Below are positions 1-64,000 of a stretch of DNA of 64,000 nt, piece by piece. Within the stretch, counting starts at the first letter, position 1; every line of letters starts with the position of its first letter. The translations under genes and the position numbers were made by a program. The stretch covers positions 19,462,950 to 19,526,949 of the forward strand of contig NC_134029.1 in NCBI RefSeq assembly GCF_964204645.1, in the 5' to 3' direction. The stretch comes from Tubulanus polymorphus (Eukaryota > Animalia > Nemertea). The notes under the pieces are model-generated. The model was given only the letters and a program-made list of their open reading frames with translations. It was not told the DNA's origin and searched no databases.

Positions 1-131
1 AAATTTGTAGGTTTGGTAGTGGCAATTTGAATTGAATTGTACGCTTAACGAGGGAAAGGTATATTCGATATGGTTTAGATAATGTTTTGGAAGTGTTCTG
101 TTGTTGATATTATGAAAATCTATTGTTTCAG

Positions 132-254
132 ATTGAAGGTGAATCGATGGGTACAGATGAGAGCAGAGAGACGAGACTATTCCCTGATGATAGTAGCAGT
201 GGACGTATCACTTGTCACGACGTCACCCCAGAATTTCTCATTTACGGAACCGAT
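132..254 (+). CDS. WDR19: WDR19 exon (IEGESMG...FLIYGTD)
   Basis: tttcag acceptor, gtaagt donor, 123 nt, phase 0-0. Confidence 0.93.
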
Positions 255-3200
255 GTAAGTGAACTTACTCGAATAATGACATTGACAGAGCATTTCTTTA
301 TCAATGCATGATTCAATGAAAAATGAATAAATTGTAACATTTTAAACGTAGAAAATTTCTCTGATTCACTCAGCCAATTTTATGAAATCACTTGGAAAAT
401 TAGAGAAAACTCAGGACCCAGTTCCACAGTTCTGAGTTAGAGTTAAATCTGAGTTAAAACTAGTTCATTTTCAATTAGTAAACTCTGAGTTAAATCTTAA
501 CTCAGAACTGTGGAACTGGCTCCTGGGGATTTGTAAATGGGCGGAAAGTGGCCACCCTGCGCAGCCTCTAAAATCCTTGGAAAGAAAACCATGAAGATTT
601 CTTTGATGAGGTTGCATCGTATAGGCCCATACAGAATTGTACTTTGTTTCTTTTACTTTTAAAGTACGTGTACAACGTACTGAATATTTTGTAAAAACTC
701 GTTATGAATCGTTTCGGTTTTACAGACGGGAGGTATCCATTACTTCTATATCGAAGACTGGCAGTTCGTGAATGAGTTTCGTCACGTAGTCGGCATCCGC
801 AAACTGTTTCCCGACCCGAGCGGAACTCGACTCGTGTTCATCGACGATAAAAGCGATGGTTACGTTTACAATCCGGTAAGTCTGGAACACAGCGGGTAGC
901 AGGTGGTGAAAAATTGGAGAAATGCTCATCAGCGGGTATTGTTACCTGTGTTTTCATGCCTTCCCATTTTTACCGTGGGTGAACTTCGGTTTTCGTAGTT
1001 AGTCGACTAGTAGTCGGAGCTAGTGATCAAATGCACTTAAGTTTTGTCTAACACCATCTTCGAACGAGATATGAACTACAGCGTCTTCACAGTTTCTTAG
1101 TTCGTTATTTTCAGACTATAGTTCCGACTAACTGATATTCGGTTTCATTTAGTTCGCAAATAGTGTACTAACTCCGATAACCGAAGTTCGCCATGGGTGA
1201 ACTTTGGCAATCACCAGTCATCGACTATTAATGGATGAATTGAAAATAAATGTCAGTTAGTCCGAACTATAGTCCCCGAAGGTATCTCTGAAGTTTGCAC
1301 TCTCTGTAGTTTCCACGTAGTCTAAACATGGCAGACACAAAGTCTAGTGCATAAGAAATTGAAGGATAGAGATTCTTATATTCTATTAACTAGAAAAAAC
1401 CAAAGTTCACCTCCGTGCTAAAGAAGGTGTAACCCTTGGGATAGTTTCAGTGCCCAGTCCTCGGTTGATTATTCTCGTGGACGCGATAATTAAACAATTG
1501 AAAATAGATATTTGTAAACGTAATTCGTTTTTCATGAAATATTTTCTTCTGTTCGGTCGATGTAGGTAAACGACCAGATCATAGAAATCCCTAATTTCTC
1601 CTCGACAACGCACGGCGTTCTGTGGGAAAACTGGCTACCGGATAAGGTAAGAATTATCGTCGGGATTTTCGTCGGAGTGTATGTATTTATGTGTATATTG
1701 CGTGAGAGAAATGTCGTCAAATTTCTGAACGAATTGAAAGGATTCCTGTTCGTAATTATTATTTCAGAGGATATTCATATCGTACGACGACGATACGATC
1801 GTCACGTATTTGTTACATAAAGAATCGTATAAGGGTATGATTGAAAGACAATCGAACAGCCTCGATCGAACGTAGACAGCTGACTGACCTAGCACTTGGC
1901 GGCCCGGTTTAACGAAAGAGTTCATATTCAAATTTATCGGAAACTTTGTCTCGAACCCACGTTCGAATAACAGAAAAGTTATTCAAAACATTGATGAGTT
2001 AGAATTTCTTTTGAAAAAAATCTGAATATCCGAACATTAAAAACCATTTTCAAGGAGACACCTTTGGTTTACTTGCTGTGGGTTACTTAGTACAAACTTT
2101 TTTTAAGCGTAGATTTGTTCGTTAAACTATATCCGCCGAGAAACTCTTCAAATCAAGATCTCTCAGCTGTCTAGAGATAATGCTATTAACATTCCTTTTG
2201 TAGTACTTTATAACATTTAGTAAGCTTACAGTCAGTGGATTTATTTTGTCTAATATTTTGTGCCCTAAAAATAGCTTACGTTGTTGAGACCATTCCCGAA
2301 AAATATGGCTGCTAGAGACATAATCGCTAATCCAGTTGACATCGTACTAATTAGTGATTTTACAGAGGGATCATATAGAGGGATACAGCAGGGATTCGAA
2401 CCTGATGGCATCGCTAGACTCGGCCACGGCATATGAAACCCTGCCACAATAGACCGGGTGCGCAAGTTAGCCGCATTAAAACTCGCGACACCAATCAGAT
2501 TGCCCGTGGTATAATTGCCAAGGCATATTTCACGAAAAAACTATAAATGGAAAACCTGGGCTAAAATAAAACAGGATGTCTGATTGGCTGATAATGACAT
2601 CATCTAAGCTGCGCACTCGCGCTAGTGTGGCAGGGTTTGTACCATGGCGCGTCTCAATGCCATGAGGTTCGAGTGCCTGCCGGGCGAGGATGCATATAGA
2701 TAGGGAGCCATGTTTTTCTTGAGGGGTCTGCCCAGACTGGTTCATGCCGTCAGTAAGTAGCTTTATGTACCCAGGTTCCTCAATGTAAGCGCTAACTTTT
2801 TATCTACCGGTACTTGTAGAGATTTAAACATATTTTTCTTTATTTAAATCGACTCATACGATCTAAGAAAGACCCTTCGGCATCGAAACAAAATTTCATA
2901 CCTATTTATCCTACTGTGAAAAAGAAAGCCATATCATGCTGATTTACTCTTATGCCATCAGATGCATTTGACAAGACTTACAAATGCGCCAACCATTCCT
3001 GATTTCTTGGATTAGTTTTCAACTCGTTTCTGAGGTTGATAGTCCTGGATATACCGGTGAGGATACCGCAGGACGGCGATGATAGTATGTTGTCGCCAGA
3101 GCGGCACAACTTCTTATCAGTGCATTAAGTAAAAAAACATGTAGTTCAGTAACGGTTGACGGTTATTATTGTTCCAGATGCTCTTGAAATGCTTTTGAAA

Positions 3201-6200
3201 TTTAAAAATTTACCTTAGTAAGAGGGGCCATTGAGTCGTCTTTTCTTGACTAAGATATCTATTCGACACGCTTTTAAAAATTCTGGTAACATCCTTGATG
3301 AGGGCAAAGTGTTAGTTTGAGTTCTAACACGGCGTGGTGTGAATAATATATACGGTTCGATATTTAACAGCTCTGACACAAGCTTCTGTTCTCTCTCGTT
3401 TCATTATTCTAGGGCGTGTTCGTAGTGTTCAACGACGAAAAGATAACGTCCTACGTATACCTACGGGAAACAGTGTCTGGTATGCCCGAAACTTTCGTAC
3501 ACGTGCAGGCCGCGTATAACCTGCCGCCCTCGGTGGCTCTGGCCAGTTGTAAGTGTGGGAGGCGTATATACACTGTACTGGACACTGGGTTTTCCCGCGA
3601 TTGAGATTCTGCGTTTTTTTTCTGTTTTCGACGCGTTGTGCACACTCTCAAAATTCTAGTTACCTATAGTCGAATTCGACAATATTCTTATAACTTTAGC
3701 GAGATTTTTCATGATATTTTTGTTTTCTGCGTCACTTTTCAGCAGCAGCAGCAGCACAATATTATTTCAGTAGTGTGTTACATCATATATATACCTCCCA
3801 CACTCACACACCTCCACGCTTCCATTCTCATCGGAATGGGAGTTCTAAAACCTTAACTTAAGTTTCTATTCTATATGGTGGCTGATTCGGGCCATACTAA
3901 GAAACATTTTCTGTTCAGCTTGAGGCACGATAAAATAACTTTTACATTGGCCCAATTCTAGAGTTTTGAATTTTTCGTGCGAGAGAATAAAAGACTTTGA
4001 ACTTTTGCGCAAGAAAACCAGATTTTTTTAAAATTCTCAAGCAAAAGCCAAAATGTTTTGTTGAATTCTCGCACGAGAAAACCAAAAAATGGGCCAATGT
4101 GAAAAACTTTTTTTTCATGCCTCAGTTCAGAAAAATGTCTTAAGTATGGCCCAAATCAGCCACCATAATTCTAACTATTTTTCGCCTAATTTTTCATTGC
4201 GTTGTTTGTAGAAATATTTCATAGAATTCGATCATTGCCGTTTAAAAATTTTCTCGAAATCGTTTATTTACGGGTTTATTATGGCCATTTATGATGGAAT
4301 CTTTCCTTATTCGTACATATAGGTTCTAAAGTCGTTCAAGTCGGAAACACGAAACTGCCGTACGGTCATGTACCGATCATGCTGTACAACGGAGAGGTTA
4401 CTCTTCAAACTCAGAGCGGCAAAGTCCAAACTCTGGTCCTTTCAACTCACGATTTCGAAGGGAAGCCTTTGGATCAGTCACCGGCTGAAGTACGTATCGA
4501 ATGAATGTTCGAAGTGTCCTTAGATGAGGCTTCCTTAGTATATTCTATTCATTACTCAGTGATTTATCTGTTGTTTTTTTTTCAGCTCAAAGATGCTCTT
4601 GAAAAGTGTTTAGCTTTAAGAAGGTAATGTCTGATTTTTAAAATGCATATCACGATTGATAAAACACTATTTGTTGAGACGATTATGTAAAGAGAATACC
4701 ACAACAATAACGAAAAAAGTCCGAAAAATGTAACTGGAGCTTTTTAGTAGTTTACTATTTACTATTCTAATAGTCATCTTCAGGAATACTGAATGAATAA
4801 AAATATATAGAATATATTATCAAAATGCTACAATCTTGAAATGTTTGTTGCTGTAGTAATTTTGTTCTGAAAAGCTCCTTAACCCAGTTCCGCAGTTCTG
4901 AGTTAAGATTTGACTCAGAATTAAATCATTGAAAATGAACTGATTTCAACTCAGAGTTAACTCTTTTAACTCGCAACTGTGGAACTGGGTCCATCAGTTC
5001 ACTAAACTATAGGTTTTTGTCTAGATTACTTTTTACTGTTTCGCAGGTTTAAAGATGCGTGGACGTATTGCGACCTGCTTTGTAAGAGGGAGCATTGGCT
5101 CGAGTTGGGAAGAGTCGCTTTAGAGAATTTGGAAATTGACATGGGTACGAAGTGCTTATTTTGCGTGTCAAAATGAAATTTTTGAAAAATACGATCTGCA
5201 AATATTATATCCACGAAAACTTAATCATTTTACAGCGATCAAGGTGTATAGACATATCGCTGATGCCGGAATGGTGATGTCTTTACAAAAAATCAAAGTA
5301 CGTGCTTGAAATGAAACAGTCATAGACAATATAATGTCCTTGTCGAGGTACTCAAGGTATTGATATTCATAATTTGCTTTCTTTATCATTACAGAATACA
5401 GAAGATCGAAATTTGCTAGCCGGCTATATCGCGATGTTCATGGAAGATTTCAGTCTCGCGCAAGATTTGTTTTTGGCCTCGAGTTTCCCGAGCGCGGCAT
5501 TGGAAGTACGTTTCAGCTAGAACTTGATAAAGCCCAGTTCGTAGAAATAATAAGTATATAAGATACCGAGAAATAAGAAAAAAGATTCCCCCAATTTGAA
5601 TTGACTTACCAAAGCTGGTACATGTATATGCCGGTTTATCATTAGATTTGTATCATGTACATTTTCTATATTGGTATATCAGTCCTCTGCTAGTAAAGAC
5701 ATTTCAAGTTATACATCACACATATTTTTTCATCAAAGAGATGTTGTTATCTAGTGAAGAGATCTACCGGTAGTTAGTCGACTAGAATTTACGCTGAAGT
5801 AGGATTTAATTCTAACTCATTTACAATAGATATCACTCAATTCAAACCTTTTTAGGACTGTGATAAGCAATATCCCCGAGTTGGATAGTGTATATTTCAT
5901 ATATTGGTCATATTTTGAAGAATATTTTGAGTTGAAAATTTATCTGAATCTGACTTTGCGGCGGAGTCTACCATATATAGTATTGTTGATAGTATTGTTA
6001 AGCTTAAAAGTGATACGAATTGAACTGTTTACTGTTAAATCTGTTGAATTATATTCTTTCATCAAATTCCAAAGTTGAGATCTGAGTTACGCATTTCTGC
6101 TTACGGTATATTTACATATGTTTACAGTTATGAAAATATTACTCCATTTTTTAGATGCGACGAGATCTGTTGCATTGGGACGAGGCGTTGAAACTGGCTA

Positions 6201-9200
6201 AAGCCCTCGCGCCCGAGCAGATTCCGTTCATATCGAAGGAATACGCCCAGCAGCTGGAATTCACCGGCGATCACATTAACGCGTTGGCGCACTACGAAAA
6301 GGGTATTACGAAAGCTGATCAGCATCGGGATCACGACGAGATCTGCGCGGCCGGCGTGGCGCGTGAATCCATCCGAATGGGCGATATTCGCAGGTAATTT
6401 AGCTACCATTACTACAACAAAATTTCCAAGTGATGATAAAAGTGATGGTTATGGTGTTCAGGCCTGTATGTACGTAGGAACAAACTTTTAAAAGTTGATT
6501 GTAAAACGCCCCTCGACTCTTGGTGATTATACCCCCAATACCCCTCGAATACCTGTCAAATTTGAAAATTATGGTCCTGTAGGTCCTGTATTATTGCCCC
6601 CCCCCCCCCAGCCTCAAAAATCAATTTTCTACTGGGTGAAGAGAGGGATTGTGGATCTTGGTCAGGGAGAAAGGGTTTGAACCCACAACTTAACATCCCA
6701 GAGTTAAACGCTGTCACCACTCTCCAAACTGTTGAAGACCCTACTAAGCTGAACGCAGATTGGTAACTTATTGTCCAATTAACACTTGTCCTAAACCAAA
6801 AATTTGAATGTTTGATATATTTTCTTTCTTAAGGGGTGTTGGTATGGCTTTGAAAATGCCGAGTAAAATATTGAAGAAAGAATGCGCAGCAATACTTGAA
6901 AATATGAAGGTATAAGTCGGGGCTAGAGTTCATTAAGAGGGCTTTACTTGATAAAGTGAATTAGAAATTACGTTATTGTTTGTAGCAATGGACAGAGGCG
7001 GCGCTTCTGTATGAAAAAGGAGGTTACTACGATAAAGCTGCATCCGTGTACATACGTTCGAAAAACTGGTGAGTCAATTTATATAGGCCCATAAGATAAA
7101 TTCCTCTGAATTAATGAATTTCGTGTAATGATATGGAAAAATCAGGAAAAACTCAGGAAAAATTTGTAAATTGGCGGAAAGTGGCGACGCGTTTCATAGG
7201 CGTGGTGTTTGATATTTTATTTGAAGGAGTCAGGCCATAACGCGCAGTTCTCAGTTTTCAAATTTGACTCTTAGAAATAAATAAGTTCAATATTTTGATA
7301 CTAACCAGCAACTGCGGGACTGGATCATTGTATGATTTATGGACTATTTCCTGATCACGCGCAATGAGTTATTATATGGATTTAGGGTTATGATATGGAA
7401 AAATCAGGGAAAACTCAGGAAAAATTTGTAAATTGGGGGAAAGTGAGAAAGTATTTTCTGATCACGTGCAATGATATCGCTTCAGGACAAAAGTCGGCGA
7501 ATTGTTATCTCACATCACGTCGCCGAAAATTCACGCTCAATACGCGAAGGCGAAGGAAGCGGACGGGCGCTACAAGGAGGCGGCGCAAGCTTACGAAAAC
7601 GCGAAAGATTTCGACAATGTTATCAGGTTAGTGAGAACGCTTCAACGATTCTACGATAGATTTGCATTACGAGAAACCCTTGCGGTGAAATCTGGCGAAT
7701 TGAGTGGTTTTCTGCATCGGGTCGCGTATGCCGAAGTCAGACTCTACTGTGCACTTAGCATTTTACGCAATAAAACGTTTAAGACGGATAGAACTTCGAA
7801 GGTTGACTAGATTTATTAAGAGTTTGAGCTTTTGTTTCTTGTGCAGAGTAGCTTAATTGTGTATATGAATTTGCCTTAACTGATGAAGCTAATATGCGCT
7901 AGTAGCGAAAACTCATGCTCTAGATAAATCTCCTCAACCTTGAAAGTACTAACTGTCTTTAGGTTTAACTGATTCGACACCAGCAGGTTAACGCTGCTTC
8001 TCAGTGAAAGCAAGGAAACTTTGTCAACAACTTCTGATGATATGACAGTCCTTAGCGATTTACTTATGCGTACCAATAATTTCGGCAGTATACGTACATA
8101 TGTTTGCGCGCTTTGCTTTTCAGAATCAATTTGGATTACTTGCATAACCCGGAGGAAGCTGTGAAAATAGTTCGAGAAACGCAGTCAATCGATGGAGCGA
8201 AGATGGTCGCCAAGTACGTAATCCTTCAGAAAATATTGAGTTTCCATTCCACAATTGGTAATTTCGATGTCAACTCATTTCGTCTTCTTTTGTTCAGGTT
8301 TTTCCTGAAGTTGAGCGACTATTCATCGGCCATACAGTTTCTGGTGATGTCCAAGTGTAACGACGAAGCGTTCCAGCTCGCTCAGGTTCACGGTCAAATG
8401 GAAACGTATGCCGACATTATCGGTATGTTCTTAGATTCTGCAAATGAAAATTAAATCTGGCGCCTGGCTCCATTCCAGATTTGGCACTTAGTTTAGACTG
8501 AGCTTTGTTTATTGATCCAATGATTTTATCGTAAATAACCAGCAGTCATATTCAGAAAGGTTTTCTAGCTCATTTGTTTGCTAACTATGTAGTTAAACAA
8601 TAGTTAGTAAGGTACTTAGCAAAAAACTAAGCTTAGTAAGGCTTCATGAATACGGCTGGATGTAATTGGGAATGACCTTAGAATTTTTTTGTTGTACTGC
8701 TGTCATGAATGAAAAGTAGGTCCAAGCTAGTCTTGATTTGAAAGAATAAGAATTGAGCCATCAATACACTTCTGTCCAGGGTGGCCACTGATCTGGCAAA
8801 CCTGGAAAACTTCTAGAATAAGAATGTGAAATATTATTTCCATGTTTTCATCAGGACCAGATGCAACACCTGAAGATTACAGAAGTATAGCCTTACACTT
8901 CGAGAACGAACGTAATTACTTCATGGCCGGAAAATTCTTCCTTCTCTGTGGACAACATCCAAAGGTACCGGTTACATGTATACTGATATGGCAACATTGA
9001 TGATAAACAAGACTTAACAGGGTAGAGCAATAGAATCACAAAATCTTAGTGAAACAGGGTAGCCGCCACTAACCTGAATATCAGGGAAATCAGAGAAAAG
9101 TCAGGGAAATTTCTTTTCTTTTGGAATAGTCAGGGAATTTTGTATATAAGCTAAAAATCAATTGAGAAGTCACAGAATTTTTTTGGGATTGCCGTGTTAA

Positions 9201-12200
9201 TTGATAGGATTTTTAGCAGATCGAGGGAAAACAAAGTGCATGTCGGGGAATAGTCGGGAAAATGCAAGTCAAACAAACATTTTTTACGTTCATTTATATT
9301 GAATTGGACGATGAGTAATATCCAGATAAAATCCGGCTTGATTTTTGGGTCTACTGGATTTTTCCGATCTTCAACCCGATGCCTATTTTTTCCGAAAATT
9401 AATTTTGTATCTTTTTTTCCCATTTTCGTAGGCCCTCAATCATTTCCTGCGAGTGAAAGGCCAAGACGAACACCAGGCTATCGAGATGGCCATCGAAACC
9501 GTCGGCCAGGCGAACGACGATAAACTCACGGAAGTGCTCATCGAATTCCTGATGGGCGAAAACGACAACATTCCGAAAGACGCGAAATATTTGTTCCGTG
9601 TCTATATGGCTTTGAAACAGTATCGAGAAGCCGCCCGTACGGCTATTATCATCGCGCGCGAGGAACAAAACGCCGGTAGGATTTCGATACAAAAAAAAAT
9701 GATTCGAATTTAGTGATAGAAATTTATTTTCATGAAGAAGTTTACATCATTAGACATTGAATAAATGGTAAAAGGAAGAATAATATAACTAGATGATATG
9801 TGGAGAGACTGAATTGGTCGATCTCATCCTCCCCGGCGGGGACTCGAACCTGATGGCATCGCACCTGCTACTGCGCGAAACCCTGCCTCACTAGCCTGAG
9901 TGCCCAGCTACTATAATATCATTGTTAGCCAATCAAAGATCATGTTTTATCTTAGCCCGGGTTATCTCAAGCTATCATTATCCATACCTCAGCGATTGTG
10001 CAACCGGTGATCTGATTGGTGCTGCAAGTTTTCGTGCCGCAAACCTGCGCAAGTATCTGCGCACCCGGTCTAGTGTGGCAGGGGTTCGTGCCTTGGCTGA
10101 GTCGAGTGATGCCATCAGGTTCGAATCCCTGCCGAGGGAGGATTGTCTATCTAAGTTGTGTCGCCCAAATGCATCCACACCACATTCATCACATTCAAAC
10201 AACATGAATCAGTCCGGTAATGAGAAATGATTGTGACTGTATAACTGAAGCTATATTCATCGTTTCACTGGATGTCTTTGAAACTAGGACAAGCGGGTTT
10301 CATTCTATGTAGAATAAAAAGAACCGTTCGCATATTTTGAAAAATTGGATCCGTTTTTCGTTTGTTTAGGTAACTACCGCAATGCTCACGACGTTTTGTT
10401 CAGCATGTACCAAGAACTGAAACAAAATCGAATCAAAATTCCGACGGAGATGTTGACGAATCTGATGATTCTTCACAGCTATATTCTCGTCAAGGTGAGA
10501 ATCGACGATTTCACTCGGCGTCAGTACGTTTCATTCGGGATAAGATTACCTGAACCTTTTTTTTCGGTTTTCGTTAATTACAGATCCACGTGAAACGTGG
10601 CGATCATTTGAAAGGAGCCAGAATGTTGATTCGAGTGGCAAACAATATCAGCAAATTTCCTGCTCGTGAGTTTTAAAAGCTTTCAAGAATTTTCCAATAT
10701 TATTAGTAATTTGTAGTAGTAGTAGTAGTAGGCCTGTACTTGATAGCGTTATGCAATACACGTCTAGAGGCGGTTGATTATGTGGATCAGATTTTGTGAT
10801 TGAGTGTTTGACTAGTTTCAGCAAATGAAATATCGATCTCACGAGAATCATTCAATGATTTGTACCGTATTAGGGTTTGACTGGAATGGCAAAAAGATAT
10901 GAGCACTGACGTGATGAAGACTAGATTATAATTTGATATAGTGAAAAGAAGATAACTTCTTCAACTTAAGATGAAATTCAGTCACCCGTGATCTATTCAT
11001 GACCAGTTTTCTCTATTTAGATGTTTACTACTTGCGCGTGGGCGCTGGCAAATATTATACAGTCAAAGCCACATAATACATCTATGTCTTACAACATCTA
11101 TGTCTTACAGTCAGGGAAAACAATATGCATGTCTAGAAATAGTCAGGGAAAAAGAATGTGAAATAAAAGTGGCCACCCTGATGATATAAGATGTATATAT
11201 GACCTATTACATGTATTGTTATGATCATTATTATTTTTATGGTCTTTCTATGTATTGTATACTCAAAAATGAGGAAAGATTTTGAAAATATTTCAGATAT
11301 CGTACCGATATTGACGTCGACGGTTATCGAATGCCATCGGTCGGGTCTGCGAAATTCGTCGTTCAGCTACGCGGCCATGTTACTGCGTCCCGAGTACAAG
11401 AACCAAATCGATGCTAAGTATAAGAAAAAGATCGAAGCTATCGTTAGGTATGTTTGTGCGTACGCAGTACGAGCGATTACGAATTCTTTTCGGGAAATAC
11501 AGAATCATTCATCTCCGTTTGTTCGATGTTGTAGAAAACCGGATAAAACCGAAGAAGAAGAAGAACTGCTACCTTGTCCCTATTGTAGTTTCGAAATCCC
11601 CGGTACGACCCTCACTTGTCCCGGCTGCAAAAACAATATTCCGTTCTGCGTTGTGACTGTAAGTTGAAGTAGAGATATATTCAATGGCCAACCATTCCCC
11701 CTGGTTTTTATGCTGCTGTATTACGTCCGACGAAATTAACTTTTTTGTTTCATTTCTCAGGGTCGTCATATAACCAAAGATGATCTCACTGCCTGTCCGA
11801 CCTGTGATTTCCCTGCCTTCAGATCTGAATTCATTACGTAAGTACCAGTACATTGCATTGTAAAGATACTCATAGTGGACTCCAGTCTCTGGTCGAGTCG
11901 GAACGACTCGGGTTGCCGTTCAGTAATTCATCGAAATATGAAATATATTTCTTAGTTTATGCAACTCAGATATCACTCAATTTACATTTGATTGGACAAA
12001 ATGGGACCGTCAAAATTAGTCCGAGGTAACCCGAGTCTGAGTTAAGGATAGGGAAATATGTTAAGAAGTCAGAAAAACGGGTATAGGTTAATTTTTTAAT
12101 TTTTGTCTGAGTTGGGCATGTCCTACCTGTATATAGATATTTTGCCAGTAACGGTGTGCACTGGTAGTCGACTGTCGGTTTGTCAACTCTACTAATAATG

Positions 12201-12335
12201 ATTATTTTGTCTTTGCGTCTCAGGTTGTTAGAAACCGAGGAAAACTGTCCCATGTGCTCGGAGAAAGTCATGTCGGAAAACCTGGCGAAAATCAACGACG
12301 CGAACAAATACCTGAACGAAGAATCCGACGACTGA
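132..12335 (+). CDS. WDR19: WD repeat-containing protein 19 / IFT144 (IFT-A subunit), 5'-truncated by the window; 23 exons used per transcript, 891 aa + stop
   Basis: Hand-spliced GT-AG exons join in frame to 2676 nt: 132-254, 726-875, 1566-1646, [1768-1834 or 3413-3479], 4323-4489, 4586-4623, 5047-5144, 5236-5297, 5395-5505, 6155-6393, 6834-6909, 6986-7068, 7486-7626, 8124-8213, 8298-8422, 8855-8964, 9432-9675, 10370-10494, 10584-10665, 11297-11447, 11535-11658, 11761-11837, 12224-12335. Peptides such as [77 protein letters not shown] and the C-terminal CxxC pairs match WDR19 as I recall it. Confidence 0.96.
415..522. mobile_element. palindromic MITE family A (PIF/Harbinger-like, CWG target)
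   Basis: TIR gacccagttccacagttctgagtt...aactcagaactgtggaactggctc; flanked CAG/CTG; nested in a hAT-like tcagggaa-repeat element; further copies 4881-4991, 7234-7325 (decayed), 21096-21197, 36113-36220, 44217-44324. Confidence 0.8.
726..875 (+). CDS. WDR19: WDR19 exon ([12 protein letters not shown]...GYVYNP)
   Basis: ttacag acceptor, gtaagt donor, 150 nt. Confidence 0.94.
977..1300. mobile_element. two adjacent MITEs, family E (TIR GG(C/T)GAACTTCGG)
   Basis: gggtgaacttcggtt...aaccgaagttcgcc (977-1192), second decayed copy 1196-1300; related sequence at 39885-40050. Confidence 0.6.
1566..1646 (+). CDS. WDR19: WDR19 exon ([27 protein letters not shown])
   Basis: tgtag acceptor, gtaaga donor, 81 nt. 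Confidence 0.92.
1768..1834 (+). CDS. WDR19: WDR19 mutually exclusive exon copy a ([23 protein letters not shown])
   Basis: tttcag acceptor, gtatga donor, 67 nt, phase 0-1; paralogous to 3413-3479. Confidence 0.85.
1876..1918 (+). promoter_or_regulatory. putative splicing selector sequence downstream of exon copy a
   Basis: complementary to 3492-3550 (about 26 bp in 1876-1909/3518-3550 plus 7 bp 1912-1918/3492-3498). Confidence 0.55.
2380..2692. mobile_element. element with two divergent tRNA-like arms (copy 1)
   Basis: B-boxes GGTTCGAATCC (minus) and GGTTCGAGTGC (plus) with A-box-like TAGTGTGGCAGG; catataga direct repeats at 2372-2379 and 2693-2700; homologous to 9825-10144 in reverse orientation. 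Confidence 0.7.
3413..3479 (+). CDS. WDR19: WDR19 mutually exclusive exon copy b ([23 protein letters not shown])
   Basis: long pyrimidine tract + ttctag acceptor, gtatgc donor, 67 nt, phase 0-1. Confidence 0.85.
3492..3550 (+). promoter_or_regulatory. putative docking site downstream of exon copy b
   Basis: pairs with 1876-1918; alternatively forms local hairpins 3523-3537 and 3505-3524. Confidence 0.55.
3874..4167. mobile_element. MITE with ~85-bp TIRs
   Basis: tatggtggctgattcgggccatact...agtatggcccaaatcagccaccata. Confidence 0.75.
4323..4489 (+). CDS. WDR19: WDR19 exon ([15 protein letters not shown]...SPAE)
   Basis: atag acceptor, gtacgt donor, phase 1-0. Confidence 0.93.
4586..4623 (+). 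CDS. WDR19: WDR19 small exon ([13 protein letters not shown])
   Basis: T-tract+cag acceptor, gtaatg donor, 38 nt; phases fit both neighbours. Confidence 0.88.
4692..4800 (-). mobile_element. decayed Penelope-like pLTR fragment
   Basis: homologous to 38458-38560; minus strand tattcCTGAAGAtgactattagaatag. Confidence 0.55.
4881..4991. mobile_element. MITE family A copy
   Basis: acccagttccgcagttctgagtt...aactgtggaactgggtc. Confidence 0.78.
5047..5144 (+). CDS. WDR19: WDR19 exon (FKDAWTYC...LEIDM)
   Basis: cgcag / gtacga, phase 2-1. Confidence 0.92.
5236..5297 (+). CDS. WDR19: WDR19 exon ([21 protein letters not shown])
   Basis: ttacag / gtacgt, phase 1-0. Confidence 0.92.
5395..5505 (+). CDS. 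WDR19: WDR19 exon ([10 protein letters not shown]...SAALE)
   Basis: ttacag / gtacgt, 111 nt. Confidence 0.93.
6155..6393 (+). CDS. WDR19: WDR19 exon (MRRDLLHW...MGDIRR)
   Basis: tttag / gtaatt; coincides with ORF 6155..6397. Confidence 0.95.
6834..6909 (+). CDS. WDR19: WDR19 exon ([11 protein letters not shown]...LENMK)
   Basis: AAG acceptor after pyrimidine tract, gtataa donor, phase 2-0. Confidence 0.88.
6986..7068 (+). CDS. WDR19: WDR19 exon ([12 protein letters not shown]...RSKNW)
   Basis: tgtag / gtgagt. Confidence 0.93.
7486..7626 (+). CDS. WDR19: WDR19 exon (TKVGELL...DNVIR)
   Basis: ttcag / gttagt. Confidence 0.93.
8124..8213 (+). CDS. WDR19: WDR19 exon ([13 protein letters not shown]...KMVAK)
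   Basis: tttcag / gtacgt. Confidence 0.92.
8298..8422 (+). CDS. WDR19: WDR19 exon ([14 protein letters not shown]...YADII)
   Basis: ttcag / gtatgt. Confidence 0.92.
8855..8964 (+). CDS. WDR19: WDR19 exon (GPDATPEDY...GQHPK)
   Basis: atcag / gtaccg. Confidence 0.92.
9056..9270 (+). mobile_element. hAT-like MITE remnant with internal gtcagggaa repeats
   Basis: cagggtagccgccact end and repeated (g)tcagggaaa motifs; related pieces at ~390-559, 7133-7187, 7394-7446, 8778-8815, 11110-11180. Confidence 0.5.
9432..9675 (+). CDS. WDR19: WDR19 exon (ALNHFLRV...EEQNA)
   Basis: cgtag / gtagga. Confidence 0.94.
9825..10144. mobile_element. element with two divergent tRNA-like arms (copy 2)
   Basis: ends catcctcccc...gagggaggatt; near-identical 8-bp flanks gtcgatct (9817-9824) / gtctatct (10145-10152); A/B boxes on both strands. 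Confidence 0.72.
10370..10494 (+). CDS. WDR19: WDR19 exon ([10 protein letters not shown]...YILVK)
   Basis: tttag / gtgaga. Confidence 0.94.
10584..10665 (+). CDS. WDR19: WDR19 exon ([15 protein letters not shown]...KFPA)
   Basis: ttacag / gtgagt. Confidence 0.94.
11297..11447 (+). CDS. WDR19: WDR19 exon ([10 protein letters not shown]...IEAIVR)
   Basis: tttcag / gtatgt. Confidence 0.94.
11535..11658 (+). CDS. WDR19: WDR19 exon (KPDKTEEEE...CPYC...CPGC...FCVVT)
   Basis: tgtag / gtaagt; zinc-binding CxxC motifs. Confidence 0.94.
11761..11837 (+). CDS. WDR19: WDR19 exon ([26 protein letters not shown])
   Basis: ctcag / gtaagt. Confidence 0.93.
12224..12335 (+). CDS. WDR19: WDR19 last coding exon ([13 protein letters not shown]...ESDD*)
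   Basis: ctcag acceptor, TGA at 12333-12335. Confidence 0.92.
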
Positions 12336-12441
12336 ATGACAAAAATATGAACGAAATAGACTTTAAATTGAGTCGTAGTCTATTTTTATTCATAAATTGT
12401 TTATGATGACTTGACGATTGTAAACGCCGAGGACCTCACTT

Positions 12442-12551
12442 GATCTGGATCAGTTATCGAGAATTCGGATTAAACATCATATCGAACATGTACATTTTAT
12501 GTATAGGTGTAGACCTACTAGACAGAAATCTGGATTAATCTGATCCAGATC
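12442..12551. repeat. inverted repeat (probable MITE) in WDR19 3' region
   Basis: gatctggatcag...ctgatccagatc. Confidence 0.5.
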
Positions 12552-14572
12552 TATTAGCGTCTTTCGTACATGTGTTAGTTCATAAGTCTTGTGTCTAGCA
12601 ATTTTGCTCGGGGTATAGGGGTGCATCCAAAAAAAAAAATGGAAGGCCGGGGTCCAGGTGAAAAAAAAAAAATTTCTGGTATAAAGCAGCCTAGTCGAAG
12701 CCTATATTGGGGTTCTGCATTGTTCTGCCCTCGGTTTTAGATATTTTTGAACAGATATATCTGAAAGATTGCAATTTCCGGGAGGATGAGTGTCAAATTT
12801 ACAGATTTGAGGGCCACCTCAACGGGAAGGCAGGGTCCGGGACCCGAAACTACGCCTTGAATCCGCTGCTGGGGTAACCCAGAAGATCTGCGCTAGAATT
12901 CCGACGTACGCACCAGCACAGGTACTGTGCTAGTGCGGTAAACCGTACTTATACAATTAATAATGTCCAGTTGATGATCCGATCCATTCGTTTAAAGTAT
13001 CAAGTTTTTATCAGCTTACATCAGTTTATCGAAACGTTTTTACTTCACTATCAGAATATACACGGATCCCTCCGAAATCACCAAAATGCTACGCGCGTTC
13101 CGTCCATTGTTATGAGATATTTACATCAGCGATTATTAACTGTTAAAACAAGTAAGATATGATGAATTAAGTAAAGTTTGTTTTTTTTCGTAAATTAAGG
13201 CAACAATGATGTATTTATGTGCTTGTATGGTTTCTGTTCAATTAAAGTTTTTCTGGTGACGCTTCATATGAAAACATATGAAACAAATGCGTATCAAATG
13301 CGAAATACAGTGCTGATATTTCTCTCCTGAATAGTGTTTACAGAAAAATTTGAATTACGGTTTGATGAATATTTCTTTAGTTGAGCTGGAACATGGCAAA
13401 AATACTTGTCATCTTTTCGAAAAGCGATGAGACATTAAAACGTTATATCTATCTTCCAAATCTAGATATTTCCTAAATATTTTCCAGATGTTAAGGCTTA
13501 CAATTAGGGCCCCTAATTTCTGGATCGCTTAGTCCCGTCCATACTTTTCTGTAGGTTTGCGAGATAATTAGAACTCCCAACTGTTCCTGATTTTCAGTAT
13601 TTGTTACTATTTGAAAACGAGAAATACTGATTTGATTTCTTTTATTCATACAGAAATATGAACAACATAATTACCCCTACTGATTATTTTGAAGATTTTA
13701 TTTCATATTTCAATGAAATGTTACTGAAAAAATTCAATTTGCTACTGATAACAGTTTTCAGAGGTTGGAAGCCCTGGGTACTTCTTCGCGAAATTAAAGT
13801 ATCGATATACTTCAAATCGGTAACTATTATTATTCAACCGCGATTGAGTTTATTGCTTGTGAATTTTGTTCTACATCGGCGTACTCCAAGGTGGTGTACT
13901 CGACGCCAAGCCTATCGGTCGTGACTCATTCGGCGATATTAATATTCTCCGATCATCCCGGCTATCTTGAACTTTGCGCGGCGTTCGAATATCATCGAGA
14001 TGGTTGACTAAGACAGCTAATATCGCTTTCCCCGTGCAAAGATACTTGTCGTCTGTCTACGTTTCCCCGGGAAGCAATGAGACATGAAAGTAATATCCGC
14101 ATTGTCTTAACTAATCATCACTAAGTACTCATCGACTTCGTAGCTTTCTACCTGTCCGCTCTTTCGTTAATTGAATAAATCTTTCCTGCCGATGTCTAAT
14201 TTACTTTACGAAATAAAAGGAGACATCTTCCGGATAGCAACTTAATTGGTCAATTTCTGACATTGGTACCTTTTGATATTTTCGTTAGCTATTACTGTTA
14301 CCAGAGTCTGGTATGTCGATATCAAATGATACAGAATCGTATCTCGGTTATATTTTATTGACGTTATTATTATCATTATTATTATTATTATTACTATTAT
14401 TATTATATTGTGGAGATGTTCCTAAATGAATGTTTGATGGAAAAATATAAGAATTTTTGTATTTTATGTTGAATTATCGTTGTTCGTTGTGGACCAGGAA
14501 ATGCTGCCATCTGGCTCAAAGATTTTCCCGGTGAAACTAAAGTGAAATGGATATGCGCTTTATGTAAGGCTG

Positions 14573-14948
14573 CAGGTTTCTTGTGGGTTTTGGAAAGTTT
14601 TTTGGAAAAATGGAATTTGTTTTCCAGGCCCTAAGTAAAGCTATCTTGGGAACAATCTTCTCTATGGCTATCGAAAATTTATAGAAAATCAGAAAATGCT
14701 CTTGAAATGAAACATTCGTTTCAATTTTGAATTTTAGGCTAAACGTATTTGCTTAAATGTCTTACTGCACATTTGATAATTAACTTTATGAAAATAATTT
14801 GCCTTTGGTATTGATAATTGGCACTTGTTTATTTTGAATGTGCCTACATTGCCAGTTCTAGACTGGGGATGTGTTACAGAAAATTTATATATAATCTGGG
14901 TATGGAGAAGTTATGGAAAATGAAATCGGTAAACCCGTGGGAATCCTG
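14573..14948. mobile_element. hAT-like MITE (CAGG...CCTG ends, tggaaa subrepeats)
   Basis: caggtttcttgtgggttt...aaacccgtgggaatcctg. Confidence 0.55.
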
Positions 14949-15931
14949 GGGTTGATGAAAAAATTACCTCCTGAGTTATCAAGATTATAGCCTTTAAAAC
15001 CATTCAACCATTCTAACCCTTCATCGTAATCAAGTCGTTGAGGTAATTTTTCATCCCCGGATGCATCAAAAGCCCTTTACCTGCCCCTGCACCACGAATG
15101 AGATATTTACATGCAGTTCAAGATTGTATAAGCTGAAAAAATCATTTTCCGGATTCGGTCCAGTCTTCAGAAAAGGATACTCATCCCCTGACGATGAAAA
15201 TTCAAGTTAAACAATGCCCTAAAATTCGAGAGCCATTTAACGTTTAGGATTTTTAAAGCATCTCTATTCATTTCTTTGAAAAAGGATAAACATTTTTGAA
15301 ATACGTCAGAAAATATTCTATCCATAGATAAAGCTTCGAAGAAAAAGGCTTGAGGTAAAAAGTATCTCGATTCTTTCCCCTGCGTTTCAACTAGTATAGA
15401 GATTAAAATGTTGGCATTAAAGCGATAAGAATCATTTTCAGTTCCTGAGTTGTTTTACACAAATTTCCACGATTCAGATTGATTTTCTGAAGCAATCAGA
15501 TCAATTCAATTTACTTCCGCATCTGCAAAATTCAGATTTCATGGTTTTATTCCTTCGCCGAGAAACAAAATCAAATGAACGATCGAATTAACACGATTTC
15601 ATTATCTAGAATAGATATTACGGACAGAAGTATTTAACTGGACATTACTTTTCTAAATGACCTACAGAGTAATGGATATCAAAAGGACACATATGCATAC
15701 TCGATAACACGAGTTCCGGAGGCTCGATGCAAAAACGAGCGGTCGACCAGCCACGAAAAATCTTGAATATCTATAATTCCTAATCCGATTTGGCGGTTCG
15801 ATTTTCTAAGGCTTCGGTGGTTTAGAGCTGGAAATGCTTGTTGGAGTGGAAAATACTTGGGTTTTATAAGTATTGCCTACTGCCCGTACTGATAGGTGCT
15901 GAATTTTGAAATCTATTCTACGTTTAAATAA

Positions 15932-15939
15932 TATAAATA
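15932..15939 (+). promoter_or_regulatory. candidate TATA box of downstream gene
   Basis: TATAAATA about 30 nt upstream of a CpG-rich segment ending in an aag|gtacgt donor. Confidence 0.4.
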
Positions 15940-15961
15940 TACATGTAGAGAATTCACGCTG

Positions 15962-16137
15962 AAGTAAGCTTTTCGTAAAAAGTAGTGTAAGCTTCTATAC
16001 TCCGTGATGGTCGTTTGTGAGAATGCCGCGCAGCGCGATGTCGCATACACACGAACCACGTGCTTGTGGAAGCTGTAGAACGCTGTACAGGCAACAACGA
16101 CAGGATACTTAAGCATCATTATTCACACAGAATCAAG
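15962..16137 (+). other. candidate noncoding first exon (5' UTR)
   Basis: follows TATA; donor aag|GTACGT, the same hexamer as four WDR19 donors; start position approximate. Confidence 0.4.
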
Positions 16138-18103
16138 GTACGTCATTTTTGTCCGATTTTTTCTCGTGTTTGCACGTGACAGACGCTATCAGACCCGTAC
16201 ATTTCGATTTCAACGAGTTACGTAAGTCCAATATGGGCCGAGTGACCGGCAGATTTGGAAGTGACGGGGTGGCAGACGCAAACTTCCAATATTTCTTTTA
16301 GAATATTCTCTTGATGATGTTACTACATGTAGATTTGATCAATGAAAGCGATGACTTGATATGTATTAGTGAATTTATCGGCCCCCATATGCAACTATAC
16401 CAAATAAAGTTTAGCCTACACTGTAGAATGCGTTTGATACGATTTAAACCCCAGTTAACGATCTATTGATTACCGGATCCATTGGTAAATCAATTAATGA
16501 AATATATACGCTACATCATTGAATTCTGATATGCTGAATGATGCCATTGCGGTCATCGTTATGACGCTTAAGCACATCTTTTTTTAGCATTATCGTGATT
16601 ATTCCTTTTTAGGTTTGATGCTGGGCCCCTTGCTTTCTTCTTCTGATATTCATTAACATTTAACCTTCAAGTTCGTGCGTTATGATGCTAGATGGTATCA
16701 TTGAGGATAATAACAGCAAATAACTAATCACCAGTGTATCAATGAATTAAACATGATAATTGAAATGTAAATCGATTAAAGCATTTTTGGCTGGAATTCG
16801 ACCTTAATGTCATGTAAAGTGAAGAATTATGGTCCTAGTTACTACGTTACTATGTTCTATTGTCCTAATTCGAAGTTGCTACGAAGCTTTTGAAAATGTT
16901 TCTTTTTCTATCCTAGTTTCAACATCATGATATCCTGCTCGGTAGCGAAATGTGTCCTCCTCATCGGTATACGCCATTTTTGCAGATCACCAAGCATTAA
17001 CTGCGCATCTGTAGCTAATTTTGTTGTAAGCATCCCTGCCGTCTCACTTAATCAGCGTTAGGTCAGCCACTTCGGTGACACGAAAGTGACGAGATGCTAT
17101 TTCTCCCTAAGCCAGTCATTTGTGGACGAAGAAAATAGCTTTCTAAATCACCTCGATGTACTTTTTGTCATAACGAGATAAAAATGAGACCAGGCATTTA
17201 TTATTGACCACCCAGACGTATATACGTACGTACGTATATAGGTGTATTTGCGGAATCTATCATTTTCGGTAGAATGGTCTATCACACAAGTTAATGACCA
17301 GGGTCGGAAAATTTTCCTGTCTCTGTCACTTGAAATTGATGATTTTACTGATCAGCGCACCCTGGCGAACAGATCATAAAAACAGCTCTATATAATTGAG
17401 TGGAGCTTGAACCATGGTACCACATATTATGTACCAACTTTCTAAAAGATTGAATGTAAACTCTATGCAATTAGATACATTTATATAGGCCTACAATGAA
17501 CAGCGCCGAAGGCCTCGTCCATAGATACCAACCACTTACTGCTTCTGAAAAATCGGATGGAAATTCTAATGCTAGTAGAAATCTAGAAAAGAAATATTAC
17601 ATTTAGTTAGGAAAAACGTTCCGATGATTTTTCAAATTTAGATTTAAATTTGAATTCGGGCCAAACCTTTAGCAGTTTTGCCGTATCACACTTTATATAT
17701 GTATACGCAAATTTGTACCGAACAAATGGAGAAAAGAATCGATGTGATTTTCTGACACTATTTTATATGTATTTTACTGCGCCAAAGTGGTATGGAAATA
17801 TCTGAAGGTCTCTCTCTCTCTCTCTTTCCCTCAAAGCGACCGTTGGATATATACTCGCGTCATTTCCTGAGATGAAAACAAAGATGACAACAATCTGATG
17901 GAAATAGCAGCTAGACAGTTATCTCGATAATGTGCTGAAATTGATGTTTTCTCTCGCGATATTTGCGCGCTTGATATCGGCGAATGAAATAGAGATGAAA
18001 TAATGTGTATGGCTATATTACACAGCGGATAAAATACTCTGCTACGAACATTTTTCGATGCATCCACCCCTCCCCCTTTTCAGGTAGTTTTTGATGTCGA
18101 TAA

Positions 18104-18240
18104 AGCCCAGCGGACTCATGCAGAAAAACCCAGAAACTCGGAATCAGACATGTTTGATCTCGGAAACGTTGTATCCCGAACCGTTTCTCAGAAACACGTT
18201 TCTGTCTCCTATATTTCATTGTTTCCCTGCGTCCTATGCG
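18104..18240. mobile_element. decayed family D MITE (gaaacac subrepeats)
   Basis: shares catgtttgatctcggaaac...gaaacacgtttctgtctcc with 23395-23533 and 55801-56213. Confidence 0.5.
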
Positions 18241-19693
18241 AACTGAATGCTCGTATAAGGTCGTTGTCTATAATGGGAAGCTTCAGCTTCGTTTTGCGGG
18301 TACGATTCGTATAATTTCTTCTCGTTATCTTAGCTATCGCGTTGATACGTCATGCCCGGTGGATAAATGCTTGTTGATAGCATAGCGTACGTTAGTAGGC
18401 TATTCCTGTTTAAATCAAGTTCCCTGGCCAAAGGATGAATGCGCATTCAGTGGTGGCAGATTTTTTTGGTCTTGGCCTTTACACTGGGGAAAGCACATTC
18501 GCAGGAAAAAGCATGTTAAATGGCCCCCTGAGTGGCCCGTTATGAAAGCTGCAATTCTTTTTCCTTTTTTACGTTATTTTGCTCGAAAACATCGTTATCA
18601 CGAACGACGTTTTTTTTTGTCGTGAATTATAGTGCCAGTTTATTTGCCAAAGTGGGATATATATTCAAACTGTCTGGTTGCTGTTTACTCTTTGCCAACG
18701 CGTTCTTTGTCAGCCCACACGTGATCAATAGAATAACGACTAGTTATACATATATATGGATTCTCTTTATTCATCAGTATCGAAAGAAAGAAGAGAAAGG
18801 AAAGGGCAATCTCTCTACGGGAAAAAAATGATGAATCTTGCGGTGTTTTTTGTTTGGGGAAAGTTCAGGAGTCAAACGCGGGATGGTGAAAATGTCATCG
18901 GGCCACCCGGGAATGGCCCTCAGGGAGATCGTTTTGATTATCTTGAGTTCAGATTGGAATTTCACCAATAACTTATGTACTGGTCGGTTACACTATAGGA
19001 TCGTAGAGCGTCGTAGATCACAGTGGAGAGGCAATCACTTCTAGTACCGGGTGAAATTCGAAAAGGTTGATACTTCAAAACAACGTTGCTAGGTATATTG
19101 TGGTTGTCAAACTAGCAAAAAATCTGAATCACGCGTTTGAATTCAAATAACCCTAAGACATACCTCATAGGCTTGAGATGGAAAAAATCCACCCGAAAAT
19201 CATTTTAGATTTTGTATCAGATGATAGCAACTAGTTTCTGTCTCTTCAAGTGGTAAGGGCCGTCTTAGGGGTCCAAAATATCGCACCGATCTTTGGCGAT
19301 TTGTCATTTGAAATAGTGGCTTTTCGATAAAATGCTATCGGACGGATTTTAGGACCACTTGAAGGTTTATGATCGTATGTCTGGCGTTGAACCATCTGGT
19401 ATACGTTCTGGTACCACGCTTAATCTAATTACTGCCGCCTTCGTCTAATCATCACTCGAGCTCTCAGCGCGCTATCACCGAACACCGAAATAGCTGTCCA
19501 GTTCATGAAATATTACAATTTATGACAGTTTGAATTTAATAATTCATACAAATAGTCTATCGCATAGAGTTTAAAGCCTAACGTCGTCGTAAAGTTTGAA
19601 CTTCTTTCCGCAGGACTTACGCGGTCGATGGTGAATGAGTATTATTGATATTTGAAAATTCGGATCTAAAATCGTCTCATATACGAATTGACT

Positions 19694-19754
19694 ATGATGA
19701 TCGTCTGCTTCGTTCAAGTGCTCGTGATTTCGGTCGGAGTATTGTCAAATTCAG
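19694..19754 (+). CDS. first coding exon of an unidentified secreted or membrane protein (signal peptide MMIVCFVQVLVISVGVLSNS, phase-1 intron)
   Basis: exon 19614-19754 bounded by cttctttccgcag and cag|GTAAGT; hydrophobic 20-aa N-terminus. Confidence 0.55.
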
Positions 19755-20192
19755 GTAAGTGAATTCAAATTCTATTTAGAATGATTTATATATTCTGTGT
19801 TCTGTACCGGCGGAAAGCGACGAAATGAAATCCATTTTATTATGATTTGAAATAGCTTTGACGGTTGTGGTGAAAATGAAAAAAAAATGTGAGGGCAAAT
19901 CGCAGTAGCTCAAAGAAACCTGTTGGATCCACTTGGTATTTTGAATATTGAGATGGACGGAATTCATCGGAATCTATCTTCAATTGTAATGATTAGTTCA
20001 ACAGCTAATCAAGTATCAACCCACATCCTAGGATTCCAGTTTACCTTCTACTTTCTTTCATAGTAAAAGAAGGTCAATTAATCGAATATTTCCATCATTC
20101 TAGTGTTGTAATATTTGCTTGTTTAAAAAAATAAGATTAATCAACTTACGGTGTAAATTATGCATGTCGGCTTATATCTCAGTGACTTTAAT

Positions 20193-20447
20193 CAGGAGCG
20201 GATTGAGGGGGGGGGTATGTATCGGAGGGCACAGGCCCCATATTTTTGTCAATATAACATTACTGATAATTTTGTTTAGAATCGCTCTAATTGCTCAGAA
20301 AATGATAAATGATTTTTTTCAGATTTTCTTTTTCGGAGGAACCCCAAATTCCTTATAAGGCTTCGCACCAACGTCGCCCACTATCCATGTACCTCTACAA
20401 CTTGACCTAGGAAGTTTCCCCCTTCTAGGTATCTGTATACGCCCCTG
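20193..20447. mobile_element. hAT-like MITE (CAGG(G/A)GCGGAT...TACGCCCCTG)
   Basis: terminal inverted repeats; related elements at ~12616-12870 and 27780-28014. Confidence 0.5.
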
Positions 20448-22470
20448 GAAAATAAGTTTTGCATAAACTTTGAGACGTTTGACCTTTCGATTCGATTTGG
20501 GTTTTCAATTTATTTCGACAAATTATTTTTCCGGCTTCGCGCAACCGCTGTAAGTCGCTGGATTTGCGCGCGAGCAAATTCAACACCTCCGCGACGACGG
20601 CATCTCGTCTACTTTCGGCTGGTTTTCGCATTGAATTTTCATTTATATCACCTTCGGGAAATGAAGCGAAAAGATCTCTTCCTATACGATGGACGGCATA
20701 AATTTGCGATTTAGAAAGCCGACGAATTCTTTACGCTAACGACAACGAAGACCGATGGATTTTCGTAACTACTATGATATTTTGCCGTATACGGTCTGTT
20801 GCCCGCGCCGGCCCGGGACGCATTCGGGGCCTTGGTCGCACGTAGAATCCTAATCTTTTAAAATTCTGTTAATGCGATTTCCAAGTTAACAAATCCCAAA
20901 GCTGGTGTAAGTTGTGTCGCAATGGCGCACGCGGGAATAATCTAGGCCTGACTGTAATGGAAAAGGAGGCAGCAAATTCTTCTCGGTCACAAAACTTACT
21001 ATGTGACTCGAATACGATTTTAATGCACTACTGTTGTCGCGTTGCCTTTAAATGAGTGATGAAACACATCTTCATAGTTCTACCCACAACGCCAGAGGCC
21101 AGTTCCACAGTCGTGAGTTAGTATTAACTATGTGACTGTTGAAATAAGTTCATTTCTTATGATTTAACGAGTCAAGTCACAACTATGGAACTAGATCCAA
21201 GATCACAGATCACAGATCACAGAAGTTATTATTCAATCAATTTTGTGGGGTTTTTAATGATACATATAATATCTTCAGACATATTGGGGCCAGGAGAGTC
21301 CGCTGGAGTGAATCTGCGATATAAGACGTTGATTAGTCATAAAATGTTTCTATGCTTAATAAAGAGCTAAAAATAATATGGTACACAGTAATCAATTCAA
21401 TGATTCGTTTTTAATCTACTGGTACATATTATTAACATAATTTCATGTTTTCCACTATCTGCTATTTGCAATAAAACCGAATAAACGTACAACCCGATTA
21501 CCCCAGATTTTGTCCAGAACTAACAAAACGACGATCAGTGACGACAATCATAATATGATGATTTCTATATCGAATCAACACGCCGAAAAAATGGCTACCG
21601 ATGTGTATTCTGACTCGGTTAATGTGATATTTCGCTGTTTACACGGTGCCACGAGCCTGGCCTAGTCGGTAAAGAACTGTGCAAGCATAAAAACGTTTCG
21701 ATGATGATATTGTCCACGCGTGTGCAAGCCGAAAATGAGATTTGGGAGTTGACATTGGCACCGGGGATTCGCTGCGCAAATACGTTCCGTAATTAACCAT
21801 GTCGGACGCTCGCAAGGCGTAGAATTGATATATATGTAGTTGGTCTGTTGTATATAGTTTGGGACGCTGGGAGGCGGATTTTCGATCGCGAAATTCGCGT
21901 GATTATGAGTAATAATTGTCGGGAAATAATTCGTCCGTTATATCTATTGTTACCGGCGCGCCCGACGTGCTTCATTTTTCCACCAGATCCATCATCGTGT
22001 ATACATTCGGAAGAATGCGTTTTGTACTGTTTCATTTCAAGTTGAATGGAAGCGAGAATGGCGCATTCTTTAGCGCCGTTATCGTCGATTGTTGATGATT
22101 TTCTGACCTTATCGCCGGTTAGTATATTACTAACCTGTAATCAATCAAATTAAGGAATATTGTTCGGAAATTTTCGGTCATCATGTATTACTGCCGTGGG
22201 CACGCGGTAGCCCAGGTGTGAATCTCATTAATTACGTTGCCACATACGTTTTAGCAGAGTTTAGTATAAACGTTCTTTTTAGAGAGTTCGTTTCTATGTT
22301 TGCGATATTACGCACATAGTTCCTGAAATGTTTGAATTTTTTGAAAATTATTTCTGAAAATGACGAACTTCAAAGTTCAGTACTCTGAATTTTTACGCGT
22401 GCGGCAAAAACTGACCTACGATTTTTATATCGCTCTTTTGTTCATTCCTACGGTTTAAATGTTGCTAAAG

Positions 22471-22742
22471 CCATTAGATTATAGTCATGGCTTAGACTTA
22501 AGACCAGTCTAAGACCAACTTAGTTCTATAGCTAATCTAACAACTTAAGACCAGTCTTAAGATTTAAGACCACTTTTTGACTTAAGTCACGACTATGCAA
22601 CTGGCCCCAGGGGTCCGGTTCCATATAGCCAGACTAAGGCCAGACAAAGACCGGCATAGTTCTATAGCCAATATAACAACCTAAGACCATGTCTTAAGAT
22701 TTGAGACAACTTTTGGACTACGTTTGGACTATGGAACCTAGC
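22471..22742. mobile_element. two tandem MITEs, family B (cttaagacc subrepeats, Harbinger-like)
   Basis: palindromic units 22471-22607 and 22612-22742 joined at CAG; relatives at 46763-46890 and 54160-54215. Confidence 0.65.
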
Positions 22743-23394
22743 CTAGGTGTTAACTCTATTCTCCACTATTCTCCTATTTGCCGTTTTCCCATATCGCGCA
22801 CATTTTTGTTCGCTAGCGTCCTGGTATATGTATTTCTGTCATCCTGAATGATTTTTTTATTCCCGTCCATATTTCATTATGAAACATGACATCAAAAGCA
22901 AGGCTACATTACGTCACCTATCTATATATATATATATATATACATAAATAATCAATTAATGAAATTACGCGCCAAATAATCATTAAACGTCAGTCACTGT
23001 AGAAGGTTCCGGTGAGACCTGACATGACGGCTGATTACTATCCGGAGGATTACGTTCGCTGCAACTTCGGAGGCTGGATCTAGTTGCTCTTGATGCTCGT
23101 TGGGCAAATTGGATTAACGAGATTAATTCGATACGGCGATCATCCAATGTTTTCCGGGAGCTCGGCAGCAAAGTGGAAATATTTAAATTGACAGTGACGT
23201 GCGCATGGCATCGTCAATTTTTCCGTTATTGACCTGTTGTGATGACGAACCATGTTGCTCTTTCGTTTATCGGCGTCGACCCTGAATTAGGTTAAGTCGG
23301 CGCGGTGCATAATCGATTTGGAAAATTACAGACTCAGGTCTGTCGCAATTGATTAAGACAATCGCCGTACATTGCACTCTTTCGCAAGCCCATC

Positions 23395-23825
23395 GCAGGG
23401 GGCACCGGGATAGGAGACAGAAACATGTTTCCGAGCGTTCTCCTGAAAATCGAAAATCATGTTTTCGGGAAACAGTGTTTCCGAGATTATACATGTTTGA
23501 TTCCGTGTTTCTCAGCGTCGTGTGCGTCGGGCTATGAAATATATGAAGGCATCTGCGAATAAATGGCTTCATTGTTCACTTCTGGCTTCAAGAAGAATCT
23601 CAGTGCCATAGCAAACACGGACATAAACCCTAAACACGAAGCAAAGGGCTTTTCTGACGTTTGTGTCAGCGTGAACATGATGCTCGGTTGAAAAACACGA
23701 AAAAAGTGTTTTGCGTGTTTTTGTTGCGCAGTCTGCAACACTAAAAACAAAAACCAAGAGAACGGTCTCTTCTCTCGTATCGGGCAAGAGAAAAACACCG
23801 AAACACGAAACGCTTGTTTCCATTG
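23395..23825. mobile_element. family D MITE fragments
   Basis: gcgtcgtgtgcgtcgggct end at ~23533 and many aaacacg subrepeats. Confidence 0.5.
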
Positions 23826-26148
23826 TGATGTGCTAGACAACCAAAGTTGCACTAACATACTTTTTTTTAAATTTTGAAATAGGAGTTTTCCTTCATATTT
23901 ATTTGATTGGTTGATTGGTTAGTTTATATTTGATTTGAATGTGATGTCCCTTACGAACCCACCACACCTACCCGGAACTAATCGAGTGCTTTTATTTTGA
24001 AATAGGAAATCGAAGTACAGATATAGTCGTATTAACAGAATTTTTAGTTCAAATCGAAGTACATGATTTGAAACTCGGTTCCGGTTCAAGTAAACAATCT
24101 TATACAAACAGCCTGGACCGGCAAGCGACTGCGCTATTAACTGCACACATTAACCAATCAGCGGCAACGAGTGGATCACATGACTGATCAAACCAGAATA
24201 ATCGAGAATCATCGAAACATATTTAAACAAAATCTGTTTCATGTATCGGTTTATTTCTTATTGCATGCGCTATAGGCTTCAGATGAAGTAAGGCACCGCA
24301 TCGACACTTAAGAGATTTTTCTGTTCTAAGTCTTGGTTGATTAATTCCCTTTCTGAAACACTCTGGGCTTCCCTTTTCTGGCACAATATATACAGGTATG
24401 CGTTATAACATGAAGGATAGGGATGCAATGAATGTCTTTGTTCTGATCGCTTATCTCATGGCTATCGTCTGAAAAATGTATCATGAATAGTGAAGACATA
24501 GCCATTTGCCACGAATGAGCTGAGCCTATATTGCTCCCACTTGGAATCATTTTTTTTTCAAGTTCTTGGTTTCATTTCCTATTCTAAAATGATCAGAAAA
24601 TGACACATAGATAGCGTGGAAATCGGCGTTAAATCTAGTCGTGTATCCGAGTAAAATCTCGCCGTCTCGAGCAAATACGTTCGTGACGCTCGCAACCCTC
24701 GCGTTTCGATAAATGTCACAAATTTGCCGTCTTTACAAAACGCAGATTGAATTACGAGATACATAGACTATGATGCGTTCTCCGTGCGCGATGAAATATG
24801 CCGGCGCCCGGGAATGTGTCGGCGCTGAGCGCGGTGTTTATCGCATTTCGGGATTAAACAGCTTTTGGCGAATGGCTCGTATCGGACCGATGGGACACAT
24901 TTCATCTGCGGCGCGTTCAGATCGGTTTCGAGATGAGTAATTTGTCGTCGCTGACCGGCGCGTTTTTCTCGTCGTTCGAAACGTTCGTTTTATGACGATT
25001 GTTAATCATCCGTTTACAATCGGGAATCGGGTGCGCGCGTGGAGAACGCGGTATTGTCTAATACGCGGAATTGGCCTTACTATCGTCCGCGGACAAAACC
25101 ATCTCCTTTGATGCATGTATATATGAATCCCCAAGGCGCGTGTTCATACATGTTTTCCAACATCCTGTTGATTATTGAGTATATATGGTTCCAATTCCGC
25201 GGCAATTAATGGGTATCCACGATGTTTAATTTAGCCGGGCCTCTACGCACGTACTTCACGCCGCGCGCGTGGTAGGCACCTACGACAACGAGTCGCCGAA
25301 CTGCTGCCGACGACAAATTATTTGCGGACCAAATTCTATATAGCTCGTTTATATAAAGAAATATTCATATTAACTTCATATTACCGCTCAAGCAGGCGTT
25401 AAGACCATCAAGCCACACTTTTTGCTTTTACAATACTGGCATATTGCATCCATAATGCAACCGCTTCAGTTGACATTAATGACGCGGGTTTTCTAATAAG
25501 TGCAACATTTCATGCGCGTAACATTTCTGGTTATTGGTTAGTTATTTCCAAGCAGTTTTGTTAAACGATTCGATAACAATCAACGGCGTTTTTAACGCGA
25601 CGCCTAACACGGGTATTATCTTTTTTCCGTGAAATTTGAGAGGCCCTTCGAAGCGAAGTGATGTCTTCAACGATCTTAAACGGCACATCGTGAGTTTAAG
25701 ATGTGAGAATCAGTTCGGAAAGGGTAAAATATTTAGATTCCTCGAAAGATTTGCAGGATTATAAAACGGATCATTAAAACGACAGAATGTTAACGACATA
25801 AATAAAATCACGAGTTATATGTTAGAACTTATGGACTTTCTCGAATGAGCCGAAACCAGGCGAGCGAGAACTAGTGTTTTTGAGTCATTTTGAAATTCAC
25901 AACGGATTCGATTAAAAGCGGCAACGTACCCTATGAATAATTGAGTGTGAAGTTATTTTTCTTATAACCGCGCATGGCGTCGAAATGGATGTGCCGATGT
26001 TTTATTCATGAGGATCTGGAAATCCGGGTCGTTCGTTCATAAGAAATGCATTGTGTATTTCAAATCGATAACGAGAGATATTTATTTGAATACAAAAAAA
26101 ATAACGCGGATTCATTCATGGATGTGGCAAACTGGCAAACGGATTTGT

Positions 26149-26565
26149 TTGACGCCGTAGAAACCGTTACTATAATGTTTATATACATTGATACCTAGTA
26201 TGCGTTATAATATGAGGGGTTCGTCATCAATATTGGCGTTTCAAAATAATAATTACAATTGCGTGAATTTTGGCATTTATTTTGTAACTAAATATATTTC
26301 ATAACTCTTATTCTATTTTTGATAAATTTTGACTATCATTATTCAGAGGATGTGTGCTACGTCATCAGTATATCGGGGTTAGACTGGTTGCCGGTCAATT
26401 CAATTCAATTATTGACCATAAATGCAAATCTAAAATAACTTTATTGATCATTGACCTTACATGTGTATATCATTAATATCATCTTTTCTATTGTCGACAA
26501 TATAAAGAAATATTTGTGTTGTTTCTAAAGGCGTCAATAAACTTTCAAGTTTATAGTTTTCTTGT
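26149..26565 (+). mobile_element. non-autonomous Helentron-like element (HINE/DINE-1 architecture)
   Basis: T-run + subTIR TTGACGCC...GGCGTCAA, short 3' hairpin aactt-tc-aagtt, ends cttgt; duplicated core acgtcatca(a/g)tat; (caatt)n; copies at 35911-36469, 54540-54973, 59400-59886 (-). Confidence 0.6.
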
Positions 26566-29500
26566 AATTCTTCTAGTGTAGATTTGTATCACGCAAGCCC
26601 ACATCACACACCTACACACACATGGTTAGTTGTCTTCTGTCCGCTATTTCTTAATATGAATTATTTATCCCCCGGAGCACACACACCGAGATCTTTATTG
26701 TTTTACGTTTTCGCGAAGTTGACAGAATCTGTGCGTTCCCAGCATCTCCTCGCGCCGAAGCCATTAGAGGAGCCTTTGTTTACTTTATTGACCACTATCA
26801 GGCAGACGCATTTCGAAGTTCATCCATTTCCGGAATTGTTTTCTCCGCATCCCCGCTAGCTTAGTGTTCGTATATATACGCGCAAAAAGTATTGTCATAA
26901 AGCAGTATATGCATCATACTATGTCAATGGCGCCTTAACTAATGTATTTTCTCCGTATCAGACAAATGCGAAACCTTGAATATATATTTGTATCCGTTGA
27001 AATTAATCCACAGCGAAGGTGATATTACTCAATTTGTCTAATTGAATTGGTTTGCGTTACAGGCGTGGTATTGATTGCACGATGCATTGTTTCACAAATA
27101 GGGATGGTACTGACTGTTCATATGATAGAAAAGTCATTAACACTGGAGATAGCTGGCGATCGTATGGTTGTACTAGGACATCACGATACCAGAGGACTCA
27201 TACAATTTCAAAAGTGTGATCATTCAACCGCCCATTTTCTTAAACCATGAACGTATCGGGACCATAGCCACGTCCATGTCCCAAATGGTTCATCGCCAAT
27301 GCCATTTTTCATGCCGTCAAGCTTTTGAATATTACTATGCTATGATAAGAAATAATGAGGAATTATGTAATTAGGAATTATGAACATATAGTAAATGAAG
27401 AATATAGCGATCCACTGTGTCATAATTTACAATACATGTTTGTATTATTTCGTTGAAGTATATGCCATCGTCGTATATTACCAGATCGTCTGGTGATCCA
27501 AACTAACACCATATATCTAACACATCGGCGTGGCGTTAATATTCCGCATGAACGGCAGCTGACAGGAATGCGATTTCGGTTCTCTGAAGACTGCAAAAAT
27601 CATTATACAATAATTCATTGATATAAGCTGGCGTTAGAATGGATATGCAAGAATTTTTCCCAAATGCGACCTCTCCCAGCAACATACGTACTACGGACCA
27701 TGATTATCGATGGACAATATTCGACCGTCTGGCAACGACACGGGGTAGAGATTCCAACCTATGATATCCAAATCCAGAGCAGGGGCGGATGTAGGGTCTG
27801 AGTCGGAGAGGGGTGCACCTCCGAAATATAAGGGCATCACGAAAGAAAGCTCATCGGGAAAAATAAACTCATTTTTGAAAATACAAGCTTATGAATTTAA
27901 GCTTTGTCATCAGTTTAATATATTTAACTTTGCCAAAGAATCCTGGGCAACTTGACACTTTTAGGGGTGTGCACCTACTGAGATGATCCATAAGCTATCA
28001 GGTTCGGATCCCCTGCTCACGAGAGGTTGCGGGTCGATTGGAGTTTTACTGAACGTGGTTCAGATATCCGAAACAGTTTTCGCGTGGCATTCGGGTGCTT
28101 TATAGAATTTGCTCGTTTTGAAACTTAATTGATTTATGAAACGTCACCGCAATTCACGATGAGATAGTTCAACGTCGTATGATAGATACCGAACCGAATT
28201 TGTTTCGATTTAGATATCCATTCGTTCTTATCTTTAGTGCAGATATAAGATATCCGTCTCGATTTATTACAATCGTTTTTAGAATTCAAAACAAAAATAG
28301 ATCGGACCGATTTCGACGCTAAAATCGATACATCTCAATTTGATTGAATTTCACTCCTCTATATCGTCTCGTATTCAAGAAGAATGCGATACCCGATCGA
28401 TGATAACACCCCCCTGAGGAAAAAATTCCGATTGTTCACCGAAACTAAAGATTTATTGAAATATTTCGTTCGTTCGTCGCTGGGAACTCGCAAACATAAC
28501 CGACGGAATATTCACGACACGTATGTATAGTCGGAATGGTTATGATTCAAACGGCCAAACTGGATTTGGGGCTTCGCGTATTCGGAATGACTTAATTTCA
28601 TTTATTATGCCATCTTCCGACGACTTATGACGAAATAAATGGCATATTTCTCTTGGTATTAAAACAACCTAAGGCGTCGTGTCGCTGTAAAATTGAATTT
28701 TCCGTCAAGATTCGAAGGTGAGTACCGGTTCGTCTGCGGCGTTGGCGCGCGATCAATAAAATCCAAATATCCATGTCAATTTGCCGGTGGATTGTGTCCC
28801 GTAGGGCAGATGGAAATGTCGTTTCGCTGATAATGTCAACAAGCGTTGATTTCTGGAGGAAACTCGAGATAAATTTCATATTTGCCGCAAAAAATCTATA
28901 CGTTTATTTCCGATTACTGTTGCGGCGAATTTTCGCGCCGACTTAGATTTATTGGATAGGTGCTTTTGGTGATCTTAATTTTTACGAATTTCATTACATT
29001 CATTTGAATTTATGGCCAACGGTAAACCATACTATTGCCTATATTATCCATATAACCATTTCATACGCAACTGGTGAACGTGAGCCTGTCTTCTGGCCAA
29101 TGCTGCCTAAATCAACGCTGGAAGTGGTGATAATTTCTCTCATTTCCTGACGTTGATGACCAATCATCAGCCCCGCACCAAACGCGACGAGCCACTACTG
29201 GGTCTACCGCATGGTGTAATCGGTCAACGTCGCCGCGAGCCGCTATACTTCGACAACGTTAAATCGATAAGGCGGAATCTTTCGAGTGTGATTTACTTTG
29301 AAACATTCCTGTCGGGACGACGCTGTTGACGACTGTGGCACAGGAGACTGTACCCAAAACACGATTGATTCGTATACGCTAGCTGAGAGCCATTTGACAA
29401 CTATAACATCTTAATGCCATCGTCATATAGTAAATAATTCACCAGCATGTTGACACTCGCTATCTCATAGACTGATTTCCGTCAGATTTCCTGGGTAGTA

Positions 29501-31913
29501 CTGGTTCTCCTTAACCTGACAATTCCGTTCTCTTTTTCATTGTTAACGCCAGTTCAACATCCGTAACACACTTGACTTAATAATAAAAAATTGATTCTTT
29601 TTCGGCTGAGAGTTCAACGCAGTGTGTTTCCAAAAAGGAACCCCTGAATAAGATAGTTACACTAGTAGAATATCCGTTTTCGACGGGTTGGTTGACGGGG
29701 AGACATAAACACATCAGCGTTACAGAAATAAGAAGAATAGGTGGTGACTTCCTCACTGGTAGGCTATGGGCTAGTTCACTAATTTCCTAGCAGAGGGAGA
29801 CATCTTCCAAAATGGCTGATGATGTTTTGTATTTCATTTTGTTACGATTTTCTTTTACTCAATCTAATGCCTCCTCGTATATTCACATTTTGAACTATAC
29901 TAAAAACCTTCCAAAAGTTATTTAGGACCAAGAAATTGTCACATCAACACGAGCTGACCCCGTGATGACGTGTCCTCGAAAAAACTTCCAACCAATTTAC
30001 ATAGTTATCTAGATTAGGAAGAATGTCGTCAGTCTAATACAAATCTTGTGCTCACTGGCATAGAATTAGTGGTTGGGAAAATACGTACAAGCCGGCTGGA
30101 AATTCTACTTCGTATTGTCTATATATCGGGAAGTGATCGCTGATTGAATCCTTAGTTTTGGATCCTATTTCACCGTAGAACGCTCGTCTTTGGAGAAATG
30201 GATGATTAAACATTTTAATCGCTACGTCGAAAAGTTATGAAATCACATAATGTCTCAGATTGCCGTATGGTTTATCCACCGATATTGATTCATGACTGTT
30301 TGAGATAATCTTCGAGGGTATTTTTCATTATCCGCAATTCGAGGATAACGAGGCCACGTAACGTTCGAGGCCATGCGTCTGTGGGAATCAACTACAGTTA
30401 ATCCAGCCGCCAATAGGCCTAATCCATAGATTCAAACTTAGAACTTCACACAATACTGCGAGCCATTTGAACTCGAATATCATGTAAAGTTCATTTGAAG
30501 TTTGTTACGTAGATGTCCATTCTTTATAAAGGAAAACCATCGTATCGCAGAGAATCGGCAAGTTGGATGAAATGAAGCGATACTTCACAACGATCGATGT
30601 CAATGTTTACGACGCGACCACAAATGAGTGGAAATCCAATTTTGAGTAGGCCTACATTAAAATAGAAAAGTAATCAAAAGCTTTTTTGTCATTTCGTTCA
30701 TTCTTACCACCCTAAGGTTTCATCGGGGCATTAGACTGATTCGGTTTCTCCCGTGGGCAGACCTATACTGCTCTTTCAATGGTTTTAGCTTTCTTTCTCC
30801 GGATGCCCCGCACCTTTGATCGAGCTGCTTTCTGTCAAAGGTTAATGAAACCCCGTCGCCGAAAGATGAAAGTCGTTAATCAGGAAAAAGGATTTCTTAT
30901 ACGCATCTAAGTTTCGCATAGATCGACGAACTATTAATGAGCACCGAAAGTCGATATTTGTCTTTGTAATTCGACAAAGTTGTCATAACTAAGGCGATGG
31001 AATGTGGTGATTTTTTATCATTAATTATCGAAACCTCATTAGTCGAGATAAGCGTGTGGCATTATGGCCGATCAGTTCATAATGTAATTCCATGTCCATA
31101 AAAAACGTATCACACTTTTGGAAATAGCTGTCATTATGTGGCTTTCAGTGCCATAGATTTTTTGCACACCTTCTCTCACTCTCTCTCTCTCAATTTCCCC
31201 TTGTTCTGACCTTGCGATAGAACTTTTTGCATAAGAAGTATTTCGATGTTCTCGTGTCATTGCTTTTGCACGTTACCTACAGTATCGGTCATCGACCCGT
31301 TGTTGGCTATCTTTTCCTAGGTTTTTTTTACGGTCGTCTGCCAACGATGGAGTCGAAACGGAAAATTCTTTCGATCGGAGATAACGTAACCGAAAAAAAC
31401 AGGACTGGTATATCGTACGATGGACCAGACGAACACAGATATTTCGAAGACGATGGATAATGTTGTTTGCTGGAACAACATTCACATCTGATTCACCGCA
31501 TCAGATAGTCTTCGACTATGTCTTCATTTTGTTGTTGCACTCTCGTCGGATTCGCCGTCGCATTCGCGACATTAATCATGCATCAGTAATAAAACTTGAT
31601 CTCTCGAAGGTACGGCGCCGCGTATGCAGATGGTTATAAGTGCACCGACCATGCGCCGGTTATGCATGTACTATCCCATACGCGATAGACGGAATAAAAA
31701 TTGTTTTCGTACTAGAAAACGTCTCGATAAAAAGCTTACCGAGGGTTATAGGGCTTCGTCCTGAAATCTTATTTTGCCTTTTTCTGTTTCGCTATAACGC
31801 ATCATAAAAGGAAATCGTTTTTACCTTGTGAATTAATTAATCAATGCTTTTCGGTCGATTGTCGAACCTCCGAGGTTATCGGAGAAAAAAGTCAATATGC
31901 CTTATGGCCCCAT

Positions 31914-32029
31914 AGTACGCCTGATGATGGCTAATAGCATTTAGCCGAAACGTTGCTCGAAATATAATCATTTTAATAATAGAACTTTTCATTTTTGGCT
32001 GATTTTATTGTGGGATTTTTCTCGTCATA
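31914..32029 (+). mobile_element. Penelope-like short element carrying a minimal hammerhead motif
   Basis: gccccat direct repeats 31907-31913 / 32030-32036; homologous to 49394-49637. Confidence 0.65.
31919..31956 (+). ncRNA. minimal type I hammerhead ribozyme-like motif
   Basis: CTGATGA-T-GGCTAA(tagcat)TTAGCC-GAAA-CGT-T; intact core, perfect 6-bp stem II, palindromic ACGT stem III; stem I only 2 bp. Confidence 0.55.
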
Positions 32030-35000
32030 GCCCCATTTCACAACCGATATCTTTCTCCTAGATTTGCCTGATAAACTAATTTGACGAAGAAATTAAATCA
32101 ATATTAAGCATATAAAACTGATTTCACAAGGGTGTTAAATCGATTCAGGAGCGGCATTTTCCTCAACCAACCTCTAAGTTTAATTAGAATTTGATCTAGT
32201 TTCCCAAAACAAAACAGTAGCCATCGTTATTGGCTATAAAACTACGCGGAACCTCGCAACTTTTTTTTTTCTCAAATAGATAAATCCTCGTGATTAATCT
32301 ATCATACTGACAATTACTTTATTTATCAGTTAATGAGTTGTTACTTGTTTATGATTCAATCGACTTGATGCGGGAAGAATTTGGCAGCCGTGTGCACGAC
32401 GCATGTACAATCGCTTTTCTTCGTCTTTCGGTCAGGGAAAAATTGGATAGATTCTTTCCATTCATAGACTTAGTTAATTACATCGTCTCTCGAAAAAGAT
32501 TAGTATCCGCGTAATCAGCCACTTTATCTTCATATTGACTGGAATTGTGCGTCGATGGCGCTCGTCGCTGGCGAAAAGCGAAATTGAGATGGAGCGAGTA
32601 TGGATTTTATGGATCGACCAGAGGCGGATATCTAGTCGTTCAGTCTAATTAGAAGCGGCGAGAAAACGACTTATAAATACTTGTCGCTGTTTGTCGAAAT
32701 GCGATCCGGCCGATAATCGATATTTGGGGTGGAAAACTTTTCTTTTTTTTGATCGTCCCCTCCCCTCGGAAGAACAGAAATGTCTCGGCCAACGATAGCC
32801 GCCCGAAGGCATGGATGACACCGATGATTGATATTGGAATTTCATCGTTTAGCTATTTTTGTTTCAAACGCATCTGGGATATCTTTAGAATGAAAAGTCA
32901 CCCCGTCATTTCTACCGCGGTATTACTGGTAATTTCGTAACGATGATAATAATGATTTATTTCCACAATGGATAACAACCTGAAGAGATCTACAATCTAC
33001 AACGTAAAGAGATCTACAAAAATATACGAAACATGCGACTTCGATTATTTCATTTTCGCCCAGAAATACATTGAAAAACCTTGTTCCTTCGATGACAAAT
33101 TTCAATTCTATGATATCTGAAAAGGTCCATTGTACTGATCTCAAAATACCATTTTTCGTAGATCTCAACTGACTCCGTCATGACCAGGCAGTTTGAATCC
33201 CCTGTTTCGCCCCCAGGTACAGGTGTGCTGATTTTGTAAAGGACACCGAATAAAACCTATCAAATAAGAGGGGCAATCCCTTTGAAATAGCATCAATGAG
33301 CAATGATCGATTAAACGAAAATGAATTATTCAATTTTTGTCCTAACTACTCGGATGCTGCAGCGGTGCCACTTCAGGCGTATTTTATTCTTCTAAATATG
33401 TTTCAATTCCCTAATTACCGAAGTAATCCGATATACCTTAGCTAAAGATCATAGTGCGTATACCCTGCATATATTCATAATTATGTGGAAGTTTCTATCG
33501 ACTGAGAAATTGATTAAACCTTCACCTCGTGAATGTTTAAAAGTATAGATATCAATAACTCCCGTGTTTTAAAAGCTCTGCAAACATCCTGGGGAATTTT
33601 GTATTGTTATATGCTGTTCGTTCTATTGCGCTTTGGATTATGTTTCTCAATTTCTATATCGACGAACGCGCGGAAGAACTTTTTACAGGTGAACGCAGCG
33701 ATATAAAGCCCGTTTTCTATGAAGATGCATAACCCTTCACAATAGACACAATCATAATATATGTGATGTTTTGACGATTTTGACTCAAGTTTAGCTGATA
33801 CTGGTACTTTTTGTGAGAGTAACGGTTTCGTCAACTAAGGGGTTATTGATCCAAATCCAAAGTAGTGGTGGAGTCCACTGCCCCTCGCCCTCAGAAATTA
33901 GGGGACAGAATACCGTAACTGTAACGACTTGAGTGGCCTTCCGCGAGGCGTTTAAGAATCGACAGTTTTTGTCTACGTTTTCGCATATTTGACATAAATT
34001 GTCTATTCTCAGCGGTCGCGGATAGATAGGATGGTATTGGCGATGTGTTGCCGCGGCCCCTCCTGGGAAGAAAAGTTGCCGCTTACAGCTGCTGCTATTC
34101 CTGTTTGCCACAAGTTGTAATGAGACATGCGTCGGCGTCTTCTGTCTTCGCCGGGGAGAATTTCAACAAAACTGCGGCACTCTCTCGGCGATCGATGATT
34201 ACTCGCTTGTATATACGAGCTAGGGTAAATACGCGAAAAGAACTCGCGCAATTATTGCTGGGATATTCTATCTCATCTTTGATTGCGCGCGGAGGACGGA
34301 CTCGTTCTATATCCCCGATGTTGATCCGAATCGAATCGACATCATATTGTATTATCTTACCCGGATGGTCGTGTCGTTCTATACGAAAACATTCGACGAC
34401 GTTGCTGAATTTTTGCTGCCGTTTGATTTCCTCGCTACGCAAATAGAGGGGATCAATGGTCTAGATCAAAACAAAGTAAATATACGGTTGCCATTACGTT
34501 TTTAGCCTCGGCGGTTTCCATTGATAACTTAAGTGAGTTAAAACGTACGAACCGAATCTTTGGATGTGCGTAGGCGCGGGTTCGATCGTGTCAAAGTGTA
34601 TACGCTATTTTTCTGTTACCGAGAATATGCGTTTTCGTCTTTGACATTGGCGGAACAGAATCCAAGTACTACAGTTACCCCGATCACAATTCTCATTTCC
34701 CTTTTGAATATTTCATTGTGAAGAAAAATTTCCAGCATCAAAGTAAGCTTTGAAATGAGACAAGGAATGCACGCATCCGGCGAGGCGCACCTGTCTTTCT
34801 CAATGTAATAACGGCAGGGGATTTCCAGGTTTTTTCTCGTATTTGCCACCGAACGCGTTACTGAAGTTCTTGAAAACGCTGTTTAGCTGATATTCGCTAT
34901 AAAACTATGCAAGCCTATTCCGTCTGCGAGCGAGCGAAATGCCGCCGTGAAATTCGATGCATATCAATATCGGCATCTTTGAGGTCGAGGCAGTTTGATG

Positions 35001-35910
35001 CTCTTGCAATCATTATCTAACTTGCCAAAAAGAATTATAATCTTATTTCAGACATGATAAATCATAAGACGGGCGGCTTAAGAATAAGCTGGTCTATTTT
35101 CTCGGCGACCGAGAAGGCTCGTCATATACCGCCACCCGTTTTTCGATTTTGAGTATGTAGCATATTTTGAAATTTGGCTTAAGGCAAAATTGGCGTGGAC
35201 TTCGACATAATCTGTAGTTGATGATAAAATCTCATAATCATTATGTTATATCTTTCGTATTTACTCTCAGGAATTTCTCGTTGCGATTCTAGTTACTAAC
35301 GTTCGCTGGTTTGGAGACGTACGATATCGTTAGATTAATCGTAGCATCTTTTTATTTGCCCATTACGACTCATATTGTGCATTAAGGCTGATAGCACACG
35401 GACCTCGTGGGGTAGATGTTGATATCGCTGAAACATGTTGTACTTCTTTTCTCTATTTCGGACGACTTTTGTGTTCAGTATACAAACATTCTCTGGACTC
35501 AATCACACATTTTTATCCGACGTTCGAATGGAGGTTTTCAATCTTCGACCGCGCGCGACGTCGATGATTAAAACGGGCGGCGAACTCGAGATGAACTGAA
35601 TTTCGCGATATATCTACAACTGCGATTGTTTGCCCGCAGTTCCGGCTTAAAAGGTTTCTGTAGTGGTGCTGTTTTATGCATTAAATCAACGTCTGACAAT
35701 CCGCGGGGACGTTTAAGACAATTCCCGCAGGTATTAACTCGCAGTTGCGTACACTGCATAGCGGTTGTGCGTGTGTTTGTTCTTGTATTAACGCGCGTAG
35801 AAAAACCAGGAGGCCTCGGCACATTCACCGGTTTTTACCCCTATATCCGGCGCTGCTTACCTGGATTCCGAGGTTGACAATTCCCCCGCTTTCATGAAAT
35901 GTTTTTGTTT

Positions 35911-36469
35911 TTGATGCCGTGAAAACTGTTAAAATAATGTTTTACATATTGATAACTATTATGTATGCGCGTTGGGTTCTGTGTGAGTCGATGTGCACTA
36001 CGTCATCAGTAGGCCTATTGGTGTTACGAAATTACAATAGCCATTGCGAAAATGGGCGTTTATTTCTTAATCGATTAAATTCTATTGTAATTGATTAGAT
36101 TCTACGACTCTGGACCCAGTTCCACAGTTATGAGTTACAGTTAACTCTGAGTTAGAATTAGTTCATTTTAAATGAGTTAACTCTGAGTTAAATCTTAACT
36201 CAGAACTGTGGAACTGGACCCTGTATTTCTATTTAATGAAATTTCATAATTTTCATAATGAATTAGAATATTGTGAGTGGATGTGCACTACGTCATCGAA
36301 ATTGGAGCTAGACTGGTTTCCGGCCAATTAGATCCAATTCGATATATTCACATTCAACTTTATCAATCCTTAATATTTTTTATCTATATCATAAATATAC
36401 CCTTCTCTGTCGACAATATTAAGCAAATGTGTATATGTTATTTTTCATGGCGTCATCAGGTTCTTGTTT
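35911..36469 (+). mobile_element. HINE copy with nested family A MITE (36113-36220, CTG TSD)
   Basis: homology to 26149-26565 interrupted by the MITE. Confidence 0.65.
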
Positions 36470-38412
36470 AGATAGTATTCAGTGTCAGTCGTTGCTATAT
36501 TTTAGGTATGGCATGTTTTACGGGAATCTTCGAATGGTGACTCAAATGAAGACTCGTTAAAACAGCTATCGTTCCATTTTAACTGTCATCTTAAATGAAA
36601 CGCACTTTTCCTCGGGTATAGAAGATTACCATTGGCACCGTCTGCAACACTGCGACGCTTTTTCGATTCGCTGTCGTTTCGACTTAACATCCAGTATTTC
36701 TCGACGTGTCAACATCCTGCGTTCATTGATTTCACCACCACACACGCGGACTCTAACGGTTGTCGGCTCTCCTTGCGCGAGCGAGTTCACTTTTTCTCTC
36801 GCCCACTCTCTCAATCTCCCGCGCGCTCATAATACCCCCGGACTGTTCATTGATAGAAAAATACTCTTCATCCCCGCCGTGTGTTCCGCTACCGCGCGAG
36901 AAAGCCTGTCAGTTGAAATGTTCACGGCGAGTGCTGATATAGTACGCGAATCTCGCTCCGAGGTCTCCGTTACCGAATCATTAGTAATAATCACTTGTTC
37001 GAGGCATTTTTAATGGGGACGGCTATGAAGGAAAAACGGTCTCCTGTCCTCGTTCTTTCGGATCGATAACGTGGTTTATATACGGTAGTATATAGATGAT
37101 GCGCGTATATCGACCAAAGCAAACCAATGAACCCTTGATTCCTTTCGTTATTCATGAAACTTTTTGATAGAATGTCGTATATTTTACAGAATTATATGCT
37201 TGTTTAAAGCCTATCAGAGCGATGGATTTACGAGCTTATGAATTCATATCTACGATGCATCCGATTTCGTATCGATCCTATCAGACTTACGGTGTCAATA
37301 AACCGAATAAACTTATTGGAAACATGACGACATTACACGGCCGATCAGCCCCACATATTTATTGATGACACTCCGATATAGTTAATGCGCGTATCGGCGT
37401 TTGTATTTACGTCGAGTTCAAATAGATATCCTCCAGGTTTCGGCAGTTCCCAACTCCCCATATGCCGCCGAATTGGCAGGTAATGAACTAGATCATCGTA
37501 AAAACCTTGCCTCGCTATACGAGGCCATCATTAAAAAGGCTGCTTTCCGAACAGAAATTTCGAAAATAATGACTCGCGGTTTCCGCCACGGTGACGATAT
37601 TCGTTCGAATGCCTGTCATGTTTAATCTGCGAGAGCATGCAGTAATTTAGATGATTTTGTTGTTGAAACCTATAAAGTATTCATTCCGAACGGCTCTCCC
37701 TTGACTTCTAAATAGTTTTTTTTTCTCATTCTTCGGCGCATTGTCAAGGTTTTTTTTCCTTAATTCAGCGTGCGTTTGTGTGTAGTATCAAGGCAAATTG
37801 AATTATTCAGCCTCGGGTATAAAACAAATTTAAGTTTTAAATGGAGCTCGTAGATTTTTGGGACCGCCATATTGTAATGGAATGGGTATTGATGCTGTTT
37901 TTATATTTACGGTTCATCCGACATCCTTATAGATTGGCTATGTTCCGATTACGATTGGCTCAAAAATGTCCTCCGCCAAATCGAACCTCTGGTTGATTAC
38001 GCACGGTGAATGAAATATCACGACAGAGAAGGAACGTTTCAATCGATCAGTCGCTGCTTACAGTTGACTAGAATTTCAATATGTCCTTTTACGATCATGT
38101 CGAAGCAAGCAATTGCATTTAGACGAATTTAAACTGCACCGACAGCCGACATAGTTGATTGCTAAACTACCAATTGCTATACATCAGCGCGCTCTCGATA
38201 AATGAATAGATGAACAAATTCACCTTTGCATTTCAAAAATAACATTGAACGATAAAGAAATTTACAAGGTTTCGTCTGGATCTTTTACATTATCGGGCAA
38301 TGATGAAATACAGGCGAACCCGAGAAGGCGAAGAACAACTCTCTTTTTTACTTGCTAGTAAATCGCTCCATTGTTGTATTTCCGGAAAGAACGTTAAAAC
38401 GTGGATGCAAAG

Positions 38413-38619
38413 TCACGATTGATTAAACACTATATCCGTGTTGAAGCTAAGTAGATAGAAACCCACAATAATAACGGAAAAACAAAGTCCAAAAATGTAA
38501 CTGAAGCTAGTAGTTTATTCAACGATTCGATTATATTCTAATAGTCATCTTCAGGAATATACTAGCTCCAGGTATACTTTTGGACTTTGTTTTTTCGTTA
38601 TTATTGTGGGATTCTCTTT
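38413..38619 (-). mobile_element. Penelope-like inverted element with degenerate hammerhead
   Basis: 14-bp TSD acgtggatgcaaag (38399-38412, 38620-38633); inverted arms; minus TATTC-CTGAAGA-T-GACTA..TAATC-GAAT-CGTT-GAATA. Confidence 0.7.
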
Positions 38620-41058
38620 ACGTGGATGCAAAGGTCTTAATGTAGAAGAGTCGAAGAAAAAGGGGCGTACGGATTAATACAATGTCCGAAAACGAAAAGG
38701 GCATTTTTTAAATACGACATTATTTGAACCGTATTTTTAGCGGAGTTTTACCCGTTTCAGCGATCTCCGCTTCATAACTTTCATATTTACACGTTTTAAA
38801 TTCATATATGGCCACGAATAGCCCAATAGTTTTAGCTGAGGATTCTGAATCTTGTCCGTAACCGTGAACCACCATTTTCGATCTAGGAAAAAAAAACAAC
38901 CTATTGTTGACGTATTGCAATCCGCTGCGGAGTCATGTAAACATTTTCCACCAGAATGTATAGGATCCAATTGTGTATTCGACTACATTTATTTTGGGTG
39001 TGCCTGATTTATTTCCTAGAAGAGTTTATCGAAATCAACACCTTTATTAATTTCCAGTAAACATGAGTGACGCAAGAAAACAAAAACATTGCGTAATATT
39101 CCGACATTCATTACGTTCCCACAACCTCGTCAAAGATAGACTTGGCACCAATTCTAACCAGTATTGTCTCGTATCAACCCCGAAGCTTAATGCATTGAAC
39201 CTTTTTTGTTATATTATTACTTAGAAATATATTAGTCGCCAATATTTACCGATGGCAAAGGCCTATCGATCGTTTCGTCGCGTCAATTCCTATTGTTATT
39301 ATGTAAACGATTCCCGATCGGTGAAGTTAATATTCGCTTCTTTTCTTTTGCAATATTTTCCAATCTTTCGATCGAATTGATTTTCCAATTCGTCTGCTGC
39401 GAAAACTTCCCTCCGCCAACACTAACTGCTCACTCATCGACTGATACCGGATCCGTTCAAAGCGAAACCTCCCGGCATATTACTTTATATATCGTTGTTT
39501 GTTGACGTATCTTTTGACCATGAAACGCATGGGTGTCTCCAGATATTAAGTTCCCTATGATTTGACGAATTGATTATTTCAGTCGACAAAACAGGCAATA
39601 TGGATTACAATGCCTGCAACGATTAGATATGAGGAGGTGGTAGGTGATCTAAGCACATCGTTCGGCTTTCGGGAGTATTTGTCTATTTTCCTTCCCCCCG
39701 GTATGATATTCAACTAAGAGATGCTAGCGTTAGGGTTTTGGAATAAGAGATAAGGACAAGGCGAACAAACCTTTTTTTCGAGTATTTTCATTTCCTCTTT
39801 GCGGGAGGTTGTCGAAGATATATACTAGGCAGCTAAGCCAATGACGAAGTAAATCAGGGTCGACCACGTGAAACACCCGGACAAGGCAAACTTCGGTTAC
39901 CGGAGTTAGTCGACTTTTTGCGAACTAAGTGGAACCGATTGTCCGTTAGTCGGGGAACTAGTGAACCACGCAACTAAGCACGGTCGTTGTAGTCCTGACA
40001 TAGCAGCAAGATGGCCGACACTGTCAAGTAGGTTTAGACCGAACTAAATTAAAATAAGAAGTAGCGTGAGTAAATGAAAAATATTGTAATCATAAGACGC
40101 TGGACGACTGGTGAACTTTGGACCTAAAAGGTCCAGTCACACTCACTCTCACTTGCATACCCCATTCATACCCACAAGTTACAGGACAAGAACATTTAAC
40201 ACCAGTATGAAAATATCATACCGGCTCCAAAAGACGTGAGAGTACTACATAATCTTAGATTTTTTTCTTACCGATTTCCAGAGTTTTGGACCTTTATAGA
40301 TTATTTTGAATTGCCTGTAATTATTTTTTTTGTGACGGTGAGTGGTATGGTATGGCTGTGTTTAGTTTTGCTTTAAGTGAATAGATTTTCGTACTGTTCG
40401 GGAAGTAGATAGATCATTCATAGATTCAAACATGAACGATCCACTTCCCAAGTAATACGAGAATCTCGTAGAATTTAGAGAAATCCACCCGGATTTGAAA
40501 GGAATCTTCCCTCGGAGCCTTGTTTTAGAAAGTTTGCTTACAGTGACGGGACAGGTTTAACAGTATACAGCGGAGAAAAGCACCTCGATATCTTCGCATC
40601 AGAAAACGAATCGTTCACTTTGATGTCCTACGCCGTTGTTGTTTAATGCGATCATAGACGATTGAAGTGTGACTACGTTGTGTTTTGATTACGGCGCGAT
40701 TCTCTGTGATCGTGCATATACACGTACATATTCCCCCTCGCGGCCACAATTTCGCTATCGTTGACGAAAATCTGCGTTCGGTGAATAGCGACTAATGACG
40801 AATATTCCCTCTAGTTTATCTAAAATCGCTGAAAAAATATTTCCTATCGGCAATTTCGATGCGGCGCGGACAATGCGACTATGAGTCACATCAATTTGAC
40901 AGCGAATCACTGACAGAGATCTGATTATATTGATAATGACAGAAGAACCCTTCGGTGTACCCTACTCTCTTCAGAGGTTAGAATGTGGTATATTTGAATA
41001 AGTCCGCCGCAAACAGAACCCGCCACTTAGCTATCTTTGATTAATCATGCCGAGAAAT

Positions 41059-41402
41059 TACGGAAGCGATTAGGGGCCTCGATCTGTCGCGTTCGAACCC
41101 TACAAGTCGCCATGATTGTGTCGACATATCGCGATATATCGCGTCAAGTCGACATGAATGTCGACATATCGTGACGTTTTGACGACATAGTTCGTTTTGT
41201 CGACCATTTTCCTCTCGAAAAGTTGACATATGACGACTTACTCAGATGACGACGCATGTAACGTAAAAAATTGGTGACCAAGCGAAATATGTCATCAAAA
41301 CATCACTATATGTCGACAAATTCATGTCGCGATAGGACGACATAATCATGGCGACGTGTTGAGATGGCACACGACAACTCGAAGCCCCTTATCACTTCCG
41401 TT
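41059..41402. mobile_element. foldback MITE with long TIRs and gtcgaca subrepeats
   Basis: acggaagcgattaggggcctcga...tcgaagccccttatcacttccgt. Confidence 0.65.
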
Positions 41403-42892
41403 ACTAGGAAATGCTACAAGAGATTTTTCAACCCAACCATAGCTTTCAATTTTTCGTTGGTTGAATTCTAGTTGCCGGTAATGCTAATTTCGTTTCTTAT
41501 ATAGTTCTATTTAGTTAGATTCAGAAATACGTATATTTGAATAACTGCTCAAAGATGAAAATGATAGCTAAGTAAAAGATATTTGACAAAATTAATTCAA
41601 AAAACAATAATCTAAAGATATGAAATATTATATTCTAGAAGTCTCGGAAACGATTAAACGGGCCGCATAATCACATCAAATTGTGTTTGCGTTATGGAAA
41701 TGTCTACACGCGAATTTCGTCGTCGACGCCTCGAATTTAGAATGAAAAATGCGATAACGTGTCCGTATATATGAATCGGTAAATTTATGCATGAGAATTC
41801 AACTCAGCCGCGCCGCGCCTCGCATTATTGAGATTGATAACGCGAAGAAACGTGGACATAAAAAAACCTCGGCGTCGGAGAGTACACATATTAGCGCGAT
41901 GGTAGCCCTGCCCCTTGAGATAATCTGTAAGTCTACGAGCGCCGTACTCGTTAGTAAAGTTTGCGCAGCGATCGTTCCCCGTCGGCATAAAAGTCTTCAT
42001 TCTTCATTATATCGGGTTTCCCTGGCTGCGAATCGTTCATTTGCATACTCGAATTAAAGGTCACCGATTGGTCATATTATATATTATCCGGTCGTCCTCG
42101 TAAGTTACCTTAGTAATGACTAAGCTTTACCTGAACAGACGAGATGTTCTATTTGTAACAACGCATGCTTGTCATCTAAGCAGATTTTTTGCTTTTGTTT
42201 TCATCCGAACAACTCTCAGAAAAAGACAAGAGTACACTGTAATAGATTATTACGTACGGGGCCTCCCATAAAAGAGTTTAGCCAGTCTCGTCCTGGGTTA
42301 TTCTCCATACCTGTTGTGTATTGAAGCATGGACCAAAATGGAGAGAAAGATAGCACCAATGATGATATAGACACACTACTCGTTGAAGATGTCTTCGACA
42401 GAAAGTTTCTGATACTGAGCTTTCGACCAAAATGGCTACTATTTGGCTTGCACCATAGCAAAGATATTTTCGATTTTACCAAGATATACTTAGTTGATCT
42501 CGAGGATTTTCGAGTTATTTTTGGTAGATGACAGTAACGATCATTACTAATTCGGATAAAATTCACCGGATTATACAACAAGGCCAGTATTTTCGTATTT
42601 TTGCAGTAATTGCATGCGGTAGACTGAGTGGTGCCTATGCCATACTCCAACCAGTCACTTGTTTCAACCGCTATGTTTGGAAGATAATATTATTATTATT
42701 GCATCGCATTTGTTTTGAAATCACATCGAGCCAGTGTTCCGTAGAAATTATCGGGCGCCGAATGTTTCCCGAATTTCAATGTGTTTTCCGAAGAAACAAT
42801 ATTTTCGTCAGGTCAGATCAGACAATATATACGTGATAGATATAGCTATTTTACGGATAGTAAGAACCCACAAACATCCAACAAAAAGATTG

Positions 42893-43163
42893 ACTAATCA
42901 GTTGATGATCACAATATCCGTGATAAAACGATATGAGTAAAAATCCCACGATAAACGAATTGATCTAAAATGTTTATTTGAAATATTAGAAATATTTTGG
43001 ATGGTTACCACCACCCTTCTTCATTCTAAAAACAAATTGATAAAAGAATGATAAAAGATTGTTTTAGCTTGAAGAAGGGTTGTACCAACTACCCGAAATA
43101 TTTCTAATATTTAAGATAAACTTTTTATTTTAGATCAATTCATTTTAAGTTGGATTTTTACTA
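42893..43163. mobile_element. Penelope-like inverted element with degenerate hammerheads on both arms
   Basis: 10-bp TSD aaaaagattg (42883-42892, 43164-43173); plus arm TTGAAGA-A-GGGTTG..CTACCC-GAAA-TATT-TCTAA. Confidence 0.65.
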
Positions 43164-45193
43164 AAAAAGATTGCATTTTCGGCCATATTATAGTCTTGTT
43201 TCGGACAATGCAATATAAAGTCTTCAATAGAAGGACATCTTTTTTTCTCGCATACACTGCGAACAATTTTAAGCGTCAATCTCGGGAGAGAATTTTGTAA
43301 TTGTTTTTATGATCTAGATCGGAAACGTCGTGTTCGTCGTAAAATTACGCTTTCTCTCCGTTGCCAGTCTATACTTCTGTGCATGAAAAGCCGATTAGCG
43401 AGGCTAGTAGTACTCCATGGCGATCGGCATTCAAGAAGGTAATTGTACGATGTTTCACCGCCGTGTATTAACTTGTCTTTAAATCGTAACAACTTCCTCG
43501 AACACACGTCGACATCGTCGAGTGTTTGTTATCGCCGACCCGCGCGAACGTTTTGCCCGGACTAATGGGAAAAAACGAAAAAATGTCACATTTCAGCTAA
43601 TCGATTAATTCTACGAATGTTAGATATAATTCGAAACGGTGATCGCGGCATAACTAAAGAAAATCGAAACCCTTACCCTAAACCCAATATAATGATTTTA
43701 TAGTTACTTTTATTAGTTTATATCATAATATATAGCAACGATGTACGGTCAAATAGCGGAAGTAAACACTTTGCCGTAGACGGCTAAATATCCACTATGA
43801 AAAACGTCGGTGCACTTTCTAGCACTTAAAAGTGGCTTCGCATCGAACGGTTTGAATTATTAGTATAAATTAGCGTATATATCCAATCCAATTCAATTAG
43901 ATTAAATTCAATTCAATAAATGTTTATTGTCTTTGAATAAACGTTACGCGATTATAAGTGACAAGAAGTACGAAAATAGAAATATATGCTTAGCATGCCT
44001 TTGCTTACAAGGATTTTAATAATTCAAGCTCAGATCAACGACGTCGTTTATATAGGATTTGAATCTTGAAAGTTAAACGAAAGCAGTGGCGTATAAAATG
44101 TAGACTAGCGCGGCCATTTTGTAATTGTCTCAAATTGCGACATTTCTCTGACGAATTATGAAATGCGAATAGAAACCTGTCACGGTAGAAATTACCTGGC
44201 CGCACTAAAACTACAGGTTCTAGCTCAACAGTTGTGAGTTCGAGTTAACTCTGAGTTAAAATTAGTTCATTTTCAATTAGTTAACTCTCCGTCAAATCTT
44301 AACACAGAACTGGGGAACTGACGTGCTATACATTCGTGTTTATTCGGAACAAACTCTAAAACCGACACGTCATGGTCAGGTGACCAAGTCCTGCGAGTGA
44401 CGTGAACCTTTATACAATAGACATGATATAGCATGATATATGATTAACGTCATTCGTTACTGATGATTCATTAACTACGGAAAAGTTTTCAATATAATTT
44501 CTTCAGTCTGAAGCCGACATTTTTTCAGCGTTGCTTTCTTCGCGTCAGTTAAAACTCTCGTTTCTCGGCCAGTAAAGGGTTAAACGACACTGCGGCGCTT
44601 ATAAGACGACATGTCAAACGAAACATACCGTGAAATCCATTGATCGCCGCGTCTGTAAATGACACAACGACTGGAAACGGCTCATTTAAGTTTATGTCTT
44701 CTAAATCCGTATCACTGATAGCGCCCGTACTGTATTTGTTGTTGGCGCGGCGAATACGTATCCTTAAACCACTGATTGCTGGCATCTTAGCGGTGAAGAA
44801 TTACTCGCGGCCATTCTCCCGCAAGGGTCATTATCCCGCTCTTATTTCGTGAAGATGGATGGACACATTTTTCGTGTTGTCGGTGCACTAACGTGTTTAT
44901 ATGTGCATATGTGATTGGTTTTTTAGTCCCCGTCTGGCCATTTCGTTACGAGCTAATTAGTTTTTTGGGTGAGCTCACCGATATATGACATGGAAAATGA
45001 GGCATTAATTGTGCTTAAGCATGGCGTATATTATGATGAGTTAACTCGAAAAGTTATCTAACAATACAAACGATTTGATGACGTAATGATGTCTTTATCA
45101 TTAACTATAATTCGTATATAGATCATCTGACATTAGTGAAGCGTTCTGAGTAAGAAAATCAGCAATATCGAACATTATCGAGTTTTAAGAATG

Positions 45194-45564
45194 TCTCCCT
45201 CTCCCTCTCCCTCTCCCTCTCCCTCTCCCTCTCCCTCTCCCTCTCCCTCTCCCTCTCCCTCTCCCTCTCCCTCTCCCTCTCCCTCTCCCTCTCCCTCTCC
45301 CTCTCCCTCTCCCTCTCCCTCTCCCTCTCCCTCTCCCTCTCCCTCTCCCTCTCCCTCTCCCTCTCCCTCTCCCTCTCCCTCTCCCTCTCCCTCTCCCTCT
45401 CCCTCTCCTCTCCCTCTCCCTCTCCCTCTCCCTCTCCCTCTCCCTCTCCCTCTCCCTCTCCCTCTCCCTCTCCCTCTCCCTCTCCCTCTCCCTCTCCCTC
45501 TCCCTCTCCCTCTCCCTCTCCCTCTCCCTCTCCCTCTCCCTCTCCCTCTCCCTCTCCCTCTCCC
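45194..45564. repeat. (TCTCCC)n hexamer microsatellite, ~62 units
   Basis: 371-bp pure pyrimidine run with one 1-nt deletion near 45407. Confidence 0.98.
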
Positions 45565-45574
45565 GGTTGGTATC

Positions 45575-45846
45575 CTGCTATATGTAGAGAGATCTTCTAC
45601 CCGAGGGTAAGCTTATATCTAGCTAAGCTCAACTTGAAAAGGCATTTAGCTACAAAATGCAGCGTACAGAGTGGACGGTTTATAACTGTATATTCAATAG
45701 CCATTAACGAACAGCGATACAGCGTGCTATAGGCCTTTTGATAATCTGGAAACTGCCAGATAGGCCAGTGTTCAAGCATGAAGTCTGTGGTTCGGACACG
45801 TTTGCACAACCTCAAAAAACCAAATGGTAGTAAGCTAAAGATTGCG
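45575..45846 (+). pseudogene. possible decayed RRM-domain fragment
   Basis: with frameshifts reads LLYV(G)DL...AQLEKAFS...RYSV..FDNLETAR...GSKLKIA; several stops. Confidence 0.35.
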
Positions 45847-48800
45847 AGACACAGCAGCCGTGTGTTTATCATCAATCGAAGTGACTGGATTGCATTAGTA
45901 CTGCTACATTAGCACCCCACTAGTCGATTCCATTAGGCTGATACATTAAGTTGTTGAGCTATTGTGACTCCAATAAACTGCGACGAGAGCGCGCCGGAGA
46001 CCCGTTTTATTAACGAAAACTATTTCAGCGAAAGGCCTAATTTCTCTCGGCACGTCCCTTTCGTTCAGTTGCCGGCGTCACCTCATTTGTCGAACCTTTT
46101 TCGATTGAATTCGAAATGCTCGCGGTTTATCGACGACATTGTTTTTCAGTACACGCGCGGTTCGCAGTCGATGTTCGATTTTCAATAAACAGATTAGTTC
46201 ATTAAATGGGAAAACAAGTTCGGTTCATTGATTGATAGATGTTTTTTTGATGACTGCGGAGATACGTTATCTATTGGCTTCTTCGCGCTGGAGCGATTTT
46301 ACTTTCATACGCGCGACTCCGAAGGAGATTTTATTTAACGGCGAACTGATATTGTGAGATGTAGCTATGCGCGGTGTCACCTTTCTATATGCGATATTCA
46401 GCAGAACCAGATCCTGCAGCGTACGGGAGGATTGAAACTCGGAAGGAAGCAAGCCATGCAAAACTGCTATGATAAATCGCTTTGGTTGTTCGAAAACGGC
46501 AATTGAATGGTATATTGAAACCGTTTTGTGATTGGCGGAGGTTAATTTTGAGTTTCCGCCAGCCGACCTTAATTTTTATTGGCCATTCATCCTTATTAAA
46601 CTACAAGTAAAAGCTACGAAGTACTTGATGCCAGGAAAGTTGTTGAAGAAACAGTTGGAGTATGTATTCATATATACTCTTACATATTTCTTGTGCATCA
46701 TCAAAATATCGCATATTCCAAAGACTATCAATGTTATCGAACCTCGGTCTTGGGTGTACATGGGCCCAGTTTCACAGTCGCGGCTTCTCGTCTTAAAGTG
46801 TTCTTATTAAATCTTAAGACTGGTATCAAGCTATAGATACGCTACCGAACTAAGATAGTCTGAGGCTGGTCATAGATCTACACCGCGTTTGGTTCCAGTT
46901 GCTAATGATGTCTGATTTTATTTTCTGATCGGTGTCCGCTGGAATCGTGGTCTCGACAACTTCTGCTCGGGCGTCGTGCGTGCATCAGTTTAAGATGATC
47001 GGTTACATTTTTGCCTTATTTGCCGAGCCAATATAGATTCTTCGCCGGTGCATGAATATTTACATCCGCTCGGCTGGCGTAATGCGCGGCGCGTCGCATC
47101 TAGCATGCGACTCCGCAATTAGAGAAGTATTCTGTCAAAATTCGCCATGCTCGATCCGTCTGTGTTAGCGTTGTCCGAACGGTGTGAAATTACCTGCGCG
47201 TTACTCGCTGTTTAATATTCACGGCGGCGCTTCGTTTTTTTTTCTGTGGTACGCTGTGAAAATGGTACTGATGGTTTTGTGACAGGCCAGCTCATCATTA
47301 ACAACGGTATCTGCCAATGCGTCATCGGTTACCACGTTCGGCACGGTCGCCACTTCAAGGTTCGCTTGACACTTACAGCGTGTGGTCAGCTCCTCGTGGT
47401 ACTCATACTAATTGTGCAGTATTGATAACTATCGTTACATTGTCGCTATTCGTTTACACATTTATTTCTCGTTATTGCTGTATCGTGTACAGATGCATCC
47501 CCCGATGTTTTCTATGGAGATATACTAATAATTGGGAAGCCCAACCGTCTTTGTATTGAGTACACGGAGTCGTCCTTCTTTTCAACGATGTTTATGGATC
47601 AAGCCTTGTAGAAGTTCCATTCCAGCATAAACGCGAAAAAAAAACAAGAGAACAAAATCGTGAAAACTATACCGCGCAAAGATTCTGCTTCTTTCTGCTC
47701 GAATAAAAAAATGAAACACTCTCTTGAAGTGTTCACGGGGAGCATCGCGTTTTATCTTGATAAACAAGATTTTTTTCCATTGACAAAGACGTCGAAGTAA
47801 CGCGGCGTTACGTAACATATTGCGACTAGCTGTTCTAACACGGAGCTCGTCAGTGAAAAACATTTCTCCCGCCGACGAGAATAGAACCATTACACACTGA
47901 CATCCCGTGGGTAAGCAGCCAGCTGAAAATCGAATTTGCAACGAATTTAACAGTCTTTTAAACTCGATCGCACTGACATGTCGAAATTAAGTGCTCGATA
48001 CGTATGTGTGCGTAGAGTCGCGGACTGAATTCATTTCGATCGACTGACTGGTTCTTTTAAACGAAATGTACTCGGTTTATTCGATTAATGGTTATTGGCA
48101 TCTTGTTGAAATCTGTAATGTCATTAATTATATATCGCTCAGACGCGCACCGTGGAATGTGATATTCCGAGGTTTCTACGTTTGTACATTTCAATGAATT
48201 GATGGCTCAGCGGAGGCCTTAAACCGCGCGTATATCGTTGTCAGAAAGTCTACGCTTGTTTTCTTGCGAACCATGCAATTTTTTCTATCGAAAATGAGCT
48301 GAATATACCATCAAAATCGTCGTCTTTCAAAGTTTCATTTGTGCTAATTTGGCATGGATCAGACCGCTAATTACTTTTCAGGCTAAGCAATTGTTGAATA
48401 TGGTTTCCCTCATTTTTCCTTTTGGCTAACCGACGAATACCATATATGGGCATACATATCCATCGAATATGGGGAATCAATTAAGTGAACCGTCGAATAC
48501 GCGTCAAATATAGTAAATCGATGAGATGATATTTTGGTGAACCGCCGAATGTGGTCACTCCATCTTTTAAATAGTTTTTCTGGGACCCTGTCGAATATGG
48601 CGACATCTATTTTCAGTTTTAAAATATTGGTAACAATCAGTCATTTTCAGTATTTGCTTGTTTGATAAGCTAACAAGGGACCTAAATCAGCTTACTGTAA
48701 GTTAATATCTGAGATAAAATGACCCCGATAACGGAAACTACAGTGACAAGAAAGTCCAAAATCTCAAATCGATTTTTCTCACTTTCAACGCATGTTTTCA

Positions 48801-49393
48801 TTTGACGGTTCAATAATCAGAACAAAATGGCGCAAAATTTGATACAAAAGAAAGGATTTCATATGCGTAATGATATCCGTCGGGTTGCTTAATTTACACT
48901 GGTGCAATTTTGATGGACCTAAAAGGCAATCACTTGGAAGCAAATATTCCTAAATCAATTTTTTTTACTGGCCGGAGAAAAAAAATCGTATTTTGACAAC
49001 ATGCTCGATATCAGAATCCCTTTCATCGCTGTTGTAGTCAGACCATGAAACCAAATGACTTGTTCCCTGTGCTCCTGTCAGCTGCTGATGCGGATAATTA
49101 CATCCCGAAGTCCCATCTCATCCTCGGTTATCAGTTTGATGGACACGAGCTCTTCGCGGAATGGACAGTGGTCATCCAGGGAAATAGCTAACCGATGTAA
49201 ATGCGCTACAATCATTACTGGTGGTTTGCAAGTAATGGTTCCTGATTGCGTTGTTTATACGATTCGCACAAAGATTGATAACATCTTCCAGAACAGCCTT
49301 AACCTATATGTACGTAACAATGATTTGATATTTGTAAAAATGAACTTAAAAGCGCTGTTATAAAGACACATGCTTTAAAGAAGCCCGGAATAA

Positions 49394-49637
49394 CGATAGA
49401 AGTCCCACAATAAATTCAGCCAAAAATGAAAAGTTCTTATAATCATATTTCGAGCAACGTTTTTGCTTAATATTATTAGCCATCATCAGTACGCCTGATG
49501 ATGGCTTATAGCATTTAGCCGAAATGTTGCTCGAAAATATAATCATTTTAATAATAGAACTTTTCATTTTTGGCTAAATTTATTGTGGAATTCTTTTCGT
49601 TATCATCATACACGGATATTGCGTATCCACCAGTCTC
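49394..49637. mobile_element. Penelope-like head-to-head element with hammerhead motifs
   Basis: 12-bp direct repeat agcccggaataa (49382-49393, 49638-49649); CTGATGA cores back-to-back at 49483-49489 (-) and 49495-49501 (+). Confidence 0.75.
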
Positions 49638-50880
49638 AGCCCGGAATAAGTCCATCCCAGGGCCCATAGCAAACACAGGTCATTTACAAATGACAAATTA
49701 GAGCGTAATACATTTACAAGGGAAAAGTTGAAATGTAGATGGTCGAAGCATTAAGCGAATGTTTTCATAACAGTTGATACAAACGTACACAAATCTGTTA
49801 ATACGTGATCATTTTTTTGTTGCATCAGAGCTCTGAATTTGAAAGGATTCGGATCAGCCAAGTAATATTGGGGGATTAGGCGCATTCTTACGTCGCTACT
49901 ATGATTACAACAAAAAAGATAATGATATTCATCACCGACACCATCGTTACATAGGGTACAAATACGTACGTTCCCCTCTATCTATCTGATCCCATCTCTC
50001 AGTTTCAACGCGGGTAGGTTTGATTTAAATTTGGAAAGAGGTTGGACCCTGCCCCAGAAGAATTTTGAAAATTTGATGTTCCGGTGTGGCCTTCAGGCGA
50101 TTTCAAATAAGGAGCTTTAGGTGGAAGGCAAACTGGTGAATCGTTATTTGTTCATTTACGATCCAATGCCCTGTATATTGTTTATACGAAAATGAATTAA
50201 TGAACCTACGTACAAATCTTAAGAAATATTCAGATTTAGATTCTTGAAATAGCGTCTTAAGCGTAATCTAATTTTCAAAACTCGACTAAAATTTAAACGG
50301 ATACGACAAAAATCACGATCAGAAAACACCGATACCGGTATAGAATATGCGCAGATAACCGGAATGATCAACCGCGTGGATGTGAGAATATTGATTGTTT
50401 ATCTGCGCGACTAATCCGAGACAACCCATTCACCACGCCATGCCTTACGAAAAATGCGAAATTAGTTGAGCCAATGATGAATTTTCCGCGCACGATCAAT
50501 CGTTCGACGATAATATATGCCCGCACTTTGAAGGGTCCTTTTTCGTTGATTAATTTACGCCCGTATCCAGTTTCGACTCGGGGAGATATTTGTCAACAAG
50601 ATGGCTGTCGTCGCCGGGTCAGATTAAAACCAGTTGCTAGGCGAGTTTAATATAGTTCTCTTAATCAATCATTTCGCGAATGGAAAGATGCTCGGCGCGG
50701 TATGATGTATTGCCGAGTGATATTGGATTAAAGAACATCGTGTTTCATTAGTCGTTCAGTTTCGCGATGTTAATCCTCCGGTTTTTCGAAGAAATCGTCA
50801 TACAGCGATGTGGAATTTCCTAACCACCGCGTTGGTGGTGGTTAATTTTCACTCGCCGAGAAGAAAAAGGCAACCTAATC

Positions 50881-51700
50881 GTTGTCAGCATTTTTGCGGC
50901 TTCTTAAATCTCGTTGTTATAGTAGGTCATCTGTAGGGATAAGCTCCATCGCTGAAAAGCCGGAGATAGCTTCCTCAGAAAGTAGAGAAAATATTCTTTG
51001 AATAAACCTCATAAAACTGTCTATCAAAATGTCAACTTCTAATTAATTTTGTAAATATAAGTATATCAAAATGTATTGAGCTTTGAGATGATGAATATGA
51101 ATTGAATTTTGTGTAATCTATAGATTTTCATATGCGTTGGTCAGCATTTTTCAGGCTTCTTAAATCAATAATCGTTAAAAACGCCAATGAATCGCTTGTT
51201 TTCGTAGTAGGTCATCTGTCAGCGACGAACTTCTGAAACCGAAAAGCAAGAGATAGCTTCTTCAAAAATTAAAGAATAGATGACTTTTGTTTGTACAGGT
51301 AGCACATTATTTTGATCAGTCATTGAAAACGGCAAAAAAGTAATAATGATAATAATGATAATCTTTATTTACATTATTATTATTATAACAAAATTATATT
51401 ATTATAAATCATAACATAACATAACACTTAGTTTTATAGATGCATAATTAGATAGATATATGAATATGTTACAGAAGCTATAATGTCAATGAAGGTGCCC
51501 GAGAGTCACTTGTCACAGGTCATCCTGCGGACTATGTCACTGAAAAGCCAGAGTTAGCTTCCTCGAAAAGGGAAGAATTGATAACATTTTTTGTACTAAC
51601 ATGGCAACACATTTTTTTTTCATAGCAGGTCATCGGTAGCGACAAATTCTATTACTGAGAAGCTTCTGAGTTAGCTTCCTCAAAATATAAAGAATGGACG
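50881..51700 (+). repeat. four degenerate ~70-bp direct repeats
   Basis: aggtcatc...(c)tgaaaagc..gag(a/t)tagcttc(c/t)tc at ~50921, 51206, 51515, 51624. Confidence 0.75.
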
Positions 51701-53048
51701 ATTTTCTGTAGCACAGCACAGAATATATCGATTGTACAGTCTGCGTATTGTATAAAGCGTAATTTCAATGGATATTCAAGTGGCAACATAATGCGATTCT
51801 TGAAGAGGGCATTTTCTTCAGGCCTGTCATCACTTCTCGTAAGGATATCGGTTCTTGGAAAAAGAGATTCTTACGATACGCGATAGCATTATCCGTAGCG
51901 AAATAAATCTCATTGATTTATTTCTTCGCCTCTGTCCTCCCAACATACGTATATATATATATATTACAATTTTATATACATATATATGTCTCGCCTGAAG
52001 TTCTTGCGGAGGAGTTTCGTCAAATGTCGAATAAGTCTTCCTTAATCCGCGGTGGAAAGTTCGGTCGACGGTGACGACGATATAAACCCCGCACGGTTAA
52101 CGAGATTAATTTGTTTTCGAGGCGTGGATTAACATTCTAGAATTCGTCAACAAACGCCAACGAGTGAAGAGCGTGAAATCTTACAAATGTAGCCTGAAGG
52201 GGGCACAGCGCATTCTGAGTCACGGCTAACGCAGTCTATCTCTGGCAGGCACAGCAGCTAAACGTTTTACTTCTGCGGCATCGTTTTCACATATTTTGTC
52301 ATCATTGCCAATTTAAATGTCAAATAGAAGCTATTTCTTCGAATTAGATTTTCGCTCGTAGGCGCGAAAATGCCTCGCGCGCTACTTCAAATCGTCACCT
52401 GACTGCGCGTATGATTACTAATTACAAAGCGGTTGTTGCCTCGGAAATTCTATAATTGTCGCTAATCACCATTTCGATGCTCTTTAATTCAACGACTACC
52501 GAAGATCGGCATTGATGATGATGTCGATCCGATCGCGACGAGCAATCGGAAGGAGTATTCGTTTCAAATCGTCGTTTCCTTCGTTCAATTCAATTTCAAT
52601 TCAATGGGGTTTCCGCTAGGCGGCAAACGAGGATTCCACTTATGGCAGGCGAGGATCCGCCAGGTTCGCTAGTGGTTACTCGGTTACCGCGCTTCAATTA
52701 CTCCTACATTTCAGTTAAATTCGAGTCAACTTTTCTCATTAGTGAATCAATTTCTAATGAAACTATATCACACACTATTGAGTCGTATCAATCTTATATC
52801 TATTTGATGACTTATTCGACAACATTTCTATTTTTGTGAGTTTAAAAATCCAGTTCAAAGTTCATTGAAAATGAGCAAATTTTCACTCGGTATAACTGAG
52901 TGTATTGTAGCGCCATCCGGTTTTCAATATTTCAATTTTCAATTTCAATTTATTTCACAGAAAAGCGTAACATTATTACAAGTTAAACAATTCATAAAGA
53001 GAGAAAAATATATGAATTTACAAAATTGTAGCGTTTGTGCTGTTACCC

Positions 53049-53280
53049 AATTTCAATTCAATTTCAATTTATTCCACAGAAAAACAGAACATTAAGATTA
53101 AAAGAAAATTAAACGATTAAAAAAAGAGAGAAAATATTTATAAATTTGCAAATATTGTAGGCGAGCGCGCTTTTCCATGTGGGCCTTGCAAAGCCTTGTA
53201 GGCCGCTAGCGCAGGTACCCGATGAAAGAGAGAAAAATAAAGAGATAGAGAGAAGAGAGGAAGATGAGAAACAGATGAGC
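53049..53280 (-). mobile_element. probable CR1/L2-type LINE 3' end
   Basis: minus strand: stem-loop, AATAAA, (ATTGA)n tail; similar tails at 43889-44012, 52585-52690, 52930-53030, 63140-63260. Confidence 0.45.
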
Positions 53281-54539
53281 TCGTACTAGAGAAATTACAG
53301 GAAAAATATTGATTGGTGTAGGAAATACATGTATAATGATAAAAATGAACGTTATATTCGTTATATTCTTTGGGCGAATCGGATGAACTTGATATCACTT
53401 CGGAATAAAGATCGCGTTGAATTGAATCTTAAAATCTCGGGTAATCTAATCGCGCTCTTTTGTTTGTCCGACAAGAAGCCCTACCATTTCCAAATACCAT
53501 TTGTTCTGCTGAGTCATTCGCATTGGAAACAAGCTGACATCAAATGAACTGTTACCTTTCATCCGTGGTATTTATTTCTCCGCGGTGGTCACAAAAGTAG
53601 CGTAATCAAGTTATCAAGCGTTTCGCTTAGAACAAAGGAATTATATTTTTTTTTATCGAAACAATCTTTTTTAAGGTGGTTGTCTTTGCAAATCGAATTA
53701 CGCTTGCTCCTTTCAGCGGGGTAGAAAGTGGACATTACGCGCCATTCCCACGGGGCCGTACATTTCAAAGAATGAATTTTGAAGAAAAAAAACGATGACT
53801 ATACACGTAACGCGCCAAACAAACGGATTCATTCGTAGAGATTTTTCACCTACTACGATGAAATTCGGACGTAAATCGAAAGTAGCCGGAAGGCGCGCGG
53901 CGAATGGACTGGCAGTTTATTCGGTTTACTCGGCGACGATCGTTGGCAAATCTTCCGCATCGTCAGATCCGAGCTTTGTTCAAACGGCAATCGAGTTTAG
54001 AGCGTCGTGAGTAATAGTTTCGTCAGGTTCACTCGAGTCATTAGCCACCAGCGAAGCATTGTTTCAACGCGGGTGATGACGAAGAACACGTCGGACTAAT
54101 CTATCCTAGAAATGCAATTTTTTAGGACACAACCTATCTACCAGGGGAAGGGGGAGATCGACTTAGTTCTATAACCAATGTAACAACTTAAGTCTTTAGA
54201 TTTGAGAACCGGCTCAGGGCTATAGCCTACTGCAGGTGACCAAGTTTATATTCATTTCAGGCATTTAACATACGGAAAAGTACGGGAAATGGCTTGTGTG
54301 ATGAATAAAAGAAGCAAGTTAACTGTTATATCCAATCCATTCATCACCAATAAGGCCCGCAAAGCTCGTGACAATGAATGTAGTGCCTGCGTTTCTAATT
54401 GTATTTCTTGCATCCATTCCAACAAATGTATTTGCATGATACACTGCGAATGTTTTGCTTAGGCCATCTCTGCCCTCCTGATATCAAAATATGTTTAATG
54501 CACAATTTGAATAATTCTATCTGTGCTCGAGTGTTTTTT

Positions 54540-54973
54540 TTGACGCCGTAAAAACCGTTACAATAATGTTTATATACATCGATACCTAGTATGCGTTATT
54601 TAAAGGGTTATGCGTGATGTGCACTACGTCATCAATATTGGTGTTTCAAAATAAAGAACATATACAATTATGAATTTTGGCGTTTATTTTGTAATTTGAT
54701 ATATTTCATAACTATTTTTAAATTTTTGACAAATTTCAATAATTATTTTTGAGAGGATGTGCCATTCGTCATCAATATATCGGGGCTGGACTGGTTGCCG
54801 TTCGATTCAATTCGATATATTCAAATCAAATTCAATTATCGATATATTCAAATCCAAAATAACCTCGATATTATATAGTTTCTTTTATATCATTCATTGA
54901 CGACAATATTAAGCAATCAATGTATGTGTTATTTTTCAAGGCGTCAACAAATTTTCAAGTTAGTCTTCTTGTT
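54540..54973 (+). mobile_element. HINE copy (most complete)
   Basis: tttttttgacgccgt...aaggcgtcaa-caaattttcaagtt..ttcttgtt. Confidence 0.65.
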
Positions 54974-55800
54974 GTAAACATTTTCAGCGTATAAACTTTG
55001 AAACTTTGTGACCACGTATAACGATGGCTAAACGAGCACGAAATGGCACTGCTGGATGTCAGCCACGTATGATAATTCTATAAAGGAATATCGGTCAGCC
55101 ACAATGATACCTGAGAAAGCTTTCATATTCATACAACCAGTCATACGAGTCCTCTCTCCATTATCTCAATTGTTTGCCTGTCAAAGCAAGGGAAGAATAA
55201 TAGCCGATATTGCATTGTGCGAAACGCCTAGCGCCTAAAAAAAGAAATCGTTTACCAAGTTGCAGGGCAATGCTACAGGATGGCCCGGGGGAGTGAAGAC
55301 AAATTTATTTAACCGTTATCTACTTAAAGAGCGAATTTGCAAAAGGAATTAAATCGATACGAGAAGGAAGACTACATGAATTCGATTATCAAACCAAATC
55401 AACATCAAAATGCCACTACGAATTACTGCAAATAATATCCGAGGATTTATACTTTTTCGATGGGATTTTCTCAGCTAGACTAGAAGCCCCCGTGTCAGCT
55501 ATAACGAAGCCTTAAGAACAGAAAAGTAATAATCTAAATACGAAATCACGAGTATTAGCGGACTAGAGATACTGAAGCGAGAACCGATCGACTAGGAATC
55601 TCGCACCAATCGCCGTTTGATCCACGTTGCGCGCAGAACGATAAGATTTTACAGGTTTATTGATTGCAAACTGATCTAACAGATTAGATTACTGGTGCCG
55701 ATAAATCACAGTGGATTTTTTCACTTGCTCTTTGCATGGAAATCAGTCGAGCGTTGATTCGGCTGTGCGACTGCAGCGGCTTATTCTCGTGTAACCTTAA

Positions 55801-56213
55801 AGCCCGACGCACACGACGCAGGGAAACATTGAAATACAGAAACACGTCACGCACACGACGCATTCCCCTGCGTCGTGTGCGTTGGGCTTAATCAAGCGTG
55901 TTTGATCTCGGAAACATTGTTTCCCGAAACCGTGTCCCGAAACCGTGTTTCGTGTTTCTCGTAAACGCACACGGCACAGGGAAACGCTCGGAAACATGTT
56001 TCTATCTCACGTTTCCGTGTTTTCAGCGAAATACAGAAACACGTAATGCACGCGATGCATTCCCAGCGTCGTGTGCGTTGGACTTAATCAAACATGCTAG
56101 GTTTTGGAAACATCGTTTCCCGAAACCATGTTTTAAACGCACATGACATAGAGAAACGCTCGGAAACGTGTTTCTGTTTCATGTTTCCGTGTTTTCCTGC
56201 GTCGTTTGCATAG
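55801..56213. mobile_element. tandem/nested family D Harbinger-like MITEs
   Basis: unit 55801-55888 has TIR agcccgacgcacacgacgcagggaa and TAA on both sides; two further partial units follow. Confidence 0.65.
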
Positions 56214-59200
56214 CCGTTATCTTTTTGTCGCGGCAGGAATCACGTTTCGGTACCTCGTTCAAGCCCACCGAATTTTTGTGTTATTTTGTTATTTTCGAAT
56301 AATATCGCCGCGAACAGAACAGGTGCGGTTGGCGGTACATGAGCAAACTCGGGAAAAAATCGACCAGAAATAGATGTTCTAAGTCGAATGTCGTTTCAAT
56401 TTCATTTGAAAGCTTTTCGTTGTTGACTTGACGAAACTGATACCGGAATAACTAAAAACAATGCTTATTTTCGTGGATCTTCCATGTTCACATCGATTGT
56501 GGGAGAGTGAACATTTTCGGAGCTTCATCCATTCACGGCCAAACATCTTTCGTAAATAGTCATAAAACTCCATCGCTTTCGGGATATCTTCGATATTTAT
56601 TCGGATGGAAGAGATAGAAATTCACAATGCGTCAGAAAATGAAAACTACTAGATTGTTAGAAACACTAGAATTTGAAGTCTATAAGAAATACCAAATTTC
56701 GGTTTTCAACTAAGAGTCATTATCAAGGAACGAACGATTGGGGTTTGAGTGCTTTGAGACTACTGAAATCTGGTCAGTCGGTTATCATACGATTCGGTAT
56801 AAGACGGCGCTATGGTTCGAAATGTACGTATGCCTTTTTATCGATCGGCCCCGCAAACATGAAGACTTCAACTTATAAATTATCAACGAACTCTCGCGCG
56901 TCTCTGCGGGATTTCGATGCGTAGAGATGATAACTGCCGCCAGACGAACCATTCACGTGTGTCGTTCCTTCTATTCGTCGACTGATCTGGAGAATTCTGC
57001 CGTTCACCGCGCGTGAATGGCGCCTGTTTTCGAAGTCGCGATAACGCCCGTTCCCCGGAGTTCGACGAGAAGAGAAATTAACCTCCCGACTCGGGAAAAT
57101 TGTTTATGTAATTTCGTTTTAATTGCTTTTGGGATTTGATTCCACCCGATATTTTGGACGCTTAATTGAATTAAATATCCAATTTTATTTTTCCTGACGG
57201 TGCCTCGTAACCGGATAGAGACGCGTGGCGAATAAGACGAAGTACGAAGATGCCGAATGAATAAAAAAAAGTATCTCACTATTTTACAAGTAATTTTGCA
57301 AGATTTTTCTCCGCCGCAACATTCGTTATATACTTCAAGACCCCCGAGGTGATACATTATGCGGAAATAGAGGAATAAACAGAAAAAATTCCTCTTCGAT
57401 ATTGTTTGTTGATTCAAATAGTTGTATGGGCGTATTGTGTAAACCCAGGAAACTGGGATTCGGACCAAACCTATATAGTCGACCTAACTTTAGAAACGAA
57501 AGAGCCTTCTGCTCGTCCAAACACCCAGTTGAACGCGTAAAGACCTAATGTGACCAATTTATTTGTTCTGGAAGTGTAGAAAAGTATATCGTGAATTCAT
57601 GTAATTTCTGGTCATACTGTATTTTAGAATTATTTACACGCGCACGCCGCACTAGCTTCCTTGAGTTGAGCGAATTTCCCGCTAGGTGTGCGTGGACTCA
57701 AATCCGCCCTAAATGAGTACGAGCCTTGCGCAGCGCAATTTGCGTGCCACAATTTTTCCATAAACGAGACCGCGTTACGCAATACCGTACAAATGAATTT
57801 GGCCCGTAGCTTCGAATAAATTCAATTTGCATTCAAATAAATTCGATTTCACTATCGAATTTTCGTTATTCAAAAACTCGACGAACCAAACACGCGCGTA
57901 AGAATCAGTCGTATGATTATCTTTTATTTGTAAAATGAGTTGCTGTTTGAATTTTACGCCTTCAGTCAAAACCATCTCGTCTCCCTAGAGCCCGCGGTGC
58001 TGCGCCAGAATACGAATATCACGTTGAAAATTTTCAATTTATTTGGCACATTCTTTTACGTTTCGTATCTCATACGACTTCGAATATAAAGACCGCACCA
58101 ATCAGGTTTTTTTCATACCCCTCTATCGTTCTTGGAAGCACCTGGGAATCCTTTTTCATTATTAACGGAAAATGCGAAACGATCAGTGGGAATTGCATCA
58201 TAGACGGTATAATTCCATATTTATTGATTATCGTATTATCGGTGATAATGGAAATTCGTTTCGGTGATAATTTGACAGTCGTCGCAGTCGGCGCCTTGTT
58301 ACACACGATCCGGCAGAATAACCCACGTATATACACGATGAACTTTGACACCGGCGCGAGGAGAACCTCTGATATGCGGTGTTAAGGCATCGGGCGCCCC
58401 GGCGTATTAGACTCGAGACAAATGACGTGAAAACGATAAGACGGGGAATATCGAATAAGATGTAACGGGTCACTATCGGCGGGCACCATCGTGCATGACT
58501 CGAATACTCGCCGAACGCGATCGATGGCTGGGAAAACATTATGTAGCGCCGCGCTCCTATGATTACTTCCCGGCTAAATTATAAGCTTTATGCGGTGCGC
58601 GCGAGTAGAGTCGGTTGGTATAAAAAGGTAAATGCTAGCTACTTCTCTCTCTCCCTCTGAGAGGAGGAAATCCACTGATTCAAACTGAAGATGACAGAGA
58701 AATTGTGCCAACGTGCAATAAAGCCAAGGCACCTGGACCGTGTTTCGGGATTGGAGAGTAAAAGACGGATTTAACCGAGTTCAATGTAAAAGAATATGGC
58801 CGATTCACAGAATCAAGTTGAATCAATTTTTCCAAAACTGGCGTGAGGAAATCTCCTGACTAGAGAAATGCAATGCGTGACTGATGATGTGTGGCATTCT
58901 TATTACATCGGAGCTCAGAATTTCGACTTTGATTTCAGTTATTGGGCATTGTAACAGCTTACTGGTGATAATCGTCATTTTTCCCAACTCTGACCATTTG
59001 CCGAGGATACCGTTTTGAACCATTAAGCTTTAGGCCAAAGTCCGCCCTTATCTCCTATATCTGGTATTAGCGCGTTCGTCGAATAGATATTGTTTAATCG
59101 AGCGTTGGACAGGTGGATATTGGACATACGGAACCAGAAGGACAAGATAAAAAACCAGAAATACCGTGTGCATATAAGTGTATTGAACGAAGTATATCCT

Positions 59201-59399
59201 TTTACTATTAGCGAAACCGTGTATTCGGATAAATGATATTTACAGGAAGACCTTGTCGCAACTAGTAGATCTGTTCGTTAGAATCTCGATATAGTCTATT
59301 TGCAAAGGGGTCAGGAAAAATCGTGGGGTAGTAGATTGCTATTAAGAATTCGAATGCAAAATGGCGCTATCGTCAGCGTTTGTTATCGATTTGAATATC

Positions 59400-59886
59400 G
59401 ATAATTGAATTTGATTGACCGGCAACCAGTCTAACCCCGATATATTGATGACATAGTGCACATCCTCTCAAAAAATAATGATTGCAATTTATCAAAATAG
59501 AATAAGAGTATATGAAGTATTGTCAATTACAACATATACGCCATAATTCAATATATTGTAATCGTCATGAAACGCTGATATTGATGACGTACTGCACGTC
59601 AGTGGATACTTTGATAACGTTAAAAAGAAGATTTTTTTTTTACCTTTTAAATGAGCCCACTCATATGCGCAATAAAATGGAAAAATACTTGCCTTAAACC
59701 AATCACCCTTAAATATATTATGGAATAATGGTTATGATTCTACGATGGTCTATTGATGGTGGGCTTCTCCGAATACCAAATAGAAAAATCTATATTGATC
59801 GAAATCTTGCAATTTACGAACCCCTTAAATAACGCATACGAGGTGTCATTGTATATAGAAATTATTGCGACGGTTTTTACGGCGTG
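59400..59886 (-). mobile_element. HINE copy with ~220-bp internal insertion
   Basis: reverse-complement homology to 54540-54830, interrupted ~59600-59820. Confidence 0.55.
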
Positions 59887-60463
59887 GAAAATGCATAAAA
59901 TATGGATATTTGAGGTACCCTAATCTGCTATATTCTATGTTTTGTCGTAACCCGATATCAAACTTTTTCCGGGGAACCACCAATAGCATCTTGGGTAAAC
60001 TTTATATGCAGTTGTTCGGAGTGAAGCGAATTGAAAGTCTATTCGCGACACCTCGTCGCGCGCATGCGCTGTTAAGACACACGTCGCTAGTCGATGACGT
60101 CGAGGCGGGCGGAGGCATATTGAACATTACACCGGAAATAGCTATCACGCATGATATATCGTTATTAAATGACGTTCACACACATAAAATGTTTTCACTC
60201 CGATAATCAAGCATGAACACGCACAGTCATCTGTGATTATCATACGCTCAATTCTGAACAAACACGCCGCTTTCGCCGTTTCTCTAAATAATCACGCGAA
60301 TATCAGAAAATAGGAATGTTCGCGAATATGTAGATGATGTTCGAAAATAATCACGTAAATATGATAAACATGTCGCCCAAATGTTGGTCGCTGTTTCAAA
60401 TATAAATTCAATAGACAAGTATATAACTGTCTTATTCGATTGACGAAATAGAAACAATTTGAA

Positions 60464-60517
60464 GAATAAACTACGAATAAACTACGAATAAACTACGAAT
60501 AAACTACGAATAAACTA
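60464..60517. repeat. (AATAAACTACG)n minisatellite, ~4.7 units
   Basis: direct inspection. Confidence 0.9.
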
Positions 60518-61550
60518 TCCGACATTTCGACTCAATTCTATCAGCCGTTTCAAAAATTGTTTTGAAAATTGCTCAAAGAATTGAGTCGAAAAGTAAAATA
60601 CTCTTGTCGTCTTCTCTACATATTGTGGGGTTTTCTTCAATTTACTTTGCATTTCCTTTATCATTCCAAAAATCTGCATTTCACGCCTTTCGACTTTACA
60701 ATTCGACTAAACCTGTAGTTCTTTTCCCATTTCGGAGGGCGATTTGGATGTTTTCAATCAATTTTGAATCACTTTCGGCATCGTGGCCTTGAACGAACGT
60801 GTATTGATGTAAACACCGGACCTTATTGTGTGATGTTTTGATTTTAACTTTGCTGGATGCTATGAAGTCGAGATGTTACGCGAAAGGTGAAGTTCTGCCA
60901 TTATGCGCATTTCTATCAATAAGAGCTTCAATTATGTGCTCAATTTTGTGGAAACATTTATATACATTATCTTATCTAACTTTATAAATATTGATTTTTA
61001 GTTGTGTATCGGTGCATTGCATTTATATACGAGTTTGAAGGATAGGAAAAATGTCTATTCTTTTAACAAATAATTATGAAAATGTTTTTGAAAAATACAT
61101 TCACTCAATTTTCAAACCTGTGGTCAATCAAAGTGAAGTGGGAATTAAAGAAAATGGTTCTCAGCTCGGTGATGTAGTCGTGATTAAAAAGCAGAGGTAA
61201 TCGGAGTAATTAATTGATTTTTGAATTTGGTCGCTACAATAACGCGGTTTCGTATGCGAATGATCAAATTTGTATGGAAATAATCAATTCGAACGACAGC
61301 GCCTCGATGATTGGTTTCAACTGTTCTGGAGAGATGGCAGCTCGTGTTCCGTCAACGTAGCGCTTGCTGGCTGTGGAGGATGCCGCCACTCTGCGGTTCT
61401 CATACAGAGAAAGAAATATAACTATTGTTGAGAATGAATTTTACTGAGAAGATGTTCGATAAAATACTAAGACAAACCATAATGCTTATCGATGATAATA
61501 ATGGTCGTTCCAAAGCTCTTCATGGCAAATCTTTCTGAACTTGCGTTTAT

Positions 61551-61796
61551 ATCCCACCATATATAAAATTAGAATAAGTTCATCTCTGTATGCAATCAAA
61601 TAAAGTCAGATTTTTTTAACGTTGAAAATTGACAATTTTGTAGAAAACCCACCAGGACTTTCGATCCAAATCCGCGACGAAGATCCATAGATTTGGATCG
61701 GAAGCTCTGGTGAGTTTTCTACAAGATTGTCTATTTTCAGCGTCTAAAAATCTTACTTTATCATCAAATTTATCGTTTTTTATATGATGTTGATAT
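61551..61796. mobile_element. palindromic Penelope-like element with degenerate hammerhead
   Basis: arms 61601-61673 / 61691-61760; gcGACGA-A-GATCCA(tagatt)TGGATC-GGAA-GCTC (GAAA retained on the opposite arm). Confidence 0.55.
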
Positions 61797-64000
61797 CAAA
61801 TGAAAAATCACGTTCTGTTTTAGTAACGTATTTTAAAAATCACATTTGAGTCGCTTTTTGACCGGGCATTCTCAAGGTGGCAAGATTTTCAAGAATTCAT
61901 TGTAGAAATTAGTCCCTTTCCCCCTCTGGGTGAAATTTTCAGATACCCAAAGCGACTGCATATCGCTAGGTTGATCAAATCTTGGGAGACTATCGCTGAG
62001 ACCGCAAGCATATACATAACTGATATTGTGTTTTCTTCAGTAAGCCCAAAGAGACGTTATGATTATCGATCGGAAATTAACAAGTTTGTGTGTGGCATGT
62101 TGAGACTCTCGAGTATGATGTTGATGCTGATAAATATTAATGATTTCAGTTATTACGTCTTCAGGTGCTTCAACGTAATGACTTGTTATCATTTCCTTTG
62201 AATTTGCCACGATGTTTGCGAATAGCTGGTGATTGGCAGTTAAATTTTATATAGATCTGACGTGTACGCTCTCACGAAGGGTGTGGGCGATATCACAGAC
62301 CTATCGGCTTTTGTAACGTGCTGCCTCCTTCCGCGATCTTCAGAAACTACAAGCGTCTGCTCATGCTCGTATCTACGCCGTAATTGGTCGGCCTGTTTCT
62401 TTTTTATTTGTTTCGAAACTTACTTCTAATTCCGGTCGCCTTCTGATAGATGGCTCTCCGAAACGGCGGCGTGGGCTGTTGGGACTTTTCCGACGAGACA
62501 CGGACGCGTTCTATCGCGGAATAACGAGGAAATTCTATATTAAGCAAACTGCCTTGAAAGATGTTCGAACACGGGACGGTTTATTGCGGCATTCTTTGTC
62601 GGGGTAAATGCTGCGGGGTACCCCGTATACGCCAGAATTGATAAACACAGAAACTCGACACTGCGAGTTGTTTATTACGTTGACTGGTATTAGTGCCGCG
62701 TCGATAATGGTAATATCTACGCTTTCCTTCCGTCTCTAACTTACTTTCTCCTCTTTTGCTCTTATGACAGAATGTTCGTATCGACCGAATAATTTTTATC
62801 GATATATCGGCTGCAGTTGTAATTCCTCCGTGCGACGACGCCGACTGCGATGGCAGCGAAAACGATATTGCAGACGATTATTACTTCGCTTTAATTGAGT
62901 CGCGCGATTCCGATACAATAACGTTCAACTCAACTGCGGTGGAAAAAGAACCGAATCATAAAAATATTGAACGTACTTTGTCTAATTCTCGAATTGCGAC
63001 GGTATTTTCAATATGTAGATCCTTATAATCGGAATATTGAAATCCAGTAGAGGGTAAATGAAAGTTTGAGGTTTTAGTTTTGAATTGGTTACATTCAATC
63101 CTTCAAGAAAAACAACCGTCGCAGACTTGGTCTAGACAATTCAATTCTTTATTGAAATTCAATTCAATTTTTTACTGACACTTATAAATTTTACAATAAA
63201 ACATTTTAGCAATATAATAGCGTCTACAAAGCCAAGAGGGATGACAAGTTATAAAATATATGGAAAAGATATTCAGGATAGACATCGGCCCGAAGGTCCT
63301 CCAAGGTCGGGGTTTCGTATCGTCGACGGTTCCTCTCGTGTCTTCTATCCAGCGTTAACAAGGGATGATGAATCGCGAGCTCCAATGAAGTCCTGGCTGA
63401 CGTCGCTCATTTTGAGGAATTAAATAAAAGAAAATAATTACGTATCATTATTACGAACAATTTTGATTACCAAAGTACACAACTCAAATGGAATAATTCG
63501 CTCCAAATAACTAGTATCCGTAAGGAATATAGGGCTACTACAATTTCATGCCCTGTATACATAGCTTCCCCTGCTGAATGATCTATCAAAGCGCTTATCG
63601 CTTTGCAGCAATATTGCCGATGCGTGATAACACATTGTTTTCACGGATGGTTGCGCACAGACATCACATAATCCGATTGGAATCGAAAAACTTTTCTTTA
63701 CACCGAAACGGGAAGAGGGGAACGGAATCATTTTTTTTTGCGCGCGGCCAGTCATCACTTAAAGACGAAATCGTTTGCATGTCTTCCGTCGTCGCCGTCT
63801 CTCTTTCTTTTGATATTACGATTCACGTGCGCGTCGCAAGCGTATTTGCATATTTGCATTATTTTGACGTTCCCGCCTGTGCAATCAATCATCGAACCTA
63901 GGTGAGTACTGTCCACCAAAATATACACAAGGGAACCGACTGTGCTCACAATCATCGTTTGTTTAATGATGTTTCTGCTGACACAGTATGGCCGCCGCCG

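What the first reader, a model, noticed from the sequence alone, without database searches (positions are those of the whole stretch)
1876..3550. Long-range docking/selector RNA duplex that could switch the MXE pair
Seen (hand pairing): 1876-1909 (ACAGCUGACUG..AGC ACU U GGCGGC CC GGUU) pairs with 3518-3550 (AACC U GCCGCC CUC GGUG GCU C UGGCCAGUUGU) for about 26 bp including G-U pairs. In addition, 1912-1918 ACGAAAG pairs with 3492-3498 CUUUCGU. The partners start about 40 nt after donor a and 12 nt after donor b, so pairing loops out exon b and crowds its 5' splice site. The same docking bases can instead form local hairpins (GCCGCC-cuc-GGUGGC 3523-3537; GCAGG/CCUGC 3505-3524), so the two states are mutually exclusive. 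Established: competing pairings of this kind control MXEs in Drosophila Dscam1, 14-3-3zeta and Mhc. The 1.58-kb spacing rules out simple steric exclusion. Function here is inference.
Basis: partly seen in the sequence, partly recalled or inferred. Interest (0 to 1): 0.8.

Follow-up and report, generated by a model that had tools for sequence, protein, structure and literature searches.

The report
Ribbon-worm IFT144 exon pair, RNA stems
A ribbon worm's cilia-transport gene WDR19/IFT144 has two interchangeable exons, but the proposed long-range RNA switch between them pairs barely better than shuffled sequence, its first arm is predicted to be held in a much stronger nearby stem, and its second arm is likely an extra stretch of coding exon, so the pairing is likely a leftover of the exon duplication and not the switch.

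Summary
The window holds WDR19/IFT144 of the ribbon worm Tubulanus. Exons a (1768-1834) and b (3413-3479) are a real 67-nt exclusive pair, also modelled in Lineus. First, the 5' arm D (1873-1918) pairs much better with 2118-2173 (11+8+11 bp; best of 1446 windows); forcing the long-range state costs 21.9 kcal/mol. Second, the 'docking' arm lies in an open 69-nt extension of exon b that ends at a second donor (GTAAGT, 3549). Its peptide is 11 of 22 identical in a Lineus-like relative, and snails and annelids have inserts at the same junction. D looks like a decayed copy of this partly self-complementary extension, so cross-pairing is expected from the duplication. Best reading (0.5): local stem, frame-based exclusion, vestigial long-range match. 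A true three-arm switch remains possible (0.33), because D keeps more pairing than simulated neutral decay. Orthologous introns could not be fetched, so covariation is untested.

The parts
1566..1646 (+). Constitutive exon upstream of the pair (WDR19/IFT144 residues about 543-569)
   Evidence: spliced to a and to b in run X4 contigs
1768..1834 (+). Exon a, 67 nt, second beta-propeller residues 570-592; donor AGG|GTATGA
   Evidence: RefSeq isoform X1 = P0001; joint 1646>1768 in X4; Pfam PF15911 covers 360-634
1835..1915 (+). Flank of exon a: likely decayed copy of exon b's extension (in-frame stops at 1873-1875 and 1885-1887; dead donor homologue CCG|GTTTAA at 1907)
   Evidence: direct similarity to 3486-3554: 2 of 2000 shuffles with chosen ends; 36, 19 and 4 of 1000 with fixed 70/80/100 nt; GC 0.53
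1873..1918 (+).
   Evidence: single-copy depth in run X1
2118..2173 (+). S1, local partner of D: helices 1873-1883/2163-2173, 1895-1902/2133-2140, 1906-1916/2118-2128
   Evidence: -44.6 kcal/mol, pair probability 0.98-1.0; rank 1 of 1446; 0 of 600 shuffles; 4 of 200 regional shuffles
2258..2266 (+). Possible 9-bp partner of exon a's donor (1832-1840), extending the D:S1 stem; weak
   Evidence: p=0.68 in the 1760-2300 fold; present in the 1760-3830 minimum-energy fold
2386..2680 (.). High-copy inverted-repeat (MITE-like) element in the a-b intron
3413..3479 (+). Exon b, 67 nt; proximal donor CTG|GTATGC
   Evidence: RefSeq isoform X2 = P0003; X4 contig joins upstream exon, b and downstream exon
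3480..3548 (+). Open in-frame 69-nt extension of exon b (likely alternative 5' splice-site form, +23 residues)
   Evidence: 11 of 22 residues identical in P0267; 22-27-residue inserts at this junction in Owenia, Capitella, Haliotis, Gigantopelta, Babylonia models; no spliced joint at 3548 listed
3492..3550 (+).
3549..3554 (+). Distal donor GTAAGT, best-scoring GT of the b-to-downstream intron
   Evidence: same place implied by read-through residues S-K-C in P0267
3552..3804 (+). Second local stem H2 (arms 3552-3582 and 3766-3804), predicted to cover +4..+14 of the distal donor; may be an old inverted repeat
   Evidence: stronger on the antisense strand (-49.0 vs -39.7 kcal/mol)
3874..4167 (.). 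High-copy inverted-repeat (MITE-like) element in the downstream intron
4323..4489 (+). Constitutive exon downstream of the pair

Best explanation
Copy b kept the extension and its second donor (3549), which likely gives a short and a long form of b. In copy a the extension decayed into element D. D is predicted to fold, as soon as it is made, with 2118-2173 into a 30-bp stem that would keep it from S2 and may dampen exon a's donor. A second stem (3552-3804) would hide the distal donor of b. One exon per mature mRNA is likely secured by weak competing donors plus frame control: each exon is 67 nt, so both or neither shift the frame, and decay would remove those products. Shown: exon pair, two RNA joints, sequence complementarities, open frame and conservation of the extension peptide. 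Predicted: all folds. Inferred: homology of D to the extension, use of the distal donor in this species, NMD, any effect of the stems on splicing.
For: D:S1 beats D:S2 by 9 kcal/mol as a duplex (10 at 15 C), by 17 after accessibility and by 21.9 in constrained folds of 1760-3830; S1 is made 1.3 kb before S2. D:S2 energy is within or near shuffles and in the chance range of an all-against-all scan. S2's high GC (0.60 against 0.21-0.49 behind the 21 constitutive donors; GC3 0.73) is explained by coding; its GCCGCC box is part of the Pro-Pro codons kept in P0267. The a flank resembles the b extension in direct orientation, and the b homologue of D pairs with S2 as well as D does (-38.6 vs -35.2), so three of four helices are expected from copying a hairpin, as modelled in PMC6071210. 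a+b gives a stop at codon 74 of the four-exon frame test. Donor scores: a 5.9, b 3.8, constitutive 4.4-11.3 (matrix from this gene).
Against: Simulated neutral decay of the b homologue to D's divergence seldom keeps as much pairing with S2: 2 of 684 and 0 of 685 by helix chain, 55 of 684 and 29 of 685 by energy. Nine D bases pair with S2 only, not with S1. The 7-bp helix 1912-1918/3492-3498 is not part of b's own hairpin. S2 ranks 4 of 1437 by the strict score. Homology of D to the extension is only moderate with fixed windows (36 of 1000 at 70 nt; 2.4% of 12753 genomic windows score as high). Predicted donor masking does not discriminate: the used donor of b is also predicted mostly paired. 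No joint at 3548 and no a-to-downstream joint was listed in the contigs. Strong local stems are common here (11 in 64 kb).
Confidence: 0.5

Rival explanations
1. Three-arm competing-pairing switch. D pairs by default with S1 (exon b is used). In a minority of transcripts, or with helicase or protein help, D pairs with S2, loops out exon b, covers its extension and distal donor and brings exon a's donor toward the downstream exon (exon a is used). This keeps the reader's idea, with the shared arm and the competitor reassigned.
For: 24 D bases are shared by both partners, so the states exclude each other; D:S2 has 31 Watson-Crick pairs of 33. Strict score 9 of 2000 shuffles; retention above neutral decay. 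S2 starts 12 nt behind donor b, the place of downstream partners in srp and 14-3-3zeta (PMC4691838, PMC4174434). The b-containing contig is deeper than the a-containing one in X4 (90.9 vs 12.8), as a default D:S1 state would give, though contig depth is a poor measure.
Against: +21.9 kcal/mol and a kinetic handicap; energy not outside shuffles; in srp and ATE1 the exon ratio follows the difference in stem strength (PMC4691838, PMC7797038), which would leave almost no exon a here; at least 5 of 33 paired S2 bases must differ in the relative P0267; the strict score was chosen after the energy tests.
Confidence: 0.33
2. None of the stems matters: D:S1 and H2 are remnants of old fold-back elements, D:S2 is chance between two GC-rich patches, and exon choice rests on splice-site strength, proteins and decay alone.
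For: 11 stems of 28 bp or more within 450 nt occur in 64 kb, 6 with copies elsewhere in the window; neither D:S1 nor D:S2 is stronger on the transcribed strand than on the other (-44.6 vs -47.4; -35.8 vs -37.1), and H2 is clearly weaker; 4 of 200 regional shuffles reach D:S1's 30 bp.
Against: D and S1 have single-copy depth and no copy in the window; three near-perfect helices are separated by unalignable spacers; D resembles the b extension rather than a mobile element; the one variant seen inside a helix (2120 C>T in X2-X4) keeps a G-U pair (one site, weak).
Confidence: 0.17

Closest known systems
Hairpin-duplication model for competing structures at mutually exclusive exons (Ivanov and Pervouchine 2018, PMC6071210; parts 1 and 3 of 5 read)
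   Same: Tandem exon duplication that also copies a flanking stem-loop and so creates cross-complementarity between the copies; neighbouring introns keep traces of similarity.
   Different: The model copies one arm of an intronic stem. Here the copied unit seems to be a whole self-complementary coding extension with a second donor; one copy stays coding, the other decayed and gained a stronger local partner.
Drosophila srp exon 4.1/4.2 downstream pairing (stem II; PMC4691838, abstract and first quarter of Results read) and 14-3-3zeta IE1/IE2/IEa (PMC4174434, passages; Yang et al. 2011 not seen)
   Same: An element behind the first exon can pair with one behind the last exon and would loop the last exon out.
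   Different: Those elements are intronic, conserved and shown by compensatory mutation. Here the downstream arm is likely coding, the shared arm is the upstream one, no upstream stem stands out, and nothing is tested.
Human ATE1 R1/R3/R4 (PMC7797038; abstract, first third of Results and passages read)
   Same: One arm in the internal intron has a local partner in the same intron and a partner across an exon.
   Different: [quoted passage not shown] S1 and S2 are not alignable beyond chance (rank 1013 of 1620), the sites involved are 5' splice sites, and the two states are far apart in predicted energy.
Dscam1 balancer pairings (PMC8791459, passages read)
   Same: A second pairing antagonises a docking-selector pairing.
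   Different: Balancers act in a 48-exon cluster over about 10 kb; here a single 300-nt stem would hold the only candidate selector.
RefSeq WDR19-like isoforms of Tubulanus polymorphus (X1, X2) and Lineus longissimus (X1-X8)
   Same: The a/b pair is already in these gene models.
   Different: The long form of exon b is in neither set; RNA structure is not part of the models.

Membership tests
Tandem-duplicated mutually exclusive exons | Two homologous exons of like length and phase that replace each other | tested here: met
   67 nt each, both in frame; alignment 0 of 1000 shuffles; X1/X2 differ only at residues 570-591; a-a 13 and b-b 14 of 23 identical between Tubulanus and Lineus against 9-11 crosswise
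Tandem-duplicated mutually exclusive exons | Each exon spliced to both neighbours in RNA, never both together | tested here: inconclusive
   X4 contigs show upstream-b-downstream and upstream-a; the a contig runs on unspliced past donor a; no a-downstream or a-b joint listed, but contigs drop rare forms
Docking-site/selector switch (14-3-3zeta, Mhc, srp stem II type) | Internal-intron element complementary to an element behind the last exon, beyond chance | tested here: inconclusive
   33 bp drawn; 160 of 2000, 46 of 600, 8 of 300 shuffles by energy; 9 of 2000 by a post hoc strict score
Docking-site/selector switch (14-3-3zeta, Mhc, srp stem II type) | Two elements compete for one shared site | tested here: met
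   S1 and S2 share 24 bases of D, but the shared site is the upstream arm and one partner loops out no exon
Docking-site/selector switch (14-3-3zeta, Mhc, srp stem II type) | Competing states close enough in stability for both to form | tested here: not met
   +21.9 kcal/mol for the long-range state; 9-10 as bare duplexes; equilibrium prediction without proteins
Docking-site/selector switch (14-3-3zeta, Mhc, srp stem II type) | Arms conserved in relatives with compensatory changes | not testable with these tools
   No genome held; the metagenome scan gave 4 false loci; only the peptide of S2 could be compared: 28 of 33 paired bases can stay, 5 must differ
Docking-site/selector switch (14-3-3zeta, Mhc, srp stem II type) | Disrupting and compensatory mutations change and restore exon choice | not testable with these tools
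   Bench experiment
Bidirectional pairing (srp type) | An upstream stem that loops out the first exon | tested here: not met
   No pair involving intron 1647-1767 scores above 41; the mean best score of shuffles is 48.7
Frame/NMD-guarded exon pair | Double inclusion shifts the frame to a premature stop | tested here: met
   134 nt, stop at codon 74 of 127 in the frame test
Frame/NMD-guarded exon pair | Double-inclusion RNA rises when decay is blocked | not testable with these tools
   Bench experiment
Alternative 5' splice-site extension | In-frame, stop-free stretch ending at a donor, conserved as peptide | tested here: met
   P0267 11 of 22 identical, ungapped, same donor position implied; 1 of 23 donors of this gene has such an in-frame GTRAG 39-102 nt downstream
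Alternative 5' splice-site extension | Spliced junction at the distal donor in this species | tested here: inconclusive
   Not among the joints listed (79 not shown) and no X4 cover beyond exon b; not in RefSeq X1/X2
MITE / fold-back element (for D:S1) | Many genomic copies | tested here: not met
   X1 depth 31.1 over 1400-2311 against thousands over the neighbouring elements, at 85% likeness; older, more decayed families would be missed

The most novel reading that the evidence does not exclude
A three-arm splicing switch born from one duplicated coding extension: the dead copy behind exon a (D) is stored in a local stem, and when released it pairs with the live, protein-coding copy behind exon b, silencing both donors of b at once. 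One RNA element would then choose among three IFT144 propeller forms (a, short b, long b), and the docking site would be coding sequence under double constraint, in a phylum for which my searches found no such switch.
Probability: 0.33. Interest if true: 0.65.

Novelty: new member of a known kind. Interest (0 to 1): 0.42.

Why it matters
As it most likely stands, this is a worked case of how exon duplication leaves cross-complementary flanks that look like docking/selector pairs, and a warning that such pairs need a check for local competitors and for coding. It also shows unreported variation in a core cilia-transport protein: a two-exon swap in the second propeller in ribbon worms, and an optional loop of 22-27 residues at one junction across annelids, snails and ribbon worms. 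If the switch reading is true, it would be a clean natural test of the hairpin-duplication model, with a docking site that is also coding sequence, and covariation would be easy to read because the relative's peptide forces at least 5 of 33 paired bases to differ.

Tried and rejected
No whole genome is held, so copy number came from contig depth only. The metagenome scan with the downstream exon gave 4 loci of 253 pattern hits; all 4 were chance matches to a short motif in GC-rich DNA, so no orthologous intron was obtained. Run search: no RNA holder listed by record; X4 is taken as RNA only because its contigs skip GT-AG introns. The raised depth of 1577-2372 in X2 and X3 and the unspliced run-on behind exon a in X4 could be retained intron, an early end or pre-mRNA; background unspliced depth in X4 is 6-9, so I draw nothing from it. 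Variants among X1-X4: none listed in D or S2 (23 rows not shown; complete for 1480-2370). Rfam: two sub-threshold matches, both in the downstream repeat. My first all-against-all script chained without bound and is void; one search crashed and was redone. One search's frame test used a wrong border for exon a; one search corrects it. Homology of the two local stems (D:S1 and H2) was tested and not found: loops 149 of 300, 3' arms 747 of 1000. S1 and S2 are not similar as sequences. A Tubulanus match to the 6-residue Lineus insert was sought among 13 AG-18nt-GT candidates; none resembles it. Exon a pairing with 3349-3369 near b's branch region is not in the top 40. Tandem repeats: none in 1566-4489. 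P0268 is an unrelated repeat protein. No protein fold was run.
Full report
Setting. The downstream exon matches human WDR19 and is 100% identical to an NCBI protein named WDR19-like isoform X1 of Tubulanus polymorphus. The gene runs on the + strand to about 12330. The borders are: upstream exon 1566-1646, a 1768-1834, b 3413-3479, downstream exon 4323-4489. Both exons are 67 nt and encode residues 570-592, inside the second beta-propeller (PF15911, 360-634).

The exon pair is real. The two Tubulanus models differ only at residues 570-591. Lineus longissimus has both types (6 a-type and 2 b-type of 8 named models); a-a and b-b identities are 13 and 14 of 23, crosswise 9 and 11. Lineus is a heteronemertean (PMC8593623, search listing only); that Tubulanus is a palaeonemertean, and that the split is old, is recalled. 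Among 250 of 266 stored proteins that could be placed (16 short or unaligned ones dropped), I saw by eye no other species with two divergent versions; only 20 clusters were opened, each listing at most 15 members, so this is not proof of absence. Run X4 has contigs joining upstream-b-downstream (depth 90.9) and upstream-a (12.8); the a contig continues unspliced past donor a. Both exons together give a stop at codon 74 of the frame test.

It can be drawn as described: 26 bp at -29.0 kcal/mol, 33 bp with the extra helix, 2 of them G-U. Its support depends on the measure. Across 1446 windows it is 9th raw and 150th after its own folding is paid for. By a strict helix-chain score, devised afterwards, it is reached by 9 of 2000 shuffles and ranks 4 of 1437. 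Without conditioning on the arm it ties 14th-20th in the region, and each shuffle yields about 10 such pairs. It is suggestive at best.

First thing missed: a stronger partner. D (1873-1918) pairs with 2118-2173 (S1) in helices of 11, 8 and 11 bp at -44.6 kcal/mol, with pair probabilities of 0.98-1.0. S1 is first of 1446 windows by both measures, beyond all 600 shuffles, and reached by 4 of 200 regional shuffles when counting long helices (4 of 40 by the chain score). D and S1 have single-copy depth. Against a role: 11 stems of this size lie in the 64 kb and the stem is no stronger on the transcribed strand. The fold may extend over exon a's donor (p=0.68), but b's used donor is also predicted mostly paired, so this is weak.

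Second thing missed: S2 is likely coding. 3480-3548 is an open, in-frame 69-nt stretch ending at GTAAGT. It is the best-scoring GT of that intron and the only such case among 23 donors of the gene. A search of 1.84 billion representatives with exon b plus this stretch gave 2 hits; one, P0267, is an unnamed read-through of a b-type exon (20 of 23 identical to Lineus b) followed by an ungapped extension with 11 of 22 identical residues and residues that imply the same donor. Models of Owenia (23 residues), Capitella (23), Haliotis (24), Gigantopelta (22) and Babylonia (27) carry inserts at the same junction, all starting Gly then Thr, Met or Asn, as read-through of a GTA donor would give. Their sequences are mostly not alignable to the Tubulanus one (14, 17, 70, 108 and 164 of 500 shuffles). 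No joint at 3548 was listed in this species. A second stem, 3552-3582 with 3766-3804, would cover +4 to +14 of this donor, but it is stronger on the antisense strand and may be an old inverted repeat.

Why D matches S2. The flank of a resembles the extension of b in direct orientation: 2, 5 and 2 of 2000 shuffles with chosen ends, 36, 19 and 4 of 1000 with fixed lengths. These two flanks have the highest GC of the 23. The a copy has two stops and a dead donor. The extension is partly self-complementary, and b's own homologue of D pairs with S2 at -38.6 kcal/mol. Three of the four main helices therefore map onto b's own hairpin, which is the outcome that PMC6071210 models for duplicated stem-loops. 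The opposing result: copies decayed at random to D's divergence seldom keep as much pairing (2 of 684 and 0 of 685 by chain score; 55 of 684 and 29 of 685 by energy), nine D bases pair only with S2, and the 7-bp helix is not in b's hairpin. That simulation takes today's b as the ancestor and ignores that S1 may have frozen D, so it does not decide the matter.

Mechanism. Most likely (0.5): D is held by S1, the long-range duplex seldom forms, and exclusion comes from weak competing donors plus frame control; the stems at most tune donor use. Next (0.33): a three-arm switch in which release of D from S1 lets it loop out b and cover b's second donor. Last (0.17): no stem matters. All folds are predictions; no step about splicing control is shown.

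Comparison. The geometry of D:S2 is that of srp stem II (PMC4691838, abstract and first quarter of Results) and of 14-3-3zeta IE1/IEa (PMC4174434, passages). A local competitor in the same intron recalls ATE1 (PMC7797038, abstract, first third of Results, passages) and Dscam1 balancers (PMC8791459, passages). It works like them only if the rival holds.

Novelty. The a/b pair is already in RefSeq models. Searches of the held library found no paper on it: WDR19 with mutually exclusive exon gave 2 unrelated titles, nemertea with the same phrase gave 0, and the listed rows held nothing on IFT144 isoforms (listings only; 20 of 289, 10 of 36, 12 of 36 shown). I read no supplements; genome-wide exon catalogues could list the gene. 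The long form of exon b in ribbon worms and the D:S1 stem appear in no record I saw. Earlier scan notes held nothing on this locus.

Verdict. Observation partly confirmed, interpretation partly supported. Interest 0.42; new member of a known kind.

Noticed in passing
window 3480-3554: Unannotated long form of exon b (+23 residues) from a second donor, conserved as peptide in a Lineus-like relative (P0267) and as a same-site insert in annelid and snail WDR19 models.
   Followed up: yes
P0004, P0006, P0008, P0009 (Lineus longissimus models): A 6-residue insert follows exon a in 4 of 6 a-type models and in neither b-type model; its first residue rules out simple donor read-through, so it is likely an 18-nt micro-exon. 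No match found in this window.
   Followed up: partly
window 1768-2434: In run X4 the contig spliced into exon a runs on unspliced through the D:S1 stem into the repeat; an in-frame stop lies at 1873-1875 and AATAAA at 2565. It may be a slow intron or an early end that would drop the TPR half of IFT144.
   Followed up: partly
window 2120: C>T variant in X2-X4 falls in the inner D:S1 helix and keeps a G-U pair (-42.5 vs -44.6 kcal/mol).
   Followed up: yes
window 2386-2680, 3874-4167, from about 4670, 9825-10143: High-copy inverted-repeat elements; 9825-10143 is a copy of the 2386-2680 family (73% identity). X4 shows a different allele at 2381-2434.
   Followed up: partly
window 2287-2310 and 2706-2729: An imperfect inverted pair (79%) flanks the repeat in the a-b intron, perhaps an older element into which it inserted.
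   Followed up: no
P0240 (Gigantopelta), P0074 (Amia), P0043 (Nucella): Other, unrelated inserts at the same junction; some may be modelling errors, but the site seems to tolerate loops.
   Followed up: no
P0002 and related Lineus models: Six of 8 named Lineus models carry a long extra N-terminus and 4 carry a 22-residue insert near residue 33 that Tubulanus X1/X2 lack.
   Followed up: no
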